Under the pieces are notes generated by a model, which saw nothing but the letters and a program-made list of their open reading frames with translations, made no database searches and was not told where the DNA came from. Shown here piece by piece: positions 1 to 64,000 of a stretch of DNA of 64,000 nt. A program made the translations under genes and the position numbers. How positions within the stretch are numbered: the stretch's first letter is position 1; the number at the start of each line of letters is the position of its first letter. This DNA is from Trichodelitschia bisporula (lineage: Eukaryota): positions 622,364 through 686,363 of the forward strand of contig ML996696.1 of the NCBI GenBank assembly GCA_010356995.1, in the 5' to 3' direction.

Positions 1-1043
1 CCTTGACTTCCCTGGCTAATTCGCGTGTGTGTGTCTCGGCTGCGCGTATTTGTTCCATGGCCGTGCGCACTGCTGCGCCCTCTACGTAGCCCGCGTACAC
101 GACAGCGACCACGCCGTCCACGGCGCCTGCCTCCGAGGCATCGCCCAGCGGGTGTGCGGCCTCGCTCCGCAGCACGCGCCGCACGTGGCCCGCTGCGCTC
201 TGGCGCAGCAGCGCCAGGACCAGGTCCGGCATGTCAGGGCGCCAGACCACGTTTTCCGCAGCCATGGGTCCGAGTTTGCCCTTTTGGCGCTTGGTGAGCG
301 CGCGCTCGTAGTGGCCTTTCGTGGCGAGGGAGGCGATTAGGGGCGCGGAGAGATTGAGGTACGAGGCTGAGGCGCCGGGGGTGAGCGGGGTGGGGGGGTT
401 GCGCCATCGCGGGGATTCCTCGTGCAGGATGCTGGCGCCGAAGGATGCTTCGTGGAAGAGCGTGTCTGGTATTAGGGCGGGGGCGTGGGGTGGGTGCGGT
501 GCGTGTTGGACTGTGAAGCGCAGGAGGAGGGCGCGGGGGAGGCGCGTGTTTGTTACGGGGCAGTTGCGGACTTGGGAGGCGAGGGTGTTTGCTGGGGGGT
601 GTTAGAGGGTTTTGGTGAGGGGGGGTTTGGCGGAACGTACCGAATGCGTTTGCGTACAGCTTACGCTGGAATGAAGTCTTGTCCGCGTATGCGGGCTCTG
701 CGGCTTTGGGCGCTGTGTGCTTTGCGCGCTGGGCGATGAGCGAGGGGTCCATGAGGGGGGAGAGGGGGAGGGGGGAGAAGGGCCCGCGGCGGGGACGGAG
801 GTTGCGTGGGTGATGTGCGGTGTTGCTGGCGGCATCTGGGAGAGGGTTTGGAGGGCCATCTTCTATTGCGGGAGCTGTAGAGCCTTCTGGTGGGAGAGAC
901 GTAGAGCTATCTTCCGTCGAGGAAGCTGTAGAGGGTATCCGGAACGAGCCATCCCAACCCCGCGCCTGTGAGCTGTATCCGGACCGACATAACTGGCATT
1001 GAAGTCGCACGGGGCGTGTTGGCCATAATCGTGGCGGTGGCAT
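1..1043 (-). CDS. Conserved fungal protein, RRG8-like (probably mitochondrial); 3' end runs off the window
   Basis: ATG at 1043 (MPPPRLWPTRP...). Intron 592-640 (GTACGT...CTAAC...CAG) joins ...LPLSPLMDP...FQRKLYANAF to A-NTLASQVRNCPVTNTRLPRALLL. The LAxxVRxCxxTxxRLP motif matches my recollection of the RRG8-like family; product is tentative. Confidence 0.55.
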
Positions 1044-1201
1044 ATTCGATGTGCGGTGCGGCGGGGAGCGGAGGTGCCGCGAGGTGGATGAAGTTTTGGC
1101 GCGGGCGCGCGGCTGGCTGCGCGCGATTGGCGCTAGGGCTGCATCCCACAACCTCACCTCCCTCGCCCAACTGCACGTGCGCACGACGTTTGCGCCTCGA
1201 C

Positions 1202-2101
1202 ATGAAGTCCATTTCGCTGTTAATACGAGGTGGGAGAGCGGTGCGGAGCGTTAGGGGGTTTGCGAGTGCGACGAGAAGGGGGGCGCCGCCGATGGGATGG
1301 ACCCCAACGCCGTATGTTACTGAGACGCTGGTGGGTGCGATGTGTACACGCTTGGGCTGAAGCTGATGATGCAGGGTGGAGGGTGGCATACGTGTAGGCC
1401 TCGGCTCGTCTGCTCGGGTGGTCATGCAGGCTGATGGTGTGTAGACGACATCTACTCGCGGCTCCTCAAGGCAAGCCAACCTTCGCGTGCACCCGCCGTC
1501 GCCATGACTGACGACTCAGGAACGCATCGTGTGTCTCAACGGCGAAGTCAACCAAGAATGCTCGGCCTCCATCGTTGCGCAGCTCCTCTTCCTCGAGGCT
1601 GAGAACCCGGACCGGCCCATCAGTCTCTACATCAACTCACCGGGCGGATCAGTAACAGCAGGTAAGGCCCCCGCTCCGCATGTTTTCCCCCGCTAAGCCC
1701 CAGGCCTCGCCATCTACGACACCATGACCTACATCCGCTCCCCCGTGTCCACCATCTGCGTTGGGCAAGCCGCATCCATGGGCTCGCTGCTTCTCTGCGG
1801 CGGCGCGCCTGGACAGCGCTTCTGTCTCCCGCACAGCAGCATCATGGTGCACCAGCCCAGCGGCGGGTACTTTGGCCAGGCGAGCGATATCGCGATCCAC
1901 GCGAAGGAGATTCTGCGCGTAAGACACCAGCTCAATCTCATCTACCAGCGGCACATGAGCAAGCCGCACGGTATTGATGCGATTGAGAAGCTGATGGAGC
2001 GCGACTATTTCATGGGCGCGCAGGAGGCGCTGGATCTGGGGATTGTGGATCGTGTGCTGGAGCGGAGGGAGGGGGAGGAGGACGCGGGGAAGGCGGTGTG
2101 A
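1202..2101 (+). CDS. clpP: Mitochondrial ATP-dependent Clp protease proteolytic subunit
   Basis: Exons 1202-1330, 1375-1393, 1445-1470, 1520-1661, 1704-2101 give an Arg-rich presequence, then [19 protein letters not shown]...AQLLFLEAE...[19 protein letters not shown]...[11 protein letters not shown]...IMVHQPSGG...ERDYFM, with the Ser-His-Asp triad. Intron 1471-1519 is GC-AG. Confidence 0.97.
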
Positions 2102-3012
2102 TTTGGTGATGATGATACTCATAAGACAGCCGTGGTTCAAGTTGAGGCTGGGACGACCGATCTGGCTGACATATGAAGTGATGCAATGCTCAGATCAGCT
2201 GGAAGGTGTAATCTGCCACTGTTTTGATACGAGAAGGAACGTATGCAGTTGTTGAAAGGCACGAGCGGCGGACACGACCAGTTCTGTTCTCGTTTCATGG
2301 AGCGCCTCTCATCTTTCACCTCTCATCTCTACGCACCTAAACCTGTATCAACATCGTCAACCTCGCATCTCCCACCTCTCCTTTCTACTCACCCAAAGCC
2401 TTTTAAAACACCTCCTCTCCATCAGGATGTTCATACCTCTGTGCTTCTTCCAGCAAGTGCAATTCCTCCTCATGCTATGCATGACTGCGCTCTAACCACC
2501 CGACCGTACCCATAGTGGCTACCGATATCCGCACTTACCCATGCCCCGCCCGAGCGGCGACCCTAGATCCTTCCACGCTAAACCCCAAACCGGGATCGCC
2601 TCCTCGAAATGGAAGGCCCCGCGGACCGGAAAAGCAGGCAAAGTCCCTATGTGGGCAGAACCGCGGTCAAGTTTAAGTTACGCCGCTACCGTCATGTCAC
2701 CATCTCGCAACCCTGTCGGCTCTTCCGGGCTGTGACGACGGGTTCAGAGCGCCCTGACCTTGTCCGCAGAGCGAGAGGGTGAAACAGGGCAACGTATCGG
2801 GATTCTTGGCTTTATATACGTCTGGTGTGGCTGGAAGGCATGGCAGCGGAAGGTCAGACGTGCGAAAGAGGGTAGCAAGCAAGAATAGATGGATACTTTC
2901 AAACTATTGTCCCTGAACACAGGGGATCTCCTCAAACTAAGAATGGTATCATGAAAAGCACTCCCCTCAAACCACTCGGTCAAACTGAAATCCTGACGTC
3001 CGCAGCACGGCC

Positions 3013-4888
3013 TTACTTCTTCCCCCACGTAACCCCACATGCCGTCGTCGAGCCCACAACATCCACCTCCTGCGTCGTGGTGTAGATGTACACCTCGTAG
3101 ATGGTGCTCGCACCCCACGTCGTCGGCTCGTTGTCGTCGCCGATGTACACCGTGACCACACCGTCCGGCGCCTCGGTGATGGTGCTGGTATACGTGGCTT
3201 CCGTGACGATGCTGCTGTGCTCCGTTGTCGGGACGGCAGAGCAGCCCGGCTGGAGGGCTTGTTAGCAAGATGCCAAGGAATGACTGAGGGGCATGCTTAC
3301 GCGGGGCAGCGGAATCTCCGGCGCATTGATGATGACGGGCCCAAGAGCGGGCAGATCCCACGTCGGGATCGGAACGTAGCTCGTGACGGTGCGGTACCAG
3401 TCGCCGCCGGGATACGCGCCACCGCCCCAGGCCGGGCCGCCAACCACAGTCTACACACATTAGCCCCTGTCATAACATCCGCATCCCATAAGACTCACGG
3501 TGACACGCGGAGGCGGGCCCCTCCACCCACCATCCCGCCCCCAGTTCCCCCAATTCCCGCCCCAGTTCCCACCATTCCCGCCCCAGTTCCCGCCATTCTG
3601 CCCATGGTTCGGGTTCCCCGGACGATTGTCCCAGTTTCCACCGTTCCAGTTCCCGCCACCAGGACGCGGACCAGGGCCGTCGTGGTTCCCTCCACGCGGT
3701 CCCTCGCCCCCCTTCCACCCCCCGCCCGGATTGCCCTGCCCGGGCCTAGGCCCATTGTTCCCAGGGAAATTGGGCGGCGATTGTCCGTTCCCGGGCCTAG
3801 GCCCATTGTTCCCAGGGAAATTGGGCGGCGATTGTCCGTTCCCGGGCCGGGGCCCATTGTTCCCAGGGTTGCCCTGCCCTGGCCTCGGCCCGTTGTTGCC
3901 GGGGAAGTTCGGCTGGCCGCCGCCGGGCTTCGGTCCATTGTTGCCCTGGCCGGGCCTCGGCTGGTTGTTTCCGGGGAAGCTAGGCGCGCCGCCACCGGGT
4001 TTCGGCCCGTTGCCCCCACCTTGGGGGTGTTGGGGCTGCTGCTGGCCCCCGCCCGGACGCGGACCCTGCTGACCGCCGCCGGGCTTGGGGCCTTGTTGAC
4101 CGCCGCCGGGGCGCGGGCCTTGTTGGCCGCCGCCGGGACGGGGGCCTTGTTGACCGCCCTGGGAATGTTAGCTTAGCACAGGAGGGTATGCTGGCGCGGC
4201 GAGAGGAAAGCATCGAAGGGTCCGCCACACGCCGCCGGGCCTCGGCCACCACCACCGCCCTTTAGCCCTCCACCACCACGCGATGCACTCACGCCTTGAG
4301 GCGGGCGCGGCCCCCCGCCACCACCTGGGCCGCCGCCAAACTTCGGCCCCCCACCGCCTCCGCCACCGGGTCTGGGTCCTCCTCCGCCTGGGCCGCCGCC
4401 GCCGGGTCTTGGGCCCCCACCGCCGCCTCCGGGGGGTTTCTGGGGGATTGGGTTAGGGGTTTGTGCTGGTGCTGGGATGTGGGAGGAGAGGGAGTCGGGT
4501 GTGGGCTGGGTTTGTGCTTACCCCGCCGCCGCCGGGTCGGCCGCCCGGGCCGCCGCCGTGGTTCTTGCGGGGTGTTAGGGAGGGTGCTGGTGCTGGTGCT
4601 TGGGTGGGAGGGAGTTGGGTTGAGCTGGGATGGGCTGGATTGTGCTTACCCCACCGCCTCCGGGTCGGCCGCCGCCGCCACCGTGGTTCTTGTGGGGTGT
4701 CAGAGGGCATGTGCTTGGAGAGAGGGGGGGGGAGAGGGTGAGCTTACACCACCGCCGTTCTTTTGGGCGAGGATGGTTGTGCTGTGGATGGTTAGCTGTG
4801 TTGGGGACTTTCTCTTGGAGATGGCGTACCTGAACAGGAACAGCAGCATCATAAGACGCGTGAGCGTCAGCGTCATTTTGGTCGGCAT
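3013..4888 (-). CDS. Secreted Gly/Pro/Asn/Gln-rich repetitive protein (~455 aa, 8 exons) with a Thr/Val-rich C-terminal domain containing 2 Cys
   Basis: Exons 4888-4830, 4781-4748, 4688-4650, 4563-4522, 4439-4293, 4158-3499, 3450-3301, 3249-3013 splice in frame to TAA. Signal-peptide-like MTLTLTRLMMLLFLFSTTILA-QK; repeats GGQQGPRPG, PGNNGPRPG and GGNWG. Each intron has a GT donor and CTRAY branch point. Confidence 0.85.
3739..3867. repeat. 51-bp coding tandem repeat (~2.5 copies)
   Basis: cccgggcctaggcccattgttcccagggaaattgggcggcgattgtccgtt starts at 3739 and 3790, with a partial third copy at 3841. Encodes NGQSPPNFPGNNGPRPG on the minus strand. Confidence 0.95.
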
Positions 4889-7211
4889 ATTTTCAATCGA
4901 ACTGCTGGTCGCGATGTAAAGGAAAGTAAAAGGTCGGCTGACGGATCAAGAAGAGCGAGTTGGTCGACTCCTTAGTGGCAAGAGAAAGGAATGTACGAGC
5001 TTACAAGAGTGAACCCCGTTCCTCGGACGCGGGGGGGCCCGCCAGCTTAAGAACCCGTCCGCATTGGCCGCGAGATGCAAAAGACGCAGACCCCCCTCTT
5101 CCCAGCAGCCACATCACGAACCCGGTTTTTGGGCCTCCGCACCCACATGCGCAGTAGATTGCCAGTGTCAGGACACCGAAGTGCCCTCGTCGGCCATATC
5201 GCGCATAGTGGCACACGGACCGCCGCAGCCAATGGCGCAGGCCGCGCATATTGATGCGCGCACTCGGCACCGCTTGTGCACAATGAGCTCCCGGATTAAG
5301 GGCGAACGCGCCTGTCAAGCACCTGGTGACATAGATTATAGTGGCGTCAGGAGAGGGCAGTGGGAGTGCGTTGCCCGTGGCAAGGTGTGGGACAATGCGC
5401 GTTCCTGCGACGCCTCCGCGGGGGACCTGCAGCGGCGACACATAGTGAGCGCAATTAAGGCCGGACAATGAGAGCAGGACCGGCGACCAAGTGGTGTACC
5501 TGCGCAAGCGGCGATTGGTGCCTAACACTCGCGATTACGGCCGCGGCGTGGGCAGATTGCTTCACGGCCACTGCGGCTTGGCTCGGCCACGGTCGGCTTT
5601 CACACTGAGGACTTACATCCGTCGGGTAGAGCAGATCGTCGACGTGGGCATATGAGGTGTGTGCCCGGGTGATCCACGTTGGCAGTAAGCTTCGCCTGCC
5701 GTATCTTGCACGGGCGCACGTTGAGCGCTCCAGATGACGATGGCTAAAGCCGCCGGCCGGAAGGGTCACCCGCGAGCGGGAATACCGATTGGCATCGCAA
5801 CCTTTGGGCTTCGGTAATTGGGGTAAATTTTCCCAAAGGCAGTCGGCAGTCGTAATGTGCGCAGCCGGACGCAAGTGTTAAGTGAAAGACGCGCGGTCTG
5901 TAATGGATTGAGATTGCCAAGGGTGGCCTGCTCTATATATCAGAAGCTTAGCGAGGGCTCGAGATCAGATGAGGGGGATTATTTTGGGAAAGATAACCCG
6001 CGATCTTGGCTTGGCCCTGCAGCGGGCAGATCGGTAACAATTGCATCATGAAGGCGAAAGCTTGCGCAAAGCTGAAAATAGAGTCGAATGATGGTGTTCG
6101 TACTCGGAATGTTGCGCCGAAGGGGATGACGACAAAGTGGTGAAACATCACATATGTCGCAACTCGCAGATCGCAAATCTCGGGACCATGCACAGACTGA
6201 GCCAGGGCTCGACGTGGGGAAACATCGCCATCACAACCTTTTAGCACATAACATCCATGCCGCAGCTTCATCACCGTGTGGTTGACCGTCATCAGGCGGC
6301 AGATGGCGGGGTACGACTTTTCTCTGAGATCCTCGGATTAGCTCATATCTTCGACCATCGCGACAGGCTCATTTCCACTCACGGCAGACATTGGACTGTA
6401 AGGCCAGGCTAACAACACAAGTTAACAGGTTTTTTGAGACTCGGTCTTCACCCAGGCCAAGCCGTCGATAGTGGTGCCTCTCCACCGAGAATCTGTGACC
6501 CCGCTCCCGTCATATTGCTAGCTATATATAGCGGGCACGCAGGCTCATAACAGTGCAGGGGAGATCGCACCACGGCAGCTTCGGCCATGAACAGCTCCAA
6601 GCCTCGGATCTATGCCGTAAAGTCGATAAGATAGATAGTTCCGCCAGGCCCGTTCCTTCGTCTTCGGCAGCTGATGTTCGACGTCTGGAGGGAGATCCGT
6701 CGCTTGTCCGACCTCATGCTTAGCGTTCAGGCACAAAGGCACTAAGGCAAGCAGGCCAACGTCGTGAGCTCGACTCACATGCATACCATCCCTATCCTCG
6801 GCTAGTACATAGAGGGGCTCAGCAAAGAGATAAAGAGATAAAGAGTACATCCGTACTCCGTAGTCCCAGAAGCAAGGTGTGCGGTGAGCAAAACCCAGTT
6901 CTATGGGAACCGAAAAGGCAGTAAGCATGCCCGCTGCATGCCCAACGCACAGCAAACCAATCAAGAAAAGGTTTTATCCAATCACCAACAACGCCGCAAA
7001 ACCCCCCTGCTCACTCGCTCGCCCGAGCCACTCCTAGCGCCGCAAAGCCACTTGTGGCTGCATCAACCCTAGCCACCACAGCCACACAGTCACCACAACT
7101 CTCAAAAGGTCCGCAACCCGCACACGCCCTGAACTCCCCACCCATCCCCTCCCAGCCCAAAAAAGTCACCATACACTCCCAAACGCCATGTACGGTTCTC
7201 AAGACTGCACC

Positions 7212-8118
7212 TTATCCCCTTCGTCCGCTTGCGCCATTGTAAGGCCACCAACGCTGCAGAAACGCCAGTAGATCATTTTCCCCTTCAAGCACCTCCTCCA
7301 GCCGTTCGCGGCCGCGTGCCGCTCCAGTGGGCACTGAAAGGAGGCTCATGCTGATGCGCACGACGTCACGCACTGAGCCGGGTCGGTCGGAAAAGCGCTC
7401 CTATGGTTCGTTAGCCGTGTCCAGTCACAAGCGAACTGATATCGACATCTCGGAGCGACCGAGGGGCAGTCATTGAGATGCAAGGCTAACCGCAACGTCA
7501 TAGCATGCTCCATCGGGGAATTGGTGATGGGCGCTATGCGTTGCTCGATTTGCCCGGTGCGGGGGGCTGAGGTGTATTGGAAGGTACGTACCTCGACGCG
7601 CTGCATCCACTCCTGCACTTCGGCCATTGTCGGCCTTGCGTGTGGACTCGAGCTTTCGCCCTTGCCCACCGTTTCAATCGCTTCCGAATTTACGCCAGGC
7701 ATACTCGTTGGCAAGCCCGTTAGCGCACAGAGATACCCCCTCGCGGCGGCTCGCTGGGCAACCCCGTTTAGCGGCGCGGAGAGAAAGCATGCGAAGTGCT
7801 CGGTTAGTCGAGAGACCGGCGAGCAAAGGCGTGCGAGCCAAGTTTGAAAGTGCGCGAGGGGAATTTCGGCGTAGAGGAATTGAAGGAGGAGATTTTGGGG
7901 AGGTGGGGGGGAGGCGTAGCGCTGGGGTTTGGGTTAATGGGAGGTGAGGGGTGAGGGAGTGGAGAGCATACGGAAAGCTCATCGATCAGAGCAGCGAAGC
8001 GTGGCCAGTGGGGTGTATGGGGTTGAGAGAGGAAGACATCGATAGGGTTGAGACACTGTGATGTTAGGAGAAGGGGGCATGGTCGAAGGGGGAAGGGAAC
8101 TCTTACTTGGTGCGACAT
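7212..8118 (-). CDS. Small (204 aa) protein with two degenerate paired-amphipathic-helix (Sin3 PAH-like) domains
   Basis: CACC-ATG at 8118; exons 8118-8107, 8055-7972, 7921-7592, 7400-7212. Three phase-0 introns (GTAAGA..CTAAC..CAG, GTATGC..TTAAC..CAG, GTACGT..CTAAC..TAG) give an open frame to TAA. The C-terminal part EVQEWMQRVE|ERFSDRPGSVRDVVRI...RERLEEVLEGENDLLAFLQRWWP follows the PAH pattern. The gene model is better supported than the domain call. Confidence 0.75.
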
Positions 8119-10435
8119 GGTGGTGGTGGGTATGCGGGGACAAGAGAGTTATAAAGAGGACGACAGTGGTGGGAACAAAGCGAACAGCGGTATATGAACA
8201 GCAAGATATATTCCGACCTAAAGCATCGAGGCACAAGACGACAGATGGAACTTTGATTCCCGCAAACAGGAGCAGAGGGTGGGAAGTGAGGCGGATAAAT
8301 ACCCCGCGCACCGGAATACAAAAGCAGGTGGGTGATATCAGTTGAGGTGTATGGGGGCAGGCCCTGCGCCCTTTTAAAGCGCCCTACCCCCATCTGGGGC
8401 GCGCGGGTATACTTCATTCATTAGCTGCGGGTTAGGTTCGTCATCCATCTGCGAAAAGTAAGCCTTGTGCCCCAAAGTACAGAGCGCCCGGATCGCCCGG
8501 GGCCCCTGCTAAAGTGACTCCGACCCCGGGTTTTGGCATGGGTACAGTATTTTTGAACTTTGGGTATGCCGGGGTCGTGATGCTCCCATTGGCGCATGTC
8601 ACCCCCTTCGGTACAGTGCATCAGCTCGGGTGGTGCTCTGACCCCATCCGGTTAGCTTCCGTTGGTTTTCAGCGTATGAAAGACGGAATGCCCTCAGACG
8701 GTGGTGTAAACCCCACGCGACAGGGGGCCCGATGCATGTTCGTCTAGTTGCATATTGCGACGGAGTTGACAACACCTCCTGGTTTTCGGCTTTGGCGTAT
8801 TTACCAACGCGGGGTTGAGCAGATGAGCACCTCCTGCATCTCCATCCTGGTCTCGGGGCAAGAGAAGACTGAGGCCCAATATGCCCCGCGCGCATGGTTC
8901 AGTGCCTTTTCGCGCGCGCAATGCCGATAAAGTGATGCGCCACTCTTGGACCTGTGTTTCAGCCTCGTCCTCAGAGGATGCGTGTGCAAATTTTTCGAAA
9001 TTTGCGAGGAAGGCTGATAGGATGAGTTCTTGATCTGCACGGCTCTTCAAGACTGCAGGCTCGGGAAGCAGTACCTGAAACACTACTGGATACGAGAAGA
9101 CCGGTTACTGTACTGCGCGCACAATGCGGACTCTACAAGAGCATGTACAGCGGGAAAGATGCATTAAGCAAGGGTGCATCATCTCATCGAATCACCGACC
9201 CCCGTCGCCCTCATCCGCTGGCACGAGGGGTAAGGTGACGGGGGTAGTCAGTGAGGTACGCTAGGCTACAACAGGTTAGTCTAGGCAGCACAGCAGGGTG
9301 TGAGCCCTGCCCGGCCCGTCACCGGTTTCTCCTCACCTAACCCACACGCTATTCGAAAACGTGACGGGACTGCCTGTGGCGGTGACATGGTCTGCTGTGG
9401 CGGTGCGGCTTACTGAGCGGGAGGATACGGAGATGCATGTGCTGCGGCGGCGGCCTGATGCACGTGCCATTGTGAGCAAGCGGTGCAGGAGAGGATTGGA
9501 CGAGAAGATATTCATGGCTGCGTGGATCGTGCCATGTATGCTGTTCCCGTGCGGGGTGGAGGGGTTGGGGGACTCGCCCGTCAGGCGTTTTCGAGCGAGT
9601 TTTCAGCTGCGACCCGCTGGCACGTGTTTTTCCTATTGAATGCTCTCGAATCAGCTTCTGATAAATAAATAGAGTGCTGACAGAATGTCAACTTAATGTT
9701 CAACCGTTTGCATTTGCCACTGTTGATGGAGGCGTACGATGGTCATGTTCGTTGTATGCTGGCAGAGCCGAATTTGGTTGGGGCTCAGGCTGCATGTCAA
9801 CTTCCATCTTTTGGGGAAAGCGATCGACTTGTGACTGAGTATTGAACTTATGCATCCAAATCAAGCTCAGACTAGCGCTTTGCAATGTAGTTGGCGGGTC
9901 GTAGGGTTGCGATGGGCAGAATTCCTCACTGAAGGTCTCAATTCCGCCGTGACGTTGATGAAGTCCCATGGTTATCGGACATGTCCGAGAAGCGATAAAT
10001 GTGCAAGCCGCAGCATTATCGCTTATCGCGGTTCAGAAAAAAAGTCGAGGACTGATCACGGAGACTGCCGCCTCGTGGAAATTCTGGAATCAGCTTGGCA
10101 AGGGAGAGGTCGTGCGAGCCTCCGAAAGTTCAAGATGGACAGAGCGATGGAGAGCGGCGGTCGAACTCGTGCCAAGCGCAGGTACCAGGTACCGGTATGG
10201 CACAACCCGCCCGCCAATCAGCGATCGAGCGAGGTATCCCAGCCAACCGATGTGCAAGGGTTCCTACAAACACTTGAGCGACCGTCATTGTTACAATCCA
10301 TAATCATTCTGCTCTGCATCTTCACCATCTTCCCAAATCACTTTTATTCGCATCGCTGCCAACTTACGTTGTCGCACTGTTATTGCTGATTCGGTACCAT
10401 TGTTGTGTATGGTTTTCATCCACTAGAGAATCATC

Positions 10436-13400
10436 ATGGCGCGCGTCAACAAGGCCGCTGGCGAGGGTCTTGATTTCGCTGCGCTTTTGGCCCTGAGACG
10501 TCGTAAACGGGCAGAAGCCGAGAAGCAAGCTGGCGCTGATACCAAATCGCAAGCTCACGCGAGTCTGATGCGCAATCCGGACGCCGCGATTCACCTCCAA
10601 GATCTGACCACGAACAAAAAGACACCGGCCCGGGATACGAAGGACCAGAAGCCCGATCAAACAGCAAAGCACAGAAAGACTCTTCGCGATACCCAGCCAG
10701 CCGATCCGACCACCGCTCGGAAGCAGCGTGCATTGAAGCCTCTGACCGACGACTTGAAGAACAAGCCCCTCCCCCCGATTGTCAAAGATGAAGACAGGGA
10801 ACTTAGCCGTGCTGAGCGGAAAAAGGGTGTCGCGCGTCCTATTCCGAAGTCGCATGTCAAAGCGCGCGCTGAGAAAGATGATGAGGATACCCCCGTGCTC
10901 TATCCGGACGAGGACGACAGTCTTGCCATCATCCGCTACTGGGCCAAACCTCCTTCTCCGCAGCAGCGCGCCACGGTGGTACAGCCCAAGCTTAAGCCGG
11001 AAGATACAGCTGTTCCGCCTCCTGTGTTTGTTGAACAAGTGAAGTCGAGTATCAACCCCGGCAAGAAACCCCTTCCAGATCCGAGCAAAGCACCTCCCTT
11101 CAAGAAGGCGGCGAAAACTCGACCGAAGCCCCGCGGCAAGACGAACAATGGTTCGGGTGCGAACTGGACTGCTGATCCTGGTGACGATCCGTTCAAACCG
11201 CCGTTCGACTTTTCTGATGCCCCACCGCTTAAGTCGACTAGCCGAGCTAAACGCCAGTTTTACGGCCTCGAGGAGCGTTCGACCAAAATTTCGATGGACT
11301 CATGGGTGACTGTCGCTGGAGATGCTGAGAGTTTGCCTGCTCTTCCCCCATGCCAGATCGATGTACTCGCGAGTTCAGCGGCTACTTTCCAGTTTGCCGA
11401 CGATGAACCTCTGATTGAGAGCCAAGCGTCCCTGAATGACGGATGGGCGGACAATGGCTTTTTCTTCAATGCTGGTCAGACTATGGAAGTCAGTGACGAG
11501 GAAGACCCATGGCTTGACTCGGATAGCAAGGGGCGATCAGATATGTCCAGCGGTGTCAACACTTCGAACAAGCCGTCACCGCGGGATGAAATCATGTTGG
11601 ACACGGGAAGGCAGATGGCTCAGGCCTACCAGCTCGGGCACGGCGAGGGCCACATGCTAAGCAACCAGAACCGGTTCTCTGATGAGCAGCGCGGAATGGC
11701 CAAAGACGTTGGTAACAAAGCGTCCAACCTCGGCCGCGTTACGGATCTGCAGATGGGCAGTACTCCCATCGACCGTGCTGCTACGTCTCCTGCTCTTCTG
11801 GGCTCGGGTGCTACGAAGATGCCCGATCTTCTCAGTGAGAGTGCTGCGAAGAAAAAGATCAATGCCCTTTACGGAGATGGATCTTCCCAATCGACTGTCA
11901 AGTACGAGTTCTCAAAGGAAGAGCCGCCCATCCTCCTCTCGGATCGATACAAGAAGAAGACGGCCAATATGTTCGACATGAGTTCCTCTCGCTCGTCACT
12001 GTACTGCGAGTACTCGGATTTGGAGGGTCCTCAAACTGCGAAGAAGGTTTCTGTTGAGATGAAGTCTTCATTTGCCCACGGTCAATACGAATATAGTGAC
12101 GACGAAGACGTGGAGCTTCCCGAGACCCCGACAAAGGCCCCCCGCAGCAAGGACACCATTAAGGAGAATGACCGGGCTCCCCGTGTCAGTCGAAAGACCA
12201 AAACCCACCTTGCTTCTCACTACGAGAAGCTGCGAAATGATTCGAGTCCCTGGGGTGACGGGGAACATGCGAAACCGAGCACCCTGCGCACTGTCTCTTA
12301 CGCTGAAAGCTACGAGAGTGAGGTCATTACGCCGTCCGCGGGAAATGTCCTTGAGCAACTCATTGACCGAGACACAAAGGAGATTGAGCGCAAGGAGGAG
12401 GAGTCTCGGCAAGCTGCTCGCCAAAGCTGGGAGCAAGAACACGCTGCTTTCTTGACCTAGTATGTCCCCTTCTCCCTATAAAAAACTTTGCTAACCTCCC
12501 AGCGATCCGCGTGTATCTCCAATTCGTCTTGATCCGCGGACATCTTCTTCCCGTCTCACTCCGCACGCATCTTCCATTCAGCTTGATCCGCACGCATCTT
12601 CCATCCAGCTTGATCCGCATGAGTCTCCGATTCGCTTCGAGCGCCCCCAAGCCCCGACTCCTTGTGGTAGCCCGAGCAAGGGAAAGCTGAAGTCTCCCAC
12701 AAAGGAGACGCCACCTCGCCAGCAGATTCCTGACCTCACGAGCGACGAGTACTGGCAGCAGCTCCAGGAGATCACCTTCGAGAAGACCCCCAAGATCAAG
12801 TCTATCATGGACGATGATGCTATCAACTCGCCGCGGCGGGGTTTGATCCGCCGCACCTGGGATGGATGCAAGAACGACATTGCGGTCGCCTTCCTGTATG
12901 AGATCGACGAGGCCATGACGGGTGGCGAAGTTGGGCGTGCCACAGAGGACACGGGCGGTGTCCGCATCGTGTGGACCAACAAACTGTCCACCACCGCTGG
13001 TCGTGCGAGTTGGCGGGTCGAGCGCGTGGTTATTAACGGCCAGAGGGAGGAGCGTAAGCATTGGGCTACGATTGAGTTGGCTGAGAAAGTGGTCGATAGC
13101 GAGGAACGCTTGATCAACGTGATTGCACATGAGTACTGTCACTTAGCGACTTACATTGTGTCCGGGGTTCGGGATCGGCCGCATGGGAAGGAGTTCCGCG
13201 AGTGGTGAGTTAATTGTAGCGGTTGGTACTTGGGGCAATGCTAACAATTATAGGGGCAAGCAAGCGACTAAGCTGTACCACGATCGCGGTGTGGTCGTTA
13301 CGACGAAGCATACCTATGACATCAAGTACAAGTACATTTGGCGCTGCACCGGGTGCACCCTGCACATCCAACGCCATTCCAAGTCGATCAAACCAGCTAC

Positions 13401-13830
13401 ACAGTTGTGTGGTATCTGCCAGGGTAGACTCGAGCAGATCAAGCCTGCGCCGCGTGTGCGCGCCGGCGAAGACGTGGACATGGGCCCGCCACCGCAGCTC
13501 AATGCGTACGCTTCCTTCGTCAAGGAAAACTACCAGCTCGCCCGTGAACTGAGTCCCCAGGGTGCGTTGCCCAAGACGATCATGGGCAACTTGGCTCGTA
13601 TGTATCGCGATCAGAAGGAGATGCGTGCGAAGATGTTTACCGAGCATGATGCTGCTAAGATGGCTGATGCGATGGCCAATCGCGCTGGCATGGAAAGTGA
13701 TGGTGAGGACGGCAAGGAAAACAAGCGGGCTGAGAACGAAGGTGATGACGGTGGTTACGAAAATGAGGTCGAGGTGGAGGGTGCAGAGTGCATCACGGAT
13801 GCGATGGGCCGCGTTGATCTGACTGAGTAG
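10436..13830 (+). CDS. GCNA/ACRC-like protein: long disordered N-terminus + SprT metalloprotease + C4 zinc finger + HMG-like box
   Basis: Introns 12460-12502 and 13205-13253 join the three ORF-track pieces. Motifs: IVWTNKLSTTAGRA, IELAEKVVD, HEYCH (HExxH), PHGKEF, HTYDIKYKYIWRCTGC...RHSKS...CGIC, and NAYASFVKENY...IMGNLARMY. Confidence 0.9.
12504..12638. repeat. Degenerate 27-bp coding repeat, 5 copies
   Basis: Units start at 12504, 12531, 12558, 12585 and 12612, encoding DPRVSPIRL, DPRTSSSRL, TPHASSIQL, DPHASSIQL and DPHESPIRF. Confidence 0.85.
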
Positions 13831-16800
13831 GCGTTTCACGGTATGAATCATGTCGAAGGCTATCCTTCGGAGGGCTGCTGGACTTAACACACGATGGGTT
13901 ACGCTCGTGGACGGATTTTTCTGAACTATCACGGTTTTCGGGAGTTCATCCATTAGCGTTGGAGTTCGTTGATCTTCGAGATACCCAGCATGAAGGCGTT
14001 GTACATGTTTAGTTCTAGCACTAGGTAGAATCAAGCATGCAGAGTGAATGTCTTTCGGCAGTGAGTGTCCGGAGTGAGAGTCGATGACCTTCTGACGCCT
14101 GCTACCTGGGGGCCACTTCAGATACCCGTCGCCCATCGTGAGACCAGCCTAAAACCCGTTCCATCACCATTGTCCCAATGCAGCAATGCTCAAAATGGCA
14201 ACCGCCGCTGCCAGAGCACGTTCTAGTGGGCCAGCCTCCGTTACACAACGTCGCTTGAATGTCACCCCCAACCCCCAACCTGCAAATCCCCTTTTCAAAA
14301 TACCACACCCCAAACGCACAAATCAAAGCCCTGCATCAGTCCAGTACCTGCAAATATCGCCCCTAGCAGCCCAGATCGACCCCCTGTCGCCGAGAACGGG
14401 CAAGGGCGGCTGCCACATCGTGAGTGAAGACGTAATCTCAATCGGAATTGCCGATGAAACACGGCGCCCGAGGGAGGGGGAGAGGTCGGACGATAGGGCT
14501 GCCAGGTTGACATGTGGCAGCTCGCGTGCGTGGGATTGGAATTGTCGATGTTGCACAGCGTGGCCCTGCGTCTGCGTTGCGAGGCTGAGCATGGGTTGGT
14601 GCGGAGGGGATGTGATTGGCTGGTCGGGGATGGGGTTGGGCGGGGGCGATTGGAGGGCTAATAGACCTGTGTTGGGGGGAGGGGCTTCTTATACGAGTGC
14701 ATTTTTGGGCGTTGGGAGTTGGGTTAGAGTTGTTAATGGTCGAAGAATGGCAGTATATGCATGGTCAGGAGGCTATGGTACACCGCTGCTCGGGAGATGC
14801 CGAGTTGTCACTTGCTGCTGCGTGCGGCGAGGGCGTGTTTCTGGAACGCAATACAATGCACGAAATCACTAGTTTCCCTTCTGCAGTGACCGGTTTGGAC
14901 TCTGCATTAGCACAACACATTTCCCCTCCTCAAACACCACCCACCAAGCATCGTCCACCAAGCCTTACTCTACCCCTCGCATGCCCATACATGCCGCAGA
15001 CACGGGGAATAGCGCCAACGCCATGTGTCCGCCAGACCGCCATGTCCAGCCCACACTTGAGCCTCGCCCACCAAACACCACACCAACGCCAACCCGATCT
15101 GGCCCCCTTGCCGACCCCCCGTGAACCCGTCCTAGGGCCGAGGGGCGATTTCCCAACCCGTACTCCACATGCCCCACAGCCAAAGCCGAGACCCACACCT
15201 GTGCGACCACGCGCACAACCCTATGTCTTTGTTTCCCCGGTTTGTTGTCTTTTCCCCTGGGCGCCCTTGATGCCGTCCCCGGAGATGTGATGCGCCTCCG
15301 GCCCTGCGCGATCCCGGGTCCGGGCATGCGTGGCGGACGTTGGACGGTAGAGGGGGTGGGTGTGAGGTTGGTATGGGTGAGTGCGGTGCGGAAGGCGGTG
15401 TATGGTTCTTTTACGAGGGTGGGTTTGATACACGTCGGTGTGAGTGCTGGAGTTGATGTTGCGGCTGGCTTCGGCACAGGGCAAGGCCGTGCTATGTTTG
15501 AAGACACTGCTCGGTCCCGGATTGTTGTCTGCCGACAGGCAACTCTCCCGAATGATCCGCAAGGAGTGTTCTTGATGGAAACGGGGGGGGGGTCATCCAG
15601 CGTCCTTCGACACGTTGAAGATGACGATCCCACGGGCAGTGTGGAGGAGTAGGCCAGTCGTCGTTGGTGTCCTTTAATTCCTCTTCCTTTTCCTTCAGAT
15701 CCAACATCGATGGAAGCGGCTCCTCTTGCGTCTATCTGAACGTATATAATTCTCTGTCCACATCAGCGACTGCTTGAAAGATCCCTCACATCGCCTTTTT
15801 TAAAGTCAATATCGCCGTTCGGGCAGGGGACGGGGATTTGACTGGAATCCATGCACAACAACAGCACCGATATGCCACCTGAAAGTTATTAGAAAAAGTC
15901 TCCGCAAAATACCTTCACCCTCCACAATACAGTCCATCGTCCGCGCGACACTCGCCTTCAGATGGTACGTACCCGCTGCCTACGGCTGAAAGCAGGGATG
16001 TCACACCATCATACAGCAGTAGTGCACGGTCTACAGGTGACCGATCAGCGAGCCCGTCTCACTGCAGTGCGGTCGAGGGAGCACAGAACCACCGGAGTAA
16101 TGGGCACCACTCAGCAACAGGTTAGGCGAACAACGGTGTGAAAGGTTATTTCGACTTCGGGCTATAACGGGCCCGATATAGGTCTGCGGTGGTGACATGC
16201 AAGCTCTGTGAATGCAAATATGAGGAGATGGGTGATATTGTCTAGTTCCCTGCATTCCGGTCAGACATGCTACGTAACAAGAAGTTCAATGCATTGAAGC
16301 GGATTGTGGTTCGACGATCGGATGGGCTTAGCCGAGTGTTAATCAGTCGGGTCGGCCAATTGGGCGGACCCGAATAAACTTTGGCATGGACAGAGTCTGA
16401 AACGGCCCGGTAACTAGCCAAACGGACCCGATCCCGAAGCGCACTTCCAGTTCAAATGGTAAAACCTGTATAAGCACCACTGCAACATTCTCATGGCGAG
16501 AGCTTGAGATGAGAAGCTCGCAGTGTGATCTCGCATAATGGCAACAGCAACCGGGCTCACAACAAGAATCTTGAGTTTGAAAGGGTGCACGACAGAAGGT
16601 AAAAGTATCAGCGGGTCTGAAGGATTCGGGGAGCGGAAAGACGAAGCTGGATGTAAAGAAGGGTTGGGTTTTCGCACCGCGGGAAATAAGGCAAGGCATG
16701 CAAGTTGAAGTTTCCGCACCAAGGTTGGCATCCATCTGATGGACGCGGTAATAGTAAGCGAAAGAGAGGTGCAGCAGAGAGAGAGTCGGTGATGTCGGGA

Positions 16801-19800
16801 TTGAAATGACGATGTCCGAACTCGTCCCAAGTCACCATCACGTGACGGAACTTAGCGCTAAATTGCCCCAGAAATAGACGCTTCGGGTCGGGATCGGGCC
16901 GTTGAAGGTTAATCTCCACAACGGCCGCGTCAACTCCTCCTCCAACCTTCCATGAACATTTCCGTTTGTAATATCCATCGCGCTGGCGAATCTTCAACTC
17001 GGCTAAGCTTGTGCTTAGCACTGGGAATAGAAACATGATTATTCTCCAGACTTGCGGATACCGGAACTTGACTGCTACACAGGTAACCTGGAGATGGACC
17101 GGAGCTCAGGATCCCGTATTCCGTCCGTTGGCTGGAGTGGCTGGGTCAAGTCAACAAGACATGCTCAACGCTCAGCGGACATTCATCCAATGCGGCCGCG
17201 AAAATTCGCGTTGCACATGAAACGCATCAGCATAAAACCGGAACGGATACGGCGGAAGAAATCCTCCGAACTGTGCTTGGCCAGGACATCTGCTGGTCTT
17301 GGAGTACCGACATCTGCCTAGCGGCTCAGCCTCATCAAACGTTGCATGATACGGCAGATCATGGACCTAATGGTCGTATCTCGCCAAATATTCCAGATTC
17401 CATCAGCCAGGCAAGTTCAGGGAGAAGTGCATATGTCCGAACTTGGAAATTGGGAATGATGATTCTCGTGGGGGCAGATTTCGAGGTTCGGGCCTGAAAC
17501 GGTTGATCTAAGCCCACCCCGCCAAACCCCACACCCTCGCCGTTGGCGATGTGGCAGTGTCGATACGATCTTTACGGACAAATGTTGATGCGGGGACATT
17601 GAGGGACATGTGCCGCTGTGGAAGGATTGCGGCGAAGCAACGGCATGCCGCTACGGTAGGGTCAGCAACGGCACCAGCGCGATGCAGTGTTAGAGTGCGG
17701 GAGGATCAATTGGCTCTTGCAGTTTCGGGAACGCTCCACAGCCCCGGGCTGACGTCTCCGGAAGCTGCACTCACGCATTGTATGCCCCACTTGGTTAATG
17801 AGATCGTCTGGCATACTCTAGCTCTTGCTGGCGACGATGTTACCCGGTTGTCGCTGAAGTCTGGCCCGCGACTGTCATCCTGGGCTGTAATGGTGGGCCT
17901 AACCCGCACCGCTAACAGGGACGTACCATGGTCGTGGCGTGTGGCGCTAGAACTAGTGCTGTACCACAGCGTACCCAGATTATCAACCGGCACTGCTGAC
18001 TGACGCCGTACGACGGCAACTTTCAATAAAGCCTGCACAAGAACATCGGCATTCAGGCAAGCAAGTGCACTTGGGCGAGAATTGACGTTCGGTTAATTCA
18101 TACGAAGTACGGAGGTAAGTCAGGGATACCGAACTGGGCAAAGACATCAGGCCAGAATTCTTCGTGTATGCGAGGCAGGTTGGGATCTAGCCGCCGTTGC
18201 TTAGGCGCAATGCGCCAAGTCGGATTCCATCCGCGGACTTTGATGCTCAGCGGAACACCCAAAGTATCCTGCAGGTAGCTGCTCCAATCGTTTTACTCTA
18301 ACTGATGAATTGGAAGCTAAAGGTCCCTAACCTGAAAGAAGGAAGTGTATCACCACATTGGGAACGGCGCTCGCAACGAGGATGAATCTCCGTCACAGAG
18401 GCGGGAAAAATCATGGCCAAGGGAGTCCAACATCGAGCTATCAAGATGTGCGGCACAAACTACTGGTACCAAGGCAGCCCCAGAACTGCAGGCTCAATGA
18501 TCCGGTTTACAGCCTAATGATATAGCTCTCTTACTATCGTTGCTCTCAAGCATACGAACCCTAAGACGGTATCTTATGCCGGACGTCGTCTGCAGCATCC
18601 TGGGAGAGTGGTCAGCCGCGTGCCGACCGCAAACACCGAAAGTCGGCCTAGCCCATCACGACATGACAGCAATATGCTCTACCGCAGTGGAATGTACTGT
18701 TACATCCAGCCGTATACTGCAGCAAGTCTTCTCTTCTCCGCCAATCCTAGGGGCCGACGGACGCAGCCAGAGTGACGAGACCAGAACTCATGCGCTTAAG
18801 CGCCCGAGGCAAGCCTCCCGCAATCCTTCGCCGCCCCGAACTGGCCTTTATCAGCGACTAACGCCATCAATTGGCCCTTAATTTGTCGTCCTGCGTCCCC
18901 ACTCGGTCTTCGCCGTTGATCAACCCCCTGCGCTGCAATGAGACAGTACAGCAAAGACAGGCTTCATGGACGCCGTCCGCTCTGACCTTGCATTTCGACA
19001 CCCAGGACCGTAGTTCGACGGACCCAGTGACTGCGAGGAGCCGAAGCCCCGACAAGGTTCATTCAAGCCTATCCGGCTGCGAATCTCTTCTCGACCACGC
19101 TTGCATGTCTTTGGTCTCAAGTCACTTTTCAATTAAGTGTCGCAACCATTTTGGAATCCATGAGGTATGTACCTTGCACTCAGATATGCGGCTCACGCTA
19201 GGCGCAGATGGTGTACATTCGAATGCTACCACGGGACCAGCTCTGACAACCCTTGGAATTTTAGCTTCCATCGATCGGTGATGCAGTCGAATCCTGATTA
19301 TTTTGCATTGTCAAGTATATGTATTTCTCCGCAGCTCAACAAGCTTGCTCTCCCTGCACGCATGTGGTACAAGCTCTTGCCGTACTCCCTGAGCCTGATC
19401 TTCGCCTCTAGAACTAGTCATGCTGTGCGCAACGTCCTGTACGACCATTAAGCTCTTTATGAGGCCGAGATCGCGACTCGAGCACGCACTGCTGCCTGTC
19501 CAACACCTGCCCGACATGGCTTGCTCCCGCTCCAAACTGCAGGTGCTGATACGAGAGCCGCAGCACCGTTTAACCCCACATGACAAGGTGTATTATGGGC
19601 TTCTCGACATCGAGGATCGGCGTCTGCAAATGTCGCTTTCGCAGCCAGGAAAAATCTTGAATTCATCTCCCCCATCTCCAAACTCCACCAACATCGCATG
19701 GCCCACTCATTATGAAAACCGCGCGGCAGCCAAAATTCCCGAACACCCGCGCCCGTCCAGCCTCCCCTCGTGGCCGCCTCCCCATTCAGAACAAATCGAA

Positions 19801-21558
19801 CCGCCTTCCCACGCGAAGACCCCAGATCCAGTCACGCCTGCAGCCCGACCGCGCCCATCACGCAGCCATCCCAAGAGCCCCTCGGCTTCACCGAGAGGCC
19901 GAACCCACCCCGCCCGGAATATGTATCATCTTTCCATACCGCTCCCCGCCCGCAACCCCACGCAAGTAGCACATTCGTACCACCTCCCGGCCAACCACCC
20001 CGCCCACCCCCATCAGAAATAGCACAGTCTCACATCGCCACCCGCCAAATCCTCCCGCAACCCCCCCACCGGCCCGGCACGGCTCCTTCGTCCGGTCCGC
20101 AATTGCCATCCATACCCCGCACCATCACTCTCCCACGTACTCCACCCCGCCCCTGCAAAACCGCATCCCCCAAACCCTCAACCCGCCAAACCCAAAAAGC
20201 AACCCCGCGGCCCTACACCCGCGCCTTGCCCTGCAGCGCTATGCATCGCCGCGGCGCGCGGCGTTTGTGGCGCTCCCGCGCGGGCCCCTGCTACGCCGCA
20301 ATCGTGCACGGGCCGCCCCCCCGCGCCGCGCATGTGCGACGGGGAGCGGCGGGGAAGACCCGCGAGAGAGGTGCGGCATGCGGCAATGTGTGCTTGCGCT
20401 GGGTTGATGTGTCGAGAGCCTTTTGCTGGGTCTGGGACCGTTGTTGTTCTGCTTGCTATGGATGTAGAACTAGTCGTGATGCTGCCCGCGCTGGGCTGGT
20501 TGGGGGTGGCAGCGCGACGAGGCTGGCGGTGCGAGGCTGGGGTTGTACACGATTGAGCTAGGATGGGGATTCTGGGCGGGGAGGGTCAGAGGGGCAGAGC
20601 ATGCTTGTTGTGCATTTGTGAGTTGCATAGGCTTCATGAGGTAAGATTGACGCTCTCAATGTACAGAGGGAGTGTATCCCTCAAAGGGTAGTCGTAGTTC
20701 CTTCCTTCCATCCCTGTCTATTTTTATCCTGGCCCATCCATTCGCTACCAAAGTTCCCAAGCCCCCCAGTGTACCCCCCTCCGGCCAAGTTTCGCCCTGT
20801 CCCAAAGCTCCAGCGCAAGAACAAAGTCCCGGATACAGACAGTGACAGGCCCATCACCATCCCCAAGCCGCAAGCCCATGCCATTAGAAAACCAAAAAGA
20901 CCGAACCAAGCAAAAATCGCCCCATTCCGCGCAGAAAGCCAGTTTCGTGGGGAAAGAGAGCAAAATGGCGCAAAAGGCCCGAATAGGCCCAGGCTGAACA
21001 TCCGACCCGCCAAAAGAAATGAGACCCATGGAATCTGGAAAAGAAAACTCAAATCGAGAAAAAAAACTACGCCGCAATGATGCCTTCCACTCATTCTTCG
21101 GTCAACGCCCCTTTGACATCAACATCACTCCCTCTCACCTTGATCAGCATCGAAATCGAAATCGAGAAACAGGAACTCCGGAAAACAAAACACAAATCGA
21201 AAAACAGAACCAGAAGCTCGCACGCTCAATCGCTAAGCCAGGCCAAACAAAAGGGACCGAAAAGCAAATGAAACAAAACGAATCAGTGCGGCGAGGAATG
21301 ACATCAGCCTCCCATCCGCCCTTCCCAGATGCGGCATAAAACGCTGTAGCTGTGCCGTATGCAACAACAAGACAAAATCATCGTCGCGCGGATAATGTGA
21401 GCATGCTCACCAACATGATTCTGCCTCCTCGTGCCAGACGCGTATGTGCTTCCAAGTCCCACTTCTGTGAGACTGTTCGCCGCAGCCGCATGTACATCGT
21501 GTTGGGTTCCACCACCCAATAGCCGCCATCAAGCATGCATTTCAGTCAACCGCCGCAT

Positions 21559-23189
21559 CTAGATGTCGCCCTCGCCAGGTCCCAAGCTCTTTCTCTTACA
21601 CTTGTCGTGTGCCAAATGACCTATACGAATCAGCCTCGCTCAAACGCCACAAGATGGAGAAACAACGTACCATTCCGCGCTGTAGTCCGCGTAAACTGCG
21701 CCCCACACCTCGGACATGAGCTCTTCATCGCCGTTCCCGCCTTCTCCCGCTGATGTCGCAGCAGATTGCTAAACGTCGAAAACTGCCGCCCGTTGCACCC
21801 ATGCTCCCAGCACTGTGGTCTCTGTCGCGGCGTCAGCACCCGCGCGCCGCCCAACTCTTCCGCTGCCGCCGCAGCCGCTACGCTGCTGTAGTCGCTGCCT
21901 GCATAGCTGGGCGTTGCGTACCCGCTCTGAGCGGCCGGGTGGTAGACTGTCTGCGGGGCTGTGGCTGAGGTGTAAGGGTAGTAGTGACCGTCGGAACTGC
22001 TGACACATTAGCCAAGCCTGGTATGACGGAAAGAGGGATCTTGGGTCGACCGCCAAAAGACTTACGCCGCGTAATAGCCACTGGGTGCGGCTTGTGCTGT
22101 GGTGTAGCTGTACACGGGAGCGGCGATGGTCACTGCGGGAGCAGCGATGGTCACTGCGGGATGGGCGGGAGGCGTAGGGGTGGTGTGGTAGGAGCCGGCG
22201 TACGAAGAAGTGGGCTGGGGAGAGGCGGCGGCGGAGACTTGGTGGGCGGTGTAGAGAGGGTGGTGTGTTGGATGTTGTTGGTGTTGGGCGGACTCGGCGG
22301 AGGTGGAGTAGGCGTCTGCGTAATCTGTGAGGGATGGTCAAAACGTGGGAACAAAGAGACGGCGGAAATGAAGGGGGAGGTGGGAAAGAAATGAGGAATG
22401 GGGAGAAGAGGATTGCGGGGCGGGAGGATTGGGGCTATTTGTAGGATTCGAAGGATTCCACGCCTACTCACTTGATTGGTAGCCCGCAGCTGGGTAGGCT
22501 CCGTAATGACCGTACTGCACTGGCATCATAAATTCCATGGAGCTACAGACTCCAGCGTTAGCAATTGAGCATCTCGAGCGGATAGTGAAAGCACCGGGAA
22601 CTCACTTCCAGTCCTGGTACTCGGGTGGGGCTTCGGCAGCTGCTGCTGGCGGCGTTCCAGGCAGATTCACGATACCTGTTCCAGGCTCTAAGTTGGGTTC
22701 GAGGACGGTAGCCGAAGGCGCGGGTGCGTTCTCGAGAGGCGCCGGAACTGGCGCGGGCAGCTGCAGATAATCGGGTTCGGGGGTAGAGAGGAGACGAGGG
22801 AGCAGTGGGGTGCGCGTGCGGGTTTGAACGATGGACGAAGGATCCGAGGTAAGGCTCTGTGGCCTAGGCGATACGTTCTGCGACGGATAGCTACGCTGAG
22901 TGGCAGCTTCCCAGATGGCTTCGCGGTTGCGATCCGAGAGTGCTAGGCCGGTGCTTGGTCGTGGAGGACCGGAGATACGGCCGGTGTGAAGTCGGCGGAG
23001 AAGGCGAAGAGACGATGAGGGGAGATCGTTGCTAGGGACGCGGTGGGGTGCTGATGTGTTGGATATGAAGGACTGTGAGATGCGAGTGAGCGCTGGTATA
23101 TCTAAAGTAGTTGAAGTGTGGGAAGAACTGGTGGGAGTAGTGGAAAAGCAATGGGGAGACATGACGAGGCTGGACGGCGGTCCGCTCAT
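21559..23189 (-). CDS. Fungal C2H2-type zinc-finger transcription factor
   Basis: C-terminal [26 protein letters not shown]...[23 protein letters not shown]. Introns at 22543-22605, ~22325-22471, ~22000-22065 and 21621-21670 keep the frame. The start is uncertain: ATG 23189 or the internal in-frame ATG at 22538. Confidence 0.85.
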
Positions 23190-24582
23190 AAGGAGTCCAC
23201 CAGGCTGATTGAGATGGGATGAAGAGGGAGTTTCTGGAAGAAAAGAGACACAGGGACACAGCCACTTACATTTGAAGCTTCCTGTGTGGAGAATGTTGGG
23301 AGGATTTGAGGTTAGATGATGGGGGTGAAGAGGTGAAGAGGGCGGATTTTATGCCATCGAGTGTAACCTAAAGGGTAACCCAGGATGTTCCCGATGCCCT
23401 GACACAATATAGGAACCTTCGCTGCGGCCGTGCTGGAGGAACGCTAAGGCCATTATACAACTGTCGAGCCCAGGCGGGTTCTGGCTTGACCGTGCAACCT
23501 TTGCACACAGTCCTTGTACGAAGGATTCAACCCCCGGTAACCGTCGCTCTTGTGGCCCGCGCTCGCGCGCACGCCCAGTGGCTGACCGTTTTCCTGCCCA
23601 TCCCACTAAAAAGATACGCTGTTATTTTCCAGAGAAGGGCAGAAAACCCTCACGATGGATCTTCCATGTGTTATTAACATCGTGGATCATTCAAGGGGCG
23701 GAAAGGCTGCCGAAGGAAGGCCGCAGGGAACTGGGGAAGGGAGCATTGAGTCGATGTCGAGTTGGCCACCCCACGCAGGCAGCAGAACCCCCATCTTGTC
23801 ATGTCTTCTTTGGACAGCGGTTTCTCTATTTTGGCCCTTCAGCGGCGAGGCCGCAATCACACCTGACCTCGTTCACAAGAGCAGTGTTCAGGTGGGTGAT
23901 TTGGCGCAAGGCGGTTGTACCCAGCTCGGGGAATTGAGCACAGTCTAGCGTTACGTTGGCCTATTCCCTATTCCAGGCATCGATCTTTTCCAGCCCTGCC
24001 GTGGTTGGACAGCCCTACCGAGAATGAAACGGCCCCTCTTGTCTTTCAAATTGGGAGTTGACCGTCATAGGCTCGTCTCCTTGGAGGGAAGGGGAAACGG
24101 CGGGGGAGGGAGGGGTATACACAACAAGCTAACCACTAGCCACGGGAGCCACCGAGCCCGTCAAGCCATGGCTCGGAGTCAAGGTGTTACGGCATGTTGG
24201 TGGCGCCGCTGGAAAAGCGGTTTGCGACGCTGTATGCGGGCGTGGAAGATTGACAATGCCAGGAGACTTGTTCGATGAGGCTTTGGACGAATAACAAGGG
24301 GTTTCCGTTTCCATCGAGCGAAGTAAGGGTTCAGACTGCACGGGGATTGAAAGGAGAAACGACTTGGAATAGCAAACGAAAGCATCATGGCTCGCAAGCT
24401 CAAGCAATGGACAGAAAATAGCACCGGGGACGGCTAGAGAGGAACGGGTGGTTGTAAGAAACCGAGTTGCGGGATAGGAAGCAAGCGATTTGCCGGAGCC
24501 TCAGAGGGGTCCCGGCTTTACCGTCCCCCGAAGCACATCGTTGACCACCGGGCTAGGGGTGTTAGAGCAGCTGAACGAAGTG

Positions 24583-24616
24583 GTGTGTGTGTATCTGTGT
24601 GTGTATCTGTGTGTGT
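24583..24616. repeat. Compound (GT)n microsatellite, 12-bp unit GTGTGTGTATCT x~3
   Basis: gtgtgtgtgtatctgtgtgtgtatctgtgtgtgt read directly from the sequence. Confidence 0.85.
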
Positions 24617-27600
24617 TGAGAGTGAGTTTGCAGTAACATGCAACTCCGGGTACTTTGTTGCGTGGCATTTGGCAAGGGTCATTGGCATGCGTGGAACCTG
24701 CGCCACGCGAGCCGTGATTTGCCGTGATTTGACCCAGGAGGGGTTGGATCGTTGCGGGTTAAGCGCCGCTAAACTCCATTTGCAGAGTTATTTTCACCCC
24801 ACGCATGGAGTCCAAGCTCGTGCAAATTATCTCTAACCGGGACTTTGGGACTCCTCGCACGGTCCGGTACCTTTTAATGGCAGCTAATTAACTCAAGACG
24901 GGAAGCGACGTAGGGTACTTAAAGTAGGTAAAAAGACCTCCTTTGGGAAATTTATTTGGGGGCATTCTTAGATTAAGTGGCCCGTTCTTTGAGCTGCGCG
25001 GGGGAAAGTTGGGGACGGAACGAGGTGAGGGAGCGGGGGCGGCGGGTTGCGTGAGGGAGATGATCGTGACGTGATGTGGACGTGGAGGAAGAGAGGAGGT
25101 CGAGCTGTGGTGGGGAGCATCCTGGTCAGTTTTGACATCCGAGGCTTGGGCTAAGACATGGCGGGGGGTTCCACTTGTGCACTGCTTTGTACTCCGTTCC
25201 GTAACCGTTAGTCGGGAACAAACTAAGCAGATGCTGAACTGCAACATCAACTCCAACGTCGCCAACTGACGAAACACTTGGAGAGGGGCGGTGCAATAGC
25301 GGTACGAAGGCAACAACATGACAACGCAGTAATTTGTGACATCTCTCCGCCCTGAGTACCCCCCGTGTTGCTCGTGACTTGGCGGGGTCGGTGTTTCGGT
25401 GGCGGCCGACGACGAAACCGTTCCTGGATTTCCTATTTTTGCCGAAGAGAGCCCCATAGGATTCTCTGGCCCCGTCCTTGGTCCCCTTCGTCGGACCGGG
25501 GCCACAATGGAGGCATTCCTTCCTTCTCATACAAACATCGGTGACTGTGCCCGAGTAGACCGCACTTTGGAGTGCGGTGATGGCGACGTCCGCAGAGAAT
25601 GAAGGGGTGACTGCACACATGAGGGCATGGACATCAGGTGTGTGTCCTGCCACTGGAACCGGGATGTCGAGCGCAGGGGAAGGTCGACCGCCATCCAGAG
25701 CAGCAACACTCCTCACAGGCGGTGGGGGGGGGTACAGCCCATTGCTGTACCTCATCCTTCTGCTCCCAACCCGCGGTGCTGCATCCACAGGGGCTGCAAG
25801 CCAGCATGAAGGCCAGTGGCGGGCTGGGGACAACAGCAGCAGTAGCGGTGCTCGTTGAGGATGATCTCGCGCGGGGTTCCCCATGTACCGACGTACCATG
25901 CTTCTCGCCCAGTAATGCATGATCTGGCCTGCGCCACGAGGCGTCATTCTGCCCGTGCCGCCCGCGGAAGCGGTCGCGTTGCGATCTGGGGAAGGTGCAT
26001 CGACTTTCTCGGATGCCGGGAGCCGGGGGGGCTCTGTGTACGACTTCTGGCATATGGTGGTGATATTGGGCGCAAAAAACTCCACGGTTTACCGCCTCAT
26101 CGTCTGGAGAATTGGCATATGAAAATGCGGGGAGTAGACTTACCCTTTGCGGTCAATGCTATCTTCAGAGACTTTTTGCTCTATTTTCGCCCCAGAATCA
26201 CCGTTCTTCATTGGTCAGTTCGAATACAAGGGGACCCTTCCATTCCAGACGCGTACAGGGAAGCTCGAAAGCCTTCAAGCATGGAGGTCCACCACTCATC
26301 CCCACGCTATATCGGCCGATGTGCCAAGCCCGGCTGTTATTGGGGCCTCGGGACTTTGAAGGCATTTGCATCTTTCCTGAAAAGCTTGCTTCGACGCTTC
26401 CCGCTGCGGTGGGGTACCCCGCTGGCCGAGGCGTTGCTGTTAGTTTAGAGAAAGGCACGTCAGCGTCGACTGAGCGAGTAATTGGATGGATGGTCCTGGC
26501 TTCAGGATTGAGATGGTACGTGTCAAGGCAGCAATTCCAGGATCCATTCGACCGATCGTTAGACCCAGATGAGGCAATGCCCAAGGCTGAACATTTGTGA
26601 CCACCGGCCAAGGGAGTTGTGAGGCGGTGACATAACGTCGTCGGTCGGCGCAGTGTTAGGACGGAGCGGCGCGCTTGTCAACCGCAAGACGCGAAGGATC
26701 AGACCCTCGAGGTTACCCGGGTAAGAGCACCCCTATATCGGCTTGGGCACATCAGGCAGCAATTGGTCGCCAAGGTTCTCGTCGCAGACTGTGACGTGTT
26801 GTCGTAGCAGCGCCTCGTTCGAGTTCGCCTACGGTCCAGGTACCGGGGGTGACCAAAACTTAGGCCCTCATCCTATGTAGGTGCGGGAGTGCCCGCAACA
26901 CGAGATCGACTTCGTGGAGCACACAACCACAGACCGCAGTGCCACTTCTGGAGGTCACTCCGCGTTCGCCATGCTCTCCGCAGGCATTGAACATAGCCTT
27001 CTTCATCCTCCCGCGTGATGAGTGGTCAAGGGAGAAAGGAGTCACCAAAAAAGCCATCCTACTACCGCCTTATGCGCGAGCTTGAGAGAGATTCAGGCGT
27101 ATAATGCGTAACAGGTTCGGGTACCTCATAAGTGTTGCGTCCAAAGTGACCGGTACGAGAGGTTCTCAAAAGGATTGACCGGTGAGTCCCCAACCACAGC
27201 TTGCGCCTGCATGCTGCTTGGGAGCGCGTGATGAGTGGCCACTGCAAAGTACGTCTCAGACGAGCCATAAGGGACGGCGAAAAGAAGCCAATGACAAGGT
27301 GGAACTGCCTGTCAAAGTGTGTCATCACGTGATATGGTTGTTCCGATGCAGTCAGGACGAAGCCAACGTCAAGTCTCGACCTGTAAAGGCAAAAGGATCT
27401 TGAAGCTAACCGAGCTGAATATCTACGGCGCCTGGGTGATGTCTGAAGTGGTGGCCTTATTTTAGAGACATCTGGATTCCTTCGATCGCCTTGTTCCTTC
27501 GGCAGCGATATTGCGCCTCGATCACCGGCAGGTCCGCGCAACAGGCGTGAGGGAATGTGCTGTCTGATAAGACGAAGGTACGTGTAGATGCTCCTTTGAG

Positions 27601-28219
27601 ATGCAGGCGGACAGCTTCATGGATTAACGTGTTCAGAACTAAAGTTCGAGTGGAGTGACGGTACCTGAGAACGACAAGATCAGCAACCATTCGTTCACCT
27701 ATTCGTTCACCTTTCGCTCGGCATAACCGGCAAGTCGGAAAACCAGGACAGAATTGAGCAGGAAGAGATCAGAACCCGGGGTTAAAAGACCATTAAGCAA
27801 GGCACGAAATATCCGCTGCACTACACGCCATGGGAATGGTGGATGCTCGAAAATGTGGCGACACTGGTGGTCGTTCTTCCCTAGTCGGGAATCCCCGTGG
27901 GGTCGGACCTGCCCGCTGCCGTCTGACAGGCATGGATCCTTCGCATGTGCAGAATCCCTCATGCCCCTTCTCGTTCTCCATAAGTCGTCTCGGTGGCTGG
28001 CCTACGTCTATGTGTACAGGCTGTAAGCCAGCTGAAGATGCCATCTCACCAAGTCACCGGTGCCGCCATTGCCGGTGTGGCAAATCGTCTATCTCTTCAA
28101 GTCAGACCAGTGGTACTTTTCGTACAGTATCGGCGCCAAATCGATGCCGCCTTTGTCATTTTCTAGGTAGACCTAGGTAGGCACGAAGTTTATCCCGCGA
28201 GGGTTCCCCGGCTTCCTCA

Positions 28220-30380
28220 TCATCGCTCGCATGAGATAGCGGACAGAGCCCGTCTGAAAGTTGCGACGAGCTCGCGAGTGTCTTCCAACCCCACGCTAAA
28301 CCGAATGAGATCGGCTTCCACTCCATAATGTGCAGCCTATCCCAGAGTCAGTTGACGCCGGCTCGTCGGTCCGAGGATTTCGAAGGATTCGACATACCCA
28401 GTCCAGCTCCGTGTAGTGTGCTAGAATGACAAATGGCGAGCTTGTCGACAGTCAGCGATCTACCCAATAAAACACCTTGACCAGGCTTCTCGAACTGAGA
28501 CCTCGCCTACCTCAGGGTGAAGTTCGTGCCTAGGCTCGGTCCTTTTGCCGTTTCCAGGACGTCGTAGAAGATGATAGCATCTTCGCGATTCTGGAACGTG
28601 GCCGAAAGCAAGCCGCCATACCCACCGTTGGGCAGCCGGCAATGGTCGTAAAACTCCCGCGTGGGGTGATACTTGGGATAGTTGACTTGCTTAACTGTGC
28701 TGCCTTAGCGCCCACCTTCCCCAACAGAGGCCGCGGTGTCACTTACCACGCGGGTGGGACCGCAGCACCTCGCAAATGGCCTCGGCATTGGTGTTGATCT
28801 TCTCGTTACGGATAATGAAATCCCGGCTGTTGCGTTCAAGGAAGACAGCGTCTTCGGCCCAGTAGTTATCCTCGTATGTTTGGGACCAGAAGCGTTTGAG
28901 GTCCGCGTAATACCGACCATGAGGGTTTAGAGTAGCGCTGTAGGTCAGGCATTAGACAACAGAACTGAGAAGGTAGTGTGCATTACCTTCCGCCCATGAC
29001 ATTCGCACTGCCGCTGAAGAGCTTCGTCAGGCTCGTCACTGCGACATCGGCGTACTGGAGAACGTTGACGTTCAGAAAATTGCCCAGAGTCTCGTCGACT
29101 ACAACGGCAAAGTCGTACTTGTCGGCTAGCTGGCGAATCCTCGCTAGGTCAGGCGTCTTGAGGAGCGGATTGCCAGGAAACTCGCAGAAGAGGGCCAGGT
29201 ACCGCTCCCCGCCTTCAAGGAGCTTTTCCAATTCGTCCAACTCATGAGATTCCCCAAACCCGAAGAACCGACAGCCAGGGCCGAACTTCTCTAGAATTTT
29301 CAAAGTATCGACATACGGAAAGCCAAATTCGATACTCTTCATCCCTCCCCGCACTGCCAGCAGTGATCGGTGCGTGGTGAAAATGGCGTTCATGCCAGTT
29401 GGGAAGAGGTAGACGTCGTCTTCAGAAAGTCCTGCAACCTGACGCGCATGCATCTCATCCTGGACCTGCTGCAAGGCGCTCGAAAGCTCGACGTTCGCCG
29501 TCAGAGAACCAGCAATCCGGCGGCGAACAGCCAACTTGGCGTTGCTGGCAAGCTTCATGTCGAGATTTCGGCCAAAGCGCTCCTCGATGAAGCGGTCATA
29601 GTCCAGTTCTTCTGCCTCGCCATTGGGCTCAGCAACAGCAGCACTGTCTGCTTTGGGTGCGGCAGTCAGGCTAATGGACGTGGTTCGGCGATAACGCCTC
29701 GGCCCTTTGCAGGGCCGTCTGGCCTCCTCAACTTTCGATGCCTCAACCAAAAATCCGGCCTTGAATAATTCATGGCAGTACGCAGCGTGTCGACTTGAGA
29801 TGCCTTCGCCTGAATGCTGCCAGTACTGCTTTGCCACTGGAAATTGGTCCTCAGGGAAGAGAAAGGCAGAAACACGGGGGCAGGCAAGCTTCATTTCCTC
29901 CGGCATGTCTTTCGTCTCTACCGCAAGCAGATCCACGATGCGACCTTGCCGGGCCGCAGGTTGCGACGCATGGCGATTGTAGAAGTCCAGGCAACGTGAC
30001 GCCACTGCACGGGACGGAAAGAGCATAATCTTCTCCCCTGGAGCGCCATAACGTGTGAGAACGTCCGCAGCAAAGGCTTGGATCAACTTGTGGATAAAGA
30101 ACCTCGAGGCCTGGTGAGTGATGCTCTGAAAGTGACTGGAACGGGAATACCTGGGATATCCAGTTTTCATCTTACTCACTACCCAATCCTGGCCTTCTTC
30201 ATAGCCAACATTCGCCTTCCATGTCGGCAAGCTTACGCTTACAGCCTATTCTCAGGCGTTAGAAGCTAGAAGAGAATGAAGGGTCGGTGAAGAAGGAATG
30301 GCTTGGTGACGCACGTGCGCAGTATCCAGAGGAATGGACTCCCCGACATCAATTTGGCTAGCGAGTAGGTGTTCAGTCAT
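28220..30380 (-). CDS. STR2: Cystathionine gamma-synthase (Str2/Met-7 type, PLP-dependent)
   Basis: ATG at 30380; [64 protein letters not shown] (PLP lysine), [43 protein letters not shown] at 28220. Four further exons lie downstream of the ORF-track ORF. Confidence 0.95.
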
Positions 30381-30737
30381 GATAAATAGTTCGAAGTAGC
30401 TTGAGAATAGGTGAACGCGGGCCTTATGAACACGGGCCGCCGCTGAAAACTTAGGTCTATGGGAGAGATGGTTAGCAGAAGCTGAGCCTTTGAGATGTTT
30501 TAATTGACTGTTGAGATGTTTTGCCCCGAGCTTGACTCCGAGAAAAGTTTGGACCCCTTCCCATGACGCTTGACCAGTTAGGGTGACATGGGCAGGGGTC
30601 CCCACGAACAGTGAGAAAGGGCTTTATGCACGCCAAGATGCGCCAACGGAAAAATCGACATCTTTTTGGGGATCTCAGGAAGCCCAGCAACTGCATTTGC
30701 GACAGCTTAAAGACCACCAGCACAACGCTCCCCCACC

Positions 30738-33700
30738 ATGGCGCCACCAGCGATTAAGCGAAGAAAGCTCAGTCACACCCCGAGCGATGGCGATACCAGT
30801 GATGGTTCAGAGCAGTCCGGTTTCCCATCCGAGGAGGAGCATGATAGTGCAGACGATTTGGAGGGTGTGAGCGACGACAGCGGGATGGAGGACGCAAGCT
30901 CAAACGATGAGGATGAGGAGATGGAAGAAGATATTGAAAGTGAACCGGTATCGCCAATTGCAAAGGAGAAGCTGGCCGTGAAGCCTGCCGCGAAGGTCCC
31001 GGAGAAGCAAAAGGCGACAGCGGAGAAGCCCAAACCCCGTCACACGCAGCCGAGCGATGCGCTCACCGGGACGGGCTACACTGGCGAAGTCTTCAGGTCG
31101 AATATGTTCAAGCTGCAGGTGGACGAGTTGCTGGAGCAAGTACGGCCGAAGCACGGCAAGAAGGAGGCGGCCGTCGAGCGTGTTCTGCGGGCGCTCAAGA
31201 CCATCATTGAGCAGATCCCGGCACGCGACCCGACATCAGTACGTTGCGTCCCGTCGTGATGGAGCCTCGAGCTGACATATAGTAGGTTGTGGAGGCGGAG
31301 AAGGCCCTCTTGAAGAAGGACCGAATCGCTGTGCCTTTCCCTAACCCCCGTCCTGCGGAGGACGCAAAATATAAGCTCGCGTACTCGAAGCCCGCTCAAG
31401 TTAGCGTTGCCGGCAGCTATCCACTGAAGACCACAACGGGTTCCAGTAGCGATCTGGTACTTGACATCATCGTCACCATGCCGCAGGACATCTTCCAGGA
31501 GAAGGACTATATGAATTTCCGCTACTTTTACAAGCGGGCCTTTTATCTCGCATGTCTAGCCGCTGGAATCAAGGCGAACAAGCAGCATGCATTCGACCTG
31601 AAGTTTGACTATCTTCATGGTAACCGCTTGCTGCCGATCCTTGTCGTCACGCCTGACGAAAAAGACGCCGGATTCAAGGTTGTGATTCTTCCGGCGGTTC
31701 TGAAGAATGTATTCCCCGTGGAGAAGTTGCTGCCCACAGTCAATTGCGTGCGGCCCAAGGTACTGGGTGAGGAGAAAGACGAGCCGCTCCGACCTACGCC
31801 TTTTTACAATGCGTCGATTCGTGTCGACAGTCTTGCTCTGGCCTATTTGAAGCTACAGCATGATGCTGCCAAGCAGTGCGAGGCATACAAAGACGCATGT
31901 GTTCTTGGTCGGATCTGGCTTCGCCAACGCGGCTTTTCTGGGCGTATGCGCAACGGTGGGTTTGGAAACTTTGAGTGGGGCGTATTGATTGCACTCTTGC
32001 TACAGGGTGGCGGACCTAAGGGCATGCCGGCGTTTTCACCGGGGTACAGCAGCTACCAGTTGTTCAAGGCGACACTTCAGTATCTGGCCACAAAGGACTT
32101 CGTCAAAAACCCGCAGGTTGTTGGCGGCTCTCTCGCGCTGCCTCAGGAGAAGGGGCCGGTGTTTTTCGACGTCACGAGGTCGTCAAATGTCTTGTTCAAG
32201 ATGTCACCGTGGTCCTACAAGCTGCTGCAATACGAGGCGCGTACTGCAGTCGCCATGCTTAGCGACTCGGTTTTCGATCACTTTGACGCGACCTTCATCA
32301 TGCGCGTTGATCAACCGCTCTATCGCTATGACACTATAGTTGAGATCCCTGTACTTTCTCTCGTCCCTGTCGCAGAGCGTGAGATGCTGGAGGAAAGGCT
32401 TTCTAGCCGCTGTCAAGAGCTATACACCACCCTTACCCGAGGTCTTGGTGACCGTGTCAAGCTGATCCAGCTGCATATGCCCGAGGAGGAGAATTGGGCG
32501 CTCGGAACCCGCGCGCATGCTATCTCGAACGACTCAAAGGTCATGATCGGCTTCGTCGTGGACGCCGCGAGCTACAACCGAACCGTCGACCACGGTCCTG
32601 CCGCCGAGAATAAGAAAGAAGCAGCTTCGTTCCGGAAATTTTGGGGCGAAAAGGCCGAGCTCCGCCGCTTCAAAGACGGCAGCATCCTGGAGAGCCTGGT
32701 ATGGTCGACAAAAGAGGGTTCGTCAATCTTCAGACAGATCATCTCGTACCTAGTCGAGCGCCACTTCGGCAAAGATGCCGCCGCCGACATGTCCTACACC
32801 GGCGACCAGGAGACCAAGCTCGTCCCCTCCGCCGGTCAACCTGCGGGCATTGCACCCTTCCACCCCATAATGATGGCCTTCCAAGCGCTGGAAAAGGACC
32901 TGCGTGCCCTGGAGGAGCTCCCACTGCAAATCCGGCACATCCTGCCTGCCAGCCCGGAGCTCAGCTATTCCTCTGTTGAAATCCCCTTCATCCCAGGCCG
33001 CACGCGCATGACCATCCCGGCGGATGTGATCCTGCAATTTGAAAGCTCAGCCCGCTGGCCAGATGACCTCGCCGCCATCCAGGGCACCAAAATCGCCTTC
33101 TTGCTCAACCTCGCCACAGAACTCGAAGCCCACGCAGCGGGCATGACCGCCCGCGTCGGGCTCGAGAACGAAACCGCCTCGCTACAGAACCAGTCCTTCC
33201 TCGACGTGATATACCCCACCGGCGCCGCTTTCCGCCTCCGCCTCCTTCACGACCGCGAGCCGACCCTACTGACCCGGCGCCTCAAAGACAAGACCCTCTC
33301 CCAGTCTGTCAAAACTGCCGCGGCAGCCGCGCTTGCCGCGTTCAAGCGCACTTTCGTCCACCTTCCCGCCCACACCCAGGCCATCCAAACCCTCGCCACA
33401 CGCTTCCCCGCCCTGTCCACCGCGATGCGCCTGTTCAAGCGTTGGATCGCCGCGCACCGACTGGCGCCACACATCGCGCCCCAGGCGGCGGAATTACTCG
33501 CCGCCCGCGCCTTCGCGGCGCCGTATCCCTGGCCTGTGCCCAGCACTGGCACCACGGGCTTCTTGCGCACACTGGCGTTTGTGGCAAGGTGGGACTGGCG
33601 CGTCGAGCCGTGGATTGTGGATTTGAGTGTTGGTGGGGGCCCCGGCGTGGAGGGCGGGTTCGACGCTCAGGCTGTTCAGGCGGCCAGGTTGCGGTTTGAG

Positions 33701-34282
33701 GCGTGGAGGAAGGTGGATCCGGGCATGAATCGCGTGGTGTGGTTCTTGGGGAGTAGTGTTGATGGAGAGGGGGTGGCGTGGACGGAGGGCCGTGTGCCGA
33801 AGGTTGTTGCTGGGCGCGTGAGGGCGCTTGCTAAGGCGGCTGTTGGTGTTATCAACGATCGGGAGCGGGATGTGGGGACGTTGTTCGGCGGGAGTGTCAC
33901 AGAGTATGACTTTGTGATTCGGCTTGCTGACGTTGGGGACAAGGGGAAGAGGAAGGAAAAGGAGAAGTTTAAGAACCTGGCGCAGCAGGCCGGCGAGGAG
34001 GACGTTGGGTACGATCCGCTCGGAGCGTTTGCAGACGAGATTCAACGGCTCTTCGGCCATGCGGCGGTTTTCTTCTGGGATGCGGATCGGCGCGATTGCA
34101 TTGCTGGCTTGTGGAATCCGCTGCAGGAGGAGAGGGCCTGGAAGTTGAAGCTGGACTATTCGACGGTGCCGGTTGAGAAGGGTGAGGGGGTTGTGGCGAG
34201 GATAAATCGCGAGGGCATTTTGAATGAGATTGCGAGGCTGGGGGGCGGCTTGGTCAAGAAAGTCGACGTGAAGGGGAAGTAG
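30738..34282 (+). CDS. UTP22: U3 snoRNA-associated protein 22 (Nrap/NOL6 family)
   Basis: Acidic N-terminus, SNMFKLQVDELL, intron 31239-31285, FQEKDYMNFRYFYKRAFYLA, FRKFWGEKAELRRFKDGSILESLVW, FESSARWPDDL. Confidence 0.96.
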
Positions 34283-34609
34283 GTTGCATGATCGGCTAGG
34301 ATGTGGATACGACTTAGAAGTGGCCGTGGTGTACAGGACGCGTAGGTTAGATGTAACGAGGAAACGGTTGCGAGTAACCTCGCTGGTTGTTCATACGCCA
34401 GAAACAAACAAATATCTTGATTCTCAGAACTATGTCGATGAGAGAAAGCTGAGATACAATGTTGGCTCTAGACTTGCCTTCCCTTCTCCAAGACGCCAAG
34501 CTACTCACCGTATTCCTCCTTTCTCCTAGTTTTGTATGGTACCATACCGTGCATACCTGCCCTTGCTGATACCTGCCATTCGTACTGCCTCCCGTGCTGC
34601 CTGCGCGCC

Positions 34610-34780
34610 AGTCATCCTCGTCACTCGAAGAAGGGGTGCCATCACGTGGCCAGCCTCGTTTCGATAAAGGCCCGCATCACGTGGCCGCCTCGTCCATAGA
34701 AAGAGATGTGCATCACGTGTCGCAGCCTTGTCACACGAAAAGGTGTGCATCCCGTGGCTGCCTCGTCACTCAAAACGGTG
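34610..34780. repeat. Degenerate ~36-bp minisatellite (4-5 units) carrying CACGTG E-boxes
   Basis: ATCACGTG at 34641, 34676 and 34712, with ATCCCGTG at 34749. A CCTYGT element recurs near 34617, 34654, 34688, 34726 and 34761. Confidence 0.75.
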
Positions 34781-35303
34781 CAGCGTGGTAGTGTGTACCT
34801 AACGGTGACACGGAGTATGGATTCAAAGGCTTGAAGTCACGCACTGTTCCTGTGCTGTGTCACAGAGCCGTACCTTGGCGGATGGAGTTTCACGGTCGTA
34901 CTGTATGGGAGAGGAGAGGGAGGGAGAGTGGGGACGTGGGGACCTAAGTCCCCAACGCCTCACCGGGACCCTGCATCATCGTCAGTTTATTGACCGAGTA
35001 CTGGCAGGCTGTGAGCCCAAGGCCAAGAGGAAGGTTGAGCACGCAGTCCTCTCCATCGTCACATCACGACTCCTTCATATGTAAGCTTCATACAGGCACA
35101 AGACACGAGCCTGGTATGGCAAGGACAGTATTACAGTAAGCTAAACCACCGCGAAATCCGACCTCTACCTTCTATCCGTACATGAAAGCTACCCGTATAT
35201 AAAAGCTACGAGCCACACCGCAGAGGCCAGGCGCTGAACGGTTTACATCTCGTGGTGACGAGAACACATTCCACTTCCCAGCTTGAGGCACGCAGCTACG
35301 CAG

Positions 35304-36335
35304 CTAGATAACAACAATGTTGGCGCCACGCCCGCCGATACCGACTTTGGCAGCGTTCTCCGACGACGGAACGCCGCACAACTCCACTTTGACACCGATC
35401 CGCTCGAGCTCCTTCCTCTCATGCGAGCAACGCACAAGGAGTTTGGAGTTCGGGACAGTGTTTCCGCGACAATCCTCAAACTCGCCAGTCTCCTGGTTGA
35501 CAGAGAACTTATCCGAACGCTTGCTCATCGTGTCAATGAGGTAATGCGAATCGGTCAAGACGACCAGCCGAGTCTGAGCCACGTCGAGCCTCGAGTTTGT
35601 CTTGCTCCAGCCAAGGGCGCGCATACTCTTATACCGGTTGACGGCAATCCGAGTCCTCATCGTTTGGCACGCCTGCACAAAACCTTCCAGCTCAGGACGC
35701 AGCGTGGTGTGCGTGACTGCATCCTCCGCGTACGGGAGTTGTTGGCGGCAATTAAACTTGCTACCGGGACCGAAGTAGACAGCAAAGCCAGGAGCCGCGT
35801 AAGCAAACGCAGTTCCGTCGATGAAAACACAGACGGTGCGAGTTCCATCTTCCTCTTTGGCACGGTCCGCCGACGGCAACGTCGCATAGTGAGACGGACA
35901 GGCCTTGACGGCGCGGTCACCGGCGATCCCCTGCGAGAAAGTGGCGTTGCATTTCTTGCAATATGCCATCTCGGGGAGAGTTTGACAGGATAGGTGGTTG
36001 ATTGTCGGAATGCCATGCTTAACATTGAGGGAGAATGACTTGACGCGAGAAGATCCCGCAGTCATGACTGACCAGGTAGCAGTCACGCCATCGAATGTGA
36101 TGGGTATGAGCTTGGATTTCCCCTTCTTGATGTCGATGGCCTGGAGAGCCTCCCTATCGCTAAGAGTGACATCGTGGGCCTTGGCGAGCGGCTTGACGTG
36201 AGCGCCAGCAGCGTCAGCAGTGCGACACATCGGGCACGTCAAGCACTGAGGTTTAGTAGGGTGTTGAGGACAGAAAATTTGCCCATTGATGACCACATGC
36301 TTGTGTAAAGCACTGGCCCGGTGAAAGTGAGGCAT
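35304..36335 (-). CDS. RNase H1-like domain protein with Cys/His-rich N-terminus
   Basis: VFIDG...GFAVYFGPGSKFN...RPELEG...VVLTDSHYLI...VPNSKL...VPSSEN follows the RNase HI layout. The N-terminus has FCPQH..CLTC..C and YCKKC...CPSH. Apparently intronless; the exact 3' end is uncertain. Confidence 0.85.
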   Translation of the reverse strand: MPHFHRASALHKHVVINGQIFCPQHPTKPQCLTCPMCRTADAAGAHVKPLAKAHDVTLSDREALQAIDIKKGKSKLIPITFDGVTATWSVMTAGSSRVKSFSLNVKHGIPTINHLSCQTLPEMAYCKKCNATFSQGIAGDRAVKACPSHYATLPSADRAKEEDGTRTVCVFIDGTAFAYAAPGFAVYFGPGSKFNCRQQLPYAEDAVTHTTLRPELEGFVQACQTMRTRIAVNRYKSMRALGWSKTNSRLDVAQTRLVVLTDSHYLIDTMSKRSDKFSVNQETGEFEDCRGNTVPNSKLLVRCSHERKELERIGVKVELCGVPSSENAAKVGIGGRGANIVVI

Positions 36336-37215
36336 TTCGGCTTCACAAAATTAGAACGGGATATGAAAGGATGTGTTGACTTACGGACCGTGCTTGGTGA
36401 CTTGGCAATCTTCGGCAGTAGAAGCTGTCGGGATAACTGGCAGTGCATGTACGGCCTCGGCTCCGGCTTCCGGTCACGACCTCTGACGTATGAAGACAAG
36501 CCTGGTGAGGGTCTTTGGAGAACAAGCTGGTCTGAATTGGTTAGTGGAGATACCGAACACAAACTGATTGAATGTGATTTGATGACTTACGGATCTTCAA
36601 TTCTGAGAGCAACGTTACGATTCTTGTCTTACACTGGCTGCAAAATATGCTCTCGGAAGTCGAAATGCCCGACTTGCGGTGCCCTCGTACACTATTTGGA
36701 TACGAGACAGCTTGGTCGAGGCTTAGATCTGACCGACGGTGAGAGTCAGCAACTGTTAACTGATAACACATAATGATGTACGAACCGTAAACTCGAGAGA
36801 CGTTAGTGAATCTGAACAAACGTATCGACAAATCTGCTGATAAGAGCAGGGATGGAAGAACTATGCGGACGTGGGTGGGACTGTGAGGTTGTCTGTGGAG
36901 GCAGGAGGTTGAGAGGAAAGTTTGGGAAGAAAGTGCGGGAGAGTCGGAAGGAAAGTGCCTAAACGAAGCCCGTGACCCCCTCGCTCCTTCCTAAGACTTC
37001 ACGATCGTCTCACGTGGCCTGTTGGCTGCACGCAAAGACCGGTCCGAAGATGTGCCGTATTGCCCAAAGGGGCCATCCGGAAAAAAGATGAGCCCCCCGG
37101 GGAGCGTTTGGTGAGGCATACAGCCAGTGAATCGGGGGGGGCGGGGAGGCTCGTCATTCTTTTGGGTGGCCCCTGGCCGGTACCCAGATAGCCGTTGGAG
37201 AGTATAAACAGGCTC

Positions 37216-39879
37216 TTAGATATCCTCCTCTTCCTGCAGTTGAGTCTTCCCCTTTTCCGCCTGTCCTCGCTCCTCCTGCTTCCACCAGAGCTCTGCAAGA
37301 AACTGTTCCGTACTCGCATCATCAACGCTCTTGTCTTCCCTCACTCTCAAGAATCTGGGAAACCTCAGACTCAAGCCTCTTTCTTCGCTCACGAGCCCCA
37401 TGGCCGCCATGTACGTTGGGCTGAGTGTGATGTCAGCGAACACGACCTCCCACACCTCACGCGGCTCAAACCAGACGTCCGGCTCCGGGCCGTGGTACTC
37501 AACATAGTGAGGGCGCGAAATCGTATTCTTCCCCTCGGCCGGGTCGTACGTCGCACGGTTCTGCGCATAGAAGACGTCACTGAAGCCGGACATACACTTG
37601 GTGACGGCGACGAGGGAGCCCGTAGTTGGATTCCGTACGGCGAGTAGGATGGGTGACCACCACTTTGCTTTACGGCCGTTGCCGTGCCAGGCTGCAATAG
37701 GGACAAGATCGAGCGTATCTGTCGAGGCGTGGTAGTCTTTCTTGACTTTGAGCCACGAATCGAGGCGCTTGTCGGGCTCGTAAGAGGCAAGGAGAGCTTT
37801 ACGGCGGGTAGGTTTTTCATCTGGGACTGTAACCGTGGAGTCCACTGACTTGGATTTTGTTTTCGTTTTAGTGGCCTTTGCCTTCTTAGATACCACAGTG
37901 GACAGTGAAGATAATTCGGGGTTGTCGAGCGGCTCGGGTAGTGGCAGGCTGTCCAACACCTTGGCCATGATACCCTCACACTTTTCAGTCGTTGCGCACT
38001 TGAAGAACTCCAAGACAGTGTCTGCATCAGCGGAAGTAGCGTCGAGGCTCTTGACCCAAGTGAAACGATGCGGAATCTCAATGAACAAGCTCCTGAGTAA
38101 GCTTCTCCTTTCGCGAAACGGCCGGTCAAGCAACTCCTCGCCGTTCAGGTACATGAGATCGAAGGCAAAGAGGCAGACCACAACCTTGACCTCATGGACA
38201 GCGACGTCCTTGCGTGCCCGATTTGACAATACCTGAAACGGCTTCAGTTCACCCGTCTCTTTGTCGACGGCCACGACCTCGCCCTCGAGGATAAAGCTGG
38301 ATATACTGTAACCGCGGATCTGAGGCACCAATGCCACAAGATCGGGATACTTGTCTGTCATAAGCTCGAGGTGCCGTGAGAAGATGCTCACGCGGCCGGT
38401 TGCGTCGCAGTGTACCTGCGCTCGCTGCCCGTCGTATTTGTACTCGCAGCTGAAGTCGCGCCCCTGGAGCTTGGTCAACATCTCGGCGAGATCGCGAGTT
38501 ATACTCCCGAGCATGGGACGCAAGGGTTGATGGAGCGTTAGGCCACAACGGACAAGGAGCTCATCGCAGACACCAATCTCGAGAAGAGTGGGCACGAGGT
38601 CGTTGTAGTTAGGCCGGCGGGCAAAGCAGGCTTTCACAGTCGCTTCTGCTTTCGAGAAGATGGTGCTCAGCTCTTCCTTTTTCAGAGACGAAAGGGACTT
38701 TGCGTCGCGGATCGGAAATGTGGCATTGAACGGTCGTGAGAGCAGAAAGGCGCGAGACAGAGCAATTAGCATCGTGGTGCGCACGGCACCTATCCGCAGC
38801 TTCGTTCGTCAGATCGACAATGCCATTATTATACGAGATACCTACATTCTGCACCAGTGTGCGTACGATATACCGACTCTCCTCAGCGCCGCGGGCGTCC
38901 TGGAGAAGGCGGTCGACAATCCGCTGTTTCGCCTCTCGACTGCCCTGGCCTTTGCTGCTTGCAATTCCGACCAGGGAGTCAAACACACTCTTGATGGTGA
39001 GGGGCTTCGGCTTGCGGAGCGTAAAAGCCTGACGCTTCTTTGCCTCGAAAGCGACATCGCCCGGATCGCCATGCTTGTTGTACAGTGACTTGAGGCGTGC
39101 GTTATCCAATCCGCAGACCTTCTTCAGTGCCTTTGATATCGCCGACCCGCCGAGGCCAAGCTCCAAGCTCTCATACGGAGGACTGATAGCATTTGCTGTC
39201 AGCCAGACCTGTATCTGTTAGTCTCATCCGTCCAAAAAGAGTCAATGATACTAACCGCCGGCAGCAACGCCTCCGGATCCGTCTCGATTATCGTCCGCAG
39301 CAGATTCACTAATGTATCCACGATACGAATGCGACTCTGCGTCCCATTGACGAGTGTAAAGCACCGCACGAGCAAGGCGTAACTCGCATGCCCCCTCTCC
39401 TCTGCCCAGCTCTCCCGTAGTGCATCGCTATATTTGCTCGGCTCGAAGGTCAACGGACTCTCGTCGAACGGGATTTCCCCCGTTACAGTATCCTCTTCGG
39501 CGGCCGTCGACTGGAGCACCAGCATCCGCGGGCCGGTCTGTGGGAGGTCCCCCCTTTTGCTCTCGCTCGCCTCCACCGGGGCCGTCGACTCGTCATTGGC
39601 TTTCTCCGATCCCTCGGCTTCACTGGCTATCCTACCATCTCCGCTTGGCTTTCTCTCTGCTTCAGTTTCTCTGCCGGGCACTTCAGCCAGGCTCTCAGCA
39701 TCCCACTGCTCCTGCAACCTCCTCGCTAGCTCCTCGTCCGCATTCGCGTCATTTGCAGCAGACTTACTCTCTTCTTTTACAGCAGAAGCAGCCGCCTTCT
39801 GCCTGGCAAAGAAGTAATCAAGCGTAGCCACCGGCTTTCCATCATTCTTCTTTCGTTTCTTCGCCAGATTTCCAGACAT
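37216..39879 (-). CDS. ATP-dependent DNA ligase I-family paralogue (fungal 'Lig3'/Adl1 type)
   Basis: ATG at 39879 (MSGNLAKKRKK...TLDYFF). Two introns (~39210-39256, ~38800-38844). Motifs PMLGSITRDL, EYKYDGQRAQVH, EGEVVA, FDLMYLNG, EGIMAK, YEPDKRLDSWLKVKKDY, SLRFPRF. KYDGQR rather than KYDGER suggests the non-Cdc9 paralogue. Confidence 0.93.
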
Positions 39880-40173
39880 CGGAAGAAAGCGACAAGCTTG
39901 TATGTCGTCAGCCTTGAGGTGAAGTTCAAGAAACAACAAGGGCGGCTTGTTGGCCCCGGTGTTTACCCGCCCTAAGACCAGGGGTCGCTGCAGGTGCGCA
40001 TCATCGGCGGGGAATGCCTTGCTTGGCGGCTTAGTGAGATCGGGCGCACCCGATCGGCGGAAGCGACGCGCGCCGCGTTTATGAAGCACGAGACGGAATA
40101 CGAAGCACAATATCGGAGTACGCGAGAGGAGAGATGCGATACGAAGTACGAAAGCTACGAACCGCTCGCAATA

Positions 40174-40845
40174 ATGCCGCCTCCATTATCAACAGACCTA
40201 ACCGCTTACCTAAACTCCAAGTCCCTCACACCGACCACCGCGTGGTTGTCCACCTTCTTGTCGACGCAGCGCCCGAACATCCCGCCTGCCGCGCTGCGCC
40301 AAACGGCCCTGTTCCGCCTCCTTGCGAGCAACATCACCGAGACGCTACAGCCGGGACCGGGAAGCGTTTTTCCGCGCGACATACACGATGCAGCAGTACC
40401 AGAGCGCAGGCTGCAGGGCCCGGTGGTGGTGCAGGTCGTGGATGTGGCAGATATAGGGCGGAGCCGGTGGGCGCAAGTGGAGGCATTGGAAGCGCTGGAA
40501 CGCGGCGAGGGAGTACGGGGACGGGAGATTGTGCGCGTTGTGCCTGGAGAGACGGACGGGGAGGGAGGGGAAGAAAGATGGAAGGGGCCGCACAAGCTTA
40601 CGTTGCAGGATGCGAGAGGGATGTGTGTTTATGGGGTTGAGGTTGAAGGGATTGAGGGGGTAGGGATGGGGATGGCCATGGGGGTTAAGATGGTGCTGAA
40701 GGATATAGTTGTTGCGCGAGGCGTGATATTGCTTGACCCGAGGGGAGCGGCGATGTTAGGTGGAAGGATGGAGGGGTTACATAAGGTTTGGAAAGAGGAC
40801 TTGAAAGAGAGGTTGAAGGGGGAGACTCAGAGAGGAGGAGACTGA
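40174..40845 (+). CDS. RMI1: RecQ-mediated genome instability protein 1 (N-terminal helical + OB fold)
   Basis: ATG at 40174; AWL...FRLLASNI...LQGPVVVQVVDVADIG...HKLTLQD...VYGVE...GVKMVL...VARGVILL...LGG is the Rmi1 N-terminal/OB pattern. Confidence 0.9.
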   Translation: MPPPLSTDLTAYLNSKSLTPTTAWLSTFLSTQRPNIPPAALRQTALFRLLASNITETLQPGPGSVFPRDIHDAAVPERRLQGPVVVQVVDVADIGRSRWAQVEALEALERGEGVRGREIVRVVPGETDGEGGEERWKGPHKLTLQDARGMCVYGVEVEGIEGVGMGMAMGVKMVLKDIVVARGVILLDPRGAAMLGGRMEGLHKVWKEDLKERLKGETQRGGD

Positions 40846-43389
40846 TGAAGCGATGGTGATGACAACGATGGACGATGGAGAAACTCTATCATGGATCATG
40901 CAGACGGTTATGGCTATTCTCGGGACCAAGCACCGGGTTCGGGAGCATATAAACGGCGCATATGCCTCGTTGCCGTCTCCAGCTCTTAGCATTTCTTCTT
41001 CCGGCCGATCAACGACGTACAGCAGTTGTTTGCGCGACGCGCGTCGATCATTTACCGGGATATTCAAAGCCGAACTGGAAACATGCCCTGTACCGTGCAT
41101 TAGTCGAGTTCATTCTTGCGGCCATCCCGGCCGAGGCACGGCGAGTGTCGTCTTGACAGGCCTGCCATCTCGCAACATGGCATCAGGGTAGCCGTCCACG
41201 CCACAGTTTCGTCTATAAAACAGGATACGGCACACGATTGCGTGCCCCAGGGACCCGAAGTGGTAAGAAAGTAGTGGAACGACGGAAGCGAAAAATGGGC
41301 CTGAGGAAGTCCCGAATGCAAGTGCAGAATGTACATCCGTACATGTCATGCCCCATTATTCGGAGTTCACTCGGGTTCCAGAAGCCGCCGCCACTTTTAC
41401 CGTAAGTGATCCCGCTGCACTCCGCAGCCACACTTCCTGCGCGCGGAAAAACAAAGACCCACCCGATTGCAGTAGCAGCGACGGCAAGGCAGCGGGAGCC
41501 ACGGCGTCCCCTGGAATGATGTGCAACACGGCTGGTCGCGGGCGGCAGCACTCACCCATCAGGCACAGCAGCAGAACAAGGCATGGCATGTGACGGGTCT
41601 CGCGCGCGCCAAATATACACCCTAAATGCCAAATTGTGGCCGGGTCAGACCCGAGACAGTTGGTAGGTTACAAATGGTCACGGAGAACTTCTTGGAAGGT
41701 AACAACGTAGTCGCAAGCGCAGTGCCGGATTGCCCTTATCTGAGGCGAGAGGGCGAGGCAGGCCTTGGAGGCTGGGGCGCCCAAGGCGTGCGAGGTTCGG
41801 GGCGCAGGTTGGTGATGCTAGATGAGGAGTGGTTGCGTTTTGCGGTACTGTGCGGCACTCGCTGTGCATGCTGTGCTGCGCTGCGCTCCGCTGGCCTTTC
41901 TTTAGACGTTGATGCGACGCTGCATGGGGCGCGAGGCCGACGGATGTGAGGGCAAAGGAGGAGGAGAACTCCGTACGCCGGGATCGTACGGAGCCAGATG
42001 CGCTGGTGAGAAAAAGGAACCTGCATAACGGACCTTTTTCCCTTCGACATGGCATGGTGGGTGCTTTTTAGATGGGGTTGACCGTGCGACTCCATCCTTA
42101 AGTCTGATGGATTGAGGATGGACGAAAGGTAAGGCGGGGGGGGCAGTGGGCAGTGTGATGGAGACGTGGATGGGTGTGATTTGAGCAGAGTGAAGAATAG
42201 ATGGGTCTGGATTCTCTTGGAGGAGCTGGAAACGTTATTGGGGGAGTGACTGGGCGAAGAAACTGTCTACGGTATCGCAACCGCCCGTCCTATCGTGTCT
42301 ATCTCCGTAATGTCCCCCCATCCATTCCCAAAGTAGTTATTGCAGATCTTCTTTCCAATGTTCCCCAACTGCCAGCCGAACGCCATACATCCGTATACTA
42401 CGTACACATACTTCAGTGCTCTGCTCAGCTCTCCAAGGCTCCACCACCAACTCCGTAGTTATCAGCAGAGAGTCAGAGAGTACACACTTGGCTTATCGAC
42501 TCTTCGGATGTACAGTATCAAGTATCACAGGCCCATTCATCATCCCAAACCCATCGATACCCCCTCCCGCCCCCCAGCATCCCCCACCCCCAAAATACCC
42601 CCGGCCTAGCCAAAGAAAAATGCCATGGCACTTGATGGGGCGGTTTGATGGTTCGCGCAGTTTCTCGAACGCCGGCAAGCTGGCTTGCGCTTGCGCTGAC
42701 TCTCATATTGTCGCTCCGTCCGCGCCTCTTTCTGACTGGAACACCAGCCCAACCAGCGTGTCCCTCCCAACCCCTTCCGCGATCCGTCCACCTCCCATGC
42801 ACCGTCCACCTCTCGCCATCTTGATACAAATAATACCCGCGAACTAGTTAAACTAAGTAACGAACTTACCACTTACTTCGCAACGACTCTTATTAAAGCC
42901 TGTAGCCCTCCCATCCCCCCTCAATTACATTCCCCTTCTGCTCTCTTGCCCTTTCTTCCCGTCTTACCTCGTGGCTTTTGTCTGCCCCAACCCGCTTTCT
43001 TCCCTTTCAGCTTCGCACTACATATCCATCCGCTCGCCCTCGCAACACATAGTTCGTCCCTTCGCTTTCGCCTCCACAACCTCCCGTCTCGCCCCCCAAT
43101 CTCCGCCCGAGTAACTATCGCGCCTTTACCCATCCCTACCTCGTCCCCGGACCCTGCCGCCACCCGTAAAGGCCTTATAAGCACGCGATAGCCTGCTCGC
43201 CTTGCTCCGCCTCCCTTACCCGCGCCACACTACCGAAACTCCGCAAGTCGATACAGCCTGCCGCTGCCTACATCACCTGCCCACTCACCCACGAGGCGCC
43301 GTTTCCACGCGCATTCACCCCCACCACCACCTACAAGAACCATCGCGAAGACCATTCCTACAACCTCTATAACCCCCGCAACCGCAACC

Positions 43390-43962
43390 ATGTCTTCTCC
43401 TCCGCCCACCTCCGCCGCCTCGCCATCCGCCTCCTCCCCGCCCCCGGAAACAGTCGAGACAATGGAAATCTTCGTCAGAGACCTGTCCGGCGAAAGTACG
43501 TGCCATACCGCCTCCTCAAAAATCAATCTAACAGTCGTAGTCATCCCCCTATCCCTCCCGCCATCCACAACAATCAGCACACTGAAGTCCCTCCTCGCCC
43601 TCCGCACCAACCACACCCCCGCCTCCCTCCGCCTGAGCTACAACTCCACCGCGCTGACCCCGCGCTCGACCCTCCTCAGCTCCTCCATTCCCGAATCATC
43701 GACACTGACGCTCGCCCTCGCGCCTCGCACCACGGCGCGTCGACCCACGTGCGACTACAAGAAAGCGACGCCGGAGAAGTGTCGCGAGCAGGTGCAGCGC
43801 ATCGTGGGTGACTGCGGCTTCTGCGGCGGGCACTTCTGCAGCAAGCACCGGCTGCTAGAGAGCCATGCGTGCGCGAAGCTGGAGGACTGCAAGAAGGAGA
43901 GTCATGAGCGGAATGCCGAGAGGCTGAACGCGGAGCGGACGGTGGCGATTCGGGGAGTGTAG
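43390..43962 (+). CDS. Ubiquitin-like domain + AN1-type zinc finger protein
   Basis: MEIFVRDLSGE|IIPLSL...TISTLK...LRLSYN (Ubl domain; 45-nt intron 43496-43540), then C..C...GDCGFCGGHFCSKHRLLESHAC (AN1). Confidence 0.92.
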   Translation: MSSPPPTSAASPSASSPPPETVETMEIFVRDLSGESTCHTASSKINLTVVVIPLSLPPSTTISTLKSLLALRTNHTPASLRLSYNSTALTPRSTLLSSSIPESSTLTLALAPRTTARRPTCDYKKATPEKCREQVQRIVGDCGFCGGHFCSKHRLLESHACAKLEDCKKESHERNAERLNAERTVAIRGV

Positions 43963-46900
43963 GATTGGGTGGATCTGATCTGAGATTGCGATTTGGGTTG
44001 GGTTGGGAGCGATGCATTTGTTTTGCGACGTCATTGTCGCGGTTGCGAGTTCGTGATGCTCAGGGACTGGGTTAATTACGCCCCGTTTGACCCTGCGCGT
44101 GGTTTGCGCAACCGGAGGGAGCTGGTACACACGCTATGTAATGGCATGAGGTTCGCAATTCAGCTCTACATACCCCTTCTACTGCATTGCCTCTGCGTTG
44201 ATCTTGAATGATAGAAATTGATACTCCTGCGTCTTCCATCGCTCTGCAATGTCGTCTCGCTCCCCACGTGCCCCAACCTCGGCCGGTATAACACACGTGG
44301 GCTCAACCGCGGTACTACACGGCCCTGAGGACCATACTTTATCTCGACCTCTGATGGGGTAGATTTCCGCGGCTCGTGCGCCCGCGTCCACTCTTCCAGC
44401 CAGAACCAAACAGAAACGCCCCATGGGTCTAGCCCGCAGTCGATGGCATCGCCAAGCGGCCCGCCAGGACCGAACTCGGAAGCTGTAGGAACAGAATCGG
44501 TTCATCGGCCTGGATTGAAGTGGGGTGGCCGATGTGGGGCTGCGGGGGAGTCGGTCCCAGAGGTGATGGCCGATGTCGGAGTGGAGTTGGAGATGGTGTC
44601 TGTGGGATGGAATTGTGGGATCTGGGGTACGGAGGGTTTGGACACCAGGTATGGGGTAGTACTCGTTCTCTTCTCACACATGACTTGCGGCTGGCAGGCT
44701 GGGCGAGCCTTAATTCGAAGGCCATGGGATCTGGAGAGACGAGATGGGGTAGACGATGCGATGGGTACGACTCCGCACTTCGCCTGTGCGTTGGAACAAC
44801 CTGTACGCCTCTCCACCTCCTCGATACCTACAGAAACCGTTCGATGCTGATACCTATATGTCCAGGATGAGATGGCGCGCCCTGAGGAACTCATAGCTCT
44901 TGAGGCTAAGTGCAACCGCTCTGACGATGCACTGTGACAGTGCTTTGGTAGCACTTCCTCCTTGCTGATGCATGATCACTGATACGCCTTGGTGGACGAA
45001 CACAGACAAGATGGCCAGGAGGAGAGCGCATTGCAGCGAGTGTCCGGGTACCCGTTGATGTTGTGGAAGAAAAGCGCCATCCCCGCATCACGACATCCTC
45101 GTTTCCACCTACCATGTCACATTCTTCAACTTTCTACACAGCCCCTCTGCACCCCTAAGCCCTATCCCCCTAGGAGCGGACACTCATTAGCACAACTACT
45201 CCGCCGGCGCAACCATGACAGGCTATCTGCCCGCCGAGCCGGGCATACAGGCAGTCACGATACTCGTACAGCGCATTAGGCCATATGAGGAAGACGATCT
45301 TGATCATGTGCACGACCTAAGGACGGGTAGGGCCTGGCCGAGAACGTGATGTTGGTCGGAATTCTACGAAGCCCGGATGAGGGAGGTCACTTTACCTGTG
45401 TCGTCGCCGAGATGGCTGGACGGGGAAGCGTGCTGATGGATGAGGTTGGCGAACCTGGGCGGCGGATGGACTGGGACTGAAGCAGGTTTATATGCTCGGA
45501 GGGGTAGGCCGGGAGCCGGAGCTGCCCTAATAAACTAGAAGGCTGTGCTACTGTACGGGTAAGCTTCGAGGCTGAGTGCATCGTGGCGATTTCTGATAGC
45601 GCGGACTTGTCTCTGCGCGGTTGTGCCGAGACGTCGGGTTCACTCGCCTTCGGCTCGTGAGCTTGTATCTGGTGCACGACTGCTACGGAGAGTTACCTTC
45701 CGTGGCTAGATCTGTACTAAGGGTGAACGGTGAATATGGGCCACAATTCAAGAACAAAGAATTGGCTTGAGTCTTAATCCTTGGATTCTTGGTGTTGGGA
45801 GATGCAGTCGGAGACTGGAGGTTGTTTGAGACAACCTGCCGGCCAAGGACGAGATGCCGATAGGCACCGGCAGCCAAGCGGCTTGGGACAATGTACACGG
45901 GAAGGTACGTCTCTTTCTCGTGTGGCCGGCTGCAGTCTGCACAGCTATGGCCGCGGGCGGGACTCTCTGGTTCGGAAGTTTTGTCTTGTCGATGCAAGAT
46001 GAACATGGTGGTGACGGCTTGCCGGGTCTCGTTGCCTGCTAGCGAGCTGGAAGATGGCGATCTATCTGACGACATCCTTGTCGTCCCTTCTTCATTCCCC
46101 AAAACTACCTCATCTGTCGACACCCGACTCCTACCTTCAACCCCTCCTCCTCCCTCTCACCCCCCTCCCACCGAGAGACCGAGAGGCAACGTACATGCAA
46201 CCCTTTACATATGCATCTCGGCGACCCGCTTCTTTCATGTATTCCCCTAACGCTTGTCTCTGTTGCCATGATAAGCATGTCGAGTTTGAAATGCAGCTGG
46301 CCTGGTCACAATTTTCATGCTAGAATATGGTACTCTGGCCCCTCTGTACCTCCCCGTCACTGTCTATTCATGTCCGGGTCAATGACGCGCTCTAGATCTC
46401 TCCAACATGTGTAGTCCAACGGCCCATTACGTAGTCCATCCTCTGCCACGTGTGGTCATGGAGCAAGATCTGGACACACCGTTTTCTAGTTCCCCCTCCT
46501 TCCTCTTACCTGCACCTACGCTATGAGACCTTGTGCCCCGAGTTACGAGATACTGCATATCCGTCCCCTTGGCACCGAAGCCGAGTAGCCAGTTGTTTAT
46601 GCAATATTTCTATCCTATCTTATCGATGGCATCTCCACTCCCACTTGGCGCAGTCTTGACCGCTGGACGTTGTGCCACCTTGTCACTGTTATGGCGTTTG
46701 CTACCAACAGCGTATGTACCCCAGCAGCGTGATATAAAGCTGGTTGGGCGGGAGGGGGCGGGCGCTGCTGTAGCAGAGTCCAGCCTCATCCTCCTGGGGA
46801 TCCCGAAGACAGTTGACCGTTCCGATTTTTACCGTTTGCCTGTTATACAGCTTTCACATCTGTCAGATCAGTGTGCTATACGTTGGCTGATATTGCCTGT

Positions 46901-47029
46901 TCTTCTTCTGGTCTCATTGCCAACCGTTTGATATCGCACGAGTCACCCATCTTCTCCGAAAGTGAACACAGAGGCTTCCGGCCATCATCTCCCACGGACG
47001 ACGCAGAAGTTTCCGGAACTAGACTCAAC

Positions 47030-48749
47030 ATGCGTACTTCATGCAGCATAAACCTGCAAGACGAGACACCTCGAAGCGGACTCTCCACCTTCACCAGCGA
47101 TGACGAACCACCAAGCAAACCCAGCACCGTGAGCCACACGCCAGTGCTCACCGGGGATTCCAGTGCCACGCCGGTCTGGCCGCGTCAGAAGCAGGCTTAC
47201 ATAACGTTGGCGGCCTGTTTCTTCCTGATGTTTAACAGTTGGGGTCTGGTCAATGCCTACGGTACCTTTGCCTCCTTCTACATGCAGGAGCTACTCCCCG
47301 GGCGCAACATGCTGCTTCTCAACCTCGTCGGCTCCACTGAATCATTTCTGGTTTTGATATTCTCGTTTGCCGTCGGTCGCATCCTGGATGCCGGGTACCA
47401 CCGTGCGTTGCTGGCGGCTGGGTTCATACTGGTTCCGACGGGGATGGGGGCGCTGAGTAGGGCTGCTGGCAATGGCGGATACAATCAGGGAAACTATGGG
47501 TTGATTTGGCTGTTTCAGGGACTCATCATGGGGTTGGGGATGTCGTGCTTCTTCGTCACGAGCTCGCAAAGTAAGTTTCCCGCAGCTCCATAGATGTTGC
47601 TGATCATCAGTCGCTGCGACATGGTTTGCGAAGAAGAAGGCGCTGGCCATTGGAATCGTTGCCTCCGGAGCAAGCATCGGTGGGTCTTCAAGACTATCCT
47701 TTTCGTATTGCTCATAGCTTCTAGCTGGCCTCGTATATCCCATCATGACAAAGATGTTGATCCAAAAGATCGGCTTTCAATACGCGGTCCTATGCGTCGC
47801 GGTTGTAATAGCGGTCACATCATGCTTCGCCTTCACACTCGCCCAGCCACACCCGCAGCATCAGTTCCGGAAGCCGGAGAAATGGATGCAGGTCAGCCTG
47901 TGGATCGACACGCATGCCGTGAGCAACGCGTCATTCAGCCTGTTTACTGCGGCGATTGCCTTTATGTTCTTCGGTTTCTACGCCGTATTCTTCAATTTCG
48001 AAGAGGCAAGCTCCTCCTACAGACTTATGTTCAGTGCTAATGTGACCAGTGGGCTGCGGCTGAAGGCGTCGGCTACAAAGACCGGCCAACCGTTCCCTTC
48101 CCTGGTTCGACCGAAATGTTCGAAGCGAGGCCTAAAGACGCCCTGCGCACCTTTTACCTCCTCGCCATGTTGAATGCCTTCAGCACCATCGGGCGCATAG
48201 TTGCGGGTTACCTCTCTGATCAGTGAGTTTCCTTCCCCAAATCCCCGAATGAGCTGACCCCCTAGTCTCGGCGCCGTCCATGTCCACGCGGTCGTAACCT
48301 TCGTCTCCGCTATCCTCATCTCCTGCCTCTGGATCTTCTGCCCAACGCGTGCCGGCACTCTCGCCTTCGTGGTGCTCTACGGCGCCATCTCCGGCTCAGT
48401 TATCGGACTGCCGCCTGCTTCAATAGCACACATCTTGGGACACTCGCGCGACGCCCAATCCAAGCTCGGTCAGTGGACCGGCATGATGTACACGGTTGCC
48501 GCGCCATTCGCGCTCACCGGCCCGGTCATTGCGGGGTTCTTGATCAGCAAGTACAAGTCGTACCTCCCGATGCAGGTGTGGTCTGCAGTGTCGCTGCTGA
48601 TGAGCTCTGTGTGCATGGCTTGGGCCGGGTATCTGCTGCACCGTCAGCGGGGTGGGAAGGGGTTGAGGGGCGCGGTTATGAGGATGCGAAGCATGGTGAG
48701 CTCTGACGAGAAAGACGAGGCGGAGGCTAGAGAGACCATTGATGTTTAA
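47030..48749 (+). CDS. MFS transporter, monocarboxylate porter (Mch) family
   Basis: FNSWGLVNAYGTF, GRILDAG, QGLIMGLG, ATWFAKKKALAIGIVASGASI, GRIVAGYLSD, GQWTGM, GPVIAG. Four introns including a GC-AG intron at 48006-48049. Start codon uncertain; upstream exons are possible. Confidence 0.9.
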
Positions 48750-49388
48750 GGGCTACTTCTTGTATGGTTGATACCCTGGGCGAGAGGGTCTGGCCGCGAT
48801 TCTCGGAGTAAGGCGTCAAAAGTGACAGGGATAGAACAATTGGCTGGGGAGACTTATGCAGACAGCTCTTGTATATCGAAGAGCTGGGGTTGCTTGCATG
48901 AGGCTCTACAGGCATCAGCGCAACAAACGGGCTTCATGCTGCCTGACGGAGGCGTTTTTGGCGTTTTAGACTTTGATATCCCATATAACGATCGTGGTGA
49001 TGAATGAAATTACTTAAGCTCAGAATGTGTATTCCTACGGCAATAAGAGAAATCATACAGTTGCGCTGTATGCATGTCGTCTCAACTAGTGCGCCACAGT
49101 GTGGCGTTGTGACAGATGCTTCCAAGCGACACAGGCGGACCCCTGCGATAACCCTTGCCGGCTTCTTCGCCGCAGCTATTGAGCTCGATCATCACGTTCC
49201 GCGCAAAGTGGCCTTTCCTACATCCAGTATTTTGCATCACACCTTCACCTTCTTTGTCTCTACATCCTCTGTTTCACCGATCATCCGCACGCGTTCCGCC
49301 GTTTCCCTAAAGTTTGCACATGGACCTTTCCACCTCCAATTAAGCCGCTTCTCCTCACCGCTCCAGGCCCGCGAACTGGATGCCCAAG

Positions 49389-50970
49389 ATGCGGCGACTC
49401 ACGGCTTATGTCGCTGTACGTTCTTCTGCCTGGTTGGCAGTCTTTACCGTGTTTGCGGAGTGCTAATGTATTGCGGCAGGGCTCGGTGGCACTGGCGGCG
49501 GGTGTTGTGTCGTGGGCGTACCTTGAGCGGCCCAACTTCTATTCCGCAGCCGTTTACCTCTCACAGAGCAATGCGTCTTTGATGGTACGCGTGCGTCTGG
49601 AAGTTGTTGATGTTAGCTAACCCGTGAAGATTCTCTGCAACCTCGCCCTCGTCTGCGTCGGCTCCTTCATGTACGGCCTCCAACAAGCCCTTTTCGGACC
49701 GCTCCGCGCCATCGAAGTCGAACACCTTTACGAACGGGGATGGTTCACAGTGACGGAGTGGGCATTCGCCATGTCCACGTTCCGAGACCAGTTCGGCGTG
49801 TGGTTCCTCGCCATGTTCTTTTGCCTGTTTGCCGGCAAGGTGTGGGGTTGGATAGCCGAGGGTCGCGTTGAGTCCCTTGAGCAGCAGCCACCTGCCAATC
49901 CGCGACTGTTCCACACGCGTCTTGTAGCGTCGCTGGTTGTGTACCTGGGATTCGCGACCAAGATGTTCTTCTACAGCCTGGATTCGGTGCTGTACGAGCC
50001 GCATCGCCCCGGCATGATGATCATGTTCGTATTCGAGTTTCTGATTCTCGTCATCAGTGCCGCATCGACGATTATGCGGTATGGGATCTGGCTGGAGGAG
50101 TATCGGGTCATCAAGAAGCAGACAGCTCAGCTGATTGAGGCGCGGCGGGCGGAGATCCGGGCGGCTCGTCGGGCCATCGAGGAGGCAGCGGCATCGGGCG
50201 AGGAAAGTCGGGAGGGGCGGCCAAGCCTGGAGGACTTGCCGAATGAGGAGGACATCGGGGAGAATGACGTGGAAATTCCGGGCTGGGAGGCCAAGCGCAA
50301 ATGGCTCTTCGTACTGGATCTTTCGACAGGTTCGTACTTTTTGCCGCTCTATGACATTTGCTAACCAGGCAGACCTCTTCAAACTCCTCTCCTACGTTTC
50401 CTTCTTCAGTATCCTTACACTGTTCTACGGCATTCCGATCTACATCCTCCGCGACCTCTACCTTACATTCCGTTCGTTCAACAAGCGGCTGCTCGACTAC
50501 TTCAAGTATCAAGCGGCAACGAAGAACATGAATGAGCGATATCCCGACGCCACTGCGGAGGACCTCACTCCGAATAACACGTGCATCGTCTGCCGCGAGG
50601 ATATGCGGGCATGGTCGGAGCTGAATCAGCCCCTAATCCCAGGCCAGCCGCCGCGTCCTGTCTCTGAGCGCCAGCGGGCGAAGAAGCTCCCTTGCGGACA
50701 CATTCTGCACTTTGGATGTTTACAGAGCTGGCTGGAACGTCAACAGATATGCCCGACCTGCCGGCAGTCCGTCTTCACTCCGAATGGTGCTCAAAGACAA
50801 GCTCAGGGAGCGAACGGCCAGCCTGGACCAAACCATGGCGCGAACCGCAACCCGAATCAACCCGCGGCTGGTCGCAACCAGCCGCGTATCTGGAGGCTCG
50901 GACCGGTGCGTATTCAGCTCGGCATTGGCGCGGGAGTGATTCCCGGCAACATGGCCCAGCAACCTAGGAT

Positions 50971-51003
<33 letters not shown>

Positions 51004-52186
51004 TGGAGCTAATGGGGCGCAGCCTGGAGCCAACGCGGTTCAGTATCCCCAGGTACCGGGCGTGCAGGCTGCTGGCGTTCAAGGCCAGATTGCCGGAGTT
51101 GGCGGTCAGGCCCAAACCGCGGCTAGGCAGCCGAGCTCTGCGCTCCGGTCTGCAACGGTGCACCACTCGCTAAATCTCCTGGAACAATCCATCCGTTACG
51201 AGCAAATGGCTCTGAACACCGAGATCAATCGACTCAACATGCTTCGTCGGGCGCAGCTGCAAATGGACCAAGTGGCAGCGGCTCAACAGCTCAACGCCAT
51301 GAACCAGGTACTTCAGCCTGGTCAAGGCGTTACTGGTCAAGGTCCCGTTGGTGTTCCCGCCGGACCTGTCCATCGCTTTCCGCCTGGCTATCATCATCCC
51401 GGCTATCGCCAAGGCATACCTGGCGCTCTTCCTCAGCAACCAACGACGCGCTCCTCGACACCCCAGCCACAGAATGGACAACAAGCCCCGAATGGTGCCC
51501 TCCCCGAAGGCTTGAACGTACCCCCAGGCTGGCGGGTAATTCCTCTGCAGCTCGCCCAGACGGCCCAGCCCGTACGCCCAGCCGTTGCCCCCCCGCAGCA
51601 TCACATCGTGACGTCGACGCAGACGGTCATCTTCCATGCTCCCCTCAATCTGGCCAACCAGAATGAGGGCGGACAGCAGCGGAGCGGACAAGGTAGCCCA
51701 GCGATGACTGGCCCCGTGCCCACGCCTACAGTCTCGGCGAACGCTGTGCCCGCGCCTGCGACCGCGGCACCTGCCTCCGCACCCGTTTCCGCACCGGTCC
51801 CTACGCCTACCGTCCCTGCCTGGCTGTCCGCGAACGCCGCTTCCGGCGCCGGTGGTCCCCCACGTGGTGGTCTCTCGCCCCCGCGCTCCACGCCCACATC
51901 GCCGCTCGTGCAGTCGGAGAGCGCGTCACCGGTCGCGCAGAACGCTACTCCGGTGCCGGCACCTGCCGCTGCTGTCACGCCCGGCTGGCATTTTGGGTAT
52001 GTCCCTGCGAACGGCACGGATTCGGGGTCTGCGTCCGAGGCGGGAAGCGGTCCGGCATCTGTGAAGGGGCCTGGGGAAGGTGCTTCGGCTGCGGCTACGG
52101 CTACACCTTCGACGAGTGCTTCGGGAGAGACGGAAGCTTCTGGGCCCGGGTATCAGCGGGCCAGTGTAGAGGATTCTGAGGAGTAG
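49389..52186 (+). CDS. HRD1: ERAD E3 ubiquitin ligase Hrd1 (synoviolin)
   Basis: MRRLTAYVA|...[19 protein letters not shown]|...[14 protein letters not shown]...FRD...[10 protein letters not shown]...MNERYPDAT...CIVCREDM...[28 protein letters not shown] (RING-H2), then a low-complexity tail; three introns. Confidence 0.97.
50972..51001 (+). repeat. (CAACAG)5 poly-Gln tract in Hrd1
   Basis: Ten consecutive Gln codons alternating CAA and CAG. Confidence 0.95.
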
Positions 52187-53790
52187 GGTGGTTGGGAAAA
52201 ATGGGTGGTTCATGTGCATAGCAAGGCGTTTTTTGGCGTTGTGGTCATACCCGAAATTACATGGTGATGGATGCGCGATGAGGGATGCGAGGATGATGGA
52301 TGGGTTTTCCTTTGACTGGTCTGGGTTGTTGAGCAAGATGAGAGGGTGATGTGCGTTAGATGGACATCGTGGTGCAGACTGCCTCTCTTCAATATGGTGC
52401 GTACTCGGTACATACTTGATTACGGGTTGATGGTCTGCTGAGTACCTCTTGTATCAATATTGACGCATCATGGCGGCTTTGATTGCGTGCTTACGAGAAC
52501 TGGGTTTCAGGGATGAAGCTATCCTTTGCCGTGCACGACCCCCTTCCCTTGACTATGCGGCTTGAACCAGACGTCGGATCTCAGCTTGCCCATCCTGAGA
52601 TCAAGAGACATGAACCGATCCTGTGTGGCCGGTCACGTTCTGGAATTTGCTGACGTTCTGGAACATGTGGAGGATGAATAAAAGCCCTCCAGCGCGGCAC
52701 CGTTTTCTACCGCCGAAGACGCGCGTCAGACGACACCGAGGCGCGCCGTTGATATTCCCGATCTGAGACTTCACCACTTATTGCACTTGCACAGACAACG
52801 TTGGAGTACATCTACATAGCCCATCTGATCAATTTAGCGATCTTTAAATCCCAATAAGCCGCTTACCACCACCCCGGGAATAATCACAGCATAACACCAA
52901 CAAACATGCTCCCCTCAAATGCCCCATAAGCTGACCTCTGAAACTCATCCCCACTTCTGAAACCGCACCGCCACTCCCCTCAAAAGATCAGCGCCCCCTT
53001 CCCACCTAACCCCAGCCTCAGAATTCCCAGTCCATGAGCCAGGGCATGTCATGCGTACCGCCGAAAAAGTCACAACCCCTCCGCCACAGGATCTCGCACC
53101 CAGAGCCGACTTCGACTTTCCCAAGCCTCCCCTGGCCCAACATTCCACCTATTTTTATCCCCTGTTCCAGTTACCAGGCCGAACCCCACACACCCCCCTC
53201 CCCACCAAACAAGCAACGGGCCTACCCGCCTACCCGCCTCGTCCCTCCCCCCCCAAACAGCTATCTATTGGCCGGGGAATGCCCCCCCGCGCTGGCAGTC
53301 GTGTACGAGGTATTCTGGTCGGAGCGCGCGCGCGAGATGCCGCCCCCGCGGCGGGATGGGCGAGGCTGAGTCCGCCTGTCGGCGAGGGAGATTGCGTCGG
53401 GCTAGGGCTGACGTTGCCAGCGGCGGACCCGCGTTGGCAGTCGCTGTGCGCCGGGCCAAGGAGTATTAAGAATGGTCGGCCCCGCTGACGGGTTGGTTAC
53501 TCATGCGACGGACCCTTTGCTATTAACCCCTTTAACCTTACCTTTGCGCTGGTGTTCTTTGATCTTTGCACTGCTGGTTCAGTGATTTACAGATATACGT
53601 CTGCGTTGAAAGTGCTCGGTTCCCCGTTCCGTCCCGCGCCATTTCTGCACAGCGTTGCCCGAATCCGGCCATCCGAATACGCCCATCGTCAGGCGTCCAG
53701 CTCCCGCGAACAAGCTTCGACGCCCAGAGGAGCTGCTTTAACCACGCTATCGCAACCGAGTCATTCGTGGCGCTTTCGCCCTCCGCTAAA

Positions 53791-54776
53791 ATGTATCCCT
53801 CCCGCCCCGGCAACGCGCAATACGCACCTGTGCAAAACTCCTACGATCTCGCCGACGCACATCGCACGCCTTCACCGTACGGCAAACACGCGCCCGCACC
53901 TTACGCTGCCTACGCGCCTTACAACTACGAGCCGATGAGCACGCCGCTGAAACCGATGTATCTGGCGCAGGAGCACTCGGTGCGCGAGAGCACCATCGAG
54001 CAGGTGCAGCGGCTGGAGACGGTGGATCAGGTAGCTCTACTATCAATGTATTCGTATCGCGGGCTAATGGTTTCAGGCCCTCAAGCGACGCATCCGTATC
54101 CTCCGCCTCGTGAGCCGCGTGCTCGCGACGGGACTCTCGATCGCAGCCTTCGTGCCCATCGCCATGACCACGGCGAAGTTCCTGACGACTAAGGACGTGT
54201 TGCGCGAGGCCCCGGCGCCGGGCGGTACGACGGTTCTGCGCGGGCCGTGGGCCAAGGAGAGCAAGACGTGGCCGACGCATATGTACCTCGGCATTGCGGT
54301 GACGTCGCTGGTGTGCAATCTGGGCACCATGGTGGGGTATGTGTTTGGTGGGGTGCGGGGCGCGAACATCATGGCTGCCGCGGAGGGATACTTCAGCATG
54401 TCTGTGATTCTTGGGAATTTGATCGTGTGGATTATTGCCGCGGCGGTGTATCGCAAGGAGAAGGGGTTGGATGGGAAGAATAACGATTTGTGGGGTTGGG
54501 CGTGCAGTGAGAGCGCGAAGATTATTCAGGATGCGTTCCAGGACGAGGTGCCGTTTGACAGGTACTGCAATATTCAGGTGAGTTGGTTGCTTTTGGGGAT
54601 GGAGAAGTGGTTGATGCGCGATGCTAACTGATATTTAGTCTGGTGCCTGGTATGCTGGCCTCCTGCAAGTCGCGGCCATGTTCTTGTCTGGTGTTGTGTA
54701 CTTGCTCACGCTACGTCGCGTGATGGCGAAGAAGAAGCTGCGGCGTACGCGGTCGGAGCTGAACGGCATGCAATAG
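53791..54776 (+). CDS. Conserved fungal four-TM membrane protein of unknown function
   Basis: Three exons (introns ~54031-54076, ~54578-54638): ...ALKRRIRILRLVSR, hydrophobic helices, PWAKESKTWPT, DLWGWACS...FDRYCNIQ|SGAWY...; stop at 54776. Confidence 0.85.
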
Positions 54777-55027
54777 GACTAGGGAGGGAATATGTACGGC
54801 CTGATATCAGGGAGGCATTGGACGGCGGACTGGATTGGAAAGCGTATCATCATGAGCATATAGTTCAAAACGGTTGCTTCTTTGGATATAGTAGACCCAA
54901 TAGTAGTTTGTAGTGAGCCAATATGATGCTGGTTTGATGCACAGAATATGTTTGGTCTCCGTGGAAGTGTCGGATGCTTCCCGTCAATCCCTACTGCGTA
55001 CTCTTTTGCTCCGCCCGGGTTTCCAAG

Positions 55028-55038
55028 GGTTCGATCCC
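55028..55038 (+). promoter_or_regulatory. RNA polymerase III B-box upstream of U6
   Basis: GGTTCGATCCC fits the B-box consensus GGTTCGANYCC, ~170 bp upstream of U6. Confidence 0.6.
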
Positions 55039-55158
55039 CAGGTCCGATCAAAGGGTCCGGGGGGTCCAAGCAAAAGCATCGCCATCGCCACCCAGCCTCC
55101 TCCTCAGCCACGGCTGCCTAGCCCGGAACAACCATTTTACGGTCCCCCCGCTTGAGGG

Positions 55159-55166
55159 TATAAAAG
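55159..55166 (+). promoter_or_regulatory. TATA box of the U6 gene
   Basis: TATAAAAG about 40 bp upstream of the inferred U6 5' end. Confidence 0.75.
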
Positions 55167-55198
55167 GCCGTCCTCCCCCCGACCCTCTTCTTCTCCTC

Positions 55199-55299
55199 GC
55201 CTTCGGGCATTTGGTCAATTTGAAACGATACAGAGAAGATTAGCATGGCCCCTGCACTAAGGATGACACGCTCAATCAAAGAGAAGCTCCAAGTTTTTT
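55199..55299 (+). ncRNA. U6: U6 spliceosomal snRNA (intronless)
   Basis: 5' hairpin GCC-TTCG-GGC; invariant core ACGATACAGAGAAGATTAGCATGGCCCCTGCACTAAGGATGACACG (ACAGAGA box, AGC triad, ISL); T6 Pol III terminator at 55294-55299. Confidence 0.98.
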
Positions 55300-56243
55300 C
55301 ATCGTTTGCTTTCGCATGGCGGGAGCACGAAGAAGATGCTGCGGTCTCGTGGGGAAGTTTGGGTTACGTGTTCGTGATCGGGTGAGCGTTCGGTACTGCT
55401 GGCTTGGATGCTTCGTGTTGTTGTTTTGGGCACGTCTGTACGTAGAAGAACTCTGGATATACGAACTCCGTGAGCATTTGCCTTCTGATGCGACGCCCTT
55501 CTCTTCACGTCGCGATCCCATTCACAATCCCAGCTTTGTAAACCCCTGCCTGACGTCATTGGGGTACTCACGATCGCGCCTTCCACTCGACATCGGGCCC
55601 TTGACGCAACCTCATCTCTCTCCCTCAACGTAGCACTTTCTTCCATCTTTGACGACGTTGAATGAAAATAAACGCAACCGATCTCCATATAAATGCTCTT
55701 TCGAGTCCAGTGTCGCGCCAACTTGGCAAAGCAGTATCCTAACCTACCATCACTGCTGAGACGGAGCCTCACCCTGCCCTCCCTTCTGAGAGGCTTGCAT
55801 GAAGGCCCTGCTTCGTCCCTTCGCTGAGACGAGCCGTTGACGCGTCGCGTCCAGGTCGTGATAGGAAATGTCTTCCTTCCACTGTCGTCCCGCGGCAGGA
55901 TTTTCGCCATCCCGAGCCAGTTGAGGCGAACATCCTGCTGTCCGACCCAGAGATGATCAAGCTGACTTGACTTTATTCCGGGAAAGTGGCTACTCCAACA
56001 TATGCACTAAACGACACCAGTAAAGCAAATCAAGTGGCATTAAAATCATCCCATTTTGATATACACACGGCAATTTCCAGCCGGTCACTGCCTAAGGGCA
56101 CGTGTGCTTCCAAAACTTCGCATATCCAACCATACCACAAACCCGCATGCTATGCCGCGATGCCGTGGGCGCAAACCCTACCCAGTACGTGCAGAAACTC
56201 CACCTCACCAACTTGAACTCCAACGCCCTAACCCAGATAACTC

Positions 56244-57841
56244 TCAAATAGTCCAATCCCCAACCCAATCATCCCACGATAACCCCTCGTTGAAGTCCCC
56301 CGCAATCTGGCTCAATATGCTCCCGGGCGTGAGCTGCACACCTCCTCCCTGTCCATCCCACTGCACACCCAGCCCGGCACCTCCAGGCGCAGCCCATGTC
56401 TTTCCACTTTGGTCCTCAACACCAGTAACACTATGAGGAGCGGCAGAGTACGTCTTCAGCTTGAGATCCGCCGGGCGATCCACTCCCGCCGTTTGCGACG
56501 TAAACTGCATCGCGTTCAGCGGCAGTTGCGGCGTGAGCGGGTGCGAGTAGCCCTGGTGGCCCCAGTACCCACCGTTGTGCTGCTCCGGATGCTGAGCGTG
56601 CGGATCTGACTGCTGCAGGGACGTCTGGTAGCTCTGACCCTGTCCCTGAGCCTCCTGTTTCTGATAGGGCGCTGGAGCGGCATTGTGGTATTGAGGGGCT
56701 GGCTCGTAGGGCCCTTGACCAGGCCCGGCTGTGGCCGAAGTCGGCGTGGTGATGTTCGAGTGCTGAGGCACAGGTGTCGCCATGTTCGAGTGCTGAGCCA
56801 CAGGCGTCGGGTACCCGCTGGATGCGTGGCGCGGCGCCGGAGAGCGGTACGCCGGGGTGTAGCTGGCGGGGGAGTAGTGCTCGGGTTGTGGGTAGGATTG
56901 CTGTTGGGCGTAGGTCTGGGGCTGGGCCTGCTGCTGGACGTGCGTCTGCGGTCGGGACTGGGCCTGCGTCTGCGGCTGCGGTGTGCTCGCCGCGGCCGGG
57001 GAGTTATACTGCTGTCCCGCACTCTCCCGCGGCGTCGTCCCGCGCTCTTCCTCCGCCTTCTTGCCCTCGTCCCGGCTCCCGCGCACCTGGGGCGGCGGCT
57101 GGTACTGGAAGAAAGCAGCGGGCTGGTCGGCCCATGCATTCGCCGCACCGCCGCCGCCGTGTAAGACGTAGTCAACGTAGGCGCGGGTGCCGTATGTGAC
57201 TGCGAGCCAGGACGTCATGCGCGCCTGCAGGGTCGCGCCGTCGTCTTCGCTCAGGTACTGTTCCTCGTTCACGACGGCCTCTTCGGTGATCTTGAGGCCC
57301 CGCCCGCAGCGCTGCTTGTGGATGCGCGATGCTTCGCGCGCGGATTCGAGGCGTGCTTCGATGGAGCGGTCGGAGCGACGCGAGGCGGCGACGTAGGCAC
57401 TGATAAGGAGGTTAGATGAGGTAGGTGCAGTGGGGGACAGTGAGGGGCGTACCGTTCGGAGTTCTCGAGCTTCTTGCGCCGCTCGGCTTCGTCGTCGCGC
57501 GGGGCTGAGTCGTCGTCGCCTGCGGCCTTCTTCTTCTTGGATTTGCCCTTTGGCTTTTTGGCTGCGGGGCCGGTGTCCTTGTCTCCTTCGCCGTCGGCGT
57601 CGGCGGCGTCGTCGGCGGGGGGGGTCTGTCGCTTTGTTCCTCGCGAGGGACGGGACTCGCGGCGCTTTGATGGGGCGGTGGTGGGGGCGGAGGCTGGTGA
57701 TGGGATGGAGGGGCGGCGGGGTGTGGGGGTAGGGGCGGTGAGGGAGGTGTCTGGCTCTGGGAGGGGGGTGGTCATGGAGCTGAAGCGCGAAGCGGGCATT
57801 GCTGCACGGGCGGGGAGGGTGTACTCTGAGTTGTGAGCCAT
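56244..57841 (-). CDS. Conserved Pezizomycotina protein with basic helical 'AASRRSDRS' domain (putative nuclear/regulatory)
   Basis: Intron 57400-57452 joins ...RRKKLENSER to AYVAASRRSDRSIEARLESAREASRIHKQRCGRGLKITEEAVVNEEQY. NLS-like KKPKGKSKKKK upstream; Q/P/Y-rich tail. Confidence 0.85.
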
Positions 57842-59347
57842 TGAGGGTGATGGAGAGGGGGTCCTCCAGTCAATGGTGATGGGGTGGTAACACTAGGTCA
57901 GAGGAGGGAGGATGGAGGGACTGAGGGGTGGGAACGGGGTCGTGGGTTGGGGTTCTCCGATGTGAGGACCCTTCGGAAGATGTGAGATGGGAATCGGAGG
58001 GAGAAAATGACGTGTGAAGACCAGAATTGGATGGGCTGCAACGTCTATTGTACCCAGTGATGCGGGCGTGGGTTGTCAGGCGCAAGGCCGGCCGAGGCTC
58101 AAGGCTGCGACGAGGGCGTTAGCTGATTGGCCGATCGCGCGCAAGCGAGCTGTGCGGACCGGAACAAGAACACGGACGGCGGGTCCAAACAATAGAAGAA
58201 AAAAGTGCAACGGAGTTGGAATTGCGATGGGCAAAGTGGGAGTGGGAAAAAGCGAAAGGGTTGAGAGCTTGCCCCCATCTTTTTCCCGGGGCGGACGCGA
58301 AGGGGAGGGGGGGAAGTGCACGCTGTGCGGGACCTGTACTTACTGTGCCTTGGCGCTCCACGAGATACCTCGCGATGGTGGAGGACGTTCGGGGCGTATG
58401 GCAGGGGTGCAACGATCGGTAGGCTTGATTGGAGCGATGGCCCACTGGGACGGGCGTGGCGTCGGACTAGTGCAATTTGGGGACCAGGGTGGAGCTTGGG
58501 TACAGGTGCTGAACTGCCACGGTACAGGGCGATGGCGCACCCGGCAAAGGCGATGGGGAGCGTAAGGTGAGTTTGATGGCGATCAGAAGAACTGCGGCGA
58601 ATTTGAAATTCTGCTATGAACGATGGTTTGCGAGAGATTGCGCAGTGTTATGGGCGTGTCGGGTATTTATTGTCAAACGACTCTTTCGATGAAGAAGTGC
58701 ACCTGTTTCCTGGATTAGTATTTCCCAAAAGCAAACGTTTGGTTCCATGATTCTGCTTCACCCCCACATGGCTGGCAACTGCCACCGCCTGAAGGATTCG
58801 TACCGCGGGGAACATACCGTCGGTTACAAGTCAAATAACGTAGGAGGCCGAGTGATGTCTCTGCTCCGCTGCGCTATGGCGTTTACTACGTAGTAGTCCA
58901 ACGGGGCTGTGGAATAGACTTCGAGGAGGAGAAAATAGCCCGGAAACCACACTGGCAATTGGGATCGTGATTGAGATCCTGAATCCCTCGAGGCGGCCGT
59001 TCCGCATTTTATCAATCCGTTTCCCGCGTCACACACATCTCACCCGCACGCGTTGTGCCGCTCAGTTAGCTCAGTAGCGCAATCGATGCCTACCCCCCGG
59101 TACCAGATCCCATATCAATGCACGAATTCCCTGATCCATCCATCGCTGCAGCATCTGCTACACGCGCGTGGTGTCTTGCGTAGCCCTCATCTTTCCCCGC
59201 ATGAAGATACTCGATCCCGCCTTCCGCGCAACTAATTCCAGTTCGCGCCCCCCCCTCGCCCTTAACCAGCCTGCCAATCCAAAGAGCTTGCTATCCTTCC
59301 CCCCGTCCCCCCTCCATATCTTGGCCACCAACTCCGCATCTCCCCCA

Positions 59348-59447
59348 NNNNNNNNNNNNNNNNNNNNNNNNNNNNNNNNNNNNNNNNNNNNNNNNNNNNN
59401 NNNNNNNNNNNNNNNNNNNNNNNNNNNNNNNNNNNNNNNNNNNNNNN
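59348..59447. other. Assembly gap (100 N)
   Basis: Run of exactly 100 N; the true length is unknown. Confidence 1.
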
Positions 59448-59464
59448 ATCGCCCCTTACCCTCG

Positions 59465-60320
59465 CCCTAACCCGACCGATCGGACCCAGCGCGCACTCTG
59501 CACCGCGATCGATTCACCCACCCGCTCTGTGCAACCTCTCGAAAACGCCGCTGTACAACCCCCCGAACGCCGCCGTGCAACACCCCTACCCCCATCGAAA
59601 ACAGATCTGCGCCCCGGTTTCCGGAAGCCGGGGTCGAGAGATCTGGTACGATGGGCGCATGCAACGACGTGAGTGGCGAAACATGGCGCCCTCGTTCGCC
59701 GGTTTGCCAGTTTAAGAATGGTCACCCGAAGCAGGGTCCTTAGGCTGAGGGCAAAAAGTTATGAACGCGCCTCCGAAAGTCTTTGCTTCTTGTTCAGCAA
59801 ACGCCTCGCTAGACACCGGGCTCTAACTTTATATCTTTCCGGGGCGGGCGCCCATGACTTTCCCGCCCAGCCCTTGGTCTGCTCGGCCCGCATGCCTCGC
59901 GGCCGTGAATGGCCCCATGGTTGCATAACGCCGTATTTTCTTGGAGGAAAGGCTACGCGCGCCTAGGCCGCGGGGGCGGAGGAAGCTCCTATCCATCTCT
60001 GACAGGGCAGTGCAATACTCAGCCCGGCGCCACGACGTATGTGGCGTGGGGGCAGCGGGGGGGAGCGGCGAGTATGTTCGTCCATGACGTTGAATTACGG
60101 TACGGCCGTTACGCACGCGGGCTGATGCGATTGGGGCGTCCTCTTGACGGGCGCGGTGCCAGCGTGCTAGATTGCGTGTAATTGCCCCGGCGGCGCGAAC
60201 GAGATACTGTAGATTGAGAACCTTCGGCGCTCAGTCAGGATCGGGATAAGCGTGGTGTAAATTTCATGGTGCCCCGTGTTGTGCTCGGGCCGCTTGGCCA
60301 AGAGGGTGGAGAGTGCTGAG
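59465..60320 (+). ncRNA. Candidate large structured non-coding RNA (identity unknown)
   Basis: Dense nested helices found by eye (59591-59655, 59726-59888, 59895-59975, 60071-60208, 60212-60236 with a cUUCGg loop). G-U pairs favour the + strand; no credible ORF. Confidence 0.4.
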
Positions 60321-60435
60321 AGGGGTGGGGCTTGGCGTGATGCTTCCGCGCGGGTAGATGGAGGCGAGATTGAGATGAATTGGCGGGTTTTAGATTAGAT
60401 TTAGGGGGTTCTGCCGTGCGGGGGTGGGGGGGGGG

Positions 60436-60477
60436 GGAAGGTGGCTTGGGGTTGGAAGGTGGCTTGGGGTTGGAAGG
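60436..60477. repeat. 18-bp G-rich tandem repeat GGAAGGTGGCTTGGGGTT (x2.3) after a poly-G run
   Basis: GGAAGG recurs at 60436, 60454 and 60472. Confidence 0.9.
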
Positions 60478-61625
60478 ACGTTGGGATGGCAACCTCGTTG
60501 GGATGGCAGCCTCGCGAGGTCGCTTTTGGGGGCGTCGTATAGACACGGTTTAGTGATCTGGATAAGCGCGCGGATGCGACGGATCGTCAAGATAGGGAAA
60601 GAAACAACCTCGATGCCGATTTCTTCCCGCAGCCGCACTATCGGAGTAAGTTCCACTTACGGTACTCTTCACGTCCGCAACAATAAAGGGCCCGCAAGTC
60701 ATCTCCCGGTCCCAATAACGCGCAATACGGAGTCACGACCGACATCGCATCCCAAATTCCCCGATAGGCAGCCCGCCCACCCAGGGAAGCCCGAAGCGAA
60801 CACCTCCAATCCAATAAGCCCACCGGCTATCAAGTACCGTACCGTCCCATACAGTAGTATTCCAGATTCCAGATCCTCACTTCCTCCCGCCCCGTACCAC
60901 CCAGATCCCCCCCACCACCGATCTCCGCCCCCGTCGCACAAAGATCCACATCCCCCTCGTGTTACAGAGATCCGCTCACTCCCCCCAAGCGAATGCCGTG
61001 CGTTGCCGCACCACCACCACGTACCAGCATTAGCACAGCCGCCCACCTAGCACCAGATACGAACCCACGTCGCACGCCCTCCGCATCGGCCGCCGCTCCT
61101 TGAATCTGGTCCCACCGCGCTTCCCATCGGAGTAGGCCCCGCGCCCCCCGGCGGTTGTCGTGCTTCTGCTAGCGTAGATCGAGTGTGCGCAGGCCCGTGG
61201 TGCAGGATTAGGCTAGAGGGCGCAGCGCAGCGCATCGAGAGGAGGTTACGTACTCCGATCTCCTACTCCGAGGACGAATAGCGTCACGGGGTACAGCATA
61301 GATACCTTCCTGCCCATCGTGCAGTGCACAGCACGTGAAATCACCCCCTTTGCAAAAACACAGCACATCGTGAACAGCGTCAGCATGCATTTTACACTAA
61401 CCGTCCATCGGATCGCCAACCCAGCTCGTACATCTAAGATCCATCTTCCACCCGTCTCCGATTTGAACGCCCAAAACGCCCGAAATATGCCCCCCCCACC
61501 CGCAAAGCCAGCGCAACGCACGTCGCACCGGTCACAATCGGCACGCCACCCGATACGCAAGAGAGGTTCACAAATCGGACCCGCTTCGCTTTCCCCATTC
61601 GTGCGCCCCGATTAGGTCACTGGTG

Positions 61626-63011
61626 CTACTTCGCTACCGCGGCTGACAGCACCTGCGTGCGGAAGAAGCCGCCCTTCGTCCGCTCAATCACCTGCTGGTA
61701 CACGGACTGCGGAGGGTGGTTCATCACCACCGTGCCGGCCTGGTAATCGATCTTGGCGTCCACGCGGGTGTCGCGGATCAGGTTGACGATCCACTTCTCG
61801 CCCGCTTCCTGGGAGAGACCGAGGCGGGCCGACAGATCCCTGAAACATTAGCTTGCGTTCGTGTGACTGAAATATAAAACTCACTTGATGTCGATCCGCT
61901 GGTGAATTTTGCAGTACATCTCCGACACCAGGTGGCGCGCCGCCTCGACGAACGCCTTTGTCGCCGAACCCAGGAAGAAGTCGTGCTGCAGGATGAGCTC
62001 CGCCTCGCCGAGCTTCTTCTGTGCCTCCTCGAAGTCAAAGTCGATATAGAGGGCCTTGACGAAGTCGGTTAGCGGGTCTGCGTACTCGTAGCCTTCCTGC
62101 TTGATCACGCGGACCAAGTCCTTCAGCTGCTTCTGGTAAACGTTGCTGTTGCGGCTGAGTTTGCGGTTTGTGATCACCGCCGCGGTGAGGTAGCGCAGGA
62201 TCCAGGGGCACAGCGTCTGGATGGTGTTGATGTAGGCAGGCGAGAAAAAGAGATCCGTCAGGACCTCGCGGGCGGGGTCGTGGTTAAAGAAAGGGAACAG
62301 GGACCAGTGAATCAACCAGGTGCGAGCATGCAGCTGGGCCAACGCATTGCTGAACAGCCGCGTGTCGATATTCTCCTTCACCTTCTGAATCTCTTCCATC
62401 GTCGGCTCCCACTCAGTAGACAGAATCTCAGACGCGAGCTTGCCCCACGTCGCGGCGGACACTTTCTCGTTGTCGGTGGACTGGCGGTCAGCGACATCGT
62501 CACTCTCTGAGGGCTAACTCACCAACACACGGAACTGGTACAGCAGCTCAGCGGCACTCTGGTAGGCACCACAGCTGTACTCAAACTGGCCATAGTCGTA
62601 CAGGGCGTTGACCATCTCGAGCGTAACGCCGTGCTGCTCCTTGAGGAACGCCAAGTTGGCCACCTTGTCGCTGCGCAGCTGGCTCACGACATCGGCGTCT
62701 TCGAGCAGGCTACGCAGCTTGCTAGTGTCCTCCTCGTACTGCGCACGGCGCCGCAGAACCTCCTCCCGCTTCTTCGTGTACTCGGCCGGCCGCTCCGACA
62801 GCCCCTGCAGCTCGCTGTCCAGATCTCCAACGAAGTCGGTCATGTTGGTGTGCTTGAGCAGCTCGAACTTGGTGCGTGTGATATCGGGCAAGGCGTCGCG
62901 CTCCGACAGCAGCGGGTACACCAGGTGACGGTCGAGGAAGGGGATCATCTTGGGGAGCAGGTCGTATTTGGCGACGAGGTCGGCCGCCGCATCGGGCTGG
63001 TTGTCGGCCAT
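61626..63011 (-). CDS. INT6: Eukaryotic translation initiation factor 3 subunit E (Int6)
   Basis: [86 protein letters not shown]; two introns; TAG at 61626. Confidence 0.97.
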
Positions 63012-63271
63012 GTTGGAGATGTAGATGCTGGTTTAGAGGGTGGAGGGTTGTGGAATGCGGTTGCGGTGATGTGGTATCAAGGCGGGGTGGTGGTTTGTCG
63101 ATGGCGGGCACAGGCAAATGTTGCGGGACCGTGTGCGGGCCGTTCGCTAAATTTTCGCCGACGCCTGAAGGCACCCCGGAAACAACGAGCGACGACACCC
63201 CGCCCCTACGATACTTTTCACCCGCCCTCGCCATTCTCGAACCCCACGATCGTTCACTCTTAATTAGGATC

Positions 63272-63757
63272 ATGACGCTGCGCTACTTCATAACTCCCTT
63301 CTTGCGCCCGTCCAATGGGCCCTGTGCGGTCTTCCGTAACTTCTCTACAGCCGCGCGACGGACAGAAGGTATGCAACTTAACATCATTCTTACAACGCTA
63401 ACATATCCAGCTGCTTCTGCACCCACTTCCACAGTTGCTTCCACACCTGCAAATCCGACACCCCGGCAACGCTCAAGTCAAGTAACCGCCTCGCAGCTGC
63501 CCTACTTCGTGGGCCGGTCACCGAGTCGCCAACTCCCCGTGTATACCGACCTCAAGTCCGGCGGGACACGCAAAGAGACGCGCATCCGCAAGATAACCGG
63601 CGACATTCGCGCGCTGCGAGATGATCTGGCGGACTACCTGAAGACGCAGAAGGTCCGGGACGCGGATTGCGTGATCTCCTCCATCAATCAACAGATCGTA
63701 GTCAAGGGGCATTTGAAGCTGCAGATATCTCGATTTCTGGAAGAAAAGGGCTTTTGA
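63272..63757 (+). CDS. IMG2: Mitochondrial ribosomal protein mL49 (Img2)
   Basis: Presequence-like MTLRYFITPFLRP...; 42-nt intron 63369-63410; YFVGRSPSRQLPVY...GGTRKETRIRKITGD...IVVKGH...FLEEKGF. Confidence 0.93.
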   Translation: MTLRYFITPFLRPSNGPCAVFRNFSTAARRTEGMQLNIILTTLTYPAASAPTSTVASTPANPTPRQRSSQVTASQLPYFVGRSPSRQLPVYTDLKSGGTRKETRIRKITGDIRALRDDLADYLKTQKVRDADCVISSINQQIVVKGHLKLQISRFLEEKGF

Positions 63758-64000
63758 TCGATTTTAGTGCACGGATTGCGTGGGCATAGGGCGGCGCAGG
63801 CGGTTGGGTATGTATACTACGGTGGCTCGCTTGAGTCTGACGAAATCACATTCATCGAAATCAAACAGCACTATCTTTCGGTGATATATACAACTAGTTT
63901 CACTTTCCACCCTTTGCAATATCAATCATGTACGACACCGCCTGGCTCGTACTGGTTCCTACATACGCCAAATGGGCCGCCCCAATGATGAAGTTGCCTG

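Follow-up and report, generated by a model that had tools for sequence, protein, structure and literature searches.

Does the minus strand of this window, by which we mean the whole 64-kb stretch of DNA analysed, carry between 8118 and 7212 a gene that lists of open reading frames do not reveal, and would its product be built from two modules related to the paired amphipathic helix (PAH) domains of Sin3? The original prediction had answered yes to both parts and had proposed that the product might act as a Sin3 decoy or adaptor. The surroundings are ordinary fungal chromosomal DNA of 54-64% G+C, and the window carries housekeeping genes, among them those for ClpP, a SprT-like protease, a Cys/Met PLP enzyme, Nrap, DNA ligase I, RMI1, an AN1/ubiquitin protein, a synoviolin-like RING ligase, eIF3e, and Img2. 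No Sin3 gene was recognised among nine chosen ORFs below position 14,000 and all 100 ORFs of at least 140 aa above 14,000. At 3460-4517 on the minus strand, long low-complexity open frames rich in Gly, Pro, Gln, and Asn contain repeated short G/P/Q-rich units, and the frame at 3463-4167 had no Pfam match.

The minus-strand gene runs from 8118 to 7212, with a spliced frame of 204 codons from the ATG at 8118-8116 to the TAA at 7212-7214. Its CDS of 615 nt is divided into coding exons of 12, 84, 330, and 189 nt by introns 1, 2, and 3, each of which is in phase 0, and the spliced protein of 204 residues has a computed mass of 22.7 kDa and a computed pI of 6.6. This hidden four-exon frame, with its three phase-0 introns, good donors, and branch points, is present as it had been described, and the peptide strings that had been quoted for the two proposed units, unit 1 and unit 2, are found in the sequence as given. 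It was also right that no single ORF displays the 204-aa frame: the longest plain ORF, 7346-7933, covers exon 3 and then reads through into intron 3, and nothing else of the gene. The start codon has a good fungal start context, and an in-frame stop lies 10 codons upstream, the frame opening at 8148. The features of the locus are as follows; X1 and X2 are the two transcript runs, and P0003 to P0008 the six protein relatives, that are described below.

8107..8118, minus strand: coding exon 1, the ATG plus three codons; the transcript extends upstream, and the joint 8055/8107 is present in X1 and X2
8056..8106, minus strand: intron 1, 51 nt, phase 0, GTAAGA...CTAAC...CAG; its retention would keep the frame (ORF 7804-8148)
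7972..8055, minus strand: exon 2, 28 codons
8007-7972, minus strand: proposed helix 1 of unit 1, the last 12 codons of exon 2; aligns with helix 1 of P0004 and P0006
7922..7971, minus strand: intron 2, 50 nt, phase 0, GTATGC...TTAAC...CAG; not in relatives P0004 and P0006
7592..7921, minus strand: exon 3, 110 codons; core region conserved across the family
7778..8007, minus strand: unit 1, putative PAH-like helices 1-4, spanning intron 2; profile match to Pst2 150-206; helices taken from the AF2 model of P0004
7709..7762, minus strand: fifth helix with the GLP motif, conserved: Q, AA, Y, C, L, and GLP are identical in seven of seven sequences; corresponds to helix 91-105 in the P0004 model (block pLDDT 83-88)
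7631..7708, minus strand: variable linker, 16 residues longer than in P0003, P0004, and P0006
7592..7630, minus strand: proposed helix 1 of unit 2, kept up to the intron in P0003, P0004, and P0006
7401..7591, minus strand: intron 3, 191 nt, phase 0, GTACGT...GCTAAC...TAG
7212..7400, minus strand: exon 4, 62 codons plus TAA; its residues 1-53 (7400-7242) are proposed as helices 2-4 of unit 2

Transcript data were available from two public runs, X1 and X2, of one sample from one study, for which the label "RNA?" is a guess, and contigs of both runs were aligned with positions 5500-14000 of the window (8.5 kb). Read on the strand of the respective gene, each of the 11 joints found on this stretch is GT..AG, and two of them connect the ORFs of the plus-strand SprT-like gene in frame; the contigs were therefore taken as cDNA-like. 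The joints 8055/8107, 7921/7972, and 7400/7592 are each present in both runs and correspond exactly to the three predicted introns, so that 8056-8106, 7922-7971, and 7401-7591 are skipped in X1 as well as in X2. The four-exon gene model is confirmed, the gene being transcribed and spliced as predicted. The neighbouring SprT-like protease gene (10427-13830, plus strand) consists of a 677-codon N-terminal ORF lacking a Pfam domain, followed by SprT-like and Zn-ribbon domains, and its introns at 12460-12502 and 13204-13252 are seen in both runs, where they link its three ORFs.

The minus-strand contigs overrun the CDS by about 2 kb upstream and about 1.7 kb downstream, reaching from about 10300 to 5500 and containing six more introns. 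In the upstream stretch (8119-10300, minus strand) these introns lie at 9014-9074, 9266-9336, and 9633-9737, and one X1 contig leads from exon 3 across 8107-9013 and through the further upstream introns, linking these to exons 2 and 3 of the gene. After splicing, this stretch contained no convincing ORF, and its ORF 8697-9104 had no Pfam match; a long leader with introns, a non-coding RNA upstream of the gene, and a further orphan gene are all conceivable. In the downstream stretch (5500-7211, minus strand) the introns lie at 6703-6778, 6324-6382, and 5933-6103, of which X2 alone shows the third, and the ORFs found there, for example 6548-6973 and 5951-6337, had no Pfam match; this part may belong to a long spliced trailer or else to a transcript of its own downstream of the gene. 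Either one long mRNA or overlapping neighbours would give such contigs.

A transcript of this kind raises the question of whether the frame is translated at all, or whether it is a fortuitous frame in a long multi-intron non-coding or read-through transcript. Nothing coding was recognised around the ORF on these contigs, and the length of the ORF is a weak argument when taken alone: when the 3,966-nt spliced stretch was shuffled 500 times with its dinucleotides preserved, 26 of the shuffles contained an ATG-initiated ORF of at least 204 codons (p ~0.05). Conservation, however, speaks strongly the other way. A phmmer search with exon 3 against 1.84 billion representative proteins gave seven matches at E <= 0.001, six of which (P0003-P0008) are true relatives with 36-61% identity and E values from 4.5e-8 to 3.7e-4; they align over the whole conserved core and share 14 invariant columns, mostly hydrophobic or Ala/Gly/Pro. 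When an HMM was built from these six relatives alone, the spliced window protein scored 72.8 bits against it. A slighter argument is that the G+C contents of the three codon positions of the frame (0.66/0.51/0.63) resemble those of the neighbouring genes, with flanks that are flat near 0.55, and the three introns, all in phase 0, and the start context also argue for translation. An untranslated frame is in our view highly improbable. Coding status follows from the six relatives, the score of the relatives-only HMM, and the coding-like G+C pattern, with conservation being decisive, and the gene is very probably a coding member of a rare unnamed family.

The six relatives are unnamed or "hypothetical" singletons, two from Logan and four from JGI/IMG, on contigs of 0.9-2.4 kb. 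The seventh match, P0009, a repeat protein of 1,813 aa, was dropped from the alignments; its match is a low-complexity one to the ALTGLP stretch. The search of the 1.84 billion representatives with exon 3 returned neither a self-hit nor a named relative, and within the reach of this library the gene therefore appears to be absent from public protein sets. No match was obtained in a word-based homologue search with exon 3 (107-342 aa), and no usable match in an ESM-Atlas search with the same exon. Within the 64-kb window, tblastn with the spliced protein detected no second copy (best other match, E 1.0). One metagenome contig obtained for P0006 (L002, 1-1375) was rejected: it is rich in AT and looks bacterial, and its 19 matching residues are a chance match, antisense to a 331-codon ORF. 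The other metagenome scan for the relatives' DNA found none.

The relatives also bear on the exon structure. P0003, P0004, and P0006 keep the helix that ends exon 3 and then read V, unrelated residues, and a stop; all three relatives that reach this point thus look as they would if a GT donor in the corresponding codon had been read through, which suggests that the position of intron 3 is conserved. Exon 4 may be conserved in the relatives as well. Neither of the two relatives covering the site of intron 2 (P0004 and P0006) has that intron. P0005, P0007, and P0008, which are closest to the window sequence in helices 4 and 5, all end a few residues after the invariant GLP, and these ends may mark an extra intron in their genomes.

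Whether the encoded protein is related to PAH domains was examined separately for the two units. No Pfam family of any kind matches exons 2-4. The PAH family PF02671, with a cut-off of 21.3 bits, was matched at E <= 10 by none of the three exons tested (exons 2-4, exon 1 having four codons) and by none of the six relatives, in searches whose HMMER filters drop most matches above about E 0.1; a PF02671 search of a viral locus and 14 control genomes gave no match anywhere. A profile of the family did give a marginal match to a Sin3 homologue. When the seven-sequence profile was compared with 177,635 distinct PDB sequences, the top match was to residues 150-206 of 8i02_A, "Paired amphipathic helix protein pst2", the S. 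pombe Sin3 homologue Pst2 (E 0.0031, domain 0.0088), and the only other match had an E value of 0.75. With the window's row removed from the profile, Pst2 was the sole PDB match at E <= 10 (E 0.011, domain 0.042). No other solved Sin3 PAH chain appeared at E <= 10 in these PDB profile searches.

Over about 57 aligned columns the family and Pst2 150-206 share the spacing of hydrophobic residues and close in an F..FL motif, whereas the family's conserved fifth helix and GLP motif have no counterpart in the aligned Pst2 stretch. Pst2 150-206 follows an earlier PAH-like stretch (58-99) and on that ground, and not from a stated boundary, probably corresponds to PAH2. The entry 8I02 shows the S. pombe SIN3S complex; each of the three Pst2 domains PAH1, PAH2, and PAH3 there grips a helix from Cph1 or Cph2, according to the available text of PMC10115800. 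We regard the support for unit 1 as marginal but specific, and on the strength of this profile comparison unit 1 is probably a remote relative of PAH domains. Unit 1 had been proposed as the weaker copy of the two, and the order is reversed here: with its profile match to Pst2 it has better statistical support than unit 2.

Unit 2 extends across intron 3 and was searched as exon 4 alone. In the ESM-Atlas, PF02671 is present in the first match and in all of the clusters listed, and one family or clan is common to the ten best matches that bear a family, with some clusters also carrying HHD_RTEL1. The top score of 0.81 lies under the trust line of 0.9, a third of shuffled proteins score in this range, and it serves as a lead only. 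A phmmer search of the PDB with exon 4 gave 12 chance-level sequences at E <= 10, with no Sin3 chain among them, and exon 4 found no relative in two word-based searches ("longer" and "near"). The PAH consensus that had been read into unit 2 is thus backed by the Atlas clusters but not by Pfam or by the PDB search, and the PAH support for this unit, which comes from language-model features, amounts to a lead only.

Structure models were built on two substitutes, namely the relative P0004 (AF2, seven-row alignment) and exon 4 alone. Both models are of modest confidence. For P0004 the mean pLDDT is 64 and rises to block means of 75-90 across residues 41-110; the model contains helices at 28-37, 44-54, 59-70, 74-85, and 91-105, that is, four short helices and a confident fifth that coincides with the invariant Q..AA..Y.C.L.GLP segment. 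A Foldseek search of the PDB with this model returned nothing at E <= 0.001, and a second pass over the Foldseek list brought no gain. Two Sin3 chains stood at ranks 28 and 30 of 48,161, both on model residues 27-86, in a list from which nothing stands out. We take the ranges of these two chains to be PAH3. The resolved core of SIN3B starts with PAH3, according to the available text of PMC10156912. Exon 4 alone was modelled with three helices (10-22, 24-40, and 44-51) at a mean pLDDT of 61, and its fold search gave no informative match. The fold searches neither favour nor contradict a PAH-type bundle, and the folds of units 1 and 2 are presumptive.

Amphipathic helices punctuated by F, L, and P are common, and the protein could be a real, translated, lineage-restricted helical protein whose PAH likeness reflects chance or convergence and which has no Sin3-type peptide binding. 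The missing Pfam PAH match, the single marginal PDB match, the fold searches in which nothing stood out, the Atlas score below its trust line, and the fifth helix and GLP motif that the aligned part of Pst2 lacks would all fit such a protein. What speaks against it is that two unrelated methods, applied to two parts of the protein, both land on a family that had been named in advance: the unit 1 profile ranked Pst2 first among 177,635 sequences, and the Atlas search with exon 4 leads in the same direction. Because two methods and two halves of the protein converge in this way, the PAH likeness exceeds what chance would lead one to expect, and we consider chance or convergence somewhat unlikely. 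Taken singly, neither the Pst2 match nor the Atlas result is strong, and both respond to the kind of pattern that had already been noticed in the original prediction. The twin-PAH reading accordingly stands in part, with the Pst2 profile match for unit 1 and the Atlas lead for exon 4 in its favour and the lack of PF02671 matches in the exons and the relatives against it; that the protein is a twin-PAH is a tentative assignment, to which we give slightly less than even odds.

The confident fifth helix of the P0004 model also invites the view that unit 1 belongs to another five-helix subgroup of the alpha-alpha-hubs, TAFH- or HHD-like, and not to PAH. HHD and ETO-TAFH are described with a fifth helix in the available text of PMC7948954, P0006 has a Pfam TAFH match (E 0.0043) that takes in 69 of the 90 profile positions, and HHD_RTEL1 occurs on some of the exon 4 Atlas clusters. 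The P0006 score of 17.4 bits, however, is below the cut-off of 27, and this is one relative of six, with no such match in the other five or in the window exons. The PDB profile searches retrieved no TAFH chain, and as far as the available text of PMC7948954 goes, TAFH is reported from animals only and PAH from most eukaryote clades. We judge a TAFH- or HHD-like identity very unlikely and retain a remote PAH kinship as the preferred reading of unit 1.

An internal duplication had been proposed as the origin of the two units, and we found no sequence trace of it. The relatives' HMM, run on the spliced protein, found unit 1 alone and left unit 2 unmatched. When the unit 1 columns were compared with unit 2 by hhalign, an 11-column, out-of-register match was obtained with a score of 14.2, which was reached by 2 of 200 shuffles. 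A comparison of the fuller family alignment with unit 2 was set aside, as it only re-found the shared helix. The argument from an intron at the same position in both units is weakened by the absence of intron 2 from P0004 and P0006. If units 1 and 2 are related, their kinship appears to have faded from the amino acid sequence.

The reading that we favour, a real gene encoding a PAH-like twin-module hub, is the best joint explanation of these results, with a probability of roughly 0.5. The gene product would be a 204-residue, all-helical protein of a rare unnamed family in a filamentous-type fungus. Unit 1 would form a four-helix PAH-like module of the alpha-alpha-hub type, a remote kin of Sin3 PAH, with an added fifth helix that ends in GLP; a variable linker would follow, and then unit 2 as a second, more divergent PAH-like module encoded across intron 3. 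The HDAC-interaction domain (HID) had been said to be absent, which is true of this 204-aa protein, in which no Pfam match occurs. Sin3 architecture comprises the HID and a conserved C-terminal region, according to the available text of PMC10115800, and both are missing here; the protein itself is therefore unable to recruit Rpd3. It is neither a Sin3 orthologue nor a Pfam-level PAH member.

By analogy with PAH and other alpha-alpha-hubs, such a protein would most likely act by binding short amphipathic helices of disordered regulators. As a stand-alone hub it could titrate these helices away from Sin3, as a decoy, or bridge two of them, as an adaptor. Binding of any kind, and any link to Sin3, would be extrapolated from these known hubs, and we consider the specific role of a Sin3 decoy or adaptor unlikely.

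A further possibility is that the twin-PAH carries its own pseudo-ligand, the invariant fifth helix folding back into the cleft of unit 1 and creating a switchable decoy that would uncouple repressor helices from Sin3-Rpd3. A precedent for a PAH pocket filled by its own chain is PAH3 of Pst1, described in the available text of PMC10115800. The core of the fifth helix, AA-x-x-aromatic, corresponds to the AAXX-phi part of the type I Sin3-PAH2 ligand motif, as that motif is given in the available text of PMC7948954, and the upstream hydrophobic positions do not fit. The fold-back is speculation, and we consider the switchable decoy improbable.

PAH modules occurring apart from a deacetylase-binding domain have parallels. 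The available text of PMC7948954, a review of alpha-alpha-hubs, describes many PAH proteins lacking a HID and places PAH in most eukaryote clades, and the short isoform of mouse Sin3b (Sin3b-202) contains PAH modules and does not bind HDAC, according to the available text of PMC4914931. The window protein would resemble Sin3b-202 and these PAH-only proteins in having PAH-like modules and no deacetylase-binding domain. Whereas those are Sin3-derived splice forms or clear Pfam-level PAH proteins, it is encoded by a separate, highly divergent gene, apparently fungal, that has no named relative. It would also be comparable to TAFH/NHR1 (PF07531) and to the RST, NCBD, and HHD hubs, which in the available text of PMC7948954 are small helical domains built around an alpha-alpha hairpin, which recognise short motifs within disordered regulators and in some cases have a fifth helix; the window protein differs from TAFH/NHR1 in that its family shows a sub-threshold match in one of six relatives and in that the same text reports TAFH from animals only. 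In the limited literature collection that was searched, no paper joined "microprotein", "Sin3", and "PAH", and none was relevant to a PAH protein in filamentous fungi.

Our findings provide an example of the small multi-exon genes that are skipped by ORF-based and homology-based annotation. Should the PAH reading fail, the gene would still be a confirmed member of an orphan family, of ordinary interest. If the PAH reading is true, the gene encodes a free-standing, highly diverged fungal relative of the peptide-docking module of Sin3 that is invisible to Pfam, and it would offer a natural tool for learning how contacts between repressors and Sin3 are competed or bridged.
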